A stretch of 64,000 nucleotides of DNA, from the NCBI GenBank assembly GCA_035301825.1, contig DATGTP010000034.1:1290-65289 (forward strand), read 5' to 3'. Both the position numbers and the translations under genes were made by a program. Source of the DNA: Pseudogracilibacillus sp. Its GTDB lineage: Bacteria; Bacillota; Bacilli; Bacillales; Amphibacillaceae. Under the pieces are notes generated by a model that was given only the letters and a program-made list of their open reading frames with translations, did not search any database and was not told the origin of the DNA. The first letter of the stretch is position 1. Each line of letters begins with the position of its first letter. This document shows, in pieces, positions 1 through 64,000 of the stretch.

Positions 1-908
1 TGACATGTATAGACATCCTTTTCTGGCTGACGTGTCACTTCAATCGCAAACATCGCTGCAGCCTGATAACGAAATGCTTTATATTTATCAAATAAATGTG
101 ATTGATAAAAGCCTGAACCAACTGTCACCTCTGTCACATACTTTTCCTTAGTCGTTAAGTGCAAACTTCCTGTCCCACCCCCATTTACAAAGCGTAAAAA
201 AGGGTGATGTTTTCGAAGGTACTTTACTGCTTGTTTACGTCTTTTCTTCACCTTTTTACGGGCATAGGCTTTGAGAATACGGATCAAAATTCCTTTCGCT
301 TTAGCTTGTGGATCCGCATCTGTTACCCCTGCAATTTGTGCTTCATAACCCATGAGACCATCCAAAAGTAAGGTAGTCTTCCCTTTTAAATGTTTAGACA
401 TTTTTTTAAGGTCATCCAAACTTTTAATAGATGATCGATAAACACCAAAATGAAGATTAAAAATCTTGTTAGATAAATCGATATCAAGACAAAGCAAGAA
501 ATGACCATTTTCACTGTTTGCAATCGCATCTAAATGCTCAATATGTTCAAGGCTATCAACCATGACAACGATACGGGCGCCATTTGTTGTTAAACGGCAT
601 ATCTTTCTCAAGGTCTTTTCATCCCAAATCGGATAAGCAATAAGCAAATCATCAAGCCCTTGCTCATATAAATAAATCGCTTCTTCACCTGTAAAACACA
701 TGATCCCCTTAAAGATGGAGGAAGATGCTAATATTTTCTTGATCATCTCAACTGATCGAATCGATTTTGAAGCAAGCCGAATTTGCTTCCCTTTTGCTTG
801 ATTACCAATGTCTCTTACATTTTGTTCAAAAGCATCTAAGTCAATAAATGCACACGGTTTTTCAAGCCCTATTAAAGCTTTTTTATATCGATTATATTGG
901 TCTTTCAT
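1..908 (-). CDS. PLP-dependent amino acid deaminase/aldolase (alanine racemase N-terminal fold, DSD1-like); 3' end runs off the window
   Basis: Not in the ORF track; hand translation from ATG at 908 (RBS GAGGTG): MKDQYNRYKKALIGLEKPCAFIDLDAFEQNVRDIGNQAKGKQIRLASKSIRS...GIMCFT..EA...GLDDLLIAYP, typical of type III PLP aldolase/deaminase family. Confidence 0.8.
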   Translation of the reverse strand, partial: MKDQYNRYKKALIGLEKPCAFIDLDAFEQNVRDIGNQAKGKQIRLASKSIRSVEMIKKILASSSIFKGIMCFTGEEAIYLYEQGLDDLLIAYPIWDEKTLRKICRLTTNGARIVVMVDSLEHIEHLDAIANSENGHFLLCLDIDLSNKIFNLHFGVYRSSIKSLDDLKKMSKHLKGKTTLLLDGLMGYEAQIAGVTDADPQAKAKGILIRILKAYARKKVKKRRKQAVKYLRKHHPFLRFVNGGGTGSLHLTTKEKYVTEVTVGSGFYQSHLFDKYKAFRYQAAAMFAIEVTRQPEKDVYTC

Positions 909-923
909 TGTAAGCACCTCAGT

Positions 924-1169
924 TTATAACAACTTTAATAAATGTGTCAGTGCATCTCCTTCATCTTCCCCATCAATAATGAGTGTTATCCGTTCACCAC
1001 GAAAGATGGCTAAGCTCATTAACCCCATAATACTTTTGGCATTAATTCGTTTATGTCCTTTGTCAATAAAAATATTGGCATTAAAACGATTGGCTTCTTG
1101 TACGAAATGAGATGCAGCCCTCGCTTGTAATCCTTCTTCTAAATGAACCGTCACTTCATGTTCAATCAA
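924..1169 (-). CDS. crh: HPr-like catabolite repression protein Crh
   Basis: GLQAR (Gln at HPr His15 position), NAKSIMGLMSL with regulatory Ser46; downstream of whiA as in Bacillus. Confidence 0.85.
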   Translation of the reverse strand: MIEHEVTVHLEEGLQARAASHFVQEANRFNANIFIDKGHKRINAKSIMGLMSLAIFRGERITLIIDGEDEGDALTHLLKLL

Positions 1170-1198
1170 AATAGCCCTCTCCCTTCATACGACAACGA

Positions 1199-1212
1199 TG
1201 TAAACGCTATCA
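1199..1212 (-). promoter_or_regulatory. cre site (CcpA operator) upstream of crh
   Basis: TGTAAACGCTATCA fits TGWAARCGYTWNCW, 30 bp upstream of crh start. Confidence 0.7.
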
Positions 1213-1250
1213 TTATTTTTAGTATAACATAATTAGTATAATTTGGAAAT

Positions 1251-1281
1251 AAAAAAGAGATGACCTTAAATTCATCTCTTT
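1251..1281 (-). terminator. Intrinsic terminator after whiA
   Basis: AAAGAGATGA...TCATCTCTTT inverted repeat, with A-run giving a U-tail on the minus strand. Confidence 0.65.
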
Positions 1282-2230
1282 ACAGCTCCCCTGTTTCCAT
1301 TAACTTTTTAGCTAAGCTTTCAATTCTTTTCAAACGATGGTTCACACCTGATTTAGAAAGCGGGCCTGATGGAAGTAATTCACCAAGCTCTTTTAAAGTG
1401 ACATCAGGATATTGGATACGGGTTTCAGCGATTTCTTTTAATTTATCTGGTAATGCTTCTAAGCCGACTTCTTGCTTTATGAGTTTAATGCTTTCTGTTT
1501 GTCTAACAGAGGCATCAATCGTTTTATTTAAGTTAGCTGTTTCACAATTAACTAAACGATTGACTGAATTTCTCATATCACGCACAATCCGTACGTCTTC
1601 AAATTTAAATAAAGCATTATTTGCACCGATAATATTAAGAAAGTCTGCAATTTTCTCTGCTTCTTTTAAATAAATAATAAAACCATTTTTCCGTTGATGT
1701 TCGCGGGCATTTAAAGGATAGGTATTAATTAATTCACATAAATAATGATTATGCTCGCCATCCAAATTAAATATTTCTAAATGGTAGGATGATGTTTCTG
1801 GATTATTAACAGACCCTCGCATTAAAAAAGCCCCTCGAATATAAGCGCGACGGCAACAATCTTTTTCATATAAATGAAGTAAACTATCTGCCAAAAAGCC
1901 TTCATCTTCAATTTCAATATTTAAAGTTTCTAACATATGCTCAACACGTTCACGCATTCGAACGATATAGACATTATTTTTCTTTAACCGCATTTTTCGG
2001 CGAACAAGTAATTCCACATCATATGGAAACAACTGCCTGACAAGCGTATATATCCGCCTTGCGATTGCTGCACTCTCCGTTTGTATATCAAGTGTCATAT
2101 GTGGCAATGCGGTTGAAATAACACCATTCGCTTGTATGATCGCCGCTAATTCAGCCTTGACACAACAATCATCATTTTCAATTAAGATGAGTTCATTTTT
2201 TACTTCCGAAGTAAATGATGACATTTTCAT
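1280..2230 (-). CDS. whiA: DNA-binding protein WhiA
   Basis: [48 protein letters not shown]; synteny. Confidence 0.95.
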
Positions 2231-2235
2231 TCTCC

Positions 2236-3225
2236 TTAGTAATTCGATTGATAACTGCCGACTCCTTCTAATAAGTCGATCATAATAGCTTGAATTTTGT
2301 CTTCAGAATGACGAATTGGTAAACTACTATTCGCTAACATATTCTCTTCGATAACATGTATACCATATTTGGCCAAACGTTCTTTATCATAAATAACCGG
2401 CTCTGAACCTTCTGCTTCATAGTGCTTTGTCATACTTTTGTCAATCGCTTCATTATGCACGATAACCGAATTGACGATATTAGCCCCAACATGGCGATGA
2501 ATTGCTTGGATGTGATCTGTCACAGAATAATGATCAGTTTCCCCTCTTTGCGTCATAATATTAGCGATATAGGTAATTTCAGCCTGTGTATTTAATAGAG
2601 CTTGCTTAATCCCAGGAATGACAATATTAGGCATAATACTCGTATATAAACTACCAGGTGCAATAAGAACTAAATCTGCTTCCTCTATCGCTTCAACTGC
2701 TTTAGGATATGCTTCAACATGTTGTGGTGTTACAAAAACACGCTCAATCTTATTATTCTCTACTTTGACGATTTCTGATTCCCCTGTCACAATTAATCCA
2801 TCAGCCATCTCGGCATGGAGCGTGACAGAAGCATTGACAACTGGGTAGACTTGACCATTCACCTGAAATATTTGGCCTAACCTTTCAATGGCTTCAGCAA
2901 AGTCTCCTGTAATATCACGCATGGCAGCTAAAATTAAATTCCCTAATGAATGCCCTGACAAGCCATTTTTCCCATTAAAACGATATTGAAAAAGCTCTTT
3001 TAAATTTGTATCAATATTTGCCATCGCTGATAATACATTCCGAATATCACCCGGCGCAGGCATATCGATTGCTTTACGCAACTCACCTGTACTTCCACCG
3101 TCATCAGCTACTGTTATAATTGATGTAATATGAATAGGTAAATCTTTAATACCTTTTAAAATAGCCGGTACACCGGTTCCCCCACCTATGACAACAACAC
3201 GTGCTTGACGATTTATCTCTTTCAT
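2236..3225 (-). CDS. yvcK: Gluconeogenesis factor YvcK/GlmR (CofD-like)
   Basis: [37 protein letters not shown]. Confidence 0.93.
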
Positions 3226-3228
3226 GGA

Positions 3229-4110
3229 TTAACGTCCCTTTCTTTTGTCAACATCACGGTGGGTTCTATGGGTATTCCATTGTTCTTTCAAGAGATTAGC
3301 ATAATGCTCAACTAAAGTAACAGAGCGGTGTTGACCACCAGTACAACCGATGGCAATAATGAGCTGCTGCTTTCCTTCCTTTTCATATTGTGGGATTAAA
3401 AACTCAAATAAATCAATCATTTTCTCATTAAACTTATGCGTCTCACTCCACTTTAAAACGTAAGATGATACTTCTTCATCTAAACCCGTCTTCGGTCGTA
3501 AATCTTCAATATAAAATGGATTCGGTAAAAAGCGGACATCAAAAACAAGATCAGCATCAATCGGAATCCCATACTTAAATCCAAATGATACGAAATTGAC
3601 TGAAAATGTACGTGCCTGCTCAGATCCATATACTTTTTGTAACTTTTCACGTAATTCTTTCGGCTTCATATTACTCGTATCAATAATTTGTTGGGCACGC
3701 CCACGTAAATTATTTAAAATATGACGTTCTTGCTCAATCCCTTGTAAAGGCAAGCCTTCTGCTGACAAAGGATGGGCACGCCTTGTTTCTTTATAACGTG
3801 TCACTAATGTCTCATCTTTAGCATCTAAAAAGATCATATGATCTTGTACCCAATCTGCTTCACTTAAAGCATCAAGTCCATCATATAAAGCGTCAAAAAA
3901 CTCACGCCCACGTAAATCAATGACAAGTGCTATTTTTTTAATATTATGCGTTGAATCTTTAATTAACTCTAAAAAAGTCGGTAGCAATGTTGGTGGTAAG
4001 TTGTCGACACAATAATAACCTAAATCTTCAAAACTTTGTACGGCAACTGTCTTCCCTGCTCCTGACATCCCCGTAATAATTAATACTTCTGTTTGATTGT
4101 CAGCCAACAT
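3229..4110 (-). CDS. rapZ: RNase adapter / nucleotide-binding protein RapZ (YvcJ)
   Basis: [33 protein letters not shown]. Confidence 0.95.
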
Positions 4111-4191
4111 ATTCTCCCCCTCTAAATTTATTTATAAAGTCTATTATACATGAAGTCTCCACTTTGCTCCATGTTTCAAGTTAATGTAGAC

Positions 4192-4259
4192 AAAAAAATG
4201 ACACAGACAATTTGTCTGTGCCTAAGTTAATTTATATAAAGGGGGGTCAATTAACGTTA
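4192..4259 (-). ncRNA. Candidate small RNA with C-rich hairpin loop and own terminator
   Basis: -10 TATACT (4265-4270), hairpin GTTAATT-GACCCCCCTTTATATA-AATTAAC, terminator GGCACAGACAAATTGTCTGTGTC + U7; lies downstream of the separate trxB terminator. Confidence 0.55.
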
Positions 4260-4305
4260 CAAATAGTATACTAAAGGATTGTTTCGATATGGTTACAAAC
4301 TGATT

Positions 4306-4339
4306 AAAAAAACCTTACTTAAATATTAAGTAAGGTTTT
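4306..4339 (-). terminator. Intrinsic terminator of trxB
   Basis: AAAACCTTACTTAA/TTAAGTAAGGTTTT inverted repeat with A-run. Confidence 0.75.
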
Positions 4340-4343
4340 CATC

Positions 4344-5884
<1,541 letters not shown>

Positions 5885-5887
5885 CTT

Positions 5888-6526
5888 TTACACCCCGACA
5901 ATCTTTAATAAATCCCACATATCTTCAAGCATGTATGTTGGTTCATAACTTTGTAAATATGCCCTACCTTTCAAACTCCAACTCACGCCAGCTGTTGCCA
6001 TTTGAGCATTATGCCCTGCAACAATGTCATGATGATTGTCACCGACCATTAAGGTCGTTTCCCGCTCACCATTTAACTGTCCCATTCCTTTAATAACAGG
6101 TTCAGGGTCTGGCTTAGCATGGGTCACATCATTTAAAGTGATAATACTGTCAAAATAATGACGAATATTCGTAATATCTAAACCTAAATCAACTGCATTT
6201 CGCATTTTTGTTGAGACAATGCCCAATTTTATCCCTGCTTCATGTAAAGCTTGTAAGGTTTCTTCAACATGAGGAAATAAAGTTAAATAGGCTTCATGAT
6301 GAGCTAAATTATGTTCTTGATAGGTTTTCACCATTAGGTCTGCCTTTGTTTCATCCAATGTTCGAAAGGTTTCAATTAAAGGCGGACCATTAAATGATTT
6401 TAGTTCCTCCTCTGTAAAAGGATGGTTGTATTTTGTTAATGTATATTTAAATGACTCTGTAATGAGCTCATTCGTATCGACTAATGTACCATCAAAATCA
6501 AATAAAACTGTTTTAAATAAACTCAC
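5888..6526 (-). CDS. ppaX: HAD pyrophosphatase PpaX
   Basis: FDFDGTL, KPDPEP, MVGDNHHDI; hprK operon. Confidence 0.9.
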   Translation of the reverse strand: MSLFKTVLFDFDGTLVDTNELITESFKYTLTKYNHPFTEEELKSFNGPPLIETFRTLDETKADLMVKTYQEHNLAHHEAYLTLFPHVEETLQALHEAGIKLGIVSTKMRNAVDLGLDITNIRHYFDSIITLNDVTHAKPDPEPVIKGMGQLNGERETTLMVGDNHHDIVAGHNAQMATAGVSWSLKGRAYLQSYEPTYMLEDMWDLLKIVGV

Positions 6527-6541
6527 CTATGTTTGCTCCTT

Positions 6542-7375
6542 TTACTTCGTTTTTATCGTGCTACCATCATAACGTTTCTGAGCTAAATTTGCTTGACGAC
6601 GGTAAATCATAAGACCGACTGCAGCTACAATTAAAACAATCGAAATAAGTTGTGCTTGACGTAAGCCTAAGAAGTATAAACTATCTGTACGTAAGCCTTC
6701 AATAAAGAATCTACCAATTGAATACATGATGACATAATTTAAGAAAAGCTCTCCACGACGAATGTTAAGACGTCGCAACCAAATTAAAAGAGCAAAAACG
6801 ATGATATTCCAAATCGATTCATATAAAAATGTCGGATAATAATATGCCCCACCAATGCACATTTGATTCATAATAAAATCAGGTAAATATTGATGAAAAT
6901 TATTATAAGCCGCTTCTGATATGGCACCACCATGTGCTTCTTGGTTCATAAAATTACCCCAACGCCCAATCGCTTGCCCTAAAATAATACTTGGCGCTGC
7001 AATGTCAGCTAGCTGCCAAAATGACATCTTCTTCACTTTAGCAAATACAAGAGCTGTTAGAACTGACCCAATTAAAGCACCATGAATGGCGATACCGCCT
7101 TCCCAAATGGCAAATAAGTCAATAAATGAACCACCTTTAAATTGTTGCCATTCGAAAATAACGTAATAAATTCGCGCACTAATAATGGCAATCGGTGCTG
7201 CAAATACGATTAAATCAACCATGACCCCTTGTTGTAAACCTAATTTATCTGCTTCACGATTAGCTAAATATAAACCTAAAAATAAACCCGAGGCAATAAT
7301 AACCCCATACCAATATATTGTAAATGGGCCTAATTCAAAAAACACCCTACTATACGCTTCAGCTTCACATACCAC
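6542..7375 (-). CDS. lgt: Prolipoprotein diacylglyceryl transferase
   Basis: [31 protein letters not shown]. Confidence 0.95.
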
Positions 7376-7395
7376 GATTGATCACACCTCAAATT

Positions 7396-8328
7396 CTATT
7401 GATTTTTTCCTTTTTCTTCAATCATATTTTTTAGCTGTTCTGAGAAGTTTTCTGCTGCATTCACACCCATTCGTTTCAAACGGAAGTTCATTGCTGCAAC
7501 TTCAATAATAACAGCTAAGTTACGTCCTGGTTTAACAGGGATCGTTAATCTCGGAATATGAACATCAATAATCTTCAAAGTCTCTTCGTCTAAACCAAGA
7601 CGTTCATATTGCTTTTCATCATCCCACTCTTCCAAATGAACGATAAAAGATATCCGTTTAAAATCCTTAACAGCACCTGCTCCAAATAAAGTCATAATGT
7701 TTAAGATACCTAAGCCACGAATTTCGAGTAAATGTTCAATTAATGGTGGCGATGTACCAATTAAACGATCATAATCTTCTTGATGAATTTCAACACTATC
7801 ATCTGCAACGAGACGATGTCCTCGCTTCACTAATTCAAGAGCTGTTTCACTTTTACCGACACCACTTTGACCTGTTATTAAAACACCTACCCCATAAATA
7901 TCTACTAAGACACCATGGACCGCAGTTGTCGGAGCAAATTTCACCCCTAAAAAGTTCGTTACACGGACAATGACTCGGTTAGTCGGTCGTTTTGATACTA
8001 AAATAGGCACACCTGCCTCATTTGCCGCTTCAATTAAAACAGCTGGCACATCCATCCCATTTGTGACGATAATACCTGGTGTGATATCTGTACAAAGACG
8101 ATTAACCCGATCAACTTGTTCATCATATGTTAAATTTAAAAAATAATTCATTTCCGTCTTCCCGATAATTTGAATCCTTTCCTTCGGATAATACTCGAAG
8201 AAACCTGTCATTTCAAATCCCGGACGAGAAATGTCATTCGATGTAATCTCACGATGGATCCCATCTTCACCTGCAACAACATCCATCGTAAAGTTATCAA
8301 TTAAATCTTGCGTACGCACTACACTCAT
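7396..8328 (-). CDS. hprK: HPr(Ser) kinase/phosphorylase
   Basis: [40 protein letters not shown]. Confidence 0.97.
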
Positions 8329-8476
8329 CGTAAACCTCCACTATACATGGCTCAATTTATATTTTTTACACATTACTACTATTTTATCGTTAATCGGCAG
8401 ATTAATCTAGAAAACATCACTAAAAACATAATAAAAGTCCGGTAATCGGATACACTCCTTTACCGGACATCATAAA

Positions 8477-9151
8477 TTAATCTTCAAACTGCCAAATATA
8501 AAACTGTTCAGTACCTAAACGCTCTTTTAAAGCTTGTAAAGCCTCATCATTTTTTAAGGCATCGTTTTCCATTTGTTCAAGTAAACCTTCTGCTTGCGAC
8601 TTATGCTTCGTAATCGCTTGTAATTTATGATTAAAATCTTCTACTTCAAAAACGACATCTGGTTCACCAAGTTCTTCCTTATAATTATGTGTAATCGCTG
8701 CTGCCCAAACAGTCGGACGTTCAGCTGGATCCATTTGACGAACAGCCTCAATCGTCGCCACACCTAAAGCATTATGGTCTGGATGGACCCCATGCTCTGG
8801 ATAGTGTGTAATAACTAAGCTCGGCTCAATTCGATCAAGTGCCTCTTTGACAACTGCCGCAGCATCTTCAACTTTTTCAAACTCAATCGTCTTATCACGG
8901 AAGCCAAGCACTTCATAATTAATATCTAAAAAGTCACAAGCATCTTTTAATTCAACTTCACGAAAATCACGCAAGGTTTCACGATTAGCAAAAGGTGGCG
9001 TCCCCATATTACGACCCATCTCACCTAATGTCCCACATAAATAAGTGACCGGTACACCTTGCTCACGATATTTTTTTATAATACCAGACGTTCCAAAAGA
9101 TTCATCATCCGGATGTGGAAATACGATCACAACATGCTTTTCCTCTTTCAT
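8477..9151 (-). CDS. bshB2: Bacillithiol biosynthesis deacetylase BshB2 (PIG-L family)
   Basis: FPHPDDE, TLGEMGRNMG, HPDH, HKSQ; adjacent to yojF; start set at MKEEKH. Confidence 0.9.
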   Translation of the reverse strand: MKEEKHVVIVFPHPDDESFGTSGIIKKYREQGVPVTYLCGTLGEMGRNMGTPPFANRETLRDFREVELKDACDFLDINYEVLGFRDKTIEFEKVEDAAAVVKEALDRIEPSLVITHYPEHGVHPDHNALGVATIEAVRQMDPAERPTVWAAAITHNYKEELGEPDVVFEVEDFNHKLQAITKHKSQAEGLLEQMENDALKNDEALQALKERLGTEQFYIWQFED

Positions 9152-9171
9152 TTTCTCACCTACTCCATTCA

Positions 9172-9519
9172 TTATTTAAAAGGCGTTTCACTAATTTGTA
9201 ATGCAACCATGAGGCGCCCTTCACCATCATGACCTGCTAACAACAATTTATTTTCATCATATACTTCATAATCTGTTAGACCTTCACCATAAACCCAGCC
9301 AAGCTCCGTATTTAAACCAACACGATAACCACGATCACCTGCGATAACCGCATTCGTATACTTTATCTTAGCATTTCGAATATAAGCCCCAACATTAACT
9401 CCCTTATTTCCAAAATGACTCGCATATGCCCCATTCGTCGTTTCTAAATGAACATATACCTCTTTATTTGCATATTGATCTAACAAAGCTTGAACTTCCT
9501 CTTTATTGATTGGTTTCAT
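9172..9519 (-). CDS. yojF: YojF family protein (DUF1806)
   Basis: VYVHLETTNGAYASH, GWVYGEGLT, LLLAGHD. Confidence 0.88.
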   Translation of the reverse strand: MKPINKEEVQALLDQYANKEVYVHLETTNGAYASHFGNKGVNVGAYIRNAKIKYTNAVIAGDRGYRVGLNTELGWVYGEGLTDYEVYDENKLLLAGHDGEGRLMVALQISETPFK

Positions 9520-9625
9520 TCCTTCAACCTCCTACTCTTTTATTAGCTTACTTAAAATAAGCTTCATTCGTCAAAATATATGTTCCATTTTAAAAAAGGG
9601 AGCTTAACAGCTCCCTCAGCTTCCT

Positions 9626-12469
9626 TTAGTTTTGCTCACGCTCTTTATCGCGTGCTAGCATGACGTCTAAATATTGCCCTGTATAAGATCCATTAAATGC
9701 AGCAACCTCCTCAGGTGTGCCTGTGACAAGAACTTCTCCGCCACCATCGCCACCTTCAGGTCCAAGATCAATCATATAGTCAGCCATTTTAATGACATCT
9801 AAATTATGTTCAATGACGATAACCGTATCCCCATTGTCGACAAGTCGTTGAATAACAGCTAATAGACGTTTAATATCATCGATATGAAGCCCTGTTGTCG
9901 GCTCATCTAAAATATAAACAGTTTTTCCATTCGAACGCTTATGCAACTCACTCGCTAACTTCACCCGTTGTGCTTCCCCACCAGATAAAGTCGTCGCTGG
10001 TTGTCCTAATTTAATATAACCTAAACCAACATCGGCAATCGTCTGTAGTTTTCTCTTTATTTTTGGAATGTTATCAAAGAAGGATAATGCTTCTTCAATT
10101 CGCATATCTAATATGTCGGCAATGTTTTTCCCTTTAAAGGTAACTTCTAAGGTTTCACGATTATATCGCTTACCATCACAGACTTCACAGGGAACATAAA
10201 CATCTGGCAAAAAGTGCATTTCAATTTTTAAAATCCCATCACCACGACAAGCTTCACAACGACCACCTTTCACATTAAAGCTAAAGCGTCCTTTTTTATA
10301 ACCTCTTACTTTTGCTTCATTCGTCTGAGCGAAAACATCACGAATGTCATCAAAGACCCCTGTATATGTCGCAGGGTTTGAGCGGGGTGTTCGTCCGATT
10401 GGTGCTTGGTTAATGTCAATAATTTTTTCGATATATTCAAGCCCTTTAATGGTCTTATGTTTGCCTGGACGATGTTTACCTTTATATAAATGTTGAGCAA
10501 TAGACTTATATAAAATATCATTCACGAGTGTACTTTTCCCAGAGCCAGAAACCCCTGTGACAAGGGTTAATAATCCAACTGGAAAAGCGACATCAATATT
10601 TTTTAAGTTGTTTTCTTCAGCCCCAATGACTTCGATGAATCTGTCATCTGCTTGACGTCTTTCATCAGGCACCGGAATGAATTTTTTCCCTGATAAGTAA
10701 TGGCCTGTTAACGATTTACGGGAACGCATAACTTGTTTAGGCGTTCCTTGTGCCACAATTTCACCACCATGGTCACCTGCACCAGGCCCGATATCAACAA
10801 TCCAATCCGCTTCAAGCATGGTATCTTCATCATGCTCAACAACGATTAAGGTATTATCTAAATCACGCATTTGTTTCAAGGTTTCAATGAGCCTGTCATT
10901 ATCACGTTGGTGCAGACCGATTGAAGGTTCGTCCAGTACATATAAAACACCTGTTAAAGCCGATCCAATTTGGGTTGCTAAACGAATCCGCTGGGCCTCC
11001 CCACCTGATAAGGTGCCTGAAGCACGTGACATCGTTAAGTAGCTTAGACCCACATTAATTAAAAAGCGTAAGCGGTCATTAATCTCCTTTAAAATCAAAC
11101 GAGCAATTTGCTCTTCTTTTTCCGTTAAGCTTAACTGTGTGAAAAAGTCATGTGCTTCAATAATTGAAAAGCGTGTGACTTCACTAATATGCAACTTGTT
11201 CACTTTCACACTTAAAGCTTCCTCATTTAAACGATAGCCTTGACAAGTTGGACACGCTGTCTCAGCCATGTATGCTTCTAATGTTTCACGAATAAAATCT
11301 GATGATGTCTCTTTGTAACGACGGGCAATATTGTTTAAAACCCCTTCAAAGAAAATGTTAGAACGTTTTTCCTTACCAAAATCATTCACAAAGTGAAACT
11401 CGATCTGTTCATCTCCAGAACCATACAAAATAATGTCCATTTCTTCTTTGGGCAAGTCTTTAACCGGGACATCCATATTAATCCCATAATGCTTACAAAC
11501 CGACTTTAATAATTGTGGGTAATATTGCGAACTAATGGGCTCCCAGGCAGCAATAGCATGGTCATTTAAACTTTTTGACCAGTCAGGAATGACGAGATTT
11601 AAATCCACTTCCAAATTTGTTCCCAATCCATCACAAGTTGGACACGCCCCGAAAGGACTGTTAAATGAAAAAAGACGTGGCTCGAGTTCTTCAATTGAGA
11701 AACCACAAAGCGGGCAAGCATGGTGCTCATTCATCCGCATTTCTTCTCCATCAATGACATCAACTATCAGTGATCCCTCACCTAGTTTTAAAGCCGTCTC
11801 AATGGAATCAGACAAACGACTTTCGATTCCCTCTTTCACGACAATACGATCTATGACGACATCAATCGAATGTTTTTTATTTTTATTTAAGTCAATGTCA
11901 TCTGTAATCTCAACCATGTCACCATTGACTCTTAAGCGAATATATCCTTCTTTTTGTAAGTTCTCTAATGTTTTAGCATGGGTCCCTTTTCGGCCTGATA
12001 CGACAGGCGCTAACAATTGAATACGTGACCGTTCTGGTAGTTCCATCACTTGATCGACCATTTGTTGAACAGTTTGTGACGTTATTTCAATCCCATGATT
12101 AGGACAAACAGGCCGACCAATTCGCGCATAAAGTAAGCGTAAATAGTCATAGATCTCCGTTACCGTTGCGACGGTTGAACGTGGGTTTTTGCTCGTCGTC
12201 TTTTGATCAATTGAAATAGCTGGTGATAAACCTTCAATTGTATCAACATCTGGCTTATCCATTTGACCTAAAAACTGACGGGCATAAGCTGATAAAGACT
12301 CAACATAGCGACGTTGACCTTCCGCGTAAATCGTATCGAAAGCTAAAGATGATTTACCTGAACCAGATAGACCAGTGACCACAACTAATTTATTTTTAGG
12401 AATATCGATATCAACATTTTTCAAATTATGTGCCCGAGCACCTTTAATTCTAATTTTTTTATTTGGCAT
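9626..12469 (-). CDS. uvrA: Excinuclease ABC subunit A
   Basis: Two ABC ATPase domains, zinc-finger Cys motifs, 947 aa. Confidence 0.98.
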
Positions 12470-12492
12470 CTATATAACTTCCTTCCAAATGA

Positions 12493-14484
12493 TTAACTTT
12501 CAGCTTTCAGTTCGAATATAATATCTCTTAATTCTGTTGCACGTTCGAACTCTAAGTTTCTTGCCGCTTCTTTCATTTCAACTTCTAAGTTTTCAATCAC
12601 TTTAGCTCGTTCTTTTTTCGGCAACTGACTAATTGGAATACGTTCATCGTCTTTCGTCGTTAACTCCTCAACCTCTTCAGCGACATATGTCGCTTGGATT
12701 AACTCACGAACATCTTTCTTAATCGTCTGTGGTGTAATCCCATGTTCTTCGTTAAAGGCCTTTTGTATCGTCCGACGACGATTCGTTTCATCTATCGCCT
12801 TTTGCATGGAATCTGTAATCCGATCTGCATACATGATGACCTTACCATTGGCATTACGCGCAGCCCGTCCAGCCGTCTGAATCAATGATCGTTCTGAACG
12901 TAAGAAACCTTCCTTATCTGCATCCAAAATAGCAACTAAGGACACTTCCGGTATATCAAGCCCTTCACGTAATAAGTTAATCCCGATTAAAACATCATAT
13001 TTTCCTAATCGTAAGTCACGAATAATTTCAATTCGTGCTAATGTTTTGATTTCCGAATGTAAATAAGCGACTTTATAATTTAACTCCTTAAAGTAATCCG
13101 TTAAATCTTCTGACATTCTTTTCGTTAAGGTTGTAATTAAAACTCGCTCTTTTTTCTCAATTCGTTGATTAATTTCTTCCATTAAATCATCAATTTGTCC
13201 ATCAATTGGACGAACATCTATTTCTGGATCAAGCAAGCCTGTCGGTCGAATAATTTGTTCGACCATTTCTTTCGTATGTTCCATTTCATATGGTCCAGGT
13301 GTCGCTGATACATACATCGTCTGTTTGACCTTCTGTTCAAACTCCTCAAACTTAAGTGGTCGGTTATCTAAAGCTGACGGTAAGCGAAAACCATGATCGA
13401 CTAACATTTGCTTACGTGCCTGGTCTCCATTATACATGGCACGAACTTGCGGCAAGGTCGCATGTGACTCATCAATCACGACTAAAAAGTCATCCGGAAA
13501 GAAATCTAACAATGTATAAGGTGTTGATCCTGCTTCACGAAATGTTAAATGACGTGAATAGTTTTCAATTCCTGAACAAAAGCCCATTTCACGCATCATT
13601 TCTAAATCGTAATTTGTTCGTTGTTCAAGCCTTTGCGCTTCTAGTAGCTTTCCTTCCGCTTCCATGACTTTTAATTGATCTTCTAATTCTTTTTCAATGT
13701 TGTCAATCGCTTTTTTCATTTTCTCTTCACGTGTGACGAAGTGAGAGGCTGGGAATATCGCAACATGTTCCCGATCCCCAATAATTTCACCTGTTAGAGC
13801 GTCGACTTCACGGATTCGATCAATTTCATCTCCAAAAAACTCAATCCGTATACAATGTTCTTCCCGTGAGGCCGGAATAATTTCAACTGAATCACCACGT
13901 ACCCGGAAGGTCCCCCGTTTAAAGTCAATATCATTACGAGCATATTGAATATCAACTAATTGCCGTAACAATTCATCTCGTTCAATTTCCATACCCATTC
14001 GCAATGAACAGACTTGACTTCGATACTCTTCTGGCGAACCAAGACCATATATACATGAGACACTGGCAACAATTAAGACATCACGCCGCTCAAATAAAGA
14101 TGATGTTGCAGAGTGACGCAACTTATCAATTTCATCATTAATACTGGCATCTTTTTCAATAAATGTATCTGTTGAAGGAACATATGCTTCAGGCTGATAA
14201 TAATCATAATAACTCACAAAATATTCAACCGCATTTTCTGGGAAAAACTCTTTAAATTCACTGTACAATTGACCAGCTAAGGTCTTATTATGAGCAATGA
14301 CTAAAGTCGGACGATTCACTTCTGTCACGACGTTAGACACCGTAAAGGTCTTCCCTGTCCCTGTTGCACCTAATAAAGTTAAATGTTTTTCTTCATCATC
14401 TAATTGCCTGACAAGTTGATCAATTGCTTTTGGTTGATCCCCTTGAGGTGTGAATGATGACACGAGATTAAACTTTTCTGTCAC
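12493..14484 (-). CDS. uvrB: Excinuclease ABC subunit B
   Basis: [19 protein letters not shown]-terminal UVR domain. Confidence 0.98.
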
Positions 14485-14529
14485 AAAAATACCTCCGTTC
14501 TTTATCTACTTCAAAGTATATCATGTAAC

Positions 14530-14543
14530 CGAACGAACATTCC
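14530..14543. promoter_or_regulatory. LexA/DinR SOS box upstream of uvrB
   Basis: CGAACGAACATTCC, one mismatch to GAAC-N4-GTTC, ~45 bp upstream of uvrB. Confidence 0.7.
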
Positions 14544-14560
14544 ATTTTTTAATTTCCAAT

Positions 14561-14591
14561 AAAAAAGTCGAATTCTTCATGAATTCGACTT
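14561..14591 (-). terminator. Intrinsic terminator after ATP-grasp ligase gene
   Basis: AAGTCGAATTC-TTCAT-GAATTCGACTT with A-run. Confidence 0.75.
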
Positions 14592-14595
14592 CTCT

Positions 14596-15807
14596 TTACC
14601 AATGGCTATTTTTATATTTTCGATAATAGTTAATCTGCCTTAAAAATAAGTACAATTTGCGCTTCAAGCTTTTATCTTTTTTATAAAAGAGTGGATTCCC
14701 AAATCGTTTCTTTTTTAACAACTGTTTCACTTCTTTTTTGACAGCATCGTTTTTGACAAATGTTTTTAACACTTGCCTAGGAACGACTGTAAATAAAAAG
14801 TGGTCTTCAATATATTCAAGTGATTTAGATTTATTTTCAATTAAATCATCAACAAGTAACTGAGCCATATTATGACCACATTGTGTTATATAATAACTTG
14901 AACGGCCTTGCCTCACATTTACTTCAAACACTTTAAACTTGCCATCTCGTTGATCGTATTTTAAATCGAAGTTAGCAAAACCAACATAGCCAAGCTCTTT
15001 TAAAAACTGAACTAACTTGTCCATCATTTCTCTATTTGGCTTTGTAATCACAGCTGTATAGTTTCCTATTCCTGTTATGGTATGCTCTTGTAAAACAACT
15101 TGGCCAAATGAAACAACTTGTGGCTCACTTTCCTGACTCATATAAACGACAGCATCCCACATGTAAGTATCATCACCAGGAATATAATCTTGAATGATCA
15201 GTTCATCACGGTAGCCACTATCTTTAATTTTCTCAATCACTTCTTGTGCTTCTTCTAGACTATTTAGCTTATATACTTTATGTTGACCTGGAAAGCTATG
15301 TTTGAAGTAGTTGACGCCATTACCAGGCTTGATAATAATTGGATAAGTCATCTCTTCAGTAAAGGTTTCTTCTGAAGCGCAATCAAACATATATGTTTTT
15401 GGAATATCAATCCCATGTCTCTCACACACTTTATAAAAATTATTTTTCACAAGTAAGTCATTCAATAAATTTTCTTCAATATAATTAAACTTAAAGTCCT
15501 TTTCTAATTGTTGACGATTTTCAACAATTAAACGAACATATTCATCATTTGTCGCTACTAACACTAAATGTTCCGCTTCATTTTTATATTGTTGGGAAAT
15601 TTTTTCTAAATGCTTAAGAAATACATCTGTCTCATGTAAGTTTTCATCGTAAATAATATGTGTCGTAATCGTACTATATTCAGTGAATGACATCGGTGAC
15701 TGACCTAATAATACAGGCTTCATCCCATATGCCTCATGAAAAGAGATTGCCATATTGTATGCATTCATATCAGTTCCAACAATTATTGGAATAAATTTCG
15801 CTTTCAT
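14596..15807 (-). CDS. ATP-grasp carboxylate-amine ligase, D-aspartate ligase (Aslfm/YxbA)-like
   Basis: FIPIIVGTDMNAY..A.SFHEAYG, QDYIPGDD, IGNY, GFANFDLKYD.RDG.FK.FEVN.RQGRSS; start set at MKAKF from GGAG RBS. Confidence 0.8.
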   Translation of the reverse strand: MKAKFIPIIVGTDMNAYNMAISFHEAYGMKPVLLGQSPMSFTEYSTITTHIIYDENLHETDVFLKHLEKISQQYKNEAEHLVLVATNDEYVRLIVENRQQLEKDFKFNYIEENLLNDLLVKNNFYKVCERHGIDIPKTYMFDCASEETFTEEMTYPIIIKPGNGVNYFKHSFPGQHKVYKLNSLEEAQEVIEKIKDSGYRDELIIQDYIPGDDTYMWDAVVYMSQESEPQVVSFGQVVLQEHTITGIGNYTAVITKPNREMMDKLVQFLKELGYVGFANFDLKYDQRDGKFKVFEVNVRQGRSSYYITQCGHNMAQLLVDDLIENKSKSLEYIEDHFLFTVVPRQVLKTFVKNDAVKKEVKQLLKKKRFGNPLFYKKDKSLKRKLYLFLRQINYYRKYKNSHW

Positions 15808-16153
15808 TTTAGGCTCCAATCCGCAATTCTAATTGATTGCTTTTCTCTTGTTCCTTCATTGTACAATACTGTATGAATACCTTTCAAATCATATAAAAGA
15901 TAAGGGATAGCTCAGCATTATTCTAATGGCTCTCCCTATCTTATATATAGTATAATCGACATGATTCATTATTTTTATCACATTTTCGTTGCTTGATTAT
16001 TCGAAGTAAACTAAATAATAAATAGTCAAAAAATGATAAATAGATGTTTTAAAAATGGTCACAATGTGAATGGTATAAGAAATAGATATTCTTAGAACCT
16101 GTTAAGACATCTTTTTGTGTATCAAAATTAAGGATTGGATTGGAGTGGAATAA

Positions 16154-17626
16154 ATGAATTTAAAAAAATTATTATCTCAGATAAATATTATTCATACGAC
16201 TCATGATGTAGACAAGATTGACATTCATGCCCTTGCTTATGATTCGCGTAAGGTAGGCAAAAATGATTTATTTGTCGCTATTCGAGGCTATGTCACAGAT
16301 GGTCATCTCTTTTTACAGTCAGCTGCTAACAATGGCGCCCAAGCTGCTATTGTGGAAGAAATTGATGAAAGTGTAAATATCCCACAAATTCAAGTTGACA
16401 ATAGTAGGTTAGCACTAGCCATTATTGCTGATCAATTTTATAGGCATCCATCAAGACAGATGCAAACAATCGGTGTAACTGCTACAAACGGTAAAACAAC
16501 TACTTCTTATATGATTAATGAAGTGTTAGAAAATGCTCATTTTAAAACAGGGGTTGTTGGGAGCGTAAATGTAAAGGTTGGTAATCATTATGAACCTGCT
16601 GAATTAACGACACCTGAATCATTAGACTTACAAGCTTACTTTCACGAGATGCAAGAAGCTCAAGTTACCCACGCGATTATGGAAGTGTCATCTGCTGCTC
16701 AAGAATTATATCGTGTAGCAGCCATTCATTATGATATCGTTACTTTGAATAATATTAATAAAGAACATATTGACACACATGGAAGCTTTGAAAATTATGT
16801 TGCTCAAAAGACTAAATTAATTAAGCAAGCACCAAAAGATAGTATTGCGATTTTAAACTTAGATTGCCAGGAAGCTAAAGACTTAAGATCGGAGACAGAT
16901 GCTCACGTCATCACGTTTGCTCTCGATAACAAGCATGCAGATTTCACCGTAGAAAACCTTGATTTATCAACAGGACGAGCACAATTTGATGTTCAATTAA
17001 ACAAAGAAATAAAGCTGAATGGTAATACTTTAAAGCCGATGACTTTCAGAATGGAGTTAGGTGTACCTGGTTTACATTCTGTATCTAATTCAATGATTGC
17101 TATTATAATTGGCTTAATAAATGATATTGCTATAGAAAGTATCCAAACAAGCTTAAAAGCTTTTAATGGTGTTCATCGTCGCTTTCAATTTATTCATGAA
17201 GGTGACTTCACCGTTATTGATGATCATTTTGCTAACCCTGGTAATATTAATGTCACTCTAGAAACATTAAGCTTAATGGATTACCGCCACTTAAAATTAT
17301 TATATGCTATACGTGGTAATCGCGGTGCCGAAGTAAACGAAGATAATGCAAACACTTTAGTTAAATGGGCTCCACGCTTAGGCTTAAAAGAGGTTTATGT
17401 AACACGAAGCCAATCAGACGTCACTGACAAGGATAAGGTGACTGACGAGGAATATGAGGCCTTTGTGACCATTCTCCATGACCACGGGATTCAAACAATT
17501 GATTTTGATGAGTTAGATGATTCGATTCAAGCTATCATAAAAGAAGTTGGCACAGATGATTTACTCTTACTTGCCGGCTGTCAAGGAATGGATGAAGGAG
17601 CAAAGTATCTCCATCAATATGTGTAA
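16154..17626 (+). CDS. murE: Atypical MurE-family UDP-MurNAc-tripeptide ligase
   Basis: YDSR, GVTATNGKTTT, TTPES, MEVSS; C-terminal domain lacks the DNPR DAP-specificity motif. Confidence 0.75.
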   Translation: MNLKKLLSQINIIHTTHDVDKIDIHALAYDSRKVGKNDLFVAIRGYVTDGHLFLQSAANNGAQAAIVEEIDESVNIPQIQVDNSRLALAIIADQFYRHPSRQMQTIGVTATNGKTTTSYMINEVLENAHFKTGVVGSVNVKVGNHYEPAELTTPESLDLQAYFHEMQEAQVTHAIMEVSSAAQELYRVAAIHYDIVTLNNINKEHIDTHGSFENYVAQKTKLIKQAPKDSIAILNLDCQEAKDLRSETDAHVITFALDNKHADFTVENLDLSTGRAQFDVQLNKEIKLNGNTLKPMTFRMELGVPGLHSVSNSMIAIIIGLINDIAIESIQTSLKAFNGVHRRFQFIHEGDFTVIDDHFANPGNINVTLETLSLMDYRHLKLLYAIRGNRGAEVNEDNANTLVKWAPRLGLKEVYVTRSQSDVTDKDKVTDEEYEAFVTILHDHGIQTIDFDELDDSIQAIIKEVGTDDLLLLAGCQGMDEGAKYLHQYV

Positions 17627-17630
17627 AGAG

Positions 17631-17664
17631 AAAAGCCATCTATACAAAATGTATAGATGGTTTT
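17631..17664. terminator. Bidirectional terminator between murE-like and minJ
   Basis: AAAAGCCATCTATACA-AAA-TGTATAGATGGTTTT. Confidence 0.75.
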
Positions 17665-18818
17665 TATTGACTAGCAAACAAGAGACCAAGCTCATGGTGT
17701 TCTGCTTCATAACGCGGACATGTTAAATACCGCTCTTTCCCTTTCATATCTTGAACATATAATTTATAAAATGGTACTTCTTCTCGCAAGTATTGATAAA
17801 ATTGTCCTTCACTCCTAATTGAATAACCATTTACTTTTAGTATTGTTTCACCTGCTTTTAAACCTATTTCACTCGCCGTACTTTCTTCAATGACAGCAAT
17901 AATCTTCAAGCCATCCTTCACTGGATAATAAAGTGACTTCCCTTTCCTATCTTTTAACCTTAATAAGAATACGATCAACTCTCTACCAAAAATCGTTAAT
18001 ACAATCAAGATGATTCCTATATATTCTATCTGTAAAAACATGGACAACATAGCGACTGCTGATAAGGTCATTAATAAAATAGCGTATGATCGAATTAAAT
18101 CTTGTCTCAACTCTTTAAAAGGATATGAAACAAAAGTAAATTGATAGCCAAATAAAAATGGAATGATCACTAATTGATATGAATGATTTGGTAATTCAAT
18201 AAAAGGGAGCCATTGAATAAGTGGCTCAATCATTTCAGTTGGGACATAAGCGACAAAAGGTAATAAAAGACCACGCTTTAATTGGCTAGCTCCTACCGTT
18301 AATCCTCGATTACTCTTTATTTTCTTCGAAAACAAGTGGTTACGATTCGAGAATAGAACACTGACAACTTCGACAATTAGTAAAGCCATTATAAAGATAA
18401 ATACTGTAAATGATTCTTCAATTAAAAGGTTGACTTGCTCAAGTTCTCCCATCATTGTTACTGCAATAAAAGTTAAAGTATAACTTAGTCCAATCGTATA
18501 TACTGCAGATAAAAAACTAAATGATTTCATGAAAAATAAACTAATAAACAAGACCATCATCATGATCAATAAATACTTTGTCATGACAAGCTGAAAATAA
18601 ATTGTAAAAGCAGATATGACAATTGTAAAAATCAAAGTCATAAAAAGGGACTGTTTCCATTCATAAGACCAGTCTTTTAATTTTATTCGAAATAAACGGC
18701 GCTCATTTTTAATCCTGCGATAACCTGTCAATAATACAATCGCTAAGACGATATAAAAAAGGGGATTGAGTAATAAAAGTACCCCATTTAATAAGACAAT
18801 GTTCATGAAGTCAGCCAT
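17664..18818 (-). CDS. minJ: Cell division topological determinant MinJ (multi-TM + C-terminal PDZ)
   Basis: Polytopic membrane protein, PDZ (GLKAGETILKVNG), HELGLLF end; downstream of ctpB. Confidence 0.75.
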   Translation of the reverse strand: MADFMNIVLLNGVLLLLNPLFYIVLAIVLLTGYRRIKNERRLFRIKLKDWSYEWKQSLFMTLIFTIVISAFTIYFQLVMTKYLLIMMMVLFISLFFMKSFSFLSAVYTIGLSYTLTFIAVTMMGELEQVNLLIEESFTVFIFIMALLIVEVVSVLFSNRNHLFSKKIKSNRGLTVGASQLKRGLLLPFVAYVPTEMIEPLIQWLPFIELPNHSYQLVIIPFLFGYQFTFVSYPFKELRQDLIRSYAILLMTLSAVAMLSMFLQIEYIGIILIVLTIFGRELIVFLLRLKDRKGKSLYYPVKDGLKIIAVIEESTASEIGLKAGETILKVNGYSIRSEGQFYQYLREEVPFYKLYVQDMKGKERYLTCPRYEAEHHELGLLFASQ

Positions 18819-18841
18819 TATACCAAATCCCCCCTTATCAT

Positions 18842-20296
18842 TTAATTATATAAGGCTTCAATCGCCTTTTCTAATTGTAAATCATCTTCTTTTTCACGAA
18901 TATTATCGACTACATTTAATTCAATTTGTCCATAAGTCTTTTCGTTAATTGTGCCTGTTACATCTAAATCATGGTCCTTTTGATATGCTTTGACCACTTT
19001 TTCCATTTCTTCATCAAAATAGCCATCTGTTCGGATATCATCATAGCCAATACCTTTTAACATTTTTTGAATTGTTTCGATATCTTCACCAACATCATCT
19101 TTTTTCAATTCATCGTCTAAACTGACAGGTGTTAAGTAATAATAATCTGGTTGTTTTTGTTCAATGGTTGGCTCTACTCCTACTTCATTAATCCAATTAC
19201 CATCAGGTGACAACCATTTGAAAAATGTTAACTTAACGGTACTCCCATCACCTAGGGAAACTGCTTGCTGTACGGTTCCTTTACCAAAAGACTTTGTTCC
19301 AACAACATCATAACCGTTTTCTTTTAAGGTGACAGCTAAGATTTCTGAAGCTGAAGCACTTCCTTCATCGGTTATAATGGAAATCGGATAATCTTTCCCT
19401 TCTGTCAGATTAGTAAAGTATTCTTCTTTTTTACCATCACGATCTTCTATTTGAATGTATGGCTTATCTTTCGTCACGAGCAACTCTAAAATTTCTTCAA
19501 CTGAATCAAGTAGACCACCTGGATTACCTCGAACATCAATTACGAGTCCATCCATTCCTTCATCTTCCAGTTCATTTAAAAAGTCTTCAAATTCTGTTGA
19601 TGTCCGCTCCGAAAATGATGTTAATGTTAAATAACCTGTTTTCTTACCGTCTTCCTCTAGCATTTCTTTATAAACCGTTTCTACTGGAATATCATCACGA
19701 ACAAGTTCTACTTCAAATGGCTTTTCTGATCCAGCACGTTCAATGAGTAAGGTTACTGTGGACCCTTTTTCGCCTCGAATATGTTCTACCGCTTCGTGTA
19801 AATCATAACCTTCCAATGATTCGCCATCTACTTCTAATACAACATCATTCGGACGTAATCCAGCTTTTTCTGCAGGTGAATCTTTAATAGGCGAAATAAT
19901 TGTTACCTTTCCTTCGCGTAGACTCACTTCAGCACCAATCCCTTGAAAGGAAGAGTTAATTTGTTCTTCAAAACGTTCCATTGCTTCAACATTCATATAT
20001 TCACTATAAGGGTCATCTAAAACATCTAATATCCCCTTAATAGCCCCTTCATATAAATCATCTTCTTCGACTTCCTCAATATAATGTTGCTCTATTAATT
20101 GGAGCGTCTGGACAATTTTCTCCAATTGTGGATCATCTAAATCCGTTTGATTGGTAGATTTGTTATTGTCCTTCTCGATAACAGGTGGTTTTTCTTGTGT
20201 TGACTCAAACCATTTTGTCCCAACAAAAGCTCCACCTATTCCTACTCCGAAACATATAATTGTTGCTAAGATAAATTGCCATAATTTTAATTTCAT
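18842..20296 (-). CDS. ctpB: Carboxy-terminal processing protease (S41, PDZ, PG-binding domain)
   Basis: FQGIGAEV, DVRGNPGG, SASASEI, FGKGTVQ; start set at MKLKLW. Confidence 0.85.
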   Translation of the reverse strand: MKLKLWQFILATIICFGVGIGGAFVGTKWFESTQEKPPVIEKDNNKSTNQTDLDDPQLEKIVQTLQLIEQHYIEEVEEDDLYEGAIKGILDVLDDPYSEYMNVEAMERFEEQINSSFQGIGAEVSLREGKVTIISPIKDSPAEKAGLRPNDVVLEVDGESLEGYDLHEAVEHIRGEKGSTVTLLIERAGSEKPFEVELVRDDIPVETVYKEMLEEDGKKTGYLTLTSFSERTSTEFEDFLNELEDEGMDGLVIDVRGNPGGLLDSVEEILELLVTKDKPYIQIEDRDGKKEEYFTNLTEGKDYPISIITDEGSASASEILAVTLKENGYDVVGTKSFGKGTVQQAVSLGDGSTVKLTFFKWLSPDGNWINEVGVEPTIEQKQPDYYYLTPVSLDDELKKDDVGEDIETIQKMLKGIGYDDIRTDGYFDEEMEKVVKAYQKDHDLDVTGTINEKTYGQIELNVVDNIREKEDDLQLEKAIEALYN

Positions 20297-20404
20297 TTTT
20301 TCAACTCCGATATTCAATGTCTTACGTTTAGTTTATCATAATTTAAATCCAACTTACATATAAAAAAAGAACTACGAAAATTTCACTTCGTAGTTCTTAA
20401 ATTA

Positions 20405-21817
20405 TTATGGTAAATAACCACTTGGATTTACTGGGTTTTTATATCCACCTGGATGCACTTCAAAATGTAAGTGAACTCCTGTTGAGTTTCCTGTTGTTCC
20501 CATAATACCAATTTGTTGCCCTTGTTTTACAACTTGTCCTGCTGACACATTAATTGAACTCATATGAGCATACAATGTCGTAACATCTCCATGGGTAATC
20601 ATAACTGTATTTCCATAGCCACCCATCCAACCTGCATGGGATACAACCCCATCTTTTGCAGAAATGATTGGTGGTGTAGAACTGTTAAGTGGTGCAAAGT
20701 CCAAACCATTATGATATGTTGATCCAATACCTCCTGGAGATTTCCTTGGACCAAATCCTGACGTAACCACAACATGACCTGAAACTGGTGTTATAAAACC
20801 GCTACTTGAATTTGAAGCAGGTGGTGAGTTTCCTCCTGAATTATCTCCTGATCCACTTCCACCGCTAGAACCTGAGTTTCCATTACTATTTCCATTGTTA
20901 CTTGCTTGGCTAGCTTCTTGTTCAGCTTTTCTTTTCGCTTCAGCTTCTTCCGCAGCTTTACGTTCTGCCTCTTCAATATCTGATTTTTTATTTGCAAGTA
21001 ATTGCTTAGCTTGCTCAGCATATTTTGCTTCACTAGCAATTAATTCATCTTCTTCAGATGCTGTTAACTCTGCTGTTTCTAACTCTTCATATTCTTCAGC
21101 AAGCTTATCTTTCACTTTCTCTTGTTCTTTTTTCTGACCCTTTAAATCCGCTTTTAAGCCATCAAGAACTGAACGTTGTTTTTCTAGTTCTTTCTTTTTA
21201 GCCTCAACCTCTTCTTTTTTCTCTTCAACTTCGACTTGCTTTTTTTCTAAGGTTTCCTGGTCTTCTTCAAGTTCACGCATAATTTGTTTATCCGAATCCA
21301 TAATTGTACTTACTGAACTTGAACGACTAATAAAATCACCAAAGTCTGTCGCCCCTAAAAGAACAGCAATATATTTAGAAAATCCACCTGTCTCTTGAAT
21401 TGAACGTAAACGATCTTTTAATAAGTCTAAACGGCGTTCTATTTTCTCGATTAGTTCTTCAATTTCTTTATCTAGCTTTTTAATTTGTGAATTCAATTTT
21501 CGAATTTCATTTTCATTTAACGAAATTTCATTTTCTTTTTCTTGAATCGAAACTTCTGTTTGACTTAACTTCGTTTCAATTGTTGATAATTCAGCTTTAA
21601 CATCATCTTGCTTTTCAACATTTTCTTTCTTTTGTTTTTTTATTTTAGACTTTTTCTCGCCAATTTCGTTTTGTTTATCTTTTAGTTCGCTTTGCTCTTT
21701 CTCTAATTCTTTTATTTCAGACTCGATGTCTTGTACTGTTTGTGCAGAAGACTCTATATTAAAAGAGAATATGACCATGAACAAAGTAACAACACTAATG
21801 ACTATTTTATTTTTCAT
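20405..21817 (-). CDS. Secreted coiled-coil (PcsB/CwlO-type) protein with M23 peptidase domain, probable FtsEX partner
   Basis: Signal peptide, long coiled coil, Gly/Ser/Asn linker, HNGLD and HLH M23 motifs; directly after ftsX. Confidence 0.85.
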   Translation of the reverse strand: MKNKIVISVVTLFMVIFSFNIESSAQTVQDIESEIKELEKEQSELKDKQNEIGEKKSKIKKQKKENVEKQDDVKAELSTIETKLSQTEVSIQEKENEISLNENEIRKLNSQIKKLDKEIEELIEKIERRLDLLKDRLRSIQETGGFSKYIAVLLGATDFGDFISRSSSVSTIMDSDKQIMRELEEDQETLEKKQVEVEEKKEEVEAKKKELEKQRSVLDGLKADLKGQKKEQEKVKDKLAEEYEELETAELTASEEDELIASEAKYAEQAKQLLANKKSDIEEAERKAAEEAEAKRKAEQEASQASNNGNSNGNSGSSGGSGSGDNSGGNSPPASNSSSGFITPVSGHVVVTSGFGPRKSPGGIGSTYHNGLDFAPLNSSTPPIISAKDGVVSHAGWMGGYGNTVMITHGDVTTLYAHMSSINVSAGQVVKQGQQIGIMGTTGNSTGVHLHFEVHPGGYKNPVNPSGYLP

Positions 21818-21852
21818 TCTCCTCGCAATCCCCCTATACAAACTTAATGATT

Positions 21853-22746
21853 TTATACACGTAAAAACTTACGAACACTCATGATACAACCCCATACACC
21901 GATGATTGCTCCAAGTAATAATATTCCTAGTGATAATTGGTAAATAAACGGATTAAATGGTAACAATTCGATAAACGATATCGATGTTTGTCCACTTAAG
22001 TTCGTGTAAATGTATTGGTATGACGAAGCTAACAATACAATTGGCAATATGGATCCAAGTACACCTAAGAGTAAACCTTCGATAAAGAATGGTCCTCTAA
22101 TAAATCCATTTGTTGCACCAACCAATTTCATAATACCTATTTCACGGCTTCTCGCCATAATTGTAAGTTTAATTGTATTTGAGATTAAGAACATAGCTGT
22201 TAAGACTAAGCCCACAATTAATCCTATTCCTATTATTCTAACATACTTATTAAATGCGAATAATTTAGGCACAACTTCTTTTCCATAGTTTACTTTATAA
22301 ACATGTGGCAATCCTTCAATCGTTTGTGCGATCCTTTCAGTATCTTTTGGATCTGCCGTCTTTACAACGAATGCGTGGTTTAATGGGTTATCTTGCTCAA
22401 TCATTTCCCAGATTTGCCCTTCATCACCCATACCTTCAATTAATCCTTCTAATTCGTCTTCCTTTGATGAGAATGATAGTTTTTCAACAGCATCATAAGC
22501 TTCTATTGTCTCTTGTAGCTCTGTTATTTCATCTTCTTCTGCTGTTACTTCAATTAACACTTTAATTTCGACATCTCGTTCAACTTGTGTTGCCATCTCA
22601 TTGATGTTTAATAAAAGACCGACAAACACACCTACTAATAACAAGGTAACAGTAACGGCACCAATCGATGCAATAGACATCCAACCGTTACGAATGACAC
22701 TTTTTGTCCCTTCTCGTATATGTCTTCCCCATGACTTAAATTTCAT
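21853..22746 (-). CDS. ftsX: Cell division permease FtsX
   Basis: RNGWMS, ISNTIKLTI.AR..EI.IMKLVGAT. Confidence 0.95.
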   Translation of the reverse strand: MKFKSWGRHIREGTKSVIRNGWMSIASIGAVTVTLLLVGVFVGLLLNINEMATQVERDVEIKVLIEVTAEEDEITELQETIEAYDAVEKLSFSSKEDELEGLIEGMGDEGQIWEMIEQDNPLNHAFVVKTADPKDTERIAQTIEGLPHVYKVNYGKEVVPKLFAFNKYVRIIGIGLIVGLVLTAMFLISNTIKLTIMARSREIGIMKLVGATNGFIRGPFFIEGLLLGVLGSILPIVLLASSYQYIYTNLSGQTSISFIELLPFNPFIYQLSLGILLLGAIIGVWGCIMSVRKFLRV

Positions 22747-23422
22747 AACCGTACTCTCCTTGCAATTCGTCTCTTACAATAACACCATTTTCAATCGCAA
22801 TCACGCGCTTTTTAATAGTGTTAACGATTTCTTTACTATGTGTTGCCATGATGACCGTCGTTCCACGCGCATTTATTTCTTCCAAAATACGCATGATTGA
22901 CCATGATGTATCAGGGTCTAAGTTTCCTGTCGGTTCATCGGCAATAATTAATTTAGGATGGTTTGCAATCGCACGTGCAATTGAAACACGTTGCTGTTCC
23001 CCACCTGATAATTCATCTGGAATAGAACGTGCTTTATTTTTTAAGCCTACTAAATCTAAAACTTCCATAACGCGTGTACGGATTCGGCTTGGTGATGCTT
23101 CAATAACTTCTAATGCGAAAGCGACATTCTCATAAACTGTTAATTTAGGTAACAATTTAAAGTCTTGGAATACAACGCCGATATCACGTCGTAACATTGA
23201 AATATCTTTACTTTTTACTTTACTTGCATCTTCACCAATAATATCAATTGTCCCACTCGTTGCTTGCTCTTCTAAATACATTAACCGAATAAAAGTAGAT
23301 TTCCCTGCTCCACTCGGTCCTACTATGTAAACAAATTCACCTTGATCTATTTGCACGTCAATTCCATTCAGTGCTGTGACACCGTTTGGATACGTTTTAT
23401 ATACGTCTTTCATCGTAATCAT
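22736..23422 (-). CDS. ftsE: Cell division ATP-binding protein FtsE
   Basis: GPSGAGKST, VVFQDFKLL, LSGGEQQR; start set at MITMKDV. Confidence 0.95.
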   Translation of the reverse strand: MITMKDVYKTYPNGVTALNGIDVQIDQGEFVYIVGPSGAGKSTFIRLMYLEEQATSGTIDIIGEDASKVKSKDISMLRRDIGVVFQDFKLLPKLTVYENVAFALEVIEASPSRIRTRVMEVLDLVGLKNKARSIPDELSGGEQQRVSIARAIANHPKLIIADEPTGNLDPDTSWSIMRILEEINARGTTVIMATHSKEIVNTIKKRVIAIENGVIVRDELQGEYGYEI

Positions 23423-23548
23423 TATATTAGTCACCTACAGTTTTCTTCTATATTCAACAAAATGTGTTCCATTACTAATAATATCATAAATACCAAGGCT
23501 TTTGTTTATAATTTATATTACAATTGTGTATCATTTTGTAATAAAATA

Positions 23549-23588
23549 AAAAAAGGCAAGGCTATATTTAATATAGCCTTGCCTTTTT
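23549..23588 (-). terminator. Intrinsic terminator after cccB
   Basis: AAAAGGCAAGGCTATATT/AATATAGCCTTGCCTTTT. Confidence 0.8.
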
Positions 23589-23595
23589 TAAATAA

Positions 23596-23940
23596 TTATT
23601 TATGAGTTGCTAACCAGTCTGCAACCTCTTGTGCATCATCACCTGATAATAATCCTGCAGGCATTGATCCTTGACCGTCTTCGATAATCGAAACGATATC
23701 GTCAGCACTATGGTCTGCACCTACTGTTTCAAGTGATGGACCAGCACCACCTGATAAGTCTTGTCCGTGACAGCTAGCACATTGCTTTTTGTAAAGCTCT
23801 TCACCAGCTGAAGCTTCTGTCGTATTATTGTTGTTGTTACCATCGTTACCAGCGTTATTGTTGCCATTGTCGTTATTTCCGCCACAAGCACCAAGTACGA
23901 GTACAACACCTAATAATACTGCTACTAACCACTTTTTCAT
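23596..23940 (-). CDS. cccB: Lipoprotein cytochrome c551
   Basis: Lipobox LGAC, CASCH heme motif, MP axial Met; synteny. Confidence 0.9.
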
Positions 23941-24092
23941 AATAATAATCCCCCTATCATTGGAAATTTTAAAGCTCAGTTATTATTATAACCGATTTTT
24001 GAATGAATAAAACATATTATGACGATAAGTCACAAATTTGTTTAAATCTATTCATCAATCGTTAATATACTAGGAGTATAATTTGCTTTTTC

Positions 24093-25194
24093 CTAACGAA
24101 CCTTAGAACGGAGAAAGGCATCGATAAAGACATCAATATCACCATCGATAACACCTTGAGCATTCCCAATATCAATATTCATTCGGTGATCCTTCACCAT
24201 TGAATAAGGATGGAATATATATGACCTTATTTGACTCCCCCATCCGATTTCCTTTTGTTCGCCACGCATTTCTGCTAATTCTTGTTCTTGTTTTTCAATT
24301 TCTAGTTGATACAATTTTGACTTTAACATTTTCATCGCTTGTTCCCGGTTTTTAATTTGTGAACGTTCCGATTGACAAGTCACAATCGTATTAGTCGGTA
24401 AATGAGTAATCCGTACAGCTGAATCGGTTGTATTGACGTGCTGTCCACCAGCACCACTTGCACGGTAGGTATCGACTTTTATATCTTCACTTTTGATTTC
24501 AATGTCAACGTTATTATCAATTTCTGGAGACACATCACACGAAACGAAGCTCGTATGGCGTTTTCCTGATGAATCAAATGGTGAAATACGAACGAGTCGA
24601 TGGACACCTTTTTCTGCTTTTAAATAACCATAAGCATTATAGCCTTTAATGAGAAGTGTCACACTTTTCACGCCTGCTTCATCACCGGCTAAGTAGTTCA
24701 ATGTTTCAATTTTAAATCCTTTACTCTCAGCCCAACGTTGGTACATACGTAATAATATACTTGCCCAATCTTGAGACTCTGTTCCACCGGCTCCTGGATG
24801 AAGCTCTAAAATGGCATTATTTTTATCGTAAGGTTCACTGAGTAATAATTCTAATTCAAAGTCTTCAACCGACTTTTCTAATTGTTTAATTGTTTGGCTT
24901 AATTCATCTAACAGTTCCAGTTCATCTTCTTCTTTGATCATTTCATGTAATACAAATGCATCTTCGATTTGTTCTGCCATTTTTTCAAATTTAGTCACTT
25001 GATCTTTTAAGGCATTTGATTCATCAATGACGACTTGGGCAGCATCATTATCATCCCAAAAATCAGCTGCCGTCATTTGCCCCTCAAGGGAAGCAATCTT
25101 TGCCTTTTTACCTTCTAAGTCAAAGAGACCCCCTAAAGTCGTCAATACGTTGTTCTAACTTATCCATTATTTGTTTTGCTTCAATTAAATCCAT
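24093..25194 (-). CDS. prfB: Peptide chain release factor 2 (programmed +1 frameshift)
   Basis: True start ATG 25194 ([24 protein letters not shown]), then CTT TGA C shift into the ORF-track frame; GGQ and SPF motifs. Confidence 0.95.
25119..25134 (-). other. RF2 +1 frameshift signal (internal SD AGGGGG + CTTTGAC)
   Basis: Minus strand AGGGGGTCTCTTTGAC. Confidence 0.93.
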
Positions 25195-25212
25195 CGTTAT
25201 TCATACCTCTCA

Positions 25213-27729
25213 TTATTCGTTTTTACCGTGACAATGTTTAAACTTCTTTCCACTGCCACATGGACATGGATCATTCCGTCCAACAGTTTGCTTTTTCACA
25301 ATCGGCTTACGTACCTTCGTCGCTTCAGATTCCCCTGAAACAGCTTTTGCCCCTTTAGCTACTTCTTCACGTTGTAAGTTTTGACGAATTTGTGCCTTCA
25401 TCACATAGCGTGCAACATCTTGTTCAATGTTGGCAACCATTTCCTCAAACATGTTGTAACCTTCCATTTGATATTCACGTAAAGGATCATTTTGTCCATA
25501 AGCACGTAAGTGAATCCCTTGACGGAGTTGATCCATCTGGTCAATGTGATCCATCCACTTCGTATCAACTGCGCGAAGCACGACCACTTTTTCAAACTCA
25601 TGCATTTGTTCTTCGCCAAGTTCTTCTGTTTTCTCGTCATAATGTTCATTAACTTTCTCCATAATGTGATTAACAATTTCATCACTTGTTAAACCTTTGA
25701 AGTCATTAACTATATAGGTGCCTTCATCAAATAAGTTCCCGTGAACATAATCAACAATCGATTCGTAATCCCATTTATCTTCATCAGGATCTTGTGTATG
25801 AATTGATACGACACGGTCGACAGCTGACTGAATCATATTCATGACGATATCACGAATCCCGTCTTCTGCATCAATGACTTCAAATCGTTGTTTATAAATA
25901 ATTTCACGTTGCTCACGTAAAACATCGTCATATGAAAGAATCGTTTTACGAGCATCAAAGTTATTACCTTCTACTCGTTTTTGTGCTGACTCAACAGCTC
26001 GAGATACCATTTTACTTTCAATTGGCGAGTCATCGTCCATGCCTAGACGTTCCATCATGTTTTTTAAGTTATCTGAACCGAAACGACGCATTAATTCATC
26101 TTCCATTGATAAGTAGAATTGTGACATACCTGGGTCACCTTGACGCCCCGCACGACCACGTAACTGGTTATCAATTCGGCGTGACTCATGACGCTCTGTA
26201 CCAATAACAGCGAGCCCACCTAAGTCGAGGACTCCTTCACCTAATTTAATGTCTGTCCCTCGCCCTGCCATGTTAGTTGCAATCGTTACTGAGTTTTTCT
26301 CACCAGCATTCTCAATAATTTCTGCTTCTCGGTGGTGGTTTTTCGCGTTTAAGACTTCATGTTTCACTTTTTCTCGTTTCAATAGTTGTGAAATAATCTC
26401 TGATGTTTCAACAGCTACTGTACCAACTAAGACAGGTTTGCCTACTTCATGTTGGCGTTTAATTTCTTCAACAACTGCTTTAAATTTCCCTTCGATTGAC
26501 TTATAAATCATATCTGGTCGATCATCTCGAATGATCGGCTTATTGGTCGGGATAGCAGTCACATTCATATTGTAAATATTACGGAACTCTTCTTCTTCCG
26601 TTTTTGCTGTACCTGTCATCCCTGATAACTTTTTGTACATACGGAAGTAGTTTTGGAAAGTAATTGAAGCAAGGGTCATACTTTCATTTTGAATTGGTAA
26701 ACCTTCTTTCGCTTCAATCGCTTGGTGAAGTCCATCACTGTAGCGACGTCCTTTCATAAAACGTCCGGTAAATTGGTCAACAATGACAACTTCGCCTTCT
26801 TCCACAACATAGTCAGTATCACGGTGCATAGACGTATGTGCCTTCAAAGCTTGGTTAATATGGTGTGTTAAAGCAACATGTTGAATATCGAATAAGTTTT
26901 CAATATTAAAGTATTGCTCTGCTCGGTCAATTCCAGCCTCCGTTAAGACGACACCTTTCGTTTTTTCATCATAAGTATAATCTGTATCTTTAGTTAAGGT
27001 CGTTACAAAGCTATTAGCACGAATATAGAGGTCTGCTGACTTTTTAGCAGATCCTGAAATAATGAGCGGTGTACGTGCCTCATCAATTAAAATTGAGTCA
27101 ACTTCGTCAATAATGGCATAATTCAATTCACGTTGAACCATCTGCTCTTTATATAAAACCATGTTGTCACGTAAATAGTCGAAGCCAAATTCGTTGTTCG
27201 TTCCATAAGTAATATCTGCTTCATATGCTTCTCGTTTTTCTTCTTTTGACTTACTATTAATGTTTAAACCAACTGTTAAACCTAAGAACTCATACAATTC
27301 TCCCATATCAGTAGCGTCACGCTCAGCTAAATATTCGTTCACTGTAATAATGTGGACGCCTTTTCCTTCCAGCGCATTTAAATAAGCAGGTAATGTAGAA
27401 GATAAGGTTTTACCTTCACCTGTCTTCATCTCTGAAATGTCACCTTCATGTAAGACAATAGCCCCCATTAATTGCACGCGGAATGGACGCATCCCTAAGA
27501 CACGTTTTGCTGATTCACGTACGACAGCATAGGCTTCTACTAATAAGTCATCTAAGGTTTCGCCTTTTTCAAGACGTCCTCTAAACTCTTCTGTTTTACC
27601 ACTTAATTCACTATCTGATAATTTTTCTAATTGCGGCTCTAATGCTTCAATTTCATCTACCATTTTCGATAAACGGTTGACTTCTCTTTGATTACCGTCC
27701 CCAAATATTTTCTTTAAAAAACTAACCAT
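25213..27729 (-). CDS. secA: Preprotein translocase subunit SecA
   Basis: [28 protein letters not shown]-terminal [19 protein letters not shown]. Confidence 0.98.
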
Positions 27730-27859
27730 TTATGAGCGCTCCCTAACTTATAAATTTATTCAATCCTATATCATTATATTATACGTCAATCATATCATTA
27801 TTACTATAAACTAGACAAATGACACAAATAGACAAAAGGAAAAGGATAGAGGAAAATCT

Positions 27860-28012
27860 CTACCCTTTTGTCATTTGCTTTTCTTCTTTCAGTTGTTTCA
27901 AGTTAGCTTCGACCTCTGTCAGCCGCTCATTGGTCGCCCGAATGATTTGCATGAGCTGGACAATGATATCTTCATGATGACGTAATTTATCTTCAATTTG
28001 GATACGATTCAT
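27860..28012 (-). CDS. Small (50 aa) hypothetical coiled-coil protein
   Basis: Not in the ORF track; RBS GAGGTG, MNRIQIEDKLRHHEDIIVQLMQIIRATNERLTEVEANLKQLKEEKQMTKG*, hairpin overlapping the stop. Confidence 0.6.
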   Translation of the reverse strand: MNRIQIEDKLRHHEDIIVQLMQIIRATNERLTEVEANLKQLKEEKQMTKG

Positions 28013-28198
28013 CAGCTTGCACCTCTTCTTTTAAACCGATTTTACAAAGGAAATCAACTTCAAGCAAATGCATAAAAATTACTTTTCTCATGCTTTCGAC
28101 AGTTTTCAACAAGTCAAAAAGATATTTTCGCATGTTTTTCGATCATAAACACTATAAAAAGCCAAACAAAATTGATTTTTACCATAAAATGTCCACAT

Positions 28199-28231
28199 AA
28201 AAAAAGAGCTTTCACTTTTCGTGAAAGCTCT
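28199..28231 (-). terminator. Intrinsic terminator of hpf
   Basis: AGAGCTTTCAC-TTTTC-GTGAAAGCTCT with A-run. Confidence 0.75.
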
Positions 28232-28241
28232 GCAATGCCCT

Positions 28242-28793
28242 TTAGTTAGTCGGTTCAATTAAACCATATTTCCCATCCCGACGTCTGTAAACAACATTCG
28301 TATCATTTGTTTCAGCATTAGTAAAGACGAAGAATGTATGGCCTAACATATCCATTTGTAAAATTGCTTCTTCAGAATCCATCGGCTTCAAATTGAAACG
28401 CTTTGTTCGCACAATTTCAATTTGATCCTCTTCTTCTGCTTCTTTTCTTTTTTCATTTTCTAATTCCGCAAAGATGTACTTTGCTGCACCTTTTTGGCGG
28501 AACTTACGATTAATTTTCGTTTTATACTTTCTAATTTGCCTTTCAAGCTTGTCAACAACTAAATCGATAGCAGCGTATAAATCATCGTGCTGTTCTTCGG
28601 CACGTAACACTAAATCCGTCATCGGAATGGTCACTTCAATTTGTTGTTCGTTATTGTAGACACTTAGGTTTACGTGGACATCTGAAGATGGTGTTGTATC
28701 GAAATATCGATTCAATTTGTCAATCTTCGTCTCTACGTAATCCTTTATTGCTTGAGTCACCTCAATGTTTTCACCGCGTATAATGTAATTCAT
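28242..28793 (-). CDS. hpf: Ribosome hibernation promoting factor (long HPF)
   Basis: IRGENIEVT, DLYAAIDLVVDKLERQIRKYK, KPMDSEEAILQM. Confidence 0.95.
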   Translation of the reverse strand: MNYIIRGENIEVTQAIKDYVETKIDKLNRYFDTTPSSDVHVNLSVYNNEQQIEVTIPMTDLVLRAEEQHDDLYAAIDLVVDKLERQIRKYKTKINRKFRQKGAAKYIFAELENEKRKEAEEEDQIEIVRTKRFNLKPMDSEEAILQMDMLGHTFFVFTNAETNDTNVVYRRRDGKYGLIEPTN

Positions 28794-28846
28794 ATAAGTG
28801 TCCTCCTTTGATCTTTGTATATCTATTATACATCTTATTCTTCTAT

Positions 28847-28872
28847 ATTCCTATTAATTACACTATTTAAAC
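28847..28872 (-). promoter_or_regulatory. Putative SigB-type promoter of hpf
   Basis: GTTTAA-N14-AGGAAT on the minus strand; hpf is SigB-controlled in B. subtilis. Confidence 0.4.
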
Positions 28873-28927
28873 ACAAAATTGTAATAATTCTAAAAATTAA
28901 ACTTTTTATCTGTTTACATAACTTGAA

Positions 28928-29614
28928 TTAACTTCTTACTAATGTTAGTGATGAGACGCTTTTAGCCCCCTTATCCTTACATGCCTGTGCAGCATGGCGT
29001 AAAGTTCTCCCTGTCGTATATAAGTCATCTATCAACAATATATGACCCTCATATTTTTGTTTAACTTTAAAAGGATTTGTCATTTCCATCCTTTGTTTTC
29101 GTCCTTTTTTAGCTTGTTTTTCACTTTCTGTACGCTCTAACAAATGACAAGTTTTCCCTGGCAAGATCTTGGCTAGTTGACTGGCTTGATTAAAGTGTCT
29201 TTCTTTTAAACGCCTGTCACTTAATGGAATCGGGACAAGGATCACATCTTGATCAAGCTGATTAACAAATTGCTTATAAAGTCTTTGCCAATCTTTTTCA
29301 AAGGCATAAACGATGGCATAATCACCGCGATATTTCCAGCGGTACATGATGTCTTTCATAAAGTCATTGTAAGTAAAGAGTGAAAGATTCCGCTTCAAAA
29401 TATCTTGACCGTTAAAATAAGCTTGCCAGCGGATGCAATCATAACACTTTCTTTCTTCCGTGGGGCGAGAGCATATTTGGCAATGATCTGCTGACACTTT
29501 CTCGAGCTCTACTTGACATTGACTACATATGCGAGATTGCCCTTCCAGAATGAGTTGCGACCATGTCAATGATTCAATTATTTTTTCTAAACAAATCATA
29601 CAGTAATCCTTCAT
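28928..29614 (-). CDS. comFC: Competence protein ComFC (Zn-ribbon + PRTase domain)
   Basis: CxxC pairs, LVPIPL, RHFNQA, LIDDLYTTG.T. Confidence 0.88.
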   Translation of the reverse strand: MKDYCMICLEKIIESLTWSQLILEGQSRICSQCQVELEKVSADHCQICSRPTEERKCYDCIRWQAYFNGQDILKRNLSLFTYNDFMKDIMYRWKYRGDYAIVYAFEKDWQRLYKQFVNQLDQDVILVPIPLSDRRLKERHFNQASQLAKILPGKTCHLLERTESEKQAKKGRKQRMEMTNPFKVKQKYEGHILLIDDLYTTGRTLRHAAQACKDKGAKSVSSLTLVRS

Positions 29615-31098
29615 GGTTCTTTCCTTTCGGTAAAATAGTTTCGTGCTTTTTTGTTCATCATTTGAATTTGTTTGCGGGCGTTTTTCATGTCTTTGGTGAT
29701 GCCTTCATGGAAGAAGATGAGTTGTCCGCTTGGGTCGTCTTTAGCTCGTCCAACGCGTCCACTAATTTGGACGAGGGCTTGTTGGTCGAAGACTTGGTGG
29801 TTAGCACATAAGACGGCGACGTCGATGGATGGAAAGGTGACGCCCCTTTCTAAGATTGTTGTGGTGATCAGGCAGTAAATCTCTTTGCGTCTAAAACGTT
29901 CAATGATGAGCGGGCGGTCGTCATGTTTACTCGTCACACTGACTGTTTTTAAGTTTGGGTCTTTATAGATTCTTGCTATTTGTTTGGCAAGTCCTTCTTC
30001 AAGGTCTCTTGCCAGTTGGATTGTAGGGACAAAGATTAAGAGTTGGCGTTTGGCATATTGGCGTTGTGCTAACCAATTTTCAATAGCACCAACTTGTTTT
30101 TCTTTAATGAGTCGTTTTTCTAAGTTTGGAATGAAGTGTAAGGTTGGCAGGGGGAGGGGGCGCTTATGGTAGCGTAAAGGAATAAAAATGGTCTTTGCTT
30201 GTTTAAGGGCGAGCGATAAGGCTGCTTTAGGTCTTGGTGTAGCTGTTAAATAAATGGTTGATGCTTGGGCTTTTGAAGCTCTTTTTACAGCAAATTGTAG
30301 CATGTCATCATAATAATATGGAAAAGCATCAACTTCATCAATGATGATGACGTCAAAGGTGGCTTCATACTTTAGAAGTTGATGAGTCGTTGCTAGTAGG
30401 CATTGGGCATTACTCAGTCGTTTGGGGCTGCCGCCATATAAGGCGTCAATGGTCGTTTTTTGAAAGGCTTGTTCTAATCGAGGGTGTAACTCCCTAACGA
30501 CATCAGTGCGCGGGGTCGTGATACATATGCGCAGGCCTTGGGATAAACAATAAGCAATAGCTGGGAATAACATTTCTGTCTTTCCAGATCCGGTCACTGC
30601 CCAAACTTGGAGGTCTTCTCTCTTTTTGACAGCTTGTAAAATATGGTCACTGCCGTATTGTTGGACCTCTGTTAATTGACCTTCCCATGTGAGTGGGTCA
30701 TCGATTTTTTCATAGTCATGGTCTGGACCGATCCAGCGAATGATTGAGCTACATTCCATAAGAGTATTTAATTGAGCACACTTCCGGCAATACATGTGGT
30801 TTGTTTGACAGTGATTACACGGTTTTTCAGCAAATAAACTTTGCTCCATATTATGGCATCGTCTACATTGCCAGAAAAAATGATATTTTTTGACTAAAGC
30901 TTTTTCTTTTTTTACCCAGTTGAGTTGAATAAGTTGCTGAAGCTTGTCTCTTTCTTCTGGCAAGTCACTTAGACTAAGTCTTTTACCATAACATAATTGA
31001 ACATATTTTTTTAATTGAAAAAAATTCGCTAAAGAAAGCTCATTTTCTTTAGCGAATAATTCTAGTTGTTCTATTAAATTTAAACGTGATAAATCCAT
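29611..31098 (-). CDS. comFA: Competence helicase ComFA
   Basis: Zn-finger Cys, AVTGSGKTE, DEVDAFP, TTILERGVT, QISGRVGR. Confidence 0.9.
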   Translation of the reverse strand: MDLSRLNLIEQLELFAKENELSLANFFQLKKYVQLCYGKRLSLSDLPEERDKLQQLIQLNWVKKEKALVKKYHFFWQCRRCHNMEQSLFAEKPCNHCQTNHMYCRKCAQLNTLMECSSIIRWIGPDHDYEKIDDPLTWEGQLTEVQQYGSDHILQAVKKREDLQVWAVTGSGKTEMLFPAIAYCLSQGLRICITTPRTDVVRELHPRLEQAFQKTTIDALYGGSPKRLSNAQCLLATTHQLLKYEATFDVIIIDEVDAFPYYYDDMLQFAVKRASKAQASTIYLTATPRPKAALSLALKQAKTIFIPLRYHKRPLPLPTLHFIPNLEKRLIKEKQVGAIENWLAQRQYAKRQLLIFVPTIQLARDLEEGLAKQIARIYKDPNLKTVSVTSKHDDRPLIIERFRRKEIYCLITTTILERGVTFPSIDVAVLCANHQVFDQQALVQISGRVGRAKDDPSGQLIFFHEGITKDMKNARKQIQMMNKKARNYFTERKEP

Positions 31099-31111
31099 AG
31101 ATTCACCTCAT

Positions 31112-31954
31112 TTATTTTGTACACCAAGCGACACCAATTGAGTTGTCACCTAAGTGGGTGCCGATTACCGGACCAAAGTAGCTTATAATCGTTTCTACTT
31201 CTGGATGTTTTTCAGCAAATTGATCACGTAATTTAAGGGCTGCTTTTTCATTGTTTCCATGAATGAAGACTACTTTTTCAAGTTCTTTTTCCTTCGCGTC
31301 GTCTTCTAGCATTCCAATAATTCGTTTAATTGCTTTTTTACGTGTTCTTATTTTTTCATAAGGCACTATGAGGCCGTCGACAATATGTAAAATGGGTTTA
31401 ATATTTAAGACGCTACCTAAGATCGCTTGCGCACTATTTAGTCGGCCACCTTTTTGTAGGTTGGTTAAATCATCAACCATAAAGTAAGCACGTGTACGCG
31501 CCTTCATATCATTTAAATAAATTAAGATTTCTTCTGGTGATTTGCCAAGTTCTGCTTGTTCAGCTGCTGCAATAACGAATAAGCCTTGTACCATAGCACT
31601 TAATTCTGTATCAAATGGGTAAACAGCAATATGATCAACCATCCCACCCGCACTTTGTGCAGCATTAAATGTTCCACTAAACTTACCTGATAAGTGTAAG
31701 GAAATAACGGCATCATAATGAGCTGATAGCTGTTCAAACAAACTTACAAACTCTCCAATAGCTGGTTGTGATGTCGATGGTAATTCTTTTTCTTTTTTCA
31801 TGCGAGCATAAAATTCTTCTGTCGTCATATCAAAACCTTCACGGTAAGTTTCTTCACCAAAGTTTACACTTAAAGGTACGACATGAATATTATGCTGTTT
31901 TATAATATCTGCCGGTATATAGGCTGTACTATCAGTTACAATTGCAATTTTCAC
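31112..31954 (-). CDS. degV: DegV family fatty-acid-binding protein
   Basis: IVTDSTA, TSQP, LQKGGR, IGTHLG. Confidence 0.9.
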   Translation of the reverse strand: MKIAIVTDSTAYIPADIIKQHNIHVVPLSVNFGEETYREGFDMTTEEFYARMKKEKELPSTSQPAIGEFVSLFEQLSAHYDAVISLHLSGKFSGTFNAAQSAGGMVDHIAVYPFDTELSAMVQGLFVIAAAEQAELGKSPEEILIYLNDMKARTRAYFMVDDLTNLQKGGRLNSAQAILGSVLNIKPILHIVDGLIVPYEKIRTRKKAIKRIIGMLEDDAKEKELEKVVFIHGNNEKAALKLRDQFAEKHPEVETIISYFGPVIGTHLGDNSIGVAWCTK

Positions 31955-32016
31955 GTGTTGACACCCCTTGTCATCGTCTTATAAAATGTCATAGCTCTTT
32001 TTATACTATATACGTT

Positions 32017-32709
32017 TTATAAGTTTACTTCAACCCAGCCATTACGAATGGCAGTGACAACGGCCTGTGTTCTGTCTTTTACATTCATTTTTTGTAAAAT
32101 ATTACTTACATGGTTTTTAACTGTTTTTTCACTGATGACAAGTGTTTCAGATATCTTTCGATTACTTTGTCCTTCAGACAACAGTTGTAAGACTTGACAC
32201 TCACGCTTCGTTAATAAGTGTAACGGCTTACGGTGTTCAATTTGTAAAATAGTTGAATCATTTGAAGCAGAGGCAAGTCGACGATAATCTTCTACTAAAT
32301 TATGAGTCACTTTCGGATGGATATACGATCCCCCATCTGCAACAATTTGAATGGCTTCAATTAATGTTTCTGTATCTACTTCTTTTAATAAATAACCTTG
32401 TGCACCTGTTTGTAGGGCATCTGTTACATATGATTTATCATCATGAATGGATAACATGATCACTTTAATATCAGGATATTTTTCAATCAACTCTTGGGTG
32501 ACTTCAATCCCATTTATGTCTGGCATATTAATATCCATCAAAATCACTTCTGGGTTGAATTGTTCAACAATTTGGAGGGCATCTTCTTTCCCTTCACCAT
32601 CTGCAACAACTTCAATGGTCGATTCAAAATTCAAGAGACGTTTCACGCCTTCCCGAAATAATTTATGATCATCTATTAAGGCAATTTTTACTTTATTGTT
32701 TATTGACAT
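32017..32709 (-). CDS. degU: Response regulator DegU
   Basis: [32 protein letters not shown], LuxR HTH. Confidence 0.92.
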
Positions 32710-32834
32710 TTAACTAAATCCTCCCTTATCTCACATTTTCATTGTATCGGTTATGCAACTTATTTTGTTTCTTTTTATAAAAACTTTATCAATTTGTAAA
32801 CAGATTGAAATCTCTTTCATAAAAATCGTGATTT

Positions 32835-33965
32835 TTAATAAGTAATTTGAATGTCTATTTCTGTTCCTTGACCTTCCTCTGTCTGCACTGCCATTTTTCC
32901 TTCAAGCAAATCGACACGTTCTTTGATTCCAGCAAGACCGTAAGAGTTTTTAGAAATAGTTTTCATATTAAAACCTTGACCATCATCTTTAATTTGAATA
33001 TTAATTTTTTCATTTAGTTGCTCTAATCTAACGACCGCATTCATTGCTTTTGCATGCTTATCAATATTTTGTAAAGCTTCTTGAATCATACGGAAAATAG
33101 CGATTTCAACATTAGATTGAAGTCGTTCTTCAAAGCCACTCACATGGAAGTCAATATTTAAATTCGTTCGTAATTGGACTTGTTCGATATGATACTTCAA
33201 GGTTGGTAGTAACCCATAGTCATCTAAAGTCATTGGCCTTAAATCAAAAATAATTTTTCGAACCTCTTCTAATGTTTCTTCAATATGGAGTCGAAGTCCT
33301 TTAAATTCCTTTTGAGCTTCTTCCATCGTCCCTTTTTTACATACTTGTTCGATATATTGTTGGCGCATTAACAGATGAACGATTAATTGCGCAGGGCCAT
33401 CATGAATTTCTCGTGCAATACGCTTCTTTTCATTTTCTTGTGCTTCAATTAATTTTAAGGCAGATATTTCTTCACAAGCACTTTCACATTCATGTGCCAT
33501 GTCATCGATGACTTCACTTTTAAAATAGGCTAACATAATATTAATTTTTTTATGGACTTGATCAACATATTGCAACTGTTTATCTGTCTTTTTTAGAGCT
33601 CTTGTCAGTTCGCGCTTTTCATCTGCTAAGCCTTGTTCCTCTTGTTGAAGAACGATGACTTCCGTTTGTAATTCATGTGTATGTTCATAAAGATCACGAA
33701 CTGTTTCCGGATCGTAGGCTGTAATTTCTTTTGACATCATAGTTGTCTCTTCTTTCATCTGAACGAGCCCTTTTTTTAAATCTGCTATTTGTTTAACTAC
33801 TTCTTCATATTGTCTTTCGAGTTTGAAGATCTCTCTTTCAATAAAGTTAAACTGAGCTATAATCGTCTCAAAAGTTTCTGAAACATCTGTTTTATTTTTT
33901 TCTAATGTATATATTAACTGTTTTTCAATCATTTCAATTGATTGTAATTCATTGTGCTTTAACAT
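32835..33965 (-). CDS. degS: Sensor histidine kinase DegS
   Basis: N-terminal coiled coil, REIHDGPAQ, DLRPMTLDD; upstream of degU. Confidence 0.85.
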   Translation of the reverse strand: MLKHNELQSIEMIEKQLIYTLEKNKTDVSETFETIIAQFNFIEREIFKLERQYEEVVKQIADLKKGLVQMKEETTMMSKEITAYDPETVRDLYEHTHELQTEVIVLQQEEQGLADEKRELTRALKKTDKQLQYVDQVHKKINIMLAYFKSEVIDDMAHECESACEEISALKLIEAQENEKKRIAREIHDGPAQLIVHLLMRQQYIEQVCKKGTMEEAQKEFKGLRLHIEETLEEVRKIIFDLRPMTLDDYGLLPTLKYHIEQVQLRTNLNIDFHVSGFEERLQSNVEIAIFRMIQEALQNIDKHAKAMNAVVRLEQLNEKINIQIKDDGQGFNMKTISKNSYGLAGIKERVDLLEGKMAVQTEEGQGTEIDIQITY

Positions 33966-34031
33966 TTATTGCTCACCTACCATTATGGTATAATAGTCTT
34001 AATATTGTATTTATATAAAGGAGAAATACTA

Positions 34032-34679
34032 TTGCTACCATCATATTATACCATTAAACAATCTGGTTCACATGAAATTATCATTCAAAAATCTCGCTTT
34101 ATCGGCTATGTCGCTCGAGTGACGACAGAAGAAGAAGCTCAAGCATTTATCCAATCCATTAAGAAAAAACATTTTGATGCAACACATAATTGTTCGGCAT
34201 ATATGATCGGTGACAACAATCAAATTCAAAAAGCTAATGATGATGGCGAACCAAGTGGTACAGCAGGCGTTCCCATGCTAGAAGTATTAAAACGTCAAGA
34301 TTTAAAAGATACGGCAGTCGTTGTCACACGTTATTTTGGTGGGATTAAGCTCGGTGCTGGCGGCCTCATTCGTGCATATAGTACATCAACATCTGAAGCG
34401 ATTAAACATGTCGGAGTCGTTCGTCGTGAATTAATGGAAGTTGTTTCAATTAAAATTGAATACCCACTCTTAGGTAAAATGGAAAATAATTTGCGCTCAC
34501 AGCAAATTCCAATTGAGACGATTCATTACTTAGAAAATGTTGATATCCACGTTCTCGTCCCTGTGAATGAATATGATACTTTCCACGAACAAATTGTGGA
34601 ATGGACGAATGATCAAGCAAGCATTGAAAAGCTTGAACAAAAATATGTTGAACTGAATGTCAAATCAACAAAAGAATAA
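34032..34679 (+). CDS. yigZ: IMPACT/YigZ family protein (YvyE)
   Basis: KSRFI, ATHNCSAY, DDGEPSGTAG, RYFGGIKLGAGGL; TTG start at 34032 after AAGGAG. Confidence 0.9.
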   Translation: MLPSYYTIKQSGSHEIIIQKSRFIGYVARVTTEEEAQAFIQSIKKKHFDATHNCSAYMIGDNNQIQKANDDGEPSGTAGVPMLEVLKRQDLKDTAVVVTRYFGGIKLGAGGLIRAYSTSTSEAIKHVGVVRRELMEVVSIKIEYPLLGKMENNLRSQQIPIETIHYLENVDIHVLVPVNEYDTFHEQIVEWTNDQASIEKLEQKYVELNVKSTKE

Positions 34680-34748
34680 GTAAAACATCTATGTTTTATC
34701 ATCATTCGGTGATATAATAAAACATATTTAGTAAAGGAGTAGCGGCCG

Positions 34749-35333
34749 ATGAAAAAACTTTCGATTTTTATCATGTTAATCGGAGTTGGCATCATTAGTT
34801 TTGCCTTGTTTCAAATGTATGATTCAAAACAAAAACAAAGTGAATCATATGCTCGTGCTGAAGCATTGTTAGACAATAAGGATGCTAGAGAAGCGGAAAA
34901 GGTCAAACCCTTTAAAGCGTCTTTTGGTGATGAAGTTGGCATGCTAACGATTAAAAAAATCGATGCACGCATCCCGATTGTTGAAGGAACAGATGAAGAT
35001 GAACTGGCACATGGCGTCGGTCATTATGCTGGTACAGCTTTTCCAGAAGAAGATGATCAAGTCGTTCTATCTGGCCATCGTGACACTGTTTTCCGCCGCA
35101 TGGGAGAGTTAAATGTCGGTGACATTATAACCGTTGAAATGCCTTATGGTAATTATGACTATGAAATTTACGAGACCTTTATCGTTGATGCAGATGATCG
35201 AAGTGTGATTAAATCAACGGCACCTGATGAAGTGCTCACCGTGACAACTTGTTACCCATTCAACTTTGTCGGGTCTGCTCCAGATCGTTACATCATTAAT
35301 GCAAAACCCGTTTACAATAAAGCTACAAAGTGA
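34749..35333 (+). CDS. Class D sortase
   Basis: N-terminal TM, LSGHRDT, TTCYPF, Arg in PDRY. Confidence 0.88.
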   Translation: MKKLSIFIMLIGVGIISFALFQMYDSKQKQSESYARAEALLDNKDAREAEKVKPFKASFGDEVGMLTIKKIDARIPIVEGTDEDELAHGVGHYAGTAFPEEDDQVVLSGHRDTVFRRMGELNVGDIITVEMPYGNYDYEIYETFIVDADDRSVIKSTAPDEVLTVTTCYPFNFVGSAPDRYIINAKPVYNKATK

Positions 35334-35396
35334 GTCATTTTGTTTAGTCAAAATGACTTTTTAATTGTTTAAATAGAGAAAGGACGAGAAAGCCTT

Positions 35397-37424
35397 ATGA
35401 AAAAAGCTATTCTAGTAGCACTCATGACGATCACAGCTATTCTTTTAGTCAGCTGTTCAAAAGAAAGTTCACCAGACCCTATTGAAGAAACAGAGGCATA
35501 TATTGATTTATGGGAAAGTTATGAATTCGATCAAATGTATAAACGACTGACAGAGGATACAAAAAACACAGTTGATCCTGAAGATTTCATTGATCGCTAT
35601 GAAAAAATATATGAAGACTTAGAAATTGATAACTTATCAATTGAAATGGGCGAGCTTGATTCAGATACGATAAAAGAATTCATTGAAAAGAAAGAAGCTC
35701 TCATCCCAATTGAAGTCACTATGGATAGTTTTGCTGGACCAATTAACTTTGAACATGATTTAAGTTTAATTTTAAATACTGCTGACGAATCCAATGATGA
35801 AGATGCCCAGTGGCTTTTTAATTGGGATACAACCTTCATTTTCCCTGAACTTGTTGAAGATAGTAAAATCCGGATTGAAACCGTTAAACCAAGACGGGGA
35901 GACATTTTAGATCGCAATCGGATGCCTTTAGCCATTAATGGAGGAGCCTATGAAGTTGGCATTGTACCAATCAACATGCAAGATGAACAATCTGAAATAA
36001 ATCAACTTTCCAACATTTTAAATGTATCGACAAGCTCAATTGAAAAGAAATTAGATGCATCATGGGTCGAGCCAGAACACTTCGTGCCAATCCGTCAGAT
36101 TTCAGATCAAGATGAAAGTAAGATCAACCAACTGCGTAACATACCGGGCGTTTCTTTAAATGAAACGGAAGGGAGACATTATCCACTCGGCCCCGCTGCA
36201 GCTCATTTAGTTGGCTATGTTGGCATGGTCACTGCAGAAGACTTAGAAGAAGATGACAATAAACATTTAACAGAGGAAGACCAAATTGGAAAAGCTGGTT
36301 TAGAAAAGAAGTTCGATAAAGTATTACGTGGTGAAGAAGGTAAAAAAATTATCATTATCGATGAATTTGATCGGGAAACGGTGTTAGCAGAGGATGAAGT
36401 AAAGCATGGTGAAAATGTTCACTTAACTTTAGATGTTGAGCTGCAGCAAACTATGTTTGATTCCTTTGATGATAAATCCGGAACAGGGGTTGCCCTCCAT
36501 CCAACAAATGGAGATCTTTTAGCACTTGTCAGTTATCCAGCTTATGATCCTAATGACTTCACTTATGGTGTCTCTGAAGCCAAGTGGGAAGCATTATCTA
36601 ATGATCAGCAGCAACCAATGTTCAATCGCTTTAATGCTACCTTTGCACCTGGGTCGGTTATTAAACCAATCACTTCTGTCATCGGCTTAAACGATGGAGC
36701 TATTACTTATGATGAAGGCATCGAGATTAATGGTCTCCATTGGTCAAAAGATGAATGGAAGGATGTTAAAATTACACGAGTAAGCACTTCTAATAAGCCT
36801 GTTACACTAGAAGATGCGCTCATTCGTTCAGATAATATTTATTTTGCTATGAAGTCACTCGATATCGGTGGGAAATCATTTGTTTCAGGTTTAAAAGACT
36901 TAGGCTTTGATGGTAAACTTCCAATCGATTTGAATATTAACCCGTCACACATCTCAAATAGTGGAGATTTAAATGATGAGGTTTTACTCGCTAACTCCAG
37001 CTATGGACAAGGGGAAATTGAAATGTCCGCTTTTCATTTAGCTTTACTTTACACGATGTTCCTTAATGACGGTCATGTTATAGAACCAAAACTTTATTTA
37101 GATGATGCTAAACCATCCTATTGGTTAAAGGATGTCATTTCTAAAGAAGATGCTGATCAAATCAACGATATATTAAGGAAGGTTGTCACAGAAGGAACAG
37201 CTAAAGCTGCCCAAGATAAGTCCTTAGAGATTGCCGGAAAAACAGGTACAGCTGAATTAAAGCAATCCTACGATGAAGATGGTCAATCAAATGGTTGGTT
37301 TGTTGGTTATGAACAAAAAGATCAAGATATTTTAATCGCTATGCTTGTCGAAGATGTTCAAGGCGAAGGAAGTTCAGCAGCAACAAAGGCTGTTAAAAAA
37401 GTGATGAAAACCTATAAGAAATAA
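35397..37424 (+). CDS. pbpC: Class B penicillin-binding protein, PBP3/MecA-like (lipoprotein, NTF2-like N domain)
   Basis: LLVSC lipobox, RGDILDR, SxxK (SVIK), SDN, KTGT. Confidence 0.8.
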   Translation: MKKAILVALMTITAILLVSCSKESSPDPIEETEAYIDLWESYEFDQMYKRLTEDTKNTVDPEDFIDRYEKIYEDLEIDNLSIEMGELDSDTIKEFIEKKEALIPIEVTMDSFAGPINFEHDLSLILNTADESNDEDAQWLFNWDTTFIFPELVEDSKIRIETVKPRRGDILDRNRMPLAINGGAYEVGIVPINMQDEQSEINQLSNILNVSTSSIEKKLDASWVEPEHFVPIRQISDQDESKINQLRNIPGVSLNETEGRHYPLGPAAAHLVGYVGMVTAEDLEEDDNKHLTEEDQIGKAGLEKKFDKVLRGEEGKKIIIIDEFDRETVLAEDEVKHGENVHLTLDVELQQTMFDSFDDKSGTGVALHPTNGDLLALVSYPAYDPNDFTYGVSEAKWEALSNDQQQPMFNRFNATFAPGSVIKPITSVIGLNDGAITYDEGIEINGLHWSKDEWKDVKITRVSTSNKPVTLEDALIRSDNIYFAMKSLDIGGKSFVSGLKDLGFDGKLPIDLNINPSHISNSGDLNDEVLLANSSYGQGEIEMSAFHLALLYTMFLNDGHVIEPKLYLDDAKPSYWLKDVISKEDADQINDILRKVVTEGTAKAAQDKSLEIAGKTGTAELKQSYDEDGQSNGWFVGYEQKDQDILIAMLVEDVQGEGSSAATKAVKKVMKTYKK

Positions 37425-37430
37425 AAAATT

Positions 37431-37468
37431 CACCCCTTACAATGTATCTTTCATACATGTAAGGGGTG
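37431..37468. terminator. Bidirectional terminator
   Basis: CACCCCTTACA..TGTAAGGGGTG between convergent genes. Confidence 0.7.
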
Positions 37469-37497
37469 TTATTCTTCTTTAACTAAGTTCATTTTGT

Positions 37498-37983
37498 TTA
37501 ATCCGTCCTATCTGCAACTTCTTGATTATGATGATCATAATGCTTCAATAAACCGACATAATGTTGAAAGGAGTCCATATTACCATTATCTAAACTATCA
37601 TCGATTAAACGCTTAATATTTTCCCTTTCCAAAAATGTAACAAGTTCATTGACTTTCTCTATCGCTTCAGCTTTTTCCACCTCCATTTCTTCAGAATATG
37701 GTTCAATCATTTGGTCAATTAAATTCATAAAATCCTTTAAGGTTGTTAACTTCTTCAAGGTTAAATAAATAACCTTTTCTTCCTTTTGAAAGGCAAACTT
37801 CGTGTCAGTATTTACGATCCGCTTCGTTTTGCGGTTAATTAAGATTTCATGCCCTTCAATCGGTATAAAATTGTATACCTCACCATTAATTGCAATTGTA
37901 AAATATTGATAGGCTAATATAATCCGAATGTATTCCTCATTCACTTTAATAAAGTAAGGTTTTAATAATTTTACTGACACCAT
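37498..37983 (-). CDS. IDEAL-domain-containing protein
   Basis: KLLKPYFIK..ILAYQYF, C-terminal LIDDSLD..; start ATG 37983 after GGAGGTG. Confidence 0.65.
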   Translation of the reverse strand: MVSVKLLKPYFIKVNEEYIRIILAYQYFTIAINGEVYNFIPIEGHEILINRKTKRIVNTDTKFAFQKEEKVIYLTLKKLTTLKDFMNLIDQMIEPYSEEMEVEKAEAIEKVNELVTFLERENIKRLIDDSLDNGNMDSFQHYVGLLKHYDHHNQEVADRTD

Positions 37984-38063
37984 ATGAAACACCTCCTTAT
38001 TCTATTATTTTATTAATTTTACTATATTTTCTGAAAACTTGCAAGATTTAAACAACTAAACAA

Positions 38064-39041
38064 TTACCTTATTAAATAGGCCTTCACTTTTTCAAGGTCA
38101 AATGAGAGATCAAGGTCATGGTCTATATCATTCCTATGATGGTGTCTTAATAAATAGTCTTTCGCTTGAGAAATCTTGTTTAAATAATCACTTTCAAACT
38201 GTTGAAGTTCTTTAGCTTTTTCAACTTCAATCTTTTTATCAACAATTTCTTCATACATATCTACTAGTAAATCAGTATCATTTTTAAGAGGAAAGGCATG
38301 TGGGGCTGTACTATCTAATAAGCAAAGATCAATTTCTCGAATCATCACCATATCAATACTATCAGGATCAAAATTGCAATGATATATTTCATAATCTAAA
38401 TGGACGGACTCACACCATGCAATCACTTGTTTTAATAAGTAAGACTTCCCGTTCCCTGCTTCCCCTTTAATATGGTAAACATAAGTGACTGACTCGAGCA
38501 ATTCTTCAGCAATATTATTTGAACCTTTATAATTAAAGGTACCAAAAAAACGTCTTACTTTTTTATTTTTTTCTTTAACAGGTCGTTCATATTGATCTAA
38601 CTCAGTAATTAATTGTTTTGCTACTTGGTCTGCTTTTTCCAAGTCCATATAATCATAATATACCGCTTCTAGATCATCATGACTTTGTAAAGCGTCATAC
38701 AAAATATCGTAGGCCCCATCTACATCATGTTTTTCCTTAGATCGAGAAATCACAAGATAATCTGTCGGCAAATCCGTGTCAAAAGCTAAGTAATGCGCAC
38801 AAATAATGACCGCTTTTTCTTTCCAAATGAGCCCCTCAATATATTGTGGATCATTCGGATATAAGAACAATTCAAAGTTATCTGCTTCAGAACTATTTAC
38901 AAGCGCTTCAAAAATGGCATGTAATTCACTTATATTCCCTTCAAGATAAATGATTTTTTTGATGTCTTTTACATTTTCCTCTAATAAGTTTCGTTCACCT
39001 AAAGCTGTATGTGCTCTAACAAAATAACGTAAGTTAACCAT
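38064..39041 (-). CDS. PRK06851-like P-loop protein
   Basis: FFGT, IKGEAGNGKS Walker A, YHCNFDPDSIDMV, DSTAPH. Confidence 0.65.
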   Translation of the reverse strand: MVNLRYFVRAHTALGERNLLEENVKDIKKIIYLEGNISELHAIFEALVNSSEADNFELFLYPNDPQYIEGLIWKEKAVIICAHYLAFDTDLPTDYLVISRSKEKHDVDGAYDILYDALQSHDDLEAVYYDYMDLEKADQVAKQLITELDQYERPVKEKNKKVRRFFGTFNYKGSNNIAEELLESVTYVYHIKGEAGNGKSYLLKQVIAWCESVHLDYEIYHCNFDPDSIDMVMIREIDLCLLDSTAPHAFPLKNDTDLLVDMYEEIVDKKIEVEKAKELQQFESDYLNKISQAKDYLLRHHHRNDIDHDLDLSFDLEKVKAYLIR

Positions 39042-39135
39042 TATTTTATATCATCTCCTTACAACTATTGTATGTATAAATGATCATTTGTTTCCAATAA
39101 AAAACCTTTACACAACATTTGTGTAAAGGTCTGCT

Positions 39136-39870
39136 TTAAATATATTTTCTAATCATTGCTGCTACGCCGTGTTCATCATTGGTCCCTGTCACATCATCAG
39201 CAACTTGTTTTAAGACGTCTTGAGCATTTCCCATTGCAATTCCAATCCCTGCTTGTTCAATCATTTTCCGGTCATTTAAACCGTCTCCTGCTACGAGCAC
39301 TTCTTCCATTAATATATCTTCTTTGTCACAGATGAAACGGATAGCATCTGCCTTATTAACACCTGCTTTATTCACTTCAATATTATGTGTGTAGGAATTT
39401 GTCAATTCTAATTCACCTTCAAAATATTGCAATTCATGTAATAAACGGTCCTTCAGCTCATCTGTTAAATCATCATAACCAATTTTCAACCATGTTTCTG
39501 CATGAAAGGCTTGTGGTGGATTTTCCCGATAAAAGACATCTTCCGTCGAGATTGCCCACATCGGTAAATCTAAGCGCTCTCCTACTTGCCACAATTGCTC
39601 CATTTTCTCATGGTGGATTGCTTTACGGACAAGTAAATTCTCATCCATATCCCAAATTTCTGCTCCATTTGATACAGCAATGTAAGTATCCAAATCAAGT
39701 TGCTTTGCATAAGGATGACAATGTGAATAAGGTCTCCCTGTTGCAATCATCACTTTAACACCTTTATTGCGTGCATAGTTGATTGCTTCAATTGTTTCTC
39801 CTGAGATGTCATGATCGTTATTTAATAAGGTTCCATCCATATCTAGAGCAATTAATTTAATCTTTGTCAT
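39136..39870 (-). CDS. Cof-type HAD hydrolase
   Basis: ALDMDGTLL, ATGR, GDGLND, AMGNA. Confidence 0.9.
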   Translation of the reverse strand: MTKIKLIALDMDGTLLNNDHDISGETIEAINYARNKGVKVMIATGRPYSHCHPYAKQLDLDTYIAVSNGAEIWDMDENLLVRKAIHHEKMEQLWQVGERLDLPMWAISTEDVFYRENPPQAFHAETWLKIGYDDLTDELKDRLLHELQYFEGELELTNSYTHNIEVNKAGVNKADAIRFICDKEDILMEEVLVAGDGLNDRKMIEQAGIGIAMGNAQDVLKQVADDVTGTNDEHGVAAMIRKYI

Positions 39871-39901
39871 TGAATGATTTTATCTCCTTTAATATTCCCT
39901 T

Positions 39902-41119
39902 TTAATCAAATACATGTTTATTTTGGCCAGCAAATGTCCCAAATACCATTATAAATAAAGTGACAATCATTAAGGTGTAAAGAGGCATTGTCCAGCTCAA
40001 AGTTAAATCATACATATATCCTAACATAACTGGTCCAATTGCAGCGAGTCCATAGCCGATAGATTGCGCCATTCCTGATAACCGGGCGGCATCAAAACGG
40101 TCTTTAGCCCGAAAGGATAAAAAGGCGAGTGCTAGTGAAAAGTTACTCGATGAACTAAAACCTAGTAAAGTAACAGCAAGTGTTAACATGCCTAAGCTTT
40201 CAACATTCATTAATAAAATAATTCCTAGCAAAAAACCACTATTCACAACATATACAATGATTCGTTGAGTCTTTAAACGACTAGCTATAACCGGTACGAT
40301 AAAACTAACTGGCAGGCCGACTAATTGAAAATAAGACAACATATAACCTGCTTCATATGCAGGTATGCCTCTATCCATTAATATTTCTGGTAACCATGAT
40401 ATGGTGACGTAAAAAATCATCGATTGTAAGCCCATAAAACAAGCTACTGCCCATGCTAGTTTAGATTTAAAAATAGACCCTTCTTCTTTCATCGTCACTT
40501 GAAGGTCTTGGCTTTTTCTCGACTGTGCTTTTCGCCATATATACAACCATATAAAAAAAGCTAGTACAGCAGGAATGACCCAAATATACATGGACCACTG
40601 CCAGCCAAAGCCCGCTCCATCTGCTAGTGGTAAACTAAGGGCAGATGCGGTCGTGGCCATAAGCCCCATACAAGTTGTGTAAAGACCAGTCATTAAACCA
40701 ACCTTTAATGGAAAGCGGTCTTTAATAATACTCGGCAATAAAACATTACAAACAGCAATCCCGAGACCGACACATAAGGTCCCAAAAAACAAGAGAAAGT
40801 TCATTGGGAATGTTCGAATGGTCATTCCGAATACAAGTAAGGCTAAACCAATAACTAAAGTGAGTTCAGTTGATATTTTTTTAGCGATGCTTGCCGTTAA
40901 TGGTGATAAAATAGCAAAGGCAATTAAGGGCAAACTCATAATAAAGGCAACATTCCAATTTTCTAATTGCAAATCGTCACGAATGAGCCCTATAACGGGG
41001 CCGACCGATGTAATAGCTGGCCTTAAATTAAAGGCAACGAGGATAATACTCATCATAAATAAAATTGTTTGACTACGATTATCTGACCTTGTCTCCTGCA
41101 AAGTGATCTCCTCCATCAT
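39902..41119 (-). CDS. CynX/NimT family MFS transporter
   Basis: NLRPAITSVGP, NVLLPS, LSGMAQSIGY. Confidence 0.85.
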   Translation of the reverse strand: MMEEITLQETRSDNRSQTILFMMSIILVAFNLRPAITSVGPVIGLIRDDLQLENWNVAFIMSLPLIAFAILSPLTASIAKKISTELTLVIGLALLVFGMTIRTFPMNFLLFFGTLCVGLGIAVCNVLLPSIIKDRFPLKVGLMTGLYTTCMGLMATTASALSLPLADGAGFGWQWSMYIWVIPAVLAFFIWLYIWRKAQSRKSQDLQVTMKEEGSIFKSKLAWAVACFMGLQSMIFYVTISWLPEILMDRGIPAYEAGYMLSYFQLVGLPVSFIVPVIASRLKTQRIIVYVVNSGFLLGIILLMNVESLGMLTLAVTLLGFSSSSNFSLALAFLSFRAKDRFDAARLSGMAQSIGYGLAAIGPVMLGYMYDLTLSWTMPLYTLMIVTLFIMVFGTFAGQNKHVFD

Positions 41120-41199
41120 CTATAGAAAAGCGTAACACGTTTTCCCATAAATAGACAAAAAAAGGTCCTTTCACTCAAGGTGAAAAGACCTTTAATCAT

Positions 41200-43224
41200 T
41201 TAAGCATTTGCAAATGTTGGTTTTGGACGATCATCATCTCGTTTCTTTTGAATAAACCAAACGAGTAAAATAATAGCCAAACCGACAATATTTGAAATTG
41301 TTCCTGCCGTAATTAAGAAAATACCTCCGATAAATAAAGCTAAACGTTCCCACCATTTTGTTTCTCGTGCAAAGTAGCCGATCATTGAACTACTGACACC
41401 AATCATCCCGATAATGGCTGTTACAATCGCTATAATTAAAGCAATTGTTGTTACATCAACTAGGACAAGGATTGGGCTGTATACGAATATATACGGCACA
41501 ATGAAGGCTGCAATAGCAAGTTTTACAGCTGAGACCCCACTCATGAATGGGTTGGCTCGCGCTATCCCTGCCCCTGCATAAGCGGCTAAACATACTGGTG
41601 GTGTAATGTCTGCTACAATACCAAAGTAAAAAACAAACATATGGACTGAAATAGGCTCTAAACCAAAACCATTAATTAAAGCCGGTGCAGCTATTGTTGC
41701 TGTTACAACATAGTTTGCTGTCGTCGGCAGTCCCATACCTAAAACAAGACAAGCGATCATTGTAAAGAATAAAGCTAAAATTAAATGTCCACTAGATAAA
41801 GCGATAATACCTGCTGCAAACTTTGCTCCTAAACCTGTCATACCAACGACACCAGCAATAATCCCTGCCGTTGCTACCGCTGCGATAACTGGGAGTGCAA
41901 CACGTGCCCCTTGTTCTAAGACGTGTAAAATTTTCTTAAAGCCCATGCGCGTTTCTTTACGGAATAAGCTAACAATATATGCTGCTGCAATACCCATGAT
42001 TGCTGCACGTTGTGTCGTAAAACCAATCATCACTGTTCCAATAATGATAATGAGTGGTAATAACATATAACCATAACGTGTCATTTGTTCTTTCAAACTT
42101 GGTAATTGTGACTTCGGCAAACCGAAAATACCGAGTTTTTTCGCTTCAAAATGTGTTCCAATAAAAATACCCGTAAAATAAAGTGCTGCTGGAATAATCG
42201 CTGTTGCCATAATAACCGCATAGGATACACCGATATATTCCATCATAATAAATGCTGCCGCTCCCATAATTGGTGGCATGATTTGTCCACCGGTTGAAGC
42301 AGCTGCCTCTGTACCTGCTGCGAATTCAGGCTTAAAGCCTGCTTTTTTCATCATTGGAATTGTAAATGATCCTGATGCAACTGTATTTCCAACTGAACTA
42401 CCAGAGACCATTCCTTGCAAAGCACTTGCTGCTACAGCTGCCTTTGCTGTTCCACCTGTAAAGCGGCCGGTTAAAGCGAATGCTAAATCATTAAAAAACT
42501 GACCGATCCGCGTATGGATGAGCATAACACCAAAGAATAAGAATAAGTAAATAAATTTGGCTGAAATTTGAATCGGTGTGCCAAAGACACCATTTTCTCG
42601 ATACCATAAATTTGTCGCGATTGATTTAAAGTTAAAACCTGTATGTGATAAAACTTTTGTCGGAATATATTCTCCAAATCTTGCATATAAGATCATGATT
42701 GATGCTACAATCACAATCGGTAAGCCGACCGTACGTCGTGTTGCCTCTAATAACAATAAGACAGCAACAATCGAGATGACTGTATCTACTAAACTATAAC
42801 CACCTACACGACTTTGTAAAATCGAATCAAAAAAGATAATTTTATGATAAGTCACATACATGGCCAAAAAGGCTAATAAAATATCATACCATGGGATTGA
42901 CTTCTGTTTCTTTTGTAATCCCTTTTTCGCTGGATAGAGTAAAAATATAAGTCCTAAGGCTGTTCCTAAATGAACTGCCCCTTGCTTTTGGGATTGTAAA
43001 GTACCAAAATAACCTGACCATAAATGAAATATCGTTAAACTAATACCTAAGAAAGCAACAACCCAAGCCCATTTCCCGATTTGAGTTCGGTAATTACTTT
43101 CCCGATCATACTTCTCTAATAGTTCCTGAGCCGCTTGCTCAGCTTCTTTCTGTTGTTCAGGAGATAAATCTAATTTTTCATCTTCATTTTTTGTTTTATT
43201 TTTTGTCATTGCCTCCACCACCAA
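41200..43224 (-). CDS. TAXI-TRAP transporter fused 4TM/12TM permease
   Basis: LLEATRR, GSFTIPMM, ASTGGQIMPPIMGAAAF, GMGLPTTANY, ADITPPV. Confidence 0.92.
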   Translation of the reverse strand: MVVEAMTKNKTKNEDEKLDLSPEQQKEAEQAAQELLEKYDRESNYRTQIGKWAWVVAFLGISLTIFHLWSGYFGTLQSQKQGAVHLGTALGLIFLLYPAKKGLQKKQKSIPWYDILLAFLAMYVTYHKIIFFDSILQSRVGGYSLVDTVISIVAVLLLLEATRRTVGLPIVIVASIMILYARFGEYIPTKVLSHTGFNFKSIATNLWYRENGVFGTPIQISAKFIYLFLFFGVMLIHTRIGQFFNDLAFALTGRFTGGTAKAAVAASALQGMVSGSSVGNTVASGSFTIPMMKKAGFKPEFAAGTEAAASTGGQIMPPIMGAAAFIMMEYIGVSYAVIMATAIIPAALYFTGIFIGTHFEAKKLGIFGLPKSQLPSLKEQMTRYGYMLLPLIIIIGTVMIGFTTQRAAIMGIAAAYIVSLFRKETRMGFKKILHVLEQGARVALPVIAAVATAGIIAGVVGMTGLGAKFAAGIIALSSGHLILALFFTMIACLVLGMGLPTTANYVVTATIAAPALINGFGLEPISVHMFVFYFGIVADITPPVCLAAYAGAGIARANPFMSGVSAVKLAIAAFIVPYIFVYSPILVLVDVTTIALIIAIVTAIIGMIGVSSSMIGYFARETKWWERLALFIGGIFLITAGTISNIVGLAIILLVWFIQKKRDDDRPKPTFANA

Positions 43225-43256
43225 TCTCTTTTCAAAGAATCTATATAGGTGTAAAA

Positions 43257-43286
43257 AAGGAAAAGAGTTTATTCACTCTTTTCCTT
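43257..43286 (-). terminator. Hairpin between TAXI SBP and permease (terminator or mRNA stabiliser)
   Basis: AAGGAAAAGAGT-TTATTC-ACTCTTTTCCTT. Confidence 0.55.
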
Positions 43287-43298
43287 ATTCAACACCAT

Positions 43299-44303
43299 TT
43301 ATTCGACTAAGTCATCTAGACTTTCAATATCTGTTGCTTCACGTGTAATAATTTGAATAACTTCTGGGTATACGTGACCGATAAATGCAAAGTTCTCGAC
43401 AGGACTTCCGTCAAATTCATCTTCACCTTCTGCAGCTGCTACAGCTGGGACGTGAACCGTCATACCTAAGTCCATTGTTCCTTCACCAATGCTTGCTAAG
43501 TTTTCAATAGAAGCATCTGTTTCTTGGTTTGTAAAGCCTACATCTAAATGGTTGTTCCATACGTTAGCAATTTCGCCACCAAGTGGATAATATGTTCCAC
43601 CTTGGCTTCCTGTACCTAGTAAAAACTCAGACTTACGATCTCCTTCAGTCGCTGATACATCTGCAACAGGGTTATCAACGGTTAAACCTTGTTCTTCATA
43701 ATATTTTTTTGCCCCTGGGTGAATCGGTAAGCCCTCTGCACCATCTAAAGCATTTTCTAAAGTTAACATTTTCCCTTGTTCGTGTGTTACTTCATCAGCA
43801 TGTTCTACCATGATACGTGCTAATTCATATGCTAATTCATCATCTACAGTGTCTGTATTCGCTACCATAACTGCGAATGCTGCGACTGTTTCAACATCTT
43901 CTTCTAAAAAGTCATAACTTCCAGCTGGAATCGTATAACGTTTGTAATCTGACGTTGACTCAATATTTTCAATCGCTTCATCAGAAATACCTAACATGAC
44001 GACATCACCTGTTGATGCTTCTAAACTTTCAATATTACCTGCAGGTAATCCTAAGACACCAAATGATACATCGATGTTATTATCTTGTAGTAAATCTGCT
44101 GCATCCCCGAAACCTTCTTCATATGTTTGGTAATCATCATCACCAATACCATATGCTTCTAAAATAATTTTTGATACGTTGTTTGTTGCACTTCCTGCTG
44201 GCCCGATAGCAATTTTCGATTTGCCACCACCGCCACCTCCACAGGCTGCGACAATTAACATAATCGCTGTTAATAAAAGCCCTACATTTAATAATCTTTT
44301 CAT
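43299..44303 (-). CDS. TAXI-family TRAP solute-binding lipoprotein, circularly permuted
   Basis: Lipobox VAAC; TAXI motifs GTYYPLG, YPEVIQI and PIHPGA..YY present but in permuted order. Confidence 0.85.
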   Translation of the reverse strand: MKRLLNVGLLLTAIMLIVAACGGGGGGKSKIAIGPAGSATNNVSKIILEAYGIGDDDYQTYEEGFGDAADLLQDNNIDVSFGVLGLPAGNIESLEASTGDVVMLGISDEAIENIESTSDYKRYTIPAGSYDFLEEDVETVAAFAVMVANTDTVDDELAYELARIMVEHADEVTHEQGKMLTLENALDGAEGLPIHPGAKKYYEEQGLTVDNPVADVSATEGDRKSEFLLGTGSQGGTYYPLGGEIANVWNNHLDVGFTNQETDASIENLASIGEGTMDLGMTVHVPAVAAAEGEDEFDGSPVENFAFIGHVYPEVIQIITREATDIESLDDLVE

Positions 44304-44468
44304 ACAATTTTCCCCCTTACAATTTTTTTAGCACCTACTTTATTTCATCTTGTTTACTACGACAATGAAAACTTTCTATTTCTCTAGGTACAAATCTTTC
44401 TTTTAGTATAGCGACTCTCCCCTTGTTTTGCAAGTAGTATTTTCCTTTCACCCCTTGTCCGGCAATTG

Positions 44469-44482
44469 ATTAAACGCTTTCA
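44469..44482 (-). promoter_or_regulatory. Possible cre site upstream of TAXI operon
   Basis: Minus strand TGAAAGCGTTTAAT, one mismatch to cre consensus. Confidence 0.4.
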
Positions 44483-44589
44483 AAGTATAAGTCACTCAAG
44501 TCTTTCTCCTTTAAATTGTCATACAAAAATACATTTAATTTTATGAAAACATGTTATAATGAAAGGTGATTTATTAGAGGAGGATCAAG

Positions 44590-44976
44590 ATGTCTGAACA
44601 AAATCTCGTTTATTCAAGTAAAATTAACAAAATACGTAGTTTCGCGCTATTTTTAATATTTGCCGGGATGATCGTCATGTATATTGGTGTCTTTGCTCGT
44701 AAAATACCTTGGTTAATGTTTACTCTTTTCGTCATTGGTGTTTTACTCGTTTTATTAAGTACGGTCGTCTATTTTTGGATTGGCATGTTATCAACAAAAG
44801 CAATCCCAATTATTTGTCCATCCTGTGAGAAGCCTACAAAAATGCTCGGACGTGTGGACGCATGTATGCACTGTAAACAACCTTTAACTTTAGACCAAAG
44901 CTTAGAAGGTTTAGAGTTTGATGAAAAATATAACTCTAAACGTCATATGCGTAAGCTCAAAAAGGAACAAAAATAA
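44590..44976 (+). CDS. ygzB: UPF0295 membrane protein YgzB
   Basis: [33 protein letters not shown]. Confidence 0.9.
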
Positions 44977-44977
44977 A

Positions 44978-46708
44978 ATGAATAATAATTCTATTAATAA
45001 TTCGGTCTTTTTACGTTTTGATTTTACAAATGAAGTGGAACCGGTTTGCTTTACAGAACCGGTCCAAATAATTACAACGAATCTACCAGATGAGGTCCCC
45101 CAATGTTTACAAGCCATTGAAAGAGCGACATCAGATGGGTATTATGTTGCTGGGTATATGAGTTTTGAACTGTCATATGCTCTTTTTTATCCTCATTTAT
45201 TGAAAGAACTGAAAAAGCCCCTCCTTTGGTTCGGGGTCTTCTCCGGCAAATGTGAGCATTTACTCCAGGGCGAGGGAGACTTTTCTATTAGTAAATGGAC
45301 GCTAACAAGTGACAAAGAGCGCTATGAAACAGATCTTAAACACATTTTGAAAGAAATTGATCAAGGTACTTATTCGCAAATTAATTACACGACCATGTGG
45401 CAAGCGGACTTCCAAGGCCATCCTTATGCCTATTATAAAGAGCTAAAACATGCACAGCAAGCTCATTATGCTGCTTTTTTACAATTACCGGATGAATATA
45501 TTGCTTCTCTTTCACCTGAACTCTTCTTTTACCGACATAAAGAGCAGATTAAAGTTCGCCCGATGAAAGGAACGATTCACCGTGGGAAGACTTATGAGGA
45601 AGACCTGGCTTTAAAAGAGTGGTTACAAACTTCCCATAAAAATCGGCAAGAAAATAAACTAACGACTGATTTAATGGTGGAGGAACTTGAAGAAATTGCG
45701 GACCATGTTCAAGTAACTAAGCCTTATATGATTGAACAATATCCAACCGTCTATCAAATGACATCTGAAGTTGAAGGGACTTTACATGAGACTGTCACAT
45801 TCTCACAATTAGTCAATCATTTATTCCCATGTACATCAATTGCTGGGACACCGAAAAAAGTAACCTTAAAAGAAATCAAGGCTTTAGAATCCTTTTCCCG
45901 CCATGTTTATTGTGGGGCCATTGGCTATATAACACCAGATGATGAGGCAATCTTTAATGTTCCTATTCGAACTTTACAGTTCGATAAAAAGGAAGGCCTT
46001 GCTTCCTATGGTGCAGGTGGAGCCATTACGAAAGGATCTGATATCGTTGAGGAATATAAAGAAGTATTAACGAAGACAGGTATTTTAAATAAAAAGTATG
46101 AGGCATTTGAATTAATTGAGACGCTTGCGATTAAAGAGGGTCAAGCCTTATATGACGAAGAACATCTCCAGCGTTTAATCCAATCGGCTTCCTATTTTAA
46201 CTATCCTTTTGATCAAGCAGCCTTCAAGCAAATTGTAAGCCAGGCTTGCCAGCAATATCAATCAGGTTATTGGCGTTTGCGTCTTACTTTAAATGAAGCA
46301 GGTTGTTTAGATCATACCGTGACAGAAGAAAGTGTGATCAAGGAAGCAGTCGTCACCTTTGCTGATGAACCCATTCATCGGAACAATATTTATTTATACC
46401 ATAAAACGACGAATCGAAAGATCTATCAAGAGCGAAAAGAGCAGCATCCCGATGTCTTTGATGTCCTACTCATGAATGAAAGACATGAAGTAACTGAGTT
46501 TACTATTGGTAATCTTGTCATTGAATTAGATGGCAAATTGTATACACCACCTGTCACAAGCGGTTTACTCGCCGGGACATTCAGGCAGTATTTATTAAAT
46601 GCAGGTCAGATTGAAGAAAAGGTTCTATATAAAGAAGATGTCTTGAAGGCAGAAAAAATCTGGCTCATTAATAGTGTAAGAGAATGGGTCAAGGTGAGCT
46701 TTCACTAA
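44978..46708 (+). CDS. pabB: Aminodeoxychorismate synthase component I fused to class IV aminotransferase/ADC lyase (PabB-PabC)
   Basis: SPELFF, PMKGT, LFPC.S..G.PK, YCGAIG, FNVPIRT; C-terminal HLQRL, HKTT, GLLAGTFR; start ATG 44978 just after ygzB stop. Confidence 0.8.
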   Translation: MNNNSINNSVFLRFDFTNEVEPVCFTEPVQIITTNLPDEVPQCLQAIERATSDGYYVAGYMSFELSYALFYPHLLKELKKPLLWFGVFSGKCEHLLQGEGDFSISKWTLTSDKERYETDLKHILKEIDQGTYSQINYTTMWQADFQGHPYAYYKELKHAQQAHYAAFLQLPDEYIASLSPELFFYRHKEQIKVRPMKGTIHRGKTYEEDLALKEWLQTSHKNRQENKLTTDLMVEELEEIADHVQVTKPYMIEQYPTVYQMTSEVEGTLHETVTFSQLVNHLFPCTSIAGTPKKVTLKEIKALESFSRHVYCGAIGYITPDDEAIFNVPIRTLQFDKKEGLASYGAGGAITKGSDIVEEYKEVLTKTGILNKKYEAFELIETLAIKEGQALYDEEHLQRLIQSASYFNYPFDQAAFKQIVSQACQQYQSGYWRLRLTLNEAGCLDHTVTEESVIKEAVVTFADEPIHRNNIYLYHKTTNRKIYQERKEQHPDVFDVLLMNERHEVTEFTIGNLVIELDGKLYTPPVTSGLLAGTFRQYLLNAGQIEEKVLYKEDVLKAEKIWLINSVREWVKVSFH

Positions 46709-46711
46709 TCA

Positions 46712-46747
46712 AAAAAAGTGCGCCATGTTTAGACATGACGCACTTTT
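46712..46747. terminator. Bidirectional terminator pabB/perR
   Basis: AAAAGTGCG.CATGT/ACATG.CGCACTTTT. Confidence 0.7.
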
Positions 46748-46749
46748 CT

Positions 46750-47190
46750 TTATGATGTAACTGCTACTTCAGAGCAATCTTCACATTTTCCGTACAATTC
46801 CATCCGATGATGACTAATATTAAAGCCACTTACTTTTTCAGCAAGTGATTCAATTTCATCTAAGGTTGGATAATGGAAATCAACAATCTTCCCACAATCT
46901 TCACATATAATATGATAGTGATCTGTAATGTTACTATCAAATCGACTTGAATCATCACCATAGGTTAACTCTCTAATTAAACCAAGTTCTTTTAATATAC
47001 GTAAGTTATTATATACAGTTGCAACACTCATACTTGGAAACTTCGGCTCTAATGCTTTGTAGATTTCATCTGCAGTTGGGTGTGACTTCGAAGTTAGTAA
47101 GTATTCAAGAACCGCATGACGTTGCGGAGTAATCCTTACTCCAGACTTTTTTAATGTTTCAATTGCTCGCTGTAGCTTGTCTTCTGCCAT
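46750..47190 (-). CDS. perR: Peroxide-responsive repressor PerR
   Basis: [40 protein letters not shown]; start 47190 or 47196. Confidence 0.93.
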
Positions 47191-47239
47191 CGTCATGCAC
47201 CTCACTTTCGCTCGATATTTTATAATCACGATTATTAGA

Positions 47240-47254
47240 TTATAATGCTTATAA
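47240..47254. promoter_or_regulatory. Per box (PerR autoregulatory operator)
   Basis: TTATAATGCTTATAA, one mismatch to TTATAATnATTATAA. Confidence 0.75.
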
Positions 47255-47354
47255 TGTAAGTTTACCTTGTTTATGCAGTTAATGTCAATAAAAACAAGCT
47301 ATTTCACGCCTATTGGTCGAGACGAGAGCGAATCTTATTGAGAATAGTTAATAA

Positions 47355-47825
47355 TTAGGCTAAATTTTCTTTTACGAACTGTAAAGTCGCGTCAATATGG
47401 CCTTTCACACGAACTTTTCGTTCAGCTGAGCGAACAATGCCTTCCTTATCGATAATAAAGGTTGAGCGCTCAATACCATAATATTCACGGCCAAAGTTTT
47501 TCTTTAACTTCCAAACCTCGTATAAATTAGCCACTTCTTGTTCCTCGTCAGCTAATAAAGTAAAAGGTAATAAATGTTTTTCAATAAACTTTGTATGTCT
47601 TTCAATTGGATCTGGACTAACGCCAAGAATAACCGTATCATGATCTGCAAAAGCTTCATAATTATCTCTAAAGTCACATGCTTGTGTCGTACATCCTGGT
47701 GTCATGTCTTTTGGATAAAAGTATAAGACAACATTTTTACCACGATAATCAGCTAATGTAACATCTTTTCCATCTTGATCTTTCAATGTGAAATTTGGTG
47801 CTTCTTTCCCTACTTCTACTGTCAT
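47355..47825 (-). CDS. bcp: Thioredoxin-dependent peroxiredoxin Bcp (YgaF)
   Basis: YFYPKDMTPGCTTQACDFRD. Confidence 0.93.
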   Translation of the reverse strand: MTVEVGKEAPNFTLKDQDGKDVTLADYRGKNVVLYFYPKDMTPGCTTQACDFRDNYEAFADHDTVILGVSPDPIERHTKFIEKHLLPFTLLADEEQEVANLYEVWKLKKNFGREYYGIERSTFIIDKEGIVRSAERKVRVKGHIDATLQFVKENLA

Positions 47826-48026
47826 ATAAATCCCCTTCCTATTTATAAGCTTACATTTATTTTACGTATTAATCGAATCCATATCAATGAGAACGGCTTA
47901 GAGGGTCGAATTTCAAAGATTTTGCCATTGGGAAAAATCATCCATTAAACTCCTTGTATAAACATTCAAATTATTGTATAGTTAATACATCAAAATTGAA
48001 AATTACATTATTTAAGGAGTATTATA

Positions 48027-49367
48027 ATGAACAAAGTTAGAGTGACAGATCATTTAAAATTTATTATTCCATCATTAATTGGTATCTTTTTATTCATGAC
48101 ACCGATTAAAGTGGATGGAGACTTTACCATTCCAATTGCCGTTTTAGCTGGATTCGTAGAAGATGGCCTAGCAAGTTATTTATCATTAATTATGATGGTC
48201 ATTATCGTTTTAACAGCTGTCTTAACATTAATTTTCCGGATTAATCCCAAATTTGCTTATGACAAACCTTTTCTAAACAATTTATTTGTCGTGAGCCCTT
48301 TCTGGGTCATCGTTCGAATTTTAGCAGCGATCTTCGCTGTTATGGTCTTTTACAAGCTAGGGCCAGAAGCTGTCCATAGTGGAGACACAGGACAAATGCT
48401 CTTATCCGATTTATTACATACTTTATTCGCTGTCTTTTTATTCGCTGGCTTCTTTTTACCCTTGCTTACGAATTTTGGACTACTTGAATTTATCGGTACT
48501 TTTATGACAAAGGTAATGCGTCCCTTATTTAAATTGCCAGGCCGATCATCTGTTGATGCCTTAGCATCTTGGATTGGTGACGGAACGATCGGAGTTCTTT
48601 TAACGAGCAAGCAATATGAAGATGGCTTTTACACGAAACGAGAAGCAGCAGTCATCGGAACGACCTTCTCTATTGTATCGATTACATTTACACTGGTCAT
48701 TATCGATGAACTTAATTTAATGCATAAATTTTTACCATTTTATTTTACTGTCGTTGTAGCAGGACTAATTGCAGCTATCATTATGCCGCGCATTCCGCCA
48801 CTATCACGTAAGGCGAATTCATATGTCGATGGAAGTACAAGAGAGCTTGATGAATCAATTCCAGCTGAACATTCTATTCCTTCATATGGTTATGAAAAAG
48901 CAATTAAGCGTGCTAAAAAGGAAACAAGTTTTGTAAAATTTGTTAAAGACGGCTCACAAAACGTTCTCGACATGTGGATGGGCGTCGCACCTGTTGTCAT
49001 GGCATTCGGTTTAGTCGCATTAATCATCGCTGAATATACACCCGTTTTCCAATGGCTCGGAATGCCCTTCATCCCGATCCTACAAATGTTCGGTTTACCT
49101 GAAGCTCAAGAAGCATCACAAACCTTGTTAATTGGATTTGCTGACATGTTCTTACCAGCCATTATCGGATCAACGATTGAAGCAGATATTACACGCTTTG
49201 TAATTGGTGCTCTATCAGTGACACAATTAATTTATATGTCTGAAGTCGGAGGCCTCTTACTCGGTACAAAAATACCTGTCTCCTTCCGTGACTTAATCGT
49301 TATTTTCTTATTACGTACAGTCATTACATTACCAATCATCGTATTATTAGCACATCTATTCTTTTAA
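48027..49367 (+). CDS. YjiH family nucleoside-recognition (gate) domain membrane transporter
   Basis: GLLEFIG, MRPLFKLPGRS..D..ASW.G, GFADMFLP, IYMSEVG. Confidence 0.8.
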   Translation: MNKVRVTDHLKFIIPSLIGIFLFMTPIKVDGDFTIPIAVLAGFVEDGLASYLSLIMMVIIVLTAVLTLIFRINPKFAYDKPFLNNLFVVSPFWVIVRILAAIFAVMVFYKLGPEAVHSGDTGQMLLSDLLHTLFAVFLFAGFFLPLLTNFGLLEFIGTFMTKVMRPLFKLPGRSSVDALASWIGDGTIGVLLTSKQYEDGFYTKREAAVIGTTFSIVSITFTLVIIDELNLMHKFLPFYFTVVVAGLIAAIIMPRIPPLSRKANSYVDGSTRELDESIPAEHSIPSYGYEKAIKRAKKETSFVKFVKDGSQNVLDMWMGVAPVVMAFGLVALIIAEYTPVFQWLGMPFIPILQMFGLPEAQEASQTLLIGFADMFLPAIIGSTIEADITRFVIGALSVTQLIYMSEVGGLLLGTKIPVSFRDLIVIFLLRTVITLPIIVLLAHLFF

Positions 49368-49390
49368 TGATGAGACCATTAGCATAAAAG

Positions 49391-49744
49391 CTAGTGGTCT
49401 TTATTTTTTTGCATATGGACAAACTGCATGACAAAAGCAGTCGGTAAAATAAAACCAATCAAAGCTTGAACTAAAGCAAGAATCCGCCCCAGCCCAACTG
49501 GCGCCAAATCACCATAGCCAATCGTTAACATCGTCACCCCACTGAAATAAAAACATTCATACAATTGCTCTAGCAAGGATAAAGAAGCATAATGCACATT
49601 GTTATGAAAAACAAAACCTCGCCCAAGAACAAAATAGATGAGCGTAAAGCCAATAATCATCGTCCAATAAATAAGGAATAAGCTATAAAATAAGGACCGC
49701 GACATGACGGCAGTATAAGTCTTTAAGTAATGTCTTAAACTCAT
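49391..49744 (-). CDS. Two-TM potassium channel family protein
   Basis: FYFSGVTMLTIGYGD selectivity filter. Confidence 0.75.
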   Translation of the reverse strand: MSLRHYLKTYTAVMSRSLFYSLFLIYWTMIIGFTLIYFVLGRGFVFHNNVHYASLSLLEQLYECFYFSGVTMLTIGYGDLAPVGLGRILALVQALIGFILPTAFVMQFVHMQKNKDH

Positions 49745-49871
49745 AACAAGTACAAAGCCTACAAGTACAATAAAAAAAGTCTCCCTCGTCCGTCTTCACT
49801 CCTTTTACTTTTAGATTATGCTCTCCTCAACAAAAAAAGACTAGGAAAATCATTTCCTAGTCTTTTGCCTC

Positions 49872-51623
49872 TTATTTCATATGATCAAAGTCTTGTACTT
49901 CATACAAGTCATAATAACTCCCTTTTTTAGCTAACAACTCTTCATGTGTACCAACTTCCGTAATTTGTCCATGTTCCATAACGACAATCCGGTCAGCATG
50001 AGTAATCGTTGCTAAACGGTGAGCAACAATAAAGGTCGTCCGCTTCGCTGCTAATTTCTCCATAGCAAGTTGAATACTATGTTCACTCTCTAAGTCTAAA
50101 GCAGATGTTGCTTCATCAAAAATAAGAATAGATGGATTTTTCAAAAATACCCGAGCAATTGCAATGCGTTGTTGCTGACCACCTGATAGTTTTACCCCGC
50201 GCTCTCCGACAAGCGTATCATATTTATATGGTAAAGCTTCGATGAACTCATGCGCATTAGCAGCTTTCGCAGCCGCGATAACTTCTTCATCAGTCGCATC
50301 CGGATTTCCGAAACGAATATTCGCTTCAATCGATTCACTAAATAAAATATTGTCTTGTAATACCATTCCTATATTATCGCGTAAACTCCGCTGTTTAACA
50401 TCACGAATATCAATGCCATCTACTTTAATTGCCCCTTCAGTCACATCATAAAAACGCGAGAGAAGACTAATTAAAGTGGATTTTCCGCCCCCACTCATGC
50501 CGACAAGGGCAATCGTCTCACCAGCAGCCACTGATAAATTAATATCATTTAAGGCAGGTAGATCGTCATCATCATATTGGAAAGAGACATGTTCAACATC
50601 GACTTGTCCTTTTACCAGACCAATATCTTGCGCATCTTTTTTATCAACAATATCATAAGGTTCATTCATAAATTCCATAACCCGGTCAATCGATGCGATT
50701 GACTGTGTTAATTGTGTTGATGCGTTAATTAAACGTCGTAAAGGACTGTAAACACGTTCCATATAGCCTACGAAAGCTACCATGGTCCCTATTGTTAAAT
50801 TACCATTGATCACTTGGTAACCTGCATAAGCAATGACAAGTAAAGGTGCTAAATCTGTAATCGTATTCGTGACAGCAAATGTTTTCGCATTCCATTTTGT
50901 ATGATCGATTGCACGATCTAAAAAGTTTTTATTACGTTGATCGAATTGTTCCTGTTCATGATCTTCTAAAGCAAAACTCCGAGTAACTGAAATACCTTGA
51001 ACCCGTTCATGTAAGTGGCCTTGTACTTCTGCAAGTGCTTGTGAGCGTACACGTGTTAAACGACGCAGTTCTGCATAAAAGTGTTTGACCGCAAACCAGA
51101 AGAAAGGGAAAAGCACAATCGAAACGATTGTTAATTTCACATCCATCGTCATCATAATAATGATGGCAATTAAAATAGTCACAAGGTCCAGCCATACGTT
51201 CATTAAACCTGTAATAACAAAGTTTTTCGTCTGTTCCACATCATGAATGACACGTGAAATAATTTCACCTGTCTTCGTATTTGAATAATAACGTAAACTT
51301 AATTTTTGAATATGATCGAATAATTTATCCCGAATATCATACAAGATTTTACTTCCGACTAATTGAGCTAAATATTGACGTAAATATTCAATAGGCGGTC
51401 GTAAAATAGCAAAGATAAGGATGGCGATTCCCATAATCCAAAACAACTGCGATTGCTTGGCCGACTGACTCATATCCCCTTCAATAATCGAGTCAATGAC
51501 AAACTTCAAAATAAGCGGCGTTAATAAAGGGATGGCAAACTTTAAAATTCCGATTAAAATCGTCCAAATAATCTGCCAAAAATAAGGACGAACAAATTTC
51601 ATATACTGTTTAATACTATCCAT
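49872..51623 (-). CDS. ygaD: ABC exporter, fused permease/ATPase (YgaD/Sav1866-like)
   Basis: GEIISRVIHDVEQTK, GMSGGGKST, LSGGQQQR, DEATSALD. Confidence 0.9.
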   Translation of the reverse strand: MDSIKQYMKFVRPYFWQIIWTILIGILKFAIPLLTPLILKFVIDSIIEGDMSQSAKQSQLFWIMGIAILIFAILRPPIEYLRQYLAQLVGSKILYDIRDKLFDHIQKLSLRYYSNTKTGEIISRVIHDVEQTKNFVITGLMNVWLDLVTILIAIIIMMTMDVKLTIVSIVLFPFFWFAVKHFYAELRRLTRVRSQALAEVQGHLHERVQGISVTRSFALEDHEQEQFDQRNKNFLDRAIDHTKWNAKTFAVTNTITDLAPLLVIAYAGYQVINGNLTIGTMVAFVGYMERVYSPLRRLINASTQLTQSIASIDRVMEFMNEPYDIVDKKDAQDIGLVKGQVDVEHVSFQYDDDDLPALNDINLSVAAGETIALVGMSGGGKSTLISLLSRFYDVTEGAIKVDGIDIRDVKQRSLRDNIGMVLQDNILFSESIEANIRFGNPDATDEEVIAAAKAANAHEFIEALPYKYDTLVGERGVKLSGGQQQRIAIARVFLKNPSILIFDEATSALDLESEHSIQLAMEKLAAKRTTFIVAHRLATITHADRIVVMEHGQITEVGTHEELLAKKGSYYDLYEVQDFDHMK

Positions 51624-51684
51624 TGATACCTTCCTTTAAGTCATGACAAAACCTTGTCACATGAATGCAACAAGGCGTCTCATT

Positions 51685-52182
51685 TTATGTCCTATACGTA
51701 TCATACCAATAACGGACGAATTGGTCATTAAAAGGGGCTTCAGCCCGGGCAATCTTCCCCTTCACTTGCCTAACTGCCCCCTCAACCGCTTCAATCACTT
51801 CCAAATTATAAGCATACCTTTTTTGATTCACTTCAAATTCATCTTGATCGACAATCTCATATGATAAATCATCCTTGATGATCAAATCAATATCATAATC
51901 GGTATAGAGGAGCTGTCCTTCTTGCCAGCGTGCAGGGGAAGCAATATTACAATAGTAGTAGTAAGACTCATTTTCGAAAACAACAATGACATTAAACCAA
52001 TCACTTTTTGAAAAATAAAAGAGACTGACACCAACTGTTTCTTTTATTTTATTTTTCGAATCGGTCACTGGCGTATGATCATTCACACCGATCACATAAT
52101 CATTTCCTTCTTCTAAAATGACATTCTCATGCCAAATACGATGCATCCGTCCATCAGCTTTCACACTATGTATTTCAAACAA
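51685..52182 (-). CDS. ygaC: DUF402 family nucleoside di/triphosphatase (YgaC/Ntdp-like), divergent
   Basis: HS.K..G.MHRIW, WFNVI, YYCNIASP, YTDYDID, D.DEF. Confidence 0.75.
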   Translation of the reverse strand: MFEIHSVKADGRMHRIWHENVILEEGNDYVIGVNDHTPVTDSKNKIKETVGVSLFYFSKSDWFNVIVVFENESYYYYCNIASPARWQEGQLLYTDYDIDLIIKDDLSYEIVDQDEFEVNQKRYAYNLEVIEAVEGAVRQVKGKIARAEAPFNDQFVRYWYDTYRT

Positions 52183-52221
52183 TGATGACCACCCCTTTTC
52201 TTTATCTTACTCTTTTTTTAT

Positions 52222-52256
52222 AAAAAATGCCGAGATGAAAGACCCATCTCGGCATT
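52222..52256 (-). terminator. Intrinsic terminator of sspE
   Basis: AATGCCGAGATG...CATCTCGGCATT with A-run. Confidence 0.75.
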
Positions 52257-52263
52257 ATCCGTC

Positions 52264-52428
52264 CTATTTGTTTTCTTTTGACTTTTCGTTTTGCTTACGC
52301 ACTTCTTTTGCATCTGTTTCCTCTGCAAACTCAGAATCATACTGTTTTTTCTGAGGATTTTTAGCACGCTCGTTTTGCTTTTTCACATCGTCAATATTGG
52401 TACCTGATTTCGTTCTTTTTGGCATCAT
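52264..52428 (-). CDS. sspE: Gamma-type small acid-soluble spore protein
   Basis: Not in the ORF track; MMPKRTKSGTNIDDVKKQNERAKNPQKKQYDSEFAEETDAKEVRKQNEKSKENK, EFA.ET Gpr site, strong RBS GGAGGTG; synteny after mutY. Confidence 0.85.
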   Translation of the reverse strand: MMPKRTKSGTNIDDVKKQNERAKNPQKKQYDSEFAEETDAKEVRKQNEKSKENK

Positions 52429-52494
52429 ATCACCTCCACAAGTTTACTCTGTCCAAGGAGACAAGCATTTACTCGTGGATAGTTTTTCCTTTTT

Positions 52495-53553
52495 TTATAA
52501 TAAAGCTTTAATTTTTTGATGTGAAACGGAAAAAGGATAAGCATCTAAATCAGCTATGTTAACAAAGGTGAATGATTTTTTATTCTCTTCTGTCCATGTT
52601 ACATTCGCTTCATAAATATGTAAGTTCCATATTAAATGTGAAAAGACATGTTTAACATGACCAAGCTCTTCACTTAACTGCATAGGAACATGATAGTCAT
52701 TTTCTAGCCAATCATTGACCCGAACATTTTCTTTTGGAATCATCGGAAATTGCCACATATTTGCGAGTAATCCTTTACTTGGTCTTTGTTCAATCGCTAC
52801 TTGTCCATCTTCATTTTTTAAGATGACAGCATAATAGTCAATTACTTTTTGTTTTTTCTGCTTTCCTTTCACAGGTAATTGATCGACTAAACCTGTTTCA
52901 AATGCTTTACAATATTCACGTAAAGGACAATGCAAACAAGCTGGTTTTTTAGGTGAACAAATAAGCGCTCCAATTTCCATCAAGCCTTGATTAAAAGATG
53001 ACGGATCTTCTTCACTCACAACTTCCCGCATTATTGCCTCAAAGAGCTTCTTCGTTTTTGCCTCAGATATATTATCTTCAATGTCTAGTACACGAGACAT
53101 GACACGCATGACATTGCCGTCAACAGCCGGTTCTGGCATATCATATGCAATCGATAAGATTGCACCACGCGTATATGGACCAACCCCTTTTAATTGGCTA
53201 ATCTCTTTGACATTATTCGGTACCTTTCCATCAAAGTCTGCAACAACTTGTTTAGCGGCTTCATGCAAGTTCCGTGCTCTAGAATAATAGCCAAGTCCTT
53301 CCCACATTTTCAAAACAGCTTGTTCATCTGCTGCTGCTAAATCATAAACTGTTGGATAGTCTTTCATAAAACGTTCAAAATATGGAATAACCGTTGCCAC
53401 TTGTGTCTGTTGTAACATCACTTCAGATACCCAAATTTTATAAGGGTCCTTCGTTTTTCGCCAAGGCAGGTCACGTTTATTCGCTTCATACCAAGATAAT
53501 AATGATTGTTGAAATGCTTTTTTGTTGAAATACTGTAAAAATTCATTCGTCAT
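52495..53553 (-). CDS. mutY: A/G-specific adenine glycosylase
   Basis: RDLPWR, SEVMLQQT, GLGYYSRA, VDGNV, 4Fe-4S Cys cluster. Confidence 0.97.
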   Translation of the reverse strand: MTNEFLQYFNKKAFQQSLLSWYEANKRDLPWRKTKDPYKIWVSEVMLQQTQVATVIPYFERFMKDYPTVYDLAAADEQAVLKMWEGLGYYSRARNLHEAAKQVVADFDGKVPNNVKEISQLKGVGPYTRGAILSIAYDMPEPAVDGNVMRVMSRVLDIEDNISEAKTKKLFEAIMREVVSEEDPSSFNQGLMEIGALICSPKKPACLHCPLREYCKAFETGLVDQLPVKGKQKKQKVIDYYAVILKNEDGQVAIEQRPSKGLLANMWQFPMIPKENVRVNDWLENDYHVPMQLSEELGHVKHVFSHLIWNLHIYEANVTWTEENKKSFTFVNIADLDAYPFSVSHQKIKALL

Positions 53554-53621
53554 GAAAATGCCCCTTTATGATACAATAAAAGTAAGAATAATTATCTTAT
53601 AAATACAAGGAGATGCCTCAG

Positions 53622-54620
53622 ATGGATACAGGTACACATGTCGTTATGGGAGTTGCATTAGGTGGATTAGCAACCATTGATCCTGTGGTCAGTCAAGACC
53701 CAGTCTTATTTGGTGCGGTCTTTGCTGGAACGATGCTTGGATCACAAGCACCTGACTTTGATACCGTCTTAAAACTGAAAAGCAATGCAGCTTATATTCG
53801 AAATCACCGTGGCTTAACCCATTCCATACCGGCTGTCATTTTATGGGGAATTTTGATCGCTTCCCTCATCTATCTGATTGTACCGGATGTCGCCTTTTTC
53901 CACTTATGGTTATGGACCTTTATTGCCGTTATTTTACATGTCTTTGTTGATTTGTTTAATGCTTACGGTACACAAGCTCTGCGACCTTTTTCAAGCAAGT
54001 GGGTTGCCTTCGGATTTATTAATACATTTGACCCTTATATTTTCACCTTGCATCTTGCAGGGATTATTGCTTGGGTTTTAGGTGCTAGGCCAGCTGATAC
54101 CTTTATTATTATTTATATAATCATCATTTTATACTATATTAAACGCTATTTTGATAAACGAGAAATTGTTTTAAAAATTAAAGATAGTTTTAATGGTGTT
54201 GAAAATGTTTATACATCACCAACTCGAAAACAAAATCATTGGCGCATTGCCTTCTCAACGGAAACACGCTTTTTTGTTGGTGTCGTTGAAGATGGCCACA
54301 TTTATTTAATCGATGAGTTTGAACGGGTTGCCATGCCCGATACGAAACTAATTAACATTGCTAAAACAGATAAAAATATCGCTGCCTTTCTATCATTCTC
54401 ACCCATCTATCGATGGGAAGTGACAGCATATGAAAGATATACCGAAGTTCGTTTTATCGATCTACGCTATCGGTCTAAGGGACGCTACCCTTTCGTCGCT
54501 ATTTGTCATATAAATAATAAAGACCTAGTGACAAACTCCTATACAGGTTGGATTTTTTCAGAACATAAACTCCAAAACAAGCTCGCTTTTGGCGATGAAA
54601 TAAATAACAGCAAAGTATAA
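53622..54620 (+). CDS. yfhP: Metal-dependent hydrolase YfhP
   Basis: MDTGTH, SQAPDFD, HRGLTHS, LHVFVDLFNAYGTQ. Confidence 0.88.
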   Translation: MDTGTHVVMGVALGGLATIDPVVSQDPVLFGAVFAGTMLGSQAPDFDTVLKLKSNAAYIRNHRGLTHSIPAVILWGILIASLIYLIVPDVAFFHLWLWTFIAVILHVFVDLFNAYGTQALRPFSSKWVAFGFINTFDPYIFTLHLAGIIAWVLGARPADTFIIIYIIIILYYIKRYFDKREIVLKIKDSFNGVENVYTSPTRKQNHWRIAFSTETRFFVGVVEDGHIYLIDEFERVAMPDTKLINIAKTDKNIAAFLSFSPIYRWEVTAYERYTEVRFIDLRYRSKGRYPFVAICHINNKDLVTNSYTGWIFSEHKLQNKLAFGDEINNSKV

Positions 54621-54636
54621 TACTTTGCTGTTATTT

Positions 54637-54969
54637 TTATGCTTGTTTGTCGCCTAACATTGAAATCGGTAAGGCTTCTTCTACTTTTCTCATTTCACCT
54701 AACAAATTAATCCGATGTCCCCATGCCATGACACCATTAATATAATTCACATGGAAAGTATAGCCTGGATCTCCATTCAACTCATAAACCGTATGTTCTT
54801 CAAACTGATCTGGATTAATCATGTATGAAGCGACAATTTGCATTTTTCTTTCTATAATAGCCACTTTATTTACTTCTCCGACTTGTTCGGCTTTCAGTGA
54901 CTCCTCTTTTAATTTACCTAATTCATCACGTAATTGTTCTACTGTATAATCACTATATCGAATACTCAA
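54637..54969 (-). CDS. yfhH: YfhH family protein
   Basis: RYSDY..EQL..E, YINGVMAWG.R, ALPISML. Confidence 0.85.
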   Translation of the reverse strand: MSIRYSDYTVEQLRDELGKLKEESLKAEQVGEVNKVAIIERKMQIVASYMINPDQFEEHTVYELNGDPGYTFHVNYINGVMAWGHRINLLGEMRKVEEALPISMLGDKQA

Positions 54970-55003
54970 TTTGTTTCAGCTCCTTTTATGACCAACCTCT
55001 ATA

Positions 55004-55807
55004 TTACATCGATTCATTTAAATTTTCCATATATTCATTTATAGCATCTTGTGGGAATCCTCTTTGATAAAGAGCTGACTTCACACGCATTTTCAATTCA
55101 TAGCCATCGTATTTCCGTTTATATTTCGTTAAAAGCTTATCTGCTTGTTTCGTAATAATGTCTGAGTCTGTTTGGACTAAGTCATCTGTATGCAATTGTT
55201 CAATTACGGCGTCAATAACATCTTTTGTAAATCCTTTTTGAATTAATTTAACGCGAATTTGTTCCCGCTTCTTTCGAGCAGGATGTTTACTTCTTCGCTT
55301 CCATTGAACTTGAGCCCATTTTTCTGCCTTTTCAACTTGTTCATCAAATGTATATGTATAAGCGGCATCATGGGCAATTTGTTCATCAATGCCTTTTTGC
55401 ATCAGTTCCCGTTTAATAACAGTTGGTCCTTTTGACGTTAGCAACTTTCGATCTGCTACAAAGCTTTGTGCAAAGAGTGCATCATCTAACAATTTCTCTT
55501 CAAGCAGGCGAACAATAACACGTTGCAGGACGATTTGATCGACTTCTTGTTTGATTAAATAATCTTCCATCTCCTGAATAGAGCGAATGCGATAACTCAA
55601 ATAGCGAACGGCTAATGTATATGCTTTTTGAATCGACTCTTCATCTAATAATTGTTCAATTTCTTCTTCAGACAATTCCATACCTTTTCGTAAATAATGT
55701 TCAATAAAAATATCTTCATCGACACCAAAGGCAAATTGCCCATCTAAATATATATTGTAACGTCGTTTATTTTTCTTCTGTTGTTCCACTTTCGTAATCG
55801 TTCTCAT
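55004..55807 (-). CDS. recX: Regulatory protein RecX
   Basis: ITKVEQQKKNKRRYNIYLD, YLSYR.RS..E, KGP, KGF, RGF. Confidence 0.92.
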   Translation of the reverse strand: MRTITKVEQQKKNKRRYNIYLDGQFAFGVDEDIFIEHYLRKGMELSEEEIEQLLDEESIQKAYTLAVRYLSYRIRSIQEMEDYLIKQEVDQIVLQRVIVRLLEEKLLDDALFAQSFVADRKLLTSKGPTVIKRELMQKGIDEQIAHDAAYTYTFDEQVEKAEKWAQVQWKRRSKHPARKKREQIRVKLIQKGFTKDVIDAVIEQLHTDDLVQTDSDIITKQADKLLTKYKRKYDGYELKMRVKSALYQRGFPQDAINEYMENLNESM

Positions 55808-55866
55808 TTGACCACCTCACACTTATATCATAACATGAATATAAAGAGATTGCGGAGGCGATTCCT

Positions 55867-56763
55867 ATGAATATATTAATGACAGGTGGTACAGGTTTCA
55901 TTGGTAGTAAATTAGTTGATAAGCTCATTAGCGAAGGTCATCATGTCTATGTCTTAACGAGATATCCACAACGGTATGAAGATACCTCTTATTTATCTTA
56001 TATTAGTTACAATTATCCAATGAATCGATTGCCATTTATTCATGCAATCGTCAATTTAGCCGGTGAATCTATTTTCGGCTATTGGTCACATAGTAAGAAA
56101 GAAAAAATATTACAAAGTCGTTTAGACGTTACAGACCAGCTTGTTCGTCTCGTCATGCAAATGGGTGACAAGCCAGACGTTTTCATTTCTGGATCTGCTG
56201 TCGGTTATTATGGCGTGTCTGATGAACAAATTTTTACCGAAAAAACGGAAGCTGTTGGGACGGATTTTTTAGCCCAAGTAACTGAACAATGGGAAGAAGC
56301 AGCAAGTCCAATCGCTGACTTAGGTGTCAGAACAGTCTATTCTCGTTTTGGAATTGTGCTTGATCGGTATCACGGTGCCTTACCTATGATGGAACTTCCT
56401 GTTAACTTTTTCATCGGAGGGAAAATTGGCTCTGGTAAACAATGGATGTCATGGATTCATATTGATGATTGTATTAATATGCTCTATGAAGCTTTAACGA
56501 ATAAACATATTGTCGGCCCTTTAAATATAACAGCACCTTATCCGAGACGGAATAAAGACTTCATCCGACTCTTAACTAAAGCAAAAAGAAGACCTAATCT
56601 ACTTCCGGCACCGAAAGCAGCAATCAAGCTTGCTTTCGGTGACATGCATCAACTCATTACAGAAGGACAATACGTCCTTTCAAGTAAAATAAAAGATTAT
56701 CCTTTCACCTATAAATACGAACAACTTGAAGATGCTTTACAAGCAATCTATCAGTCAAATTAA
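55867..56763 (+). CDS. yfhF: TIGR01777 family NAD-dependent epimerase (YfhF)
   Basis: TGGTGFIG, NLAGE, SGSAVGYYG, GKQWMSWIHIDD. Confidence 0.9.
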   Translation: MNILMTGGTGFIGSKLVDKLISEGHHVYVLTRYPQRYEDTSYLSYISYNYPMNRLPFIHAIVNLAGESIFGYWSHSKKEKILQSRLDVTDQLVRLVMQMGDKPDVFISGSAVGYYGVSDEQIFTEKTEAVGTDFLAQVTEQWEEAASPIADLGVRTVYSRFGIVLDRYHGALPMMELPVNFFIGGKIGSGKQWMSWIHIDDCINMLYEALTNKHIVGPLNITAPYPRRNKDFIRLLTKAKRRPNLLPAPKAAIKLAFGDMHQLITEGQYVLSSKIKDYPFTYKYEQLEDALQAIYQSN

Positions 56764-56854
56764 ACGATCATAAAGTGATCGTTTTTTTATTTGTTAAGTT
56801 ATAAAATTGTCACATTTTTTTGAGGAAAATCTCTTTCTTTTTCAATGAAACCTG

Positions 56855-56924
56855 TTAGAATATAAAAAGTAGTTTATAGTTATTCATTTTAGAATCAAAA
56901 AAAGTAGTTCATAGTTTATCATTA
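56855..56924 (+). repeat. Imperfect tandem repeat, 2 x ~34 bp
   Basis: TTAGAATATAAAAAGTAGTTTATAGTTATTCATT / TTAGAATCAAAAAAAGTAGTTCATAGTTTATCATT. Confidence 0.65.
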
Positions 56925-57095
56925 AAGGGAAGGCAAATGGTGCGCCACTAGTTATCTTACTAGTCCTAGCTGGTTCGATTCCAGCCCCGAATTTTTGTTG
57001 AAACTAGACTTAAATTCGCGGGTGTTATCCTATCAGTTCCCTTACTTTCTTTATGTTTGGTACTAACACCCGTCCTATTATTGAAGGAGGGTGTT
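56925..57095 (+). ncRNA. Structured cis-regulatory leader with tRNA-like domain and RBS-switch platform
   Basis: D-like arm GGC-AAATGGTGC-GCC, ACTAGT hairpin, T arm GCTGG-TTCGATT-CCAGC; downstream alternative helices covering the GNAT RBS. Confidence 0.7.
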
Positions 57096-57099
57096 TTTT

Positions 57100-57666
57100 A
57101 TGCTTAAAAAACGAGATTTATTTGAAGTCAATACATTATATGAATTAGCCATTCATCCAGAAGTTAAGCCTTATATTCGTCAATCGACAGAGAGTGCTTT
57201 TCATTTTTATCAATCGACAGAAGAAATCATGCATGCCGAACTAAATGGTGAGCTCATTTCTCGTACAATCATCAATGAAGATAATGATCCAATCGGGACT
57301 ATTAATCTTTACGACATTCAACATGATGCAGGCTTTTTAGCAACATGGATTGGACAAGCATACTTTGGCAAAGGCTACAATCGTGCAGCAAAAGAAGCTT
57401 TTCTTTTTGAATTATTTTACCAAACAAACATAGACACTGTTTTTGTTAAAATCCGTAAAAATAACTTCCGGTCGATTCAAGCAGCATCAAAACTAGCTTA
57501 TATTGAACATGCAAATGAAACATACCCTTTTATGTATGCACAAATCAATCAAATAGAAGATCTTTATCATTTACTTGTCATAACAAAAGAGAATTTCTTT
57601 CAGCATATGGAAGTTATCCCCTTTGTTGAACATACTCAGACAATTAATGCAGAAGATGTTTCTTAA
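57100..57666 (+). CDS. GNAT N-acetyltransferase (RimJ/RimL type)
   Basis: PIGTI.L, WIGQAYFGKGYN acetyl-CoA loop, N.RS; ATG 57100 after AAGGAGG. Confidence 0.85.
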   Translation: MLKKRDLFEVNTLYELAIHPEVKPYIRQSTESAFHFYQSTEEIMHAELNGELISRTIINEDNDPIGTINLYDIQHDAGFLATWIGQAYFGKGYNRAAKEAFLFELFYQTNIDTVFVKIRKNNFRSIQAASKLAYIEHANETYPFMYAQINQIEDLYHLLVITKENFFQHMEVIPFVEHTQTINAEDVS

Positions 57667-57672
57667 CTGGAG

Positions 57673-57703
57673 AAGAGCCTTGCTTATCACAAGCTAGGCT
57701 CTT
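57673..57703. terminator. Bidirectional terminator after GNAT
   Basis: AAGAGCCT.GCTT...AAGC.AGGCTCTT. Confidence 0.6.
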
Positions 57704-57960
57704 TAATCCTCACTGATTAATAAGCACTTTATTTGATGATAAACATCTTCTTTTGTATAACCAACACCATAATGAAAAGGGATTTGGGCTAATTGTAGTG
57801 TGAATACAAGTTCTTCTATTTCCCCATTTTCTAGTCCATAGAGCCAAATGTCACTCGAATTTTCATATGAAATTAATGCATTAGGTGCAAGTGACTGTAT
57901 TAAATCATTAAAATGTCTCATATAGCTCATATCCCTTTGAAATGAAAAACATGCAATCAT
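57703..57960 (-). CDS. Hypothetical protein (85 aa)
   Basis: RBS GAGGTG, divergent from XRE gene; no recognisable motif. Confidence 0.55.
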   Translation of the reverse strand: MIACFSFQRDMSYMRHFNDLIQSLAPNALISYENSSDIWLYGLENGEIEELVFTLQLAQIPFHYGVGYTKEDVYHQIKCLLISED

Positions 57961-57981
57961 ATCATCACCTCACACATATTT

Positions 57982-58023
57982 GTTCATAATTAGAACATTA
58001 TATACTTAGTTCTATATTAGAAC
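57982..58023. promoter_or_regulatory. Two palindromic GTTC-N7-GAAC operators (likely for the XRE regulator)
   Basis: GTTCATAATTAGAAC (57982-57996) and GTTCTATATTAGAAC (58009-58023). Confidence 0.6.
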
Positions 58024-58076
58024 GTAAAATCCCTTTTTTTCGTGATACGATATTTATTGGACAATATAAAAAGTGA

Positions 58077-58502
58077 GTGATAATGGTGACGGTTGACATG
58101 ATTTCATACAATATAAAATTCTTTCGTGAACAGCACGGCTGGACACAAGAACAATTAGCCAATAAAATGTTAAGTTCCCGTTCGAAAATTGCTAAGTGGG
58201 AAAGTAATACAAACATTCCCGATATTGAATCACTCATTGAATTATGTGATTTATTCGATGTGAGTTTAGACCATTTAGTGGGTAGGCAATCTTTCCAAAA
58301 GGAATTGTTGACTGATTTTAAACGCATATACCAACTAAATGATACGAATTATGATGATGATGTTGTCCAGCTCATGGAATACATTTTAAAACACGATAGT
58401 TTAAAACAGTCGCTCCTGCAATTAGAAGAACTGCCCATTCAAAAACAAAAATCACTCCATCATTTATTAAAAGCAATGATTGAGGAATATAAAAAAATAT
58501 AA
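58077..58502 (+). CDS. XRE/Cro-family HTH transcriptional regulator
   Basis: IKFFREQHGWTQEQLA..., I.KWE...PD..., FDVSLDHLVG; start may be 58098. Confidence 0.88.
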   Translation: MIMVTVDMISYNIKFFREQHGWTQEQLANKMLSSRSKIAKWESNTNIPDIESLIELCDLFDVSLDHLVGRQSFQKELLTDFKRIYQLNDTNYDDDVVQLMEYILKHDSLKQSLLQLEELPIQKQKSLHHLLKAMIEEYKKI

Positions 58503-58561
58503 TCTATTCTTTTTAATAACGATAAAAACTTTAAAAAGAATAGATTTTTTTATTCAAATCA

Positions 58562-58582
58562 TGTTATACTACAAATATAACA
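58562..58582. promoter_or_regulatory. Palindromic GntR (YtrA-type) operator
   Basis: TGTTATA-CTACAAA-TATAACA just upstream of the GntR gene. Confidence 0.65.
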
Positions 58583-58608
58583 GTTAACACATAAAAGGAG
58601 CTTGTTTT

Positions 58609-59001
58609 ATGTTTATTGAACTGGATTTCCAATCAGAAACCCCTATTTATGAACAACTTAAGACAGAAATCATCGTTGGAATCGCATCAGGTCAATTGAC
58701 ACCTGGTGAACGTCTTCCATCTGTTCGACAAATGGCAAGTGATATCGGTATCAACTTACATACCGTTAACAAAGCATATACGCAACTGAAAGAGGAAGGG
58801 TACTTACTTATCCATCGCCAGCGTGGTGTCGTCGTTAATCCTGAAGGTCCTGAGGCAATGACAAAGGAAAGACAAGCACAATTAAGGCAAATTTTGCGTC
58901 CACTTATCGCAGATAGTCTCTGCAGGCAAATGACTGAGAAAGAGTTAACAACTTTCATCCAATCGATCTATGATGAATTAAAGGAGGATAGATCAAAATG
59001 A
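58609..59001 (+). CDS. GntR (YtrA subfamily) regulator
   Basis: PIYEQL, LPSVRQMA, NLHTVNKAY. Confidence 0.9.
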   Translation: MFIELDFQSETPIYEQLKTEIIVGIASGQLTPGERLPSVRQMASDIGINLHTVNKAYTQLKEEGYLLIHRQRGVVVNPEGPEAMTKERQAQLRQILRPLIADSLCRQMTEKELTTFIQSIYDELKEDRSK

Positions 59002-60089
59002 ACCTAGCCTTTGAACACCTGATTGTTTACATGACCTTATTACCTTTATTCTTATTAAGCTTCACACCTTACTTAACGAAAAAAACAGATTGTTTTGGAG
59101 TGACAATTCCTTTAGATATGTATGATCGTCCTGAATTTAGAAAGATGCGGAAACAATTTACTTTCATCAGTTTTTTAATCAATTTACTCATATTATTCGG
59201 TCTTCTTTTCCTACAAGCCCGTGTCAGTGAATCAACTTTTATGATCAGTTTTATCGTCCTTATCTTTAGCTTACTTATTATATTTTTCATTTTATACTTG
59301 CCCTTTCATCAATCGGTTAAAAAAATGAAAAAGAATGAAGCTTGGATTTACAATTACAAACAGAAAAGACTTATAGATACAGAGTTTCGTAAAGCTAATC
59401 TTGCTATTTCTTATAAATGGTACCTTATTCCTTTTCTTATGATTGTGGGAACCTTGCTTTATAGCTTCATTATTTACGACACGATTCCAAGTGAGATTCC
59501 AACACATACGGGACCTGGTGGCCATGTCACTTATAGTGAAAAGTCGATGACTACTATTATCTTACTACCAATCATTCAATTATTTATGTTAGCGATTTTT
59601 GTGGCAAGTCAATATGCTATTACGATAGCTAAACAATCACTTCATCCAGCTAACCCAAAAGGTTCTCAAGAACAGAACAAAAAGTTTAGACGATATTGGT
59701 CTATTTTCACACTACTCATTGGAATTGCGACGACCGCTCTTTTATCTTATATACAGCTTGCCATGTTTCATGATTTTCTTTTTCAAGAACAAAGCAAGGT
59801 GATTTTATTATTTATAACTATAGTCATTGTCAGCCTCATTATTTTGTCCATTCGTACGGGACAAAGTGGCAGTCGTTTAAATGAATTAAACAGTGAAACA
59901 GATCATGTCATTGAAGTTGATGAAGATGAACATTGGATTTTAGGTCAAATATACTTTAACAGACAAGACCCTACTATTTTTGTAGAAAAACGTTTTGGTA
60001 TTGGTTGGACAGTAAATTTTGCAAGACCAATCACATGGATTTTCTTACTTATTTTATTATTACCACTTGCTTTACTCATTGTTATTTAA
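58998..60089 (+). CDS. DUF1648/DUF5808 membrane protein
   Basis: FGVTIP, IPTH, W..G.IYFN..DP..FVEKRFGIGWTVNFA. Confidence 0.8.
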   Translation: MNLAFEHLIVYMTLLPLFLLSFTPYLTKKTDCFGVTIPLDMYDRPEFRKMRKQFTFISFLINLLILFGLLFLQARVSESTFMISFIVLIFSLLIIFFILYLPFHQSVKKMKKNEAWIYNYKQKRLIDTEFRKANLAISYKWYLIPFLMIVGTLLYSFIIYDTIPSEIPTHTGPGGHVTYSEKSMTTIILLPIIQLFMLAIFVASQYAITIAKQSLHPANPKGSQEQNKKFRRYWSIFTLLIGIATTALLSYIQLAMFHDFLFQEQSKVILLFITIVIVSLIILSIRTGQSGSRLNELNSETDHVIEVDEDEHWILGQIYFNRQDPTIFVEKRFGIGWTVNFARPITWIFLLILLLPLALLIVI

Positions 60090-60101
60090 ACTGGAGGGAA
60101 T

Positions 60102-60302
60102 ATGATGGAATTAATTAATGATAACTTATTACTTATTTTACCGCTTGTCCTTATTCAACTGATCCTAATGATTGTAGCCTTAGTTGATTTAGTTAAATCA
60201 TCCGAAGTGAATGGACCGAAAGGACTTTGGGTTATTGTTATTATTTTTATTAATGTATTTGGCCCGATTATTTACTTTATATTTGGTAGGAAACAATCAT
60301 GA
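60102..60302 (+). CDS. PLDc_N-domain small membrane protein (YxlE-like)
   Basis: ALVDL, GPKGLWV, FGPIIYFIFGR. Confidence 0.8.
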   Translation: MMELINDNLLLILPLVLIQLILMIVALVDLVKSSEVNGPKGLWVIVIIFINVFGPIIYFIFGRKQS

Positions 60303-61216
60303 GCAAAGATCATATCATTTTACAAGTCGATCAATTGACCAAAACTTTTGGGAAGGAAGAAGTCATCCAGCCTCTCTCCTTTTCCTTAGAAAAAGGAAAA
60401 TGTATTTGCTTAATCGGTCCAAATGGCGCTGGAAAAACAACCGTCCTTCGCATGCTTGCTGGCTTATACAAGCCGTCAAGTGGTAGCATTTCCTATGCAG
60501 GTCAAGCTAAACAAGACTTCAGAGACCTTGTCGGCTATTTGCCACAAGAGCCGGCTATGTATGCTTGGATGACTGGCTTAAATTACTTATTATTTAGTGC
60601 AAAAGTGATGAGAATCCCAAAAAAGAAAGCATTAGTAAGAGCTGAAAGCTTATTAAAAAGAGTCAATATATATGAGGATCGTCATAAACAAATTCACACT
60701 TATTCTGGCGGTATGAAACAAAGACTCGGTATTGCGCAAGCACTCATTCATCAGCCAGAATTACTTATTTTAGATGAACCTGTATCTGCCCTTGACCCTT
60801 TAGGCCGAAGAGAAATTTTAACTTTAATGGAGGAACTTAAAAAAGAAACAACTATTTTATTTTCAACTCACATTTTGTCAGATGCAGATGAAGTAAGTGA
60901 TGGACTATTACTCTTACATGAAGGAAAACTAGTTGAACATGGCTCCATTCACGCCTTGCGTCATAAGTATGAGACAGCATCGATTGCTCTCCAATTTTCG
61001 GAGAATATCGAACAATATGAAGCAATCATCAAACAATTACCACATGTGATAAGCACCCATATTCAGCGCTATACTTTACACATTGCAAGTGATGATATAC
61101 TCAAGCTTCGTCAGCTTATTTTAGAAAAAACGCTAGCAGAAAACTGGCCACTCACACAATTTAAAATACATGAAGCTTCCTTAGAAGACATGTTTATGAA
61201 AGTGGTGAATCAATGA
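60299..61216 (+). CDS. ABC transporter ATP-binding protein (YxlF-like)
   Basis: GPNGAGKTT, YSGGMKQRLG, DEPVSALDP. Confidence 0.9.
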   Translation: MSKDHIILQVDQLTKTFGKEEVIQPLSFSLEKGKCICLIGPNGAGKTTVLRMLAGLYKPSSGSISYAGQAKQDFRDLVGYLPQEPAMYAWMTGLNYLLFSAKVMRIPKKKALVRAESLLKRVNIYEDRHKQIHTYSGGMKQRLGIAQALIHQPELLILDEPVSALDPLGRREILTLMEELKKETTILFSTHILSDADEVSDGLLLLHEGKLVEHGSIHALRHKYETASIALQFSENIEQYEAIIKQLPHVISTHIQRYTLHIASDDILKLRQLILEKTLAENWPLTQFKIHEASLEDMFMKVVNQ

Positions 61217-61989
61217 TGCAATGGCAAACCTTATTACAAAAAGAACTAGCTGAAGATTGGCATAACAAACAGTGGATTTGGGTACCACTTGTTTTTATCA
61301 TCATTATGATTATGGATCCTTTAACTTATTATTTCTTACCTGAAATAATGGAGATGGCAGGCAATGTCCCAGAAGAGATGCAATTCGATGTTCCTGATAT
61401 GACGGGGAATGAAGCTATCATGTTAAGTTTAAGCCAAGTGAGTATGCTCGGGAGTTTAGTCGTTTCTTTCATCTTCATGTCTATCGTTCATGGCGAAAGA
61501 AAAAGTGGAACCATTGAAATGACTTTAGCAAAACCAATTTCTACGACTAATTTTTTAACAGCGAAATTTGTCTCAGCTCTCTTGCTCATCGTTTTAAGTT
61601 TATTTGTTGCTAGTCTACTCGCTGTTTATTATGTATCTATTTTATTCTCATCAATCAGTTGGCAAAGCTTTTTCCTAATCGTCTTCTTTTATTCACTTTG
61701 GTTCATTTTTATTATCACACTCACTTTATTTTATAGTAGTTTCACACAGACAGCAGGTGCCGTTATAGGCTTAACAATTGGAACATTAGCACTGATGTAT
61801 TTGATTAATCAAATCTTCCAGCATAAACTAACCTACTTTCCTAACCAAATTGCCTACCATGTTGAACGATTTTTACATGAGCAAACATGGTCAAGTGGTT
61901 TAACAGGAAGTTTAATCGTCATTCTGACACTTATTATTTTATTATTGGCAAGTGCCATCGCTATTTTTCGAAAACGAGAAATATTATAA
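61213..61989 (+). CDS. ABC-2 permease (YxlG-like)
   Basis: WIWVPLVF, GERKSGT..M.LAKP, 6 TM. Confidence 0.82.
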   Translation: MMQWQTLLQKELAEDWHNKQWIWVPLVFIIIMIMDPLTYYFLPEIMEMAGNVPEEMQFDVPDMTGNEAIMLSLSQVSMLGSLVVSFIFMSIVHGERKSGTIEMTLAKPISTTNFLTAKFVSALLLIVLSLFVASLLAVYYVSILFSSISWQSFFLIVFFYSLWFIFIITLTLFYSSFTQTAGAVIGLTIGTLALMYLINQIFQHKLTYFPNQIAYHVERFLHEQTWSSGLTGSLIVILTLIILLLASAIAIFRKREIL

Positions 61990-62158
61990 AAAAGAAGATA
62001 ACATATAACTAGTATCAAGTAAACAAAAGTGGCCTTGTTTACATTTGCACTGTAAACAGGGTGACTTAATCCATGCTATAATGGAGCATCTCCTTAATTT
62101 ATTATGTAATTATTTTAATTTCTAGCATAGTGTGTTTTTTAGTTTATAGTTTTACAAA

Positions 62159-62200
62159 AGAAAAAACGTTGAATTCACCACCGTGAACTCAACGTTTTAT
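62159..62200 (-). terminator. Intrinsic terminator
   Basis: AAAACGTTGA.TTCAC/GTGAA.TCAACGTTTT. Confidence 0.65.
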
Positions 62201-62256
62201 TTTTACGCTTTTGTTAGTCTGTTCCCATCTTCATTTTTATTCCATTGCCTTTATTC

Positions 62257-63006
62257 TTATTTGACGACTAATTTACGTAAGAAAATATAGTTAAAACAGA
62301 ATATGAAGATACTAAGTAATATCACTATATAAGCATAATAAAAACCTGCACGATCAACAATAAAACTAACAGTTTTAACGATTGTTTCATTTGCCGTTCC
62401 AGTTGACATAACAATAATGAATAATATTACAATAGAGCCTACAATACTATATCCAACTACTTTACCAAATCGATTAAATATTGTTGCAAAAACAACCGAA
62501 ACAACTGTTAAAAACATAACTATTGTAAAGTCAACAATCAATTCTTGCCATATTGATGTTTGGATTGATGAGTAGGAAATTATATCTGTTAAAATGTATG
62601 AACTATCCCCTTTCACATAAGACACAGTTCCATTCTCATAAGTGAATATTAACCCAAAAACCCCTTTAATCGCTTGCACAATTAACACATTAATTATAGA
62701 AGTAAAGAGAAAAAACAAGCCAATTCCAATATAAACACCTAAACGTGACACACTACTTTTTACTAAATGATAGACTGTTAAATATTTATTTTTTTGACTT
62801 ATTAATAACCATGGCATGATAATACTTAAAATATATAAAGGAGCAGATAGAGTTATTACACTGTATATACCATCAATAAAAAAAACGATAATAAACGTCG
62901 CACTGATAAAAAATACTAATATTAACCAAAATACTAAATACGTAAAACGATACTGTAAAAATAATCCACAAAATGTTCCTTTTAATTCAGTCATCATCTT
63001 AAGCAC
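62257..63006 (-). CDS. ABC transporter permease (6 TM, AT-rich)
   Basis: Hydrophobic protein overlapping the ABC ATPase stop. Confidence 0.65.
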   Translation of the reverse strand: MLKMMTELKGTFCGLFLQYRFTYLVFWLILVFFISATFIIVFFIDGIYSVITLSAPLYILSIIMPWLLISQKNKYLTVYHLVKSSVSRLGVYIGIGLFFLFTSIINVLIVQAIKGVFGLIFTYENGTVSYVKGDSSYILTDIISYSSIQTSIWQELIVDFTIVMFLTVVSVVFATIFNRFGKVVGYSIVGSIVILFIIVMSTGTANETIVKTVSFIVDRAGFYYAYIVILLSIFIFCFNYIFLRKLVVK

Positions 63007-63856
63007 CTTCCTTCTCTGTTAAATAAATCATTAAATCTTGAATGGCTACCCCTTCAGGTTCAAAACCTGCCGCCTCAGCCTCGCTTCTCGCTCCAAGTAA
63101 AGTGACTGTTTTTAAATGGCCGATTTGTTTTTCCTCAAGGACCTGCTTACCTTCAATAAAGGCATTTACTTGATCGACGTCACCTGTAATCCTACATGCT
63201 CTCGTCCTCAATTCATCTGCCGTCTCATGGACAATGAGCTCACCTTCACGTAAGATAAGGACTTCTTCAAATAATAAACTAACTTCATCAATTAAATGAG
63301 TCGACAAGACAATCATTCGTTCATTTTCTTCATATTGCGCTAACAAAACATCATAAAAGGTTTTACGACCTGCTGCATCAAGGCCAATATATGGTTCATC
63401 AAATAAGGTAATCGGCGCATTACTCGCTAAGCCGACAATAATCCCAACTGCCGAGGCCATTCCTTTGGAATATGTTTTTAACTTTTTATGAATCGGTAAA
63501 CGATAAACTTGAACAAGTTCATCGACTAAACCTTGATCCCAATTTTCATATAAAATACGGCACATCTTAAAAATATGCTTCACTTTCATTTCTTCTGGAA
63601 AATTATCGTTTTCTTTAATTAAACAAATATTTTTCGTAATGTGACGATTGTTAAATGGTGTCTCCTCATTAATCAATAATTGACCGTCACTTTGTACATT
63701 AAAGCCTGCCAAAATATCCATAAAAGTTGTTTTCCCTGCACCATTTCGACCTAACAATCCGTATATTTTCGGTTGATCCATAATAAAATTCAAATTTTTA
63801 ATCGCTTTATGTTTCCCATATCTTTTTGTTAAGCCTTTCACTTCAATTTTCATCAT
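62999..63856 (-). CDS. ABC transporter ATP-binding protein (YtrB/YhcG-like)
   Basis: GRNGAGKTT, YSKGM, DEPYIGLD, STHLIDE. Confidence 0.9.
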   Translation of the reverse strand: MMKIEVKGLTKRYGKHKAIKNLNFIMDQPKIYGLLGRNGAGKTTFMDILAGFNVQSDGQLLINEETPFNNRHITKNICLIKENDNFPEEMKVKHIFKMCRILYENWDQGLVDELVQVYRLPIHKKLKTYSKGMASAVGIIVGLASNAPITLFDEPYIGLDAAGRKTFYDVLLAQYEENERMIVLSTHLIDEVSLLFEEVLILREGELIVHETADELRTRACRITGDVDQVNAFIEGKQVLEEKQIGHLKTVTLLGARSEAEAAGFEPEGVAIQDLMIYLTEKEGA

Positions 63857-64000
63857 TTCTCCTCCTTCAATAAGTCAATAATATGTGCCTCGCTCATATT
63901 TAATTTAGCCGCTTCTTCTTTTAATGGTTTAATAAAATTTTCGACAAAGGCTTCTGTTCGCTTTTCTTTAATTCGCTCAACCGCTTCATCTGTTACAAAC
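63853..64000 (-). CDS. GntR (YtrA-type) regulator, C-terminal part (5' end outside window)
   Basis: Hand translation ...FVTDEAVERIKEKRTEAFVENFIKPLKEEAAKLNMSEAHIIDLLKEEK*, stop overlapping the ABC ATPase start. Confidence 0.7.
   Translation of the reverse strand, partial: FVTDEAVERIKEKRTEAFVENFIKPLKEEAAKLNMSEAHIIDLLKEEK

Follow-up and report, generated by a model that had tools for sequence, protein, structure and literature searches.

A divergent gene pair between uvrB and minJ in Pseudogracilibacillus is a candidate module for an ornithine-type cell wall

We characterized two divergently oriented genes, one encoding an ATP-grasp ligase and one a MurE-like protein, in a 64,000-nucleotide stretch of a Pseudogracilibacillus genome (the window, in what follows). 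The pair probably forms a module that determines peptidoglycan chemotype, giving an ornithine-type wall with a D-glutamate or D-aspartate cross-bridge and replacing the canonical murE. The pair is inserted at a site that is closed in most congeners, the murE slot of the dcw cluster is empty, and the MurE-like protein belongs to a clade that was found in all ornithine-wall taxa tested.

Genomic locus of the gene pair

The original prediction had placed two open reading frames between uvrB and minJ, and both are present there. The ATP-grasp gene (14596-15807, minus strand) and the MurE-like gene (16154-17626, plus strand; 490 aa) sit back to back. On the left they are bordered by uvrB (12493-14484, minus strand; 79-85% identical to the uvrB of congeners), with uvrA also among the flanking genes on that side. 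On the right they are bordered by a gene for a MinJ-like PDZ membrane protein (17664-18818, minus strand), beyond which lies a gene for a CtpB-like S41 protease. Because uvrB and minJ are direct neighbors in most congeners, we conclude that the module was inserted between them.

The open reading frame of the ATP-grasp gene covers 14596-15819 on the minus strand and reaches a TTG at 15819, but translation probably starts at the ATG at 15807, which has a GGAG 7 nt upstream; the database copy of the protein (P0125) is 403 aa long. Both genes of the pair are preceded by GGAG ribosome-binding sites. The 346-bp divergent intergenic region (15808-16153) is AT-rich (GC 0.28) and is expected to hold both promoters, and a promoter-like site for the ATP-grasp gene was found at 15887-15858 (minus strand). 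We considered a riboswitch or leader RNA in this spacer and rejected it, as there was no match to Rfam families and the only inverted repeats were weak and AT-rich. Downstream of the MurE-like gene, an 11-bp palindromic hairpin (17636-17660) lies between the convergent stops of that gene and minJ and is likely a two-way terminator. GC content over the pair drops to 0.32-0.34 against a genome mean of 0.36; however, 8.5% of 1.5-kb windows of the genome are equally low. The dip is ordinary for this genome and gives no sign of recent transfer, and base composition was rejected as transfer evidence.

The MurE-like protein

The MurE-like protein was identified by its Mur ligase domains, its motifs, and its predicted fold. 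The N-terminal UDP-binding (PF01225), central ATPase (PF08245), and C-terminal (PF02875) domains all scored above their cut-offs. The score for the murE subfamily model TIGR01085 was marginal (259.5 bits against a cut-off of 257.3), with residues 22-392 alone aligning and the C-terminal domain unaligned. Scores for all meso-diaminopimelate (meso-DAP) equivalog models fell below their cut-offs, and the L-lysine-adding MurE model NF010628 gave 178.2 bits against a cut-off of 536. When an AF2 model of the protein (pLDDT 91.8) was searched with Foldseek, the best matches were MurE structures (TM 0.77-0.84), with the pseudomurein MurE at about 0.71 and MurF at about 0.65. Identity to MurE is 30-35% in the N-terminal and central domains. 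NCBI labels proteins of this kind only as “Mur ligase family protein.”

All of the unusual motifs named in the original prediction are present in the protein. In an alignment with canonical MurE, GVTAT (within GVTATNGKTT), DDHFANPG, AIRGNRG, and AGCQG stand at the positions of GxTGTNGKT, DYAHTPD, GxGGDRD, and AGKGHE; DNPR is absent, and the stretch aligned with it is acidic, reading T-D-K-D-K-V-T-D-E-E (“KDKVTDEE”). A DNPA-type motif was not found in the protein. The changes are not due to chance: across 26 family members with 50-66% identity to the window protein, these motifs show little or no variation. The hallmarks of MurE are a P-loop of the form TGTxGKT and a carbamylated catalytic lysine (PMC3829189). 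Here the P-loop reads TATNGKT, a Gly-to-Ala change that is invariant in the clade, and K219, also invariant in the clade, aligns with the catalytic lysine. The core of the P-loop likewise shows no variation among clade members. In meso-DAP-adding enzymes the distal carboxylate of meso-DAP is bound by the Asn and Arg of DNPR (PMC3829189). The protein thus has a MurE fold but belongs to a separate clade with altered amino-acid-binding motifs, and it is probably a UDP-MurNAc-L-Ala-D-Glu:L-ornithine ligase.

The dcw cluster and the canonical murE

The MurE-like gene was predicted to lie outside the dcw cluster, and the genome bears this out more strongly than foreseen, as the cluster has no murE at all. 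It runs from a PBP gene through a 99-bp spacer to murF, mraY, and murD, whereas at least eight congeners have a murE beside murF, in the slot that is a 99-bp spacer here. Searching the genome with the window protein and with a murE HMM, we found no other MurE in this metagenome-assembled genome (MAG) of about 80% completeness, whose missing part could contain a canonical murE or an aspartate racemase. A second canonical murE for the spore cortex, which had been raised as a possibility, was accordingly not among the assembled genes. SpoIVA and lysA are present, so the organism probably sporulates and makes meso-DAP. Ornithine could be supplied through ornithine carbamoyltransferase and arginase, both encoded in the genome.

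The pair might instead be an accessory module, with a DNPR-type murE in the unassembled part of the genome supplying the cortex of the spore and possibly some of the vegetative wall. The incomplete assembly and the presence of SpoIVA speak for this, as does the fact that Filobacillus, Ornithinibacillus L9, Virgibacillus xinjiangensis, Halobacillus, and Psychrobacillus each have one or two canonical MurE genes in addition to their member of the clade. The congener G015 is a further case: its dcw murE slot is empty too, yet it keeps a DNPR-type MurE at the end of its module. In known A4 spore formers, moreover, the cortex is still served by a DAP enzyme, which counts against a full replacement of murE. 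We nevertheless consider the accessory role unlikely, given the negative genome search, the empty slot, and the hairpin that ends the window's module directly before minJ and leaves no space for a third gene. We infer that the unassembled fifth of the genome holds no canonical MurE.

Wall types of organisms carrying the MurE-like clade

We compared the distribution of the MurE-like clade with peptidoglycan type. The clade was found in every ornithine-wall taxon tested, namely Halobacillus, Bacillus cohnii, Ornithinibacillus, Filobacillus, Psychrobacillus, and Chryseomicrobium; for two of the tests of clade against wall type, the outcome had been predicted beforehand. Among 28 named genomes with the window's type of ATP-grasp ligase, nine carry the MurE-like clade (Filobacillus, Ornithinibacillus, two Virgibacillus, three Psychrobacillus, and two Chryseomicrobium). 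The search for it was negative in the remaining 19 genomes, which are mostly of lysine-wall genera and include Planococcus, Sporosarcina, Filibacter, Paenisporosarcina, Bhargavaea, Ureibacillus, Nesterenkonia, and Alloiococcus. The lysine-wall genomes without the clade include three Sporosarcina, two Bhargavaea, and Lysinibacillus odysseyi. Counting against an ornithine reading, the clade also occurs in species of Virgibacillus, Lentibacillus, Cytobacillus, and Sediminibacillus, genera usually described with meso-DAP walls. The wall types of Chryseomicrobium, Halobacillus, Ornithinibacillus, Caryophanon, Filibacter, and the DAP-type genera are those of the species descriptions. The types of some other genera were taken from titles in reference lists; for example, a title cited in PMC9781867 gives Filobacillus an “Orn-D-Glu-type peptidoglycan.”

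The same module logic would also hold if the MurE paralogue added L-lysine, or both lysine and ornithine, giving an A4alpha L-Lys-D-Glu or L-Lys-D-Asp wall. Lysine is made, as lysA is present, and one match to the clade is labelled as a Lysinibacillus MAG. Moreover, the specificity of a MurE is unreadable from motifs alone, because the Staphylococcus aureus enzyme selects mainly by the charge of its pocket and by substrate pools and takes ornithine weakly (PMC3829189). Against this stands the distribution itself, with the clade in all ornithine-wall genera tested and in no named lysine-wall genome tested, and we regard a lysine-adding enzyme as improbable. The clade tracks ornithine walls, which favours ornithine over lysine as the predicted substrate for the window's pair.

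Related operons

Elsewhere, genes of the MurE-like clade are found in operons with an ATP-grasp gene, a gene for an Asp/Glu racemase of about 235-245 aa and, in some, an AsnB-type amidotransferase gene. Such operons occur in Halobacillus salinus, Sutcliffiella (Bacillus) cohnii, the genomes G023 and G024, Lentibacillus sediminis, the congener G015, and a related MAG in which the module occupies the same uvrB-minJ site. In our sample of genomes from the order, an ATP-grasp gene of a different type (“type A”) adjoins the MurE-like gene in 9 of 10 clade-bearing genomes. The window's own ATP-grasp type mostly stands alone, far from any Mur ligase, and Virgibacillus indicus carries the same two gene types as the window in tandem. 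These operons, the link between clade and wall type, and the closed site in congeners lend comparative support to the proposal that a non-DAP MurE and a bridge ligase were inserted at uvrB-minJ.

A different division of labor would follow the logic of Ddl and MurF, with the ATP-grasp enzyme making a free dipeptide (such as D-Glu-Orn or D-Asp-Orn) that the Mur ligase then adds as a block. The C-terminal DDHFANPG is nearer to the MurF motif DDxYNANP than to the DYAHTPD of MurE, the type A partners match the C-terminal Pfam family of Ddl, and a structure atlas suggests natural fusions of ATP-grasp and Mur ligase domains. The atlas entry is a lead only, and our search for longer ATP-grasp forms found no such fusions. 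We judge this arrangement very improbable, since MurE rather than MurF is the nearest match for the overall fold and for the N-terminal and central domains, the window's ATP-grasp type is in most genomes far from any Mur ligase, and AslA/Aslfm, the characterized member of the family, acts on the nucleotide precursor through a beta-aspartyl phosphate (PMC4155827). A product outside peptidoglycan, such as a peptide polymer or a nucleotide-peptide metabolite, is brought to mind by cyanophycin synthetase, which combines an ATP-grasp with a Mur-ligase domain and which both proteins match weakly, but it is hardly credible for a protein that keeps the UDP-binding N-terminal Mur domain, is the sole MurE candidate in a genome with murD, murF, mraY, and ftsW, and has relatives that track wall chemotype and lie beside genes for aspartate racemase, AsnB, and MurJ-like flippases.

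The ATP-grasp ligase and the predicted bridge residue

The ATP-grasp protein was provisionally assigned to the Aslfm/AslA (D-aspartate ligase) family of carboxylate-amine ligases from weak ATP-grasp family matches, its homologues, and a tree. It had been described as a divergent D-aspartate ligase; this needs qualifying, as the protein is 55-64% identical to many proteins of Caryophanaceae and Virgibacillus. It shares 58-64% identity with “carboxylate--amine ligase” proteins, some of them named D-aspartate ligase by IMG or UniRef. It also shares 30-35% identity over 96-98% of its length with ATP-grasp genes of L. crispatus, L. fermentum, and L. curvatus, the first of which follows asnB. One relative is fused to a FemAB bridge-building domain. 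Among solved structures there were remote matches only (VanA and an L-amino-acid ligase; E about 0.004), which we set aside as having no bearing on substrate. The protein is probably a ligase that puts D-glutamate or D-aspartate on the side-chain amino group of residue 3.

In the tree, the window's ATP-grasp protein falls in a separate, well-supported clade of 62 members (SH-aLRT 100). An aspartate racemase gene lies within 4 kb of none of these 62, compared with 15 of 26 members of other clades. No racemase was found near the pair within the window, and the search of the genome for an aspartate racemase, which the original prediction had suggested, returned a single Asp/Glu racemase of MurI-like size. 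Presence of an aspartate racemase anywhere in a genome was rejected as a discriminator between the two bridges: Filobacillus, an Orn-D-Glu organism, has an aspartate-racemase-like gene elsewhere in its genome, so only racemase linkage is informative.

The wall types of the hosts point towards D-glutamate, with exceptions. Filobacillus, Psychrobacillus, and Chryseomicrobium have the window's ligase type and no type A ligase, and ornithine-wall relatives with the window's type alone are Orn-D-Glu organisms. Ornithinibacillus runs counter to this, as strain L9 carries only the window's ligase type and yet the genus is described as Orn-D-Asp. Orn-D-Asp organisms have a different ATP-grasp together with a racemase. 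Paenisporosarcina is reported as L-Lys-D-Asp (PMC5786688), and because such genera belong to the window's clade without having the other ligase type, the clade is not exclusive to D-glutamate. Its hosts have mixed walls, mostly with D-glutamate bridges and some with D-aspartate. For the window's pair, a D-glutamate bridge appears at least as likely as a D-aspartate one, because the ligase clade is unlinked to racemases, no aspartate racemase was found in the genome, and relatives that share this combination of genes have Orn-D-Glu walls. The D-aspartate bridge originally proposed is thus not established, and in an L-ornithine wall it would be less likely than D-glutamate.

Proposed mechanism and significance

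We infer both substrates and the order of the reactions from these comparisons. The MurE paralogue would add L-ornithine (less likely L-lysine), rather than meso-DAP, to UDP-MurNAc-L-Ala-D-Glu at position 3. The ATP-grasp enzyme would then convert a D-dicarboxylic amino acid to its activated acyl phosphate and join it to the free side-chain amino group of residue 3 on the nucleotide precursor. D-glutamate, already made for position 2, is the favored substrate, with D-aspartate as the alternative. The ligated residue would become the cross-bridge of a group A4 wall, most likely A4beta L-Orn-D-Glu, and the module at uvrB-minJ would functionally replace the murE missing from the dcw slot.

The A4alpha and A4beta chemotypes have been taxonomic characters for fifty years. 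To our knowledge, the only genes known are those for lysine-adding MurE and for the enterococcal and lactococcal D-aspartate bridge, and no D-glutamate bridge ligase has been characterized. Beyond a general review, we found no paper linking MurE to L-Orn-D-Asp or L-Orn-D-Glu walls, and no published identification of an L-ornithine-specific MurE of Firmicutes. A MurE clade that sets ornithine-wall Bacillales apart from those with lysine or DAP walls is a directly testable candidate for the ornithine-adding enzyme and could make wall type predictable from genome sequences, MAGs included. The D-glutamate bridge ligase may in turn be represented by the racemase-unlinked ligase clade. The residue at position 3 of the stem peptide determines sensing by NOD1 or NOD2 and the specificity of endolysins and lysostaphin-type enzymes.

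The empty murE slot may illustrate how wall chemotype can be exchanged inside one genus, and it raises the question of what the spore cortex is made of if no DAP-adding enzyme is left. We offer the widest reading tentatively, as possible rather than probable: the clade may be the L-ornithine-specific MurE of Firmicutes, the racemase-unlinked clade may include the D-glutamate ligase, and gene replacement may have taken one lineage within the genus from an A1gamma meso-DAP wall to an A4beta L-Orn-D-Glu wall. The dcw murE would then have been lost entirely, and even the spore cortex would be without diaminopimelate.

Comparison with known systems

The MurE-like protein shares the three-domain Mur ligase fold of the meso-DAP-adding enzymes of E. 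coli (1E8C) and M. tuberculosis (2WTZ), together with the P-loop core, a lysine aligned with the catalytic one and, probably, the acceptor. It differs from them in lacking DNPR; in carrying DDHFANPG for DYAHTPD, IRGxRG for GGDRD, AGCQGMD for AGKGHE, and TAT for the TGT of the P-loop; in the replacement of the His of MEVSSH by Ala; in two insertions of about 10 and 13 aa and a shorter C-terminus; and in the location of its gene outside the dcw cluster. With the MurE of S. aureus (4C12; NCBIfam NF010628) it shares the fold (TM 0.80) and a gene outside the dcw cluster, and both are probably non-DAP enzymes of Gram-positive bacteria with bridged walls. The lysine-adding enzyme has a DNPA motif, unlike the window protein, which belongs to a separate clade; no member of that clade was found in the Caryophanaceae with lysine walls that were tested. 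An acidic pocket is expected to bind a basic side chain (PMC3829189).

The ATP-grasp protein resembles Aslfm of E. faecium and AslA of L. lactis, with which it was compared through the lactobacillal homologues, in domain and in length (about 400 aa), and by analogy it probably shares their role of supplying an A4 bridge with its dicarboxylic D-amino acid. The D-aspartate ligase is linked with aspartate racemase in the racD-aslA operon (PMC4155827), whereas the window's protein has no such partner and belongs to a separate clade. The type A operons of Halobacillus and Bacillus cohnii add a racemase, with or without AsnB, a C39-like peptidase, and a MurJ-like flippase, none of which is present in the window, and their ATP-grasp is similar to the Ddl C-terminal family, sharing only 26-29% identity with that of the window. 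They nonetheless share with the window's pair the MurE-like clade, at 50-57% identity, and the predicted purpose.

Insertion of a divergent ligase pair between uvrB and minJ

An ATP-grasp protein gene (14596-15819, minus strand; likely start ATG at 15807, with GGAG 7 nt upstream) and a gene for a 490-aa MurE-like Mur ligase (16154-17626, plus strand) are divergently transcribed between uvrB (12493-14484, minus strand) and a gene for a MinJ-like PDZ membrane protein (17664-18818, minus strand). Between the two genes lie 346 bp of AT-rich sequence, and an 11-bp palindromic hairpin lies 3' of the Mur ligase gene. Since minJ directly follows uvrB in at least 12 of 19 congeners, this 3-kb pair is an insertion, as the original prediction proposed; its base composition carries no mark of recent arrival. 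Beyond minJ, at 18842-20317 and 20405-22746, we found a gene for a CtpB-like S41 protease carrying a PG_binding_1 domain, along with two ORFs unannotated here, and in Halobacillus and genome G024 the module adjoins ftsX and a PcsB-like M23 peptidase instead. The module thus sits repeatedly beside division and wall-hydrolase genes. The assembly, in which the window is contig C34, comprises 1.69 Mb in 71 contigs and is approximately 80% complete.

A distinct MurE and an empty dcw slot

Each of the three Mur ligase Pfam domains is found in the MurE-like protein. It barely passes the NCBI murE subfamily model, scoring 259.5 bits (cut-off 257.3) with the alignment limited to residues 22-392, and falls below the cut-off of every meso-DAP and L-Lys equivalog model. 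Its AlphaFold model, built on an alignment with 26 relatives, is confident (pLDDT 91.8, pTM 0.88); the structures it matched best were the MurE enzymes of M. tuberculosis, S. aureus, T. maritima and E. coli (TM 0.77-0.84), ahead of pseudomurein MurE and MurF. By its predicted fold the Mur ligase is a MurE, yet one of a distinct kind. Relatives 50-66% identical are numerous in Bacillales and in some Clostridia, and most are named "Mur ligase family protein" by NCBI; identity to canonical MurE proteins drops to 27-36%.

All of the motifs quoted in the original prediction occur in the protein, which we then aligned against two canonical dcw MurE proteins. The canonical P-loop TGTNGKT is TATNGKT in this clade, MEVSSH is MEVSSAA, DYAHTPD is DDHFANPG, GGDRD is IRGxRG, AGKGHE is AGCQGMD, and in place of DNPR there is an acidic run of residues around KDKVTDEE; two insertions and a short C-terminus further set the clade apart. 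The DNPR Asn and Arg bind the distal carboxylate of the substrate in mDAP enzymes, and in the lysine-adding MurE of S. aureus an acidic pocket holds the side-chain amine (PMC3829189), so the changes are rightly placed for an altered amino-acid substrate, which these motifs suggest for the clade.

The MurE-like gene lies outside the dcw cluster, as originally predicted, and the dcw cluster of this genome has no murE. On contig C9 (L003:1-2775 and L002) the order is SpoVD-like PBP, murF, mraY, murD and ftsW, and the murE slot is a 99-bp spacer between the first two. In congener G001, the orthologous PBP (66% identity) and murF (53%) flank a 494-aa DNPR MurE, and murE adjoins murF in at least eight congeners. 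Congener G015, which carries the module, has the same dcw gap (L135) and keeps a canonical DNPR MurE at the end of the module (L016:11516-12952), directly after the ornithine-type enzyme; Lentibacillus sediminis shares this operon layout, with a second MurE that is a DNPK variant without the GGDRD motif (L032:10231-11742). Protein and HMM searches of the window's genome, at roughly 80% completeness, found no second MurE, and hence no canonical enzyme for the spore cortex. A canonical murE located in the missing fifth is a lesser though real possibility; the module would then be an accessory and not a replacement, with its own role unchanged. Replacement of the dcw murE inside one genus of spore formers is unusual. 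SpoIVA and LysA are encoded, so sporulation and meso-DAP synthesis are probable, and ornithine is available because ornithine carbamoyltransferase and arginase are present.

The MurE-like clade tracks ornithine walls

To compare the clade with wall type, we used a matched set of genomes carrying the window's ATP-grasp type. A published title, cited in PMC9781867, describes an "Orn-D-Glu-type peptidoglycan" in Filobacillus, and another source gives L-Lys-D-Glu for Planococcus, L-Lys-Gly-D-Glu for Sporosarcina and L-Lys-D-Asp for Paenisporosarcina (PMC5786688). Filobacillus milosensis, Ornithinibacillus sp. L9 and Virgibacillus xinjiangensis carried the clade. As forecast beforehand, Psychrobacillus and Chryseomicrobium carried it too, and Planococcus, Sporosarcina and Filibacter gave no hit. 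Of 20 further genomes, four had it (Chryseomicrobium palamuruense, Psychrobacillus psychrodurans, P. mangrovi and Virgibacillus indicus) and the other 16 gave no match. This resulted in 9 genomes with the clade and 19 in which it was not found, these being related and hence not independent, with the wall types of two Virgibacillus species unchecked. By published or customary wall type, all ornithine genera fell on the positive side and all lysine genera on the negative. The clade therefore tracks ornithine walls, and this phyletic test counts against addition of lysine rather than ornithine by the MurE-like enzyme, a reading we disfavour.

Family and genomic neighborhood of the ATP-grasp ligases

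Family models gave only weak ATP-grasp matches for the window's protein. Relatives 55-64% identical abound in the Caryophanaceae (Sporosarcina, Planococcus, Psychrobacillus, Caryophanon, Filibacter, Chryseomicrobium, Bhargavaea), with further ones in Virgibacillus, Oceanobacillus, Filobacillus and Ornithinibacillus; IMG or UniRef annotates some of these proteins as D-aspartate ligase. Three lactobacillal ATP-grasp genes, from Lactobacillus crispatus (directly after asnB), Limosilactobacillus fermentum and Latilactobacillus curvatus, are 30-35% identical over full length, and P0245, a 752-aa protein on a 4483-bp Logan contig, fuses a FemAB-family domain (PF02388) to an ATP-grasp that shares 29% identity with the window's across 97% of its length. 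Together, the relatives' names, the lactobacillal homology and this fusion indicate that the window's ATP-grasp belongs to the Aslfm/AslA family, as judged through homologues. FemAB is the other class of bridge-building enzyme, and P0245 joins the two chemistries in one protein. In a structure atlas, clusters of Bacillota proteins of 915 aa and 635 aa combine an ATP-grasp of this fold with Mur ligase M and C domains and may represent natural fusions of both activities; a word-based search for longer relatives did not recover such fusions.

The MurE-like clade occurred in 10 of 300 sampled genomes of the order, with an ATP-grasp gene adjacent in nine. Its usual operon partner, together with aspartate racemase, belongs to another ATP-grasp family, type A (~395 aa, matching the Ddl C-terminal Pfam family; L018, L019, L014, L015, L025, L032), which is only 26-29% identical to the window's ATP-grasp and is probably an independent ligase for the D-Asp bridge in Orn-D-Asp Bacillaceae. 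Halobacillus salinus (L018:5779-9296) has the genes in the order ATP-grasp, MurE-like and Asp/Glu racemase (235 aa), and Sutcliffiella (Bacillus) cohnii (L019:5805-12190) in the order ATP-grasp, MurE-like, AsnB-type amidotransferase, C39-like peptidase and racemase; these two layouts recur in G024 and G023. The D-Asp/D-isoAsn bridge of lactococci and enterococci likewise has a gene set of ligase, aspartate racemase and AsnH-like amidotransferase (PMC4155827). An AsnB-type amidotransferase and a Peptidase_C39_2-like protein accompany the module in B. cohnii (L019:8756-11384), G023 (L015:11040-14026) and a Paenibacillus (L083:945-3736); by analogy with AsnH in Lactococcus, the former suggests amidation of the bridge residue. 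At the uvrB-minJ site of a related MAG (UvrB 83% identical), MurE-like, ATP-grasp and racemase genes lie beside a divergent MurJ/polysaccharide-synthesis-type flippase gene (L025:5066-6700), a type also found beside an ATP-grasp and aspartate racemase pair in G086 (L028:3341-4984). This neighbor may be a flippase adapted to branched lipid II.

Bridge residue

We built a tree of 88 family members with type A proteins as its root, in which the window's ATP-grasp and 61 others formed a clade (SH-aLRT 100). None of these 62 had an aspartate racemase within 4 kb, compared with 15 of the 26 members of the remaining clades, often also with AsnB and a MurE. The gene stands alone among housekeeping genes in Planococcus, Filobacillus and Ornithinibacillus; Virgibacillus indicus has it in tandem behind the MurE-like gene, so the window's pairing is not unique. 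Filobacillus and Psychrobacillus, which are Orn-D-Glu organisms, and Chryseomicrobium, which we take to be another, had the window's ligase type, and type A was not found in them. The Orn-D-Asp organisms examined, Halobacillus and B. cohnii, had type A plus racemase. The search for an aspartate racemase in the window's genome (~80% complete) found only one Asp/Glu racemase, of MurI size. Two cases count against a clean D-Glu call: Paenisporosarcina, reported as L-Lys-D-Asp, had only the window's ligase type, and Ornithinibacillus is described as Orn-D-Asp. As the bridge residue, we give D-Glu about an even chance, the D-Asp originally predicted somewhat less, and anything else the small remainder.

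Proposed pathway

In the proposed route, MurC and MurD would make UDP-MurNAc-L-Ala-D-Glu, the MurE paralogue would add L-ornithine and MurF would add D-Ala-D-Ala. The ATP-grasp enzyme would then transfer D-Glu or D-Asp, as acyl phosphate, to the ornithine delta-amino group on the nucleotide precursor; MraY and later enzymes would act as usual, and transpeptidases would take the added residue's amino group for their acceptor. What the analysis shows is which genes these are, their fold, clade and neighborhood, and the phyletic pattern; the substrates and this order of reactions are our inference. A Ddl/MurF-like dipeptide route is unlikely, and so is a role for the pair outside peptidoglycan.

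The superfamilies of the two proteins are known, as is the kind of job they do. To our knowledge, and per literature searches, no study has characterised the ornithine-tracking MurE clade or any D-Glu bridge ligase. AslA/Aslfm carries out the same reaction as that proposed for the window's ATP-grasp, transferring D-Asp onto the lysine of the nucleotide precursor (PMC4155827), whereas the latter would transfer D-Glu or D-Asp to ornithine.

Follow-up and report, generated by a model that had tools for sequence, protein, structure and literature searches.

A tRNA-like RNA element conserved before a GNAT acetyltransferase gene in Bacillales: a probable cis-acting switch

The operator of thrS in E. 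coli mimics the anticodon arm of a tRNA and acts by competing sterically with the ribosome. The yjdF riboswitch has an aptamer with a tRNA-like fold, the stabilisation of which activates translation by out-competing a pairing that hides the Shine-Dalgarno (SD) sequence; descent from a tRNA has been proposed for it, and it is linked almost exclusively to one gene family (PMC9142559). The crystal structure of this (azaaromatic) riboswitch is available, and the riboswitch is again an orphan (PMC12641257).

The element described here lies in the window, i.e., the whole 64,000-nt stretch of DNA analysed, which comes from Pseudogracilibacillus sp. (assembly GCA_035301825.1, contig DATGTP010000034.1). 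It begins with a tRNA-shaped domain and is followed on the same strand by a gene for a GNAT acetyltransferase. The parts of the domain are the following.

56927-56988, + strand: tRNA-like cloverleaf, the putative aptamer core (minimum free energy (MFE) fold, covariance model match, covariation, and Rfam tRNA alignment of the homologue L031)
56927-56929 with 56986-56988, + strand: P1 of the cloverleaf, GGG paired with CCC over 3 bp; AA follows the GGG
56932-56946, + strand: D-like arm GGC/AAATGGTGC/GCC, with GG in the loop
56947-56964, + strand: hairpin ACTAGT/TATCTT/ACTAGT at the anticodon position
56965-56968, + strand: variable region CCTA
56969-56985, + strand: T-like arm GCTGG/TTCGATT/CCAGC, with the loop TTCGATT

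The letters and coordinates which the initial annotation gave for each of these parts are all present in the sequence, and the MFE structure of 56920-56995 (RNAfold) is exactly this cloverleaf, at -20.1 kcal/mol. The energy is unremarkable on its own (z = -1.68; 14 of 200 shuffled sequences are equally stable): the cloverleaf is judged to be real because it is conserved, across genomes and in its pairing, and not because of its fold energy. The conserved unit exceeds the annotated cloverleaf, which is its 5' part. It covers about 100 nt (56924-57026, over which the window copy scores 101.1 bits against the covariance model R1), and adds the beginning of an expression platform and a fifth hairpin.

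56989-57017, + strand: P5 hairpin, GAATTT (56989-56994) paired with AAATTC (57012-57017)

P5 runs on directly from the 3' strand of P1 and sits where an extension of the acceptor stem would be, closed by a loop; C56988 could alternatively pair with G57018. All relatives keep the hairpin, in the form GAA(A)UUUUU/AAAAA(U)UUC, and it is 99% paired, with an A-U insertion matched on both strands and one G-U variant. The loop at the anticodon position ranges from 1 to 14 nt and is variable in sequence among the 97 distinct sequences of the element.

In the window's family, 115 of 201 genomes contain the element, with one match of about 100 nt per genome and 75-87% identity. Across Bacillales, model R1 detects it in 117 of the 151 genomes sampled (78-124 bits), which belong to most of the 52 families. 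The carriers span more than 100 genera and include Priestia megaterium and Halalkalibacterium halodurans; its study is therefore possible in tractable organisms. The RNA is more conserved than the protein encoded behind it (75-87% identity versus 37-57%), and 55 of its 102 positions are at least 97% conserved among the 97 distinct sequences.

The association with the GNAT gene is close. Among the 151 genomes of the order, 117 have both the element and the GNAT orthologue, 1 has the GNAT only (which brings the GNAT to 118) and 33 have neither; all 117 strong matches sit before the GNAT. The orthologue is the next gene downstream in every locus examined except one, with 26-148 nt between element and start codon. 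No recurrent downstream partner gene was found in the neighbourhoods of the element, and synteny with the yfhF-like and recX genes is partial (20 of 80 loci). The exceptional locus (L200) is a third copy in genome G275; it lacks the GNAT, is followed by a UPF0316-like gene and is probably a deletion remnant.

Pairing is conserved as well. Over the 25 modelled base pairs and the 97 distinct sequences, 98.7% of the cells are paired, compared to 33-62% when the partners are slid. Changes on both sides of a pair, i.e., compensatory changes, occur in 10 of the 25 pairs (85 cells), which none of 500 shuffles matches. The initial annotation had proposed to look for covariation of the D- and T-like arms upstream of orthologous GNAT genes. 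The T-like arm does covary, and so does the arm at the anticodon position; the D-like stem and the 3-bp P1 never vary, so that covariation is uninformative for both and the proposal is neither supported nor refuted there. Two trivial sources of conservation were discarded. A mobile or repeat element is rejected since the element is present as a single, non-repeated copy in the window's own genome. As for a small open reading frame, stops are apparent by eye in every frame of 56926-57024 on both strands, and the substitutions in stems are compensatory.

The same data bear on the idea that the cloverleaf is a decayed tRNA gene or an integration scar that stands before the GNAT by chance and has no function. 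Such a relic could account for a truncated acceptor stem, for a cloverleaf that ARAGORN does not report and for the sub-threshold match of a consensus-type copy to the tRNA model (see below). It is nevertheless refuted, and its probability is practically nil: the element retains 75-87% identity and compensatory changes in more than 100 genera with the same gene downstream, more than half of its positions (55 of 102) are essentially invariant, and it is single-copy.

The domain resembles a tRNA. The annotation held that the domain is not a functional tRNA, and indeed ARAGORN finds 0 tRNA genes in the window. With the position numbers of the Rfam tRNA alignment of the consensus-type homologue L031, the domain has A8 instead of U8. 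P1 has 3 bp and its 3' side continues into P5, there is no discriminator, no CCA (its absence had been noticed) and no 7-nt anticodon loop, so that the definition of a tRNA gene does not apply. The elbow is kept, also as annotated: G18, G19, U54, U55, C56, A58 and the pair G53-C61 do not vary among the 97 distinct sequences. Also invariant are positions 8, 14, 15 and 48, although they are non-canonical for a tRNA. The tRNA family RF00005 is not listed at E ≤ 10 for positions 56700-57200 of the window. In L031, it aligns over model positions 5-66 with 24.6 bits (E 0.003), below the gathering score of 29, and this sub-threshold match supports the tRNA likeness.

After the element itself, the next-best matches of model R1 are genuine tRNAs: within the order, tRNA-Gly in 16 of 20 cases and tRNA-Trp in 4 of 20; within the class, tRNA-Gly in at least 7 of 11. 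These runners-up are mostly tRNA-Gly(UCC/CCC), and the best one in the window's own genome is tRNA-Gly(UCC). The likeness to tRNA-Gly is modest, with 38 of 60 identities, and tRNA-Trp scores equally; for the diverged copy in the window, a plain pairwise alignment with the tRNAs of its own genome singled out none of them, whereas comparisons with the consensus and the covariance model did. The element shares with the tRNA-Gly(UCC) of Bacillales the cloverleaf order, the D loop AAUGGU, a similar anticodon-stem sequence and a T arm (GUGGGUUCGAUUCCCA) that is identical at 16 of 17 positions. A tRNA gene, most similar to that of tRNA-Gly(UCC), is the probable ancestor of the domain. It differs from a tRNA of RF00005 in being embedded in an mRNA leader, with its short acceptor stem, its A8, the lack of discriminator and CCA, and no conserved loop at the anticodon position.

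Two features lie upstream of the element.

56762-56784, + strand: intrinsic terminator belonging to the TIGR01777 (yfhF-like) gene located upstream; a terminator scan gives a 10-bp stem and then TTTTTATTTGT
56855-56923, + strand: 35-nt unit duplicated in tandem (2.0 copies with a period of 35 and 85% matches in Tandem Repeats Finder)

The terminator is a boundary feature, which parts the TIGR01777 gene from the transcription unit of the leader. Each 35-nt copy begins with the -10-like sequence TTAGAAT, and TG stands before the first copy, so that a promoter-like TGTTAGAAT (56853-56861) precedes the element. The duplication, with TGTTAGAAT, putatively comprises the promoter region and the beginning of the leader. 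The duplication is specific to the window's genome; relatives have TG-extended -10 boxes (TGTAAAAT, TAGTATTAT) 25-40 nt upstream of the element. A consensus promoter scan retained nothing by its own criteria. A long-range helix in which the 5' end (AGGGAAGGCAAA) pairs with the linker is present in the MFE structure of the window and seems recurrent by eye (TTCCCTT). It was rejected as a conserved feature: its duplex energies are no better than those of shuffled linkers (mean z of -0.09 in terminator-type leaders and +0.23 in the others).

Downstream of P5, the leader has the features of an expression platform.

57020-57026, + strand: switch strand GGGTGTT, identified in the sequence
57065-57099, + strand: terminator/SD-sequestering hairpin, AACACCC-G-TCCT (57065-57076) paired with AGGA-GGGTGTT (57085-57095), followed by TTTT (57096-57099)
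57100-57666, + strand: gene of a GNAT N-acetyltransferase of 188 aa, monocistronic and putatively regulated (PF13302 and PF00583)

The TTTT abuts the ATG, and the SD sequence GGAGG (57086-57090) is within the 3' half of the stem. The GGG of the switch strand can pair with the CCC of 56986-56988 in competition with P1, and the whole heptamer can pair as an antiterminator with AACACCC (57065-57071). An equivalent of the switch strand, G(A/C/U)GGGUGG, is found in nearly all homologues, and the pairing of CCC with this 3' GGG is possible in 90-96 of the 97 sequences. The platform of the window folds with -20.3 kcal/mol, and when it is folded alone the switch segment pairs with the anti-SD. The same aptamer is joined to two types of platform: 36 of the 97 homologous leaders have a U-run before the start codon, as in a terminator, and the others have a CCCUC:GGAGGG sequestor of the SD with no U tail. 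A conserved structured aptamer with variable platforms of more than one type is a generic feature of riboswitches. When the cloverleaf is forced, the predicted accessibility of the SD increases in 45 of the 97 leaders and decreases in 0. The unconstrained MFE favours the alternative helix over the cloverleaf by about 9 kcal/mol; therefore the tRNA-like state needs extra stabilisation.

Taken together, the leader RNA is probably a conserved cis-acting on/off element, made of a tRNA-shaped sensor, P5 and a chain of mutually exclusive helices. In the model that we propose, the CCC of 56986-56988 has two mutually exclusive partners: the 5' GGG, by which the cloverleaf would be closed, and the GGG within GGGTGTT (most relatives have GAGGGUGG there). 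Stabilisation of the tRNA-like fold would leave GGGTGTT free to pair with the anti-SD AACACCC, which would block the terminator/SD-sequestering hairpin and switch the GNAT gene on. If the fold were not stabilised, the CCC (in most species together with the 3' strand of the T stem) would pair with the switch segment; once this segment is occupied, the anti-SD would pair with the SD and the gene would be off; in the window, this pairing would also make a terminator, with its end at the ATG. We infer the direction of the switch (folded means on) from nearest-neighbour modelling, and we also infer that there is an effector. If the yjdF riboswitch is taken as a guide, the trigger would most likely be a small ligand or a cation that binds the remodelled tRNA core. 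Tentatively, the element may represent a new riboswitch class that senses a metabolite or an ion, is ancestral to Bacillales and is built on an exapted tRNA-Gly scaffold, in which the invariant A8, A14, A15, A48 and A13-C22 would form the ligand pocket.

Several observations speak against the switch model. The alternative helix shows no compensatory changes, and the alternative pairing is weak in the window. The T-stem variants CCUAC, CCUGC, CCAGC and CCCAU are not tracked by the switch segment, so that only the 3-bp competition CCC:GGG is universal. An extended off helix, CCCAC:GUGGG, which would include the 3' strand of the T stem, was considered and dropped: it is possible in 75-85 of the 97 sequences and is lost when the T stem changes.

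The leader could instead carry a constitutive element, in which RNase P or RNase Z cuts the RNA, or in which the compact fold shields the 5' end and enhances translation, with no sensing. RNase P recognises the elbow and the T arm/acceptor-like stack of its substrates, and the element offers both; it also lies close to where the mRNA is predicted to begin. In vitro, translation increases when genuine tRNAs are inserted into leaders (PMC9142559). However, the chain of mutually exclusive helices ties the domain to the SD or the terminator in nearly all homologues, whereas a passive element needs neither this chain nor platforms, let alone two types of them on one domain. P1 has just 3 bp and there is no free 3' end. 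A constitutive role therefore appears improbable.

A second alternative is that the switch is set by a tRNA-binding protein which recognises the tRNA-like domain, in the way that ThrRS acts on thrS. The annotation had likewise suggested recognition by an elbow-binding factor, naming RNase P, a tRNA modifier, the ribosome and the GNAT as candidates. Operation by a protein could be autoregulation by the GNAT, or the action of a processing, modifying or elbow-binding factor that is titrated by free tRNA. The element accompanies one gene family only (117 of 117 strong matches in the order), and no second type of regulated gene is found besides the probable remnant; this pattern is typical of protein-mediated autoregulation more than of metabolite riboswitches, and it counts against the switch being operated by a ligand. 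Elbow, T arm and acceptor-like stack are features read by tRNA-binding proteins, and in the element the elbow, the T arm and the coaxial stack formed by the T stem, P1 and P5 are invariant. The P5 helix is moreover conserved in sequence and not in pairing alone. On the contrary, the identity elements of aminoacyl-tRNA synthetases are missing (anticodon, 7-bp acceptor stem, discriminator/CCA), and the modelled direction, in which the folded state is on, fits negative autoregulation poorly. The GNAT orthologues are acidic (mean pI of 5.4, above 7 in only 3 of 93), which makes the GNAT itself a less likely binder; in this respect they differ from the known RNA-binding GNATs. Operation by a protein is rather unlikely.

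The identity of the enzyme gives few clues to the trigger. The annotation placed the element about 110 nt upstream of a RimJ/RimL-type GNAT gene on the same strand: the ATG at 57100 is 112 nt downstream of the cloverleaf, and PF13302 (Acetyltransf_3, RimJ/RimL-like) matches the product above the gathering score (E 2.4e-12, 48.2 bits versus a cut-off of 25.4), together with PF00583 (E 2.4e-5). No sequence relative was found in the PDB at E < 1e-3 and no NCBIfam equivalog was found; a protein atlas has only 'GNAT/RimJ/RimL' clusters for this protein. The AF2 model (pLDDT of 81) matches GNAT structures in Foldseek with a probability of 1.00, the nearest folds being FdhC, SpeG, RimJ and PseH (TM 0.62-0.71, 11-21% identity), and RimJ structures match no better than the three others. 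These structural neighbours of the model are generic GNATs, with no pointer to function. No ligand candidate emerged from them or from the gene neighbourhoods.

In a variant of the riboswitch model, spermidine, spermine or another cation such as Mg2+ would stabilise the fold and turn on a polyamine-type N-acetyltransferase, which would neutralise the excess. The tertiary folding of tRNA depends on Mg2+ and polyamines, and a cloverleaf predicted to be disfavoured by about 9 kcal/mol would need such tertiary stabilisation. The acidic GNAT is what would be expected of an enzyme with a cationic substrate, and SpeG spermidine acetyltransferases are among the nearest folds (TM 0.62-0.67). However, the Foldseek matches are generic, FdhC, RimJ and PseH scoring alike, and no polyamine gene was found in the neighbourhood of the GNAT. 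This variant has little probability.

The annotation did not assign the element to a named Rfam family, and this view holds: no family reaches its gathering score in the whole window, and scans by E-value return only chance-level matches (rliB, STnc260, miRNA models) besides the sub-threshold tRNA on L031. The element is absent from Rfam 15 and is not mentioned in two motif catalogues (PMC5737381, PMC11109978), and searches of literature full text returned no description of the core sequence or of a tRNA-like GNAT leader or riboswitch. An RNA of about 100 nt, conserved nearly base for base across most families of Bacillales and yet uncatalogued, is a sizeable gap in a well-studied order. The element is also a handle on a conserved GNAT, since the trigger of the switch is probably related to the acetylated substrate. 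If it is a riboswitch, it would join yjdF as only the second natural one with a tRNA shape and would be the closer of the two to a real tRNA, with a bearing on the origin of sensor RNAs by exaptation of tRNA genes and on the range of ligands that the tRNA fold can bind. If the exapted-tRNA reading is right, the two systems would show that tRNA genes have been recruited repeatedly as sensor domains of mRNAs, and the ligand would tell what this widespread, uncharacterised acetyltransferase acts on. If it is operated by a protein, it would be a Gram-positive counterpart of thrS-type mimicry, which reads the elbow side of the tRNA and not the anticodon.

The yjdF riboswitch is the closest known system, and the GNAT leader element does not belong to its family. 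The yjdF model RF01764 gives no match at E ≤ 10 in positions 56700-57200 of the window or in positions 1490-1690 of L031, and in none of the loci examined does the element precede a yjdF gene (a GNAT follows in all but L200). Both are cis-acting leaders of Bacillota with a four-way junction, loops that resemble the D and T loops, a tRNA-like L shape (putative in the present case) and a nearly exclusive tie to one gene family. Unlike yjdF, the element is associated with a PF13302 GNAT, has a 3-bp P1 and an extra A/U-rich hairpin (P5), and ends in a transcription terminator in many members (36 of 97). Its T arm hardly differs from the T arm of real tRNAs, and its nearest tRNA is tRNA-Gly(UCC), not tRNA-Lys.

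The thrS operator is likewise tRNA-like, lies in the 5' UTR of one gene family only and controls the access to the ribosome binding site, as proposed here. It differs in what is conserved: in the GNAT leader, the anticodon position is free whereas the elbow, the core and the acceptor side are maintained. Control would moreover be exerted through alternative helices 30-110 nt from the domain, and the protein is an acidic GNAT, for which we know of no RNA binding.

The T-box is shared by the same phylum, is linked to tRNA biology and has a platform of the terminator/antiterminator or SD-sequestering type; part of the T-box sequence is also similar to the G-rich switch strand GGGUGG. T-box RF00230 gives no match in the window or in L031, and Stem I, the specifier loop and the UGGN bulge are all missing. 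The role of the tRNA also differs: the T-box binds a tRNA, whereas the GNAT leader RNA is itself tRNA-like.

The element is an RNA of about 100 nt (56924-57026) in the leader of a GNAT gene (57100-57666, plus strand), with a cloverleaf core at 56927-56988. Re-reading the window sequence returns exactly the letters and coordinates reported in the initial annotation, and the ORF that it placed downstream is indeed on the same strand as the element (188 aa, ATG at 57100). The parts of the cloverleaf, and two small ORFs beyond the gene, are the following:

56927-29, plus strand: GGG, 5' strand of the closing stem P1, followed by AA
56932-46, plus strand: D-like arm, GGC/AAATGGTGC/GCC
56947-64, plus strand: hairpin at the anticodon position, ACTAGT/TATCTT/ACTAGT, followed by CCTA
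56969-85, plus strand: T-like arm, GCTGG/TTCGATT/CCAGC
56986-88, plus strand: CCC, 3' strand of P1
57703-57960, minus strand: small ORF of 85 aa, convergent with the GNAT gene
57998-58327, minus strand: small ORF of 109 aa, convergent with the GNAT gene

The cloverleaf is the minimum-energy structure of 56920-56995 (RNAfold). Its energy is unremarkable (z = -1.68, equalled by 14 of 200 shuffles); that of the full leader, 56900-57105, is more unusual (z = -3.48). Neither a tRNA (ARAGORN) nor an Rfam 15 family at or above its gathering score is detected in the window, in line with the initial annotation, which ruled out a functional tRNA and recognized no named Rfam family; an E-value scan of 56700-57200 against Rfam gives chance-level matches only. 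Just 5' of the element, a 35-nt unit is duplicated in tandem (56855-56923, 85% matches), a feature not shared by relatives. Each copy opens with a -10-like TTAGAAT, so the duplication may provide a pair of tandem promoters or a repeated 5' leader in the source genome.

The source genome (an assembly of 1.69 Mb, 80% complete) has a single copy of the element. A BLAST-type search of the window's family, for which 200 genomes were sampled, gives one match of about 100 nt per genome in 115 of 201 genomes (75–87% identity, spanning window positions ~56921-57024). In all 30 loci fetched, a GNAT orthologue with 50–57% amino-acid identity lies just 3' of the match, so conservation is stronger in the RNA than in the protein. 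A covariance model, R1, built on 30 aptamers (alignment A2), was run on 151 genomes spread over Bacillales: it finds a single strong match (62–114 bits) per genome in 117, covering most of the 52 families, and a protein search of the identical genomes finds the GNAT orthologue in 117. Leader and gene disagree in two genomes. One, G238, has the leader and a diverged orthologue (37% identity), and the other, G282, has a gene at 44% identity behind an ordinary, unrelated upstream region (L204, G282:C34:272300-273400). Leader and gene are thus both present in 117 genomes, the gene alone in 1, and neither of them in 33. The G282 lineage kept the gene and lost or replaced the tRNA-like leader.

Beyond the order, one more family of Bacilli has strong R1 matches: they occur in 4 of 10 genomes and, here too, stand 5' of the GNAT gene. 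Of 151 genomes sampled from the phylum, ~146 lie outside class Bacilli, and these have no strong match. Carriers among the matches listed include Priestia megaterium, Peribacillus, Neobacillus, Cytobacillus, Metabacillus, Psychrobacillus, Domibacillus, Jeotgalibacillus, Heyndrickxia, Anoxybacteroides, Sutcliffiella, Halobacillus and Oceanobacillus; the window's lineage is grouped with the halophilic genera Halobacillus, Virgibacillus, Oceanobacillus and their relatives. One genome, G275, has three strong copies, two of which precede GNAT paralogues (L201, L202). No GNAT gene follows the third (L200, G275:C16:10400-12400, minus strand), which is followed only by a 9-codon ORF and, ~175 nt on, by a gene for a 180-aa membrane protein, presumably UPF0316/YebE-like. 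This copy is probably a deletion remnant.

Pairing was counted on A3, an alignment of 100 copies (97 distinct) made with the covariance model. Standard pairs fill 98.7% of cells, compared to 33–62% after a shift of the 3' partners by 1–3 columns, and both sides change in 10 of 25 pairs (85 cells); the observed values are reached by 0 of 500 shuffles. The covariation sits in the anticodon-position hairpin, in the T-like arm (whose stem occurs as GUGGG/CCCAC, GUAGG/CCUAC, GCAGG/CCUGC, GCUGG/CCAGC and AUGGG/CCCAU) and in P5, the A/U-rich hairpin that follows the cloverleaf (56989-57017). P1 (GGG/CCC) and the D-like stem (GGC/GCC) show no variation at all, and covariation can therefore neither support nor contradict them: of the two arms whose covariation upstream of GNAT orthologues the initial annotation had proposed to test, the T-like arm shows it and the D-like arm is invariant. 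Conservation is at least 97% at 55 of 102 model positions, among them the unbroken stretch GGGAAGGCAAAUGGUGCGCCACC, the UUCGAUU of the T loop, and CCCCGAA. The anticodon-position loop has 1–14 nt and no conserved sequence. The P5 loop has 9–21 nt, and insertions of 43–51 nt in five sequences (A3 rows L083, L092, L096, L113 and L130, 134–137 nt in total) show that its tip tolerates large additions. It is almost certain that the element is a structured leader with a cis-regulatory function.

The tRNA-shaped domain read from the sequence alone is confirmed as an observation, and its interpretation is supported. The Rfam tRNA model aligns to the consensus-type homologue L031 over positions 5–66 of 71 with 24.6 bits (E 0.003), below its gathering score of 29. 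GGG is assigned to positions 5–7, AA to 8–9 and CCC to 66–68; between them are a D stem GGCA/CGCC with the D loop AAUGGUG, A26, a 5-bp anticodon-type stem, a 5-nt variable region (UUCUA) and the T arm. The elbow is retained, as first proposed: G18, G19, U54, U55, C56, A58 and G53-C61 are present and invariant, and from established tRNA structure they would make the elbow contacts. Equally invariant are non-canonical core positions (A8 with A14, A15 with A48, A13 opposite C22), for which contacts are predicted on the same grounds.

The runner-up matches of R1 are real tRNAs: tRNA-Gly(UCC), tRNA-Trp and tRNA-Gly(UCC) in the window's own genome, 16 tRNA-Gly (13 UCC, 3 CCC) and 4 tRNA-Trp among 20 from other Bacillales, and at least 7 tRNA-Gly and 2 tRNA-Gln among 11 from other orders of the class. 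The consensus cloverleaf is identical to Bacillales tRNA-Gly(UCC) at 38 of 60 positions (16 of 17 in the T arm), yet tRNA-Trp ties with it in score. An origin in a tRNA gene, with tRNA-Gly the most similar, is therefore likely but not proven. A dead tRNA gene is excluded.

P5 is followed directly by a G-rich segment, which reads GCGGGTGTT at 57018-26 of the window; most relatives have G(A/C/U)GGGUGG at this place. The segment is complementary to an anti-Shine-Dalgarno (anti-SD) strand (AACACCC, 57065-71, in the window; CCCUC or CCCACC elsewhere), which also pairs with the SD region (GGAGG, 57086-90). In 36 of 97 leaders, including the window, the anti-SD:SD hairpin is followed by a U-run up to the start codon and is a predicted terminator that also hides the SD; the others have an SD sequestor with no U tail. 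In 90–96 of 97 leaders, the CCC that closes the cloverleaf could instead form a helix with the GGG in the G-rich segment. This helix can be extended over the 3' strand of the T stem in most species, an extension that is not kept where the T stem changes.

In a thermodynamic model, forcing the cloverleaf makes the SD more accessible in 45 of the 97 leaders and less accessible in none, and the unconstrained minimum favors the alternative helix by ~9 kcal/mol. This suggests that the tRNA-like fold would be the ON state and would require stabilization beyond secondary structure, which could come from tertiary contacts, from the kinetics of co-transcriptional folding, or from a protein, a ligand or a cation. 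An ON switch with a stabilizing effector is the best explanation and a reasonably probable one. A tRNA mimic operated by a protein is rather unlikely; the GNAT orthologues are acidic (mean pI 5.4, above 7 in 3 of 93), which weighs weakly against the GNAT itself acting as a tRNA-modifying enzyme or regulating its own synthesis by RNA binding. A constitutive element for processing or enhancement is less likely still.

The acidity of the GNAT fits, weakly, a cationic substrate. The product belongs to PF13302 and has no NCBIfam equivalog; its lone NCBIfam match is faint (E 1e-4, residues 57–157), to the acetyltransferase domain of 'ileS_w_GNAT', a form of isoleucyl-tRNA synthetase with an inserted GNAT. 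The match may hint that some GNATs act in aminoacylation stress or in defense against aaRS inhibitors. Existing names for the product go no further than 'GNAT family / RimJ/RimL / alanine acetyltransferase'. It has no sequence relative in the PDB at E<1e-3, and its AF2 model (pLDDT 81) matches FdhC, SpeG, RimJ and PseH about equally (TM 0.62–0.71, 11–21% identity). The gene usually stands as a monocistronic unit, and no partner recurs downstream of it; neither the 85-aa nor the 109-aa ORF matches a Pfam or NCBIfam family or has a homologue in 80 related loci of 8 kb. Upstream, 52495-56763 holds mutY, ydjM/yfhP-like, recX and a yfhF-like TIGR01777 gene, a neighborhood that presumably corresponds to the B. 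subtilis yfh region. Synteny of the leader-GNAT unit with the yfhF-like and recX genes is only partial. The unit follows the yfhF-like gene in 9 of the 19 related loci showing both genes.

Among known systems, the element is not a T-box, since RF00230 gives no match and it resembles a tRNA rather than binding one, nor a thrS-type operator, since its anticodon side is unconstrained. Full-text searches find neither the core sequence nor a description under tRNA-like, GNAT or riboswitch terms, and the element is absent from two large motif catalogues (PMC5737381, PMC11109978). We rate it as a new family among tRNA-shaped regulatory leaders and riboswitches, undescribed in Rfam 15 and in the papers searched. 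The closest known system is the yjdF riboswitch, whose aptamer has a tRNA-like fold with D-loop/T-loop-like contacts, activates translation, when stabilized, by out-competing SD pairing, and has a proposed tRNA-Lys origin (PMC9142559); as to its natural ligand, it is once more considered an orphan (PMC12641257). The element is not a member of that family, because RF01764 gives no match, the gene differs and it has a 3-bp P1 plus P5. On the proposed model, the two would nevertheless be alike in the way they work.
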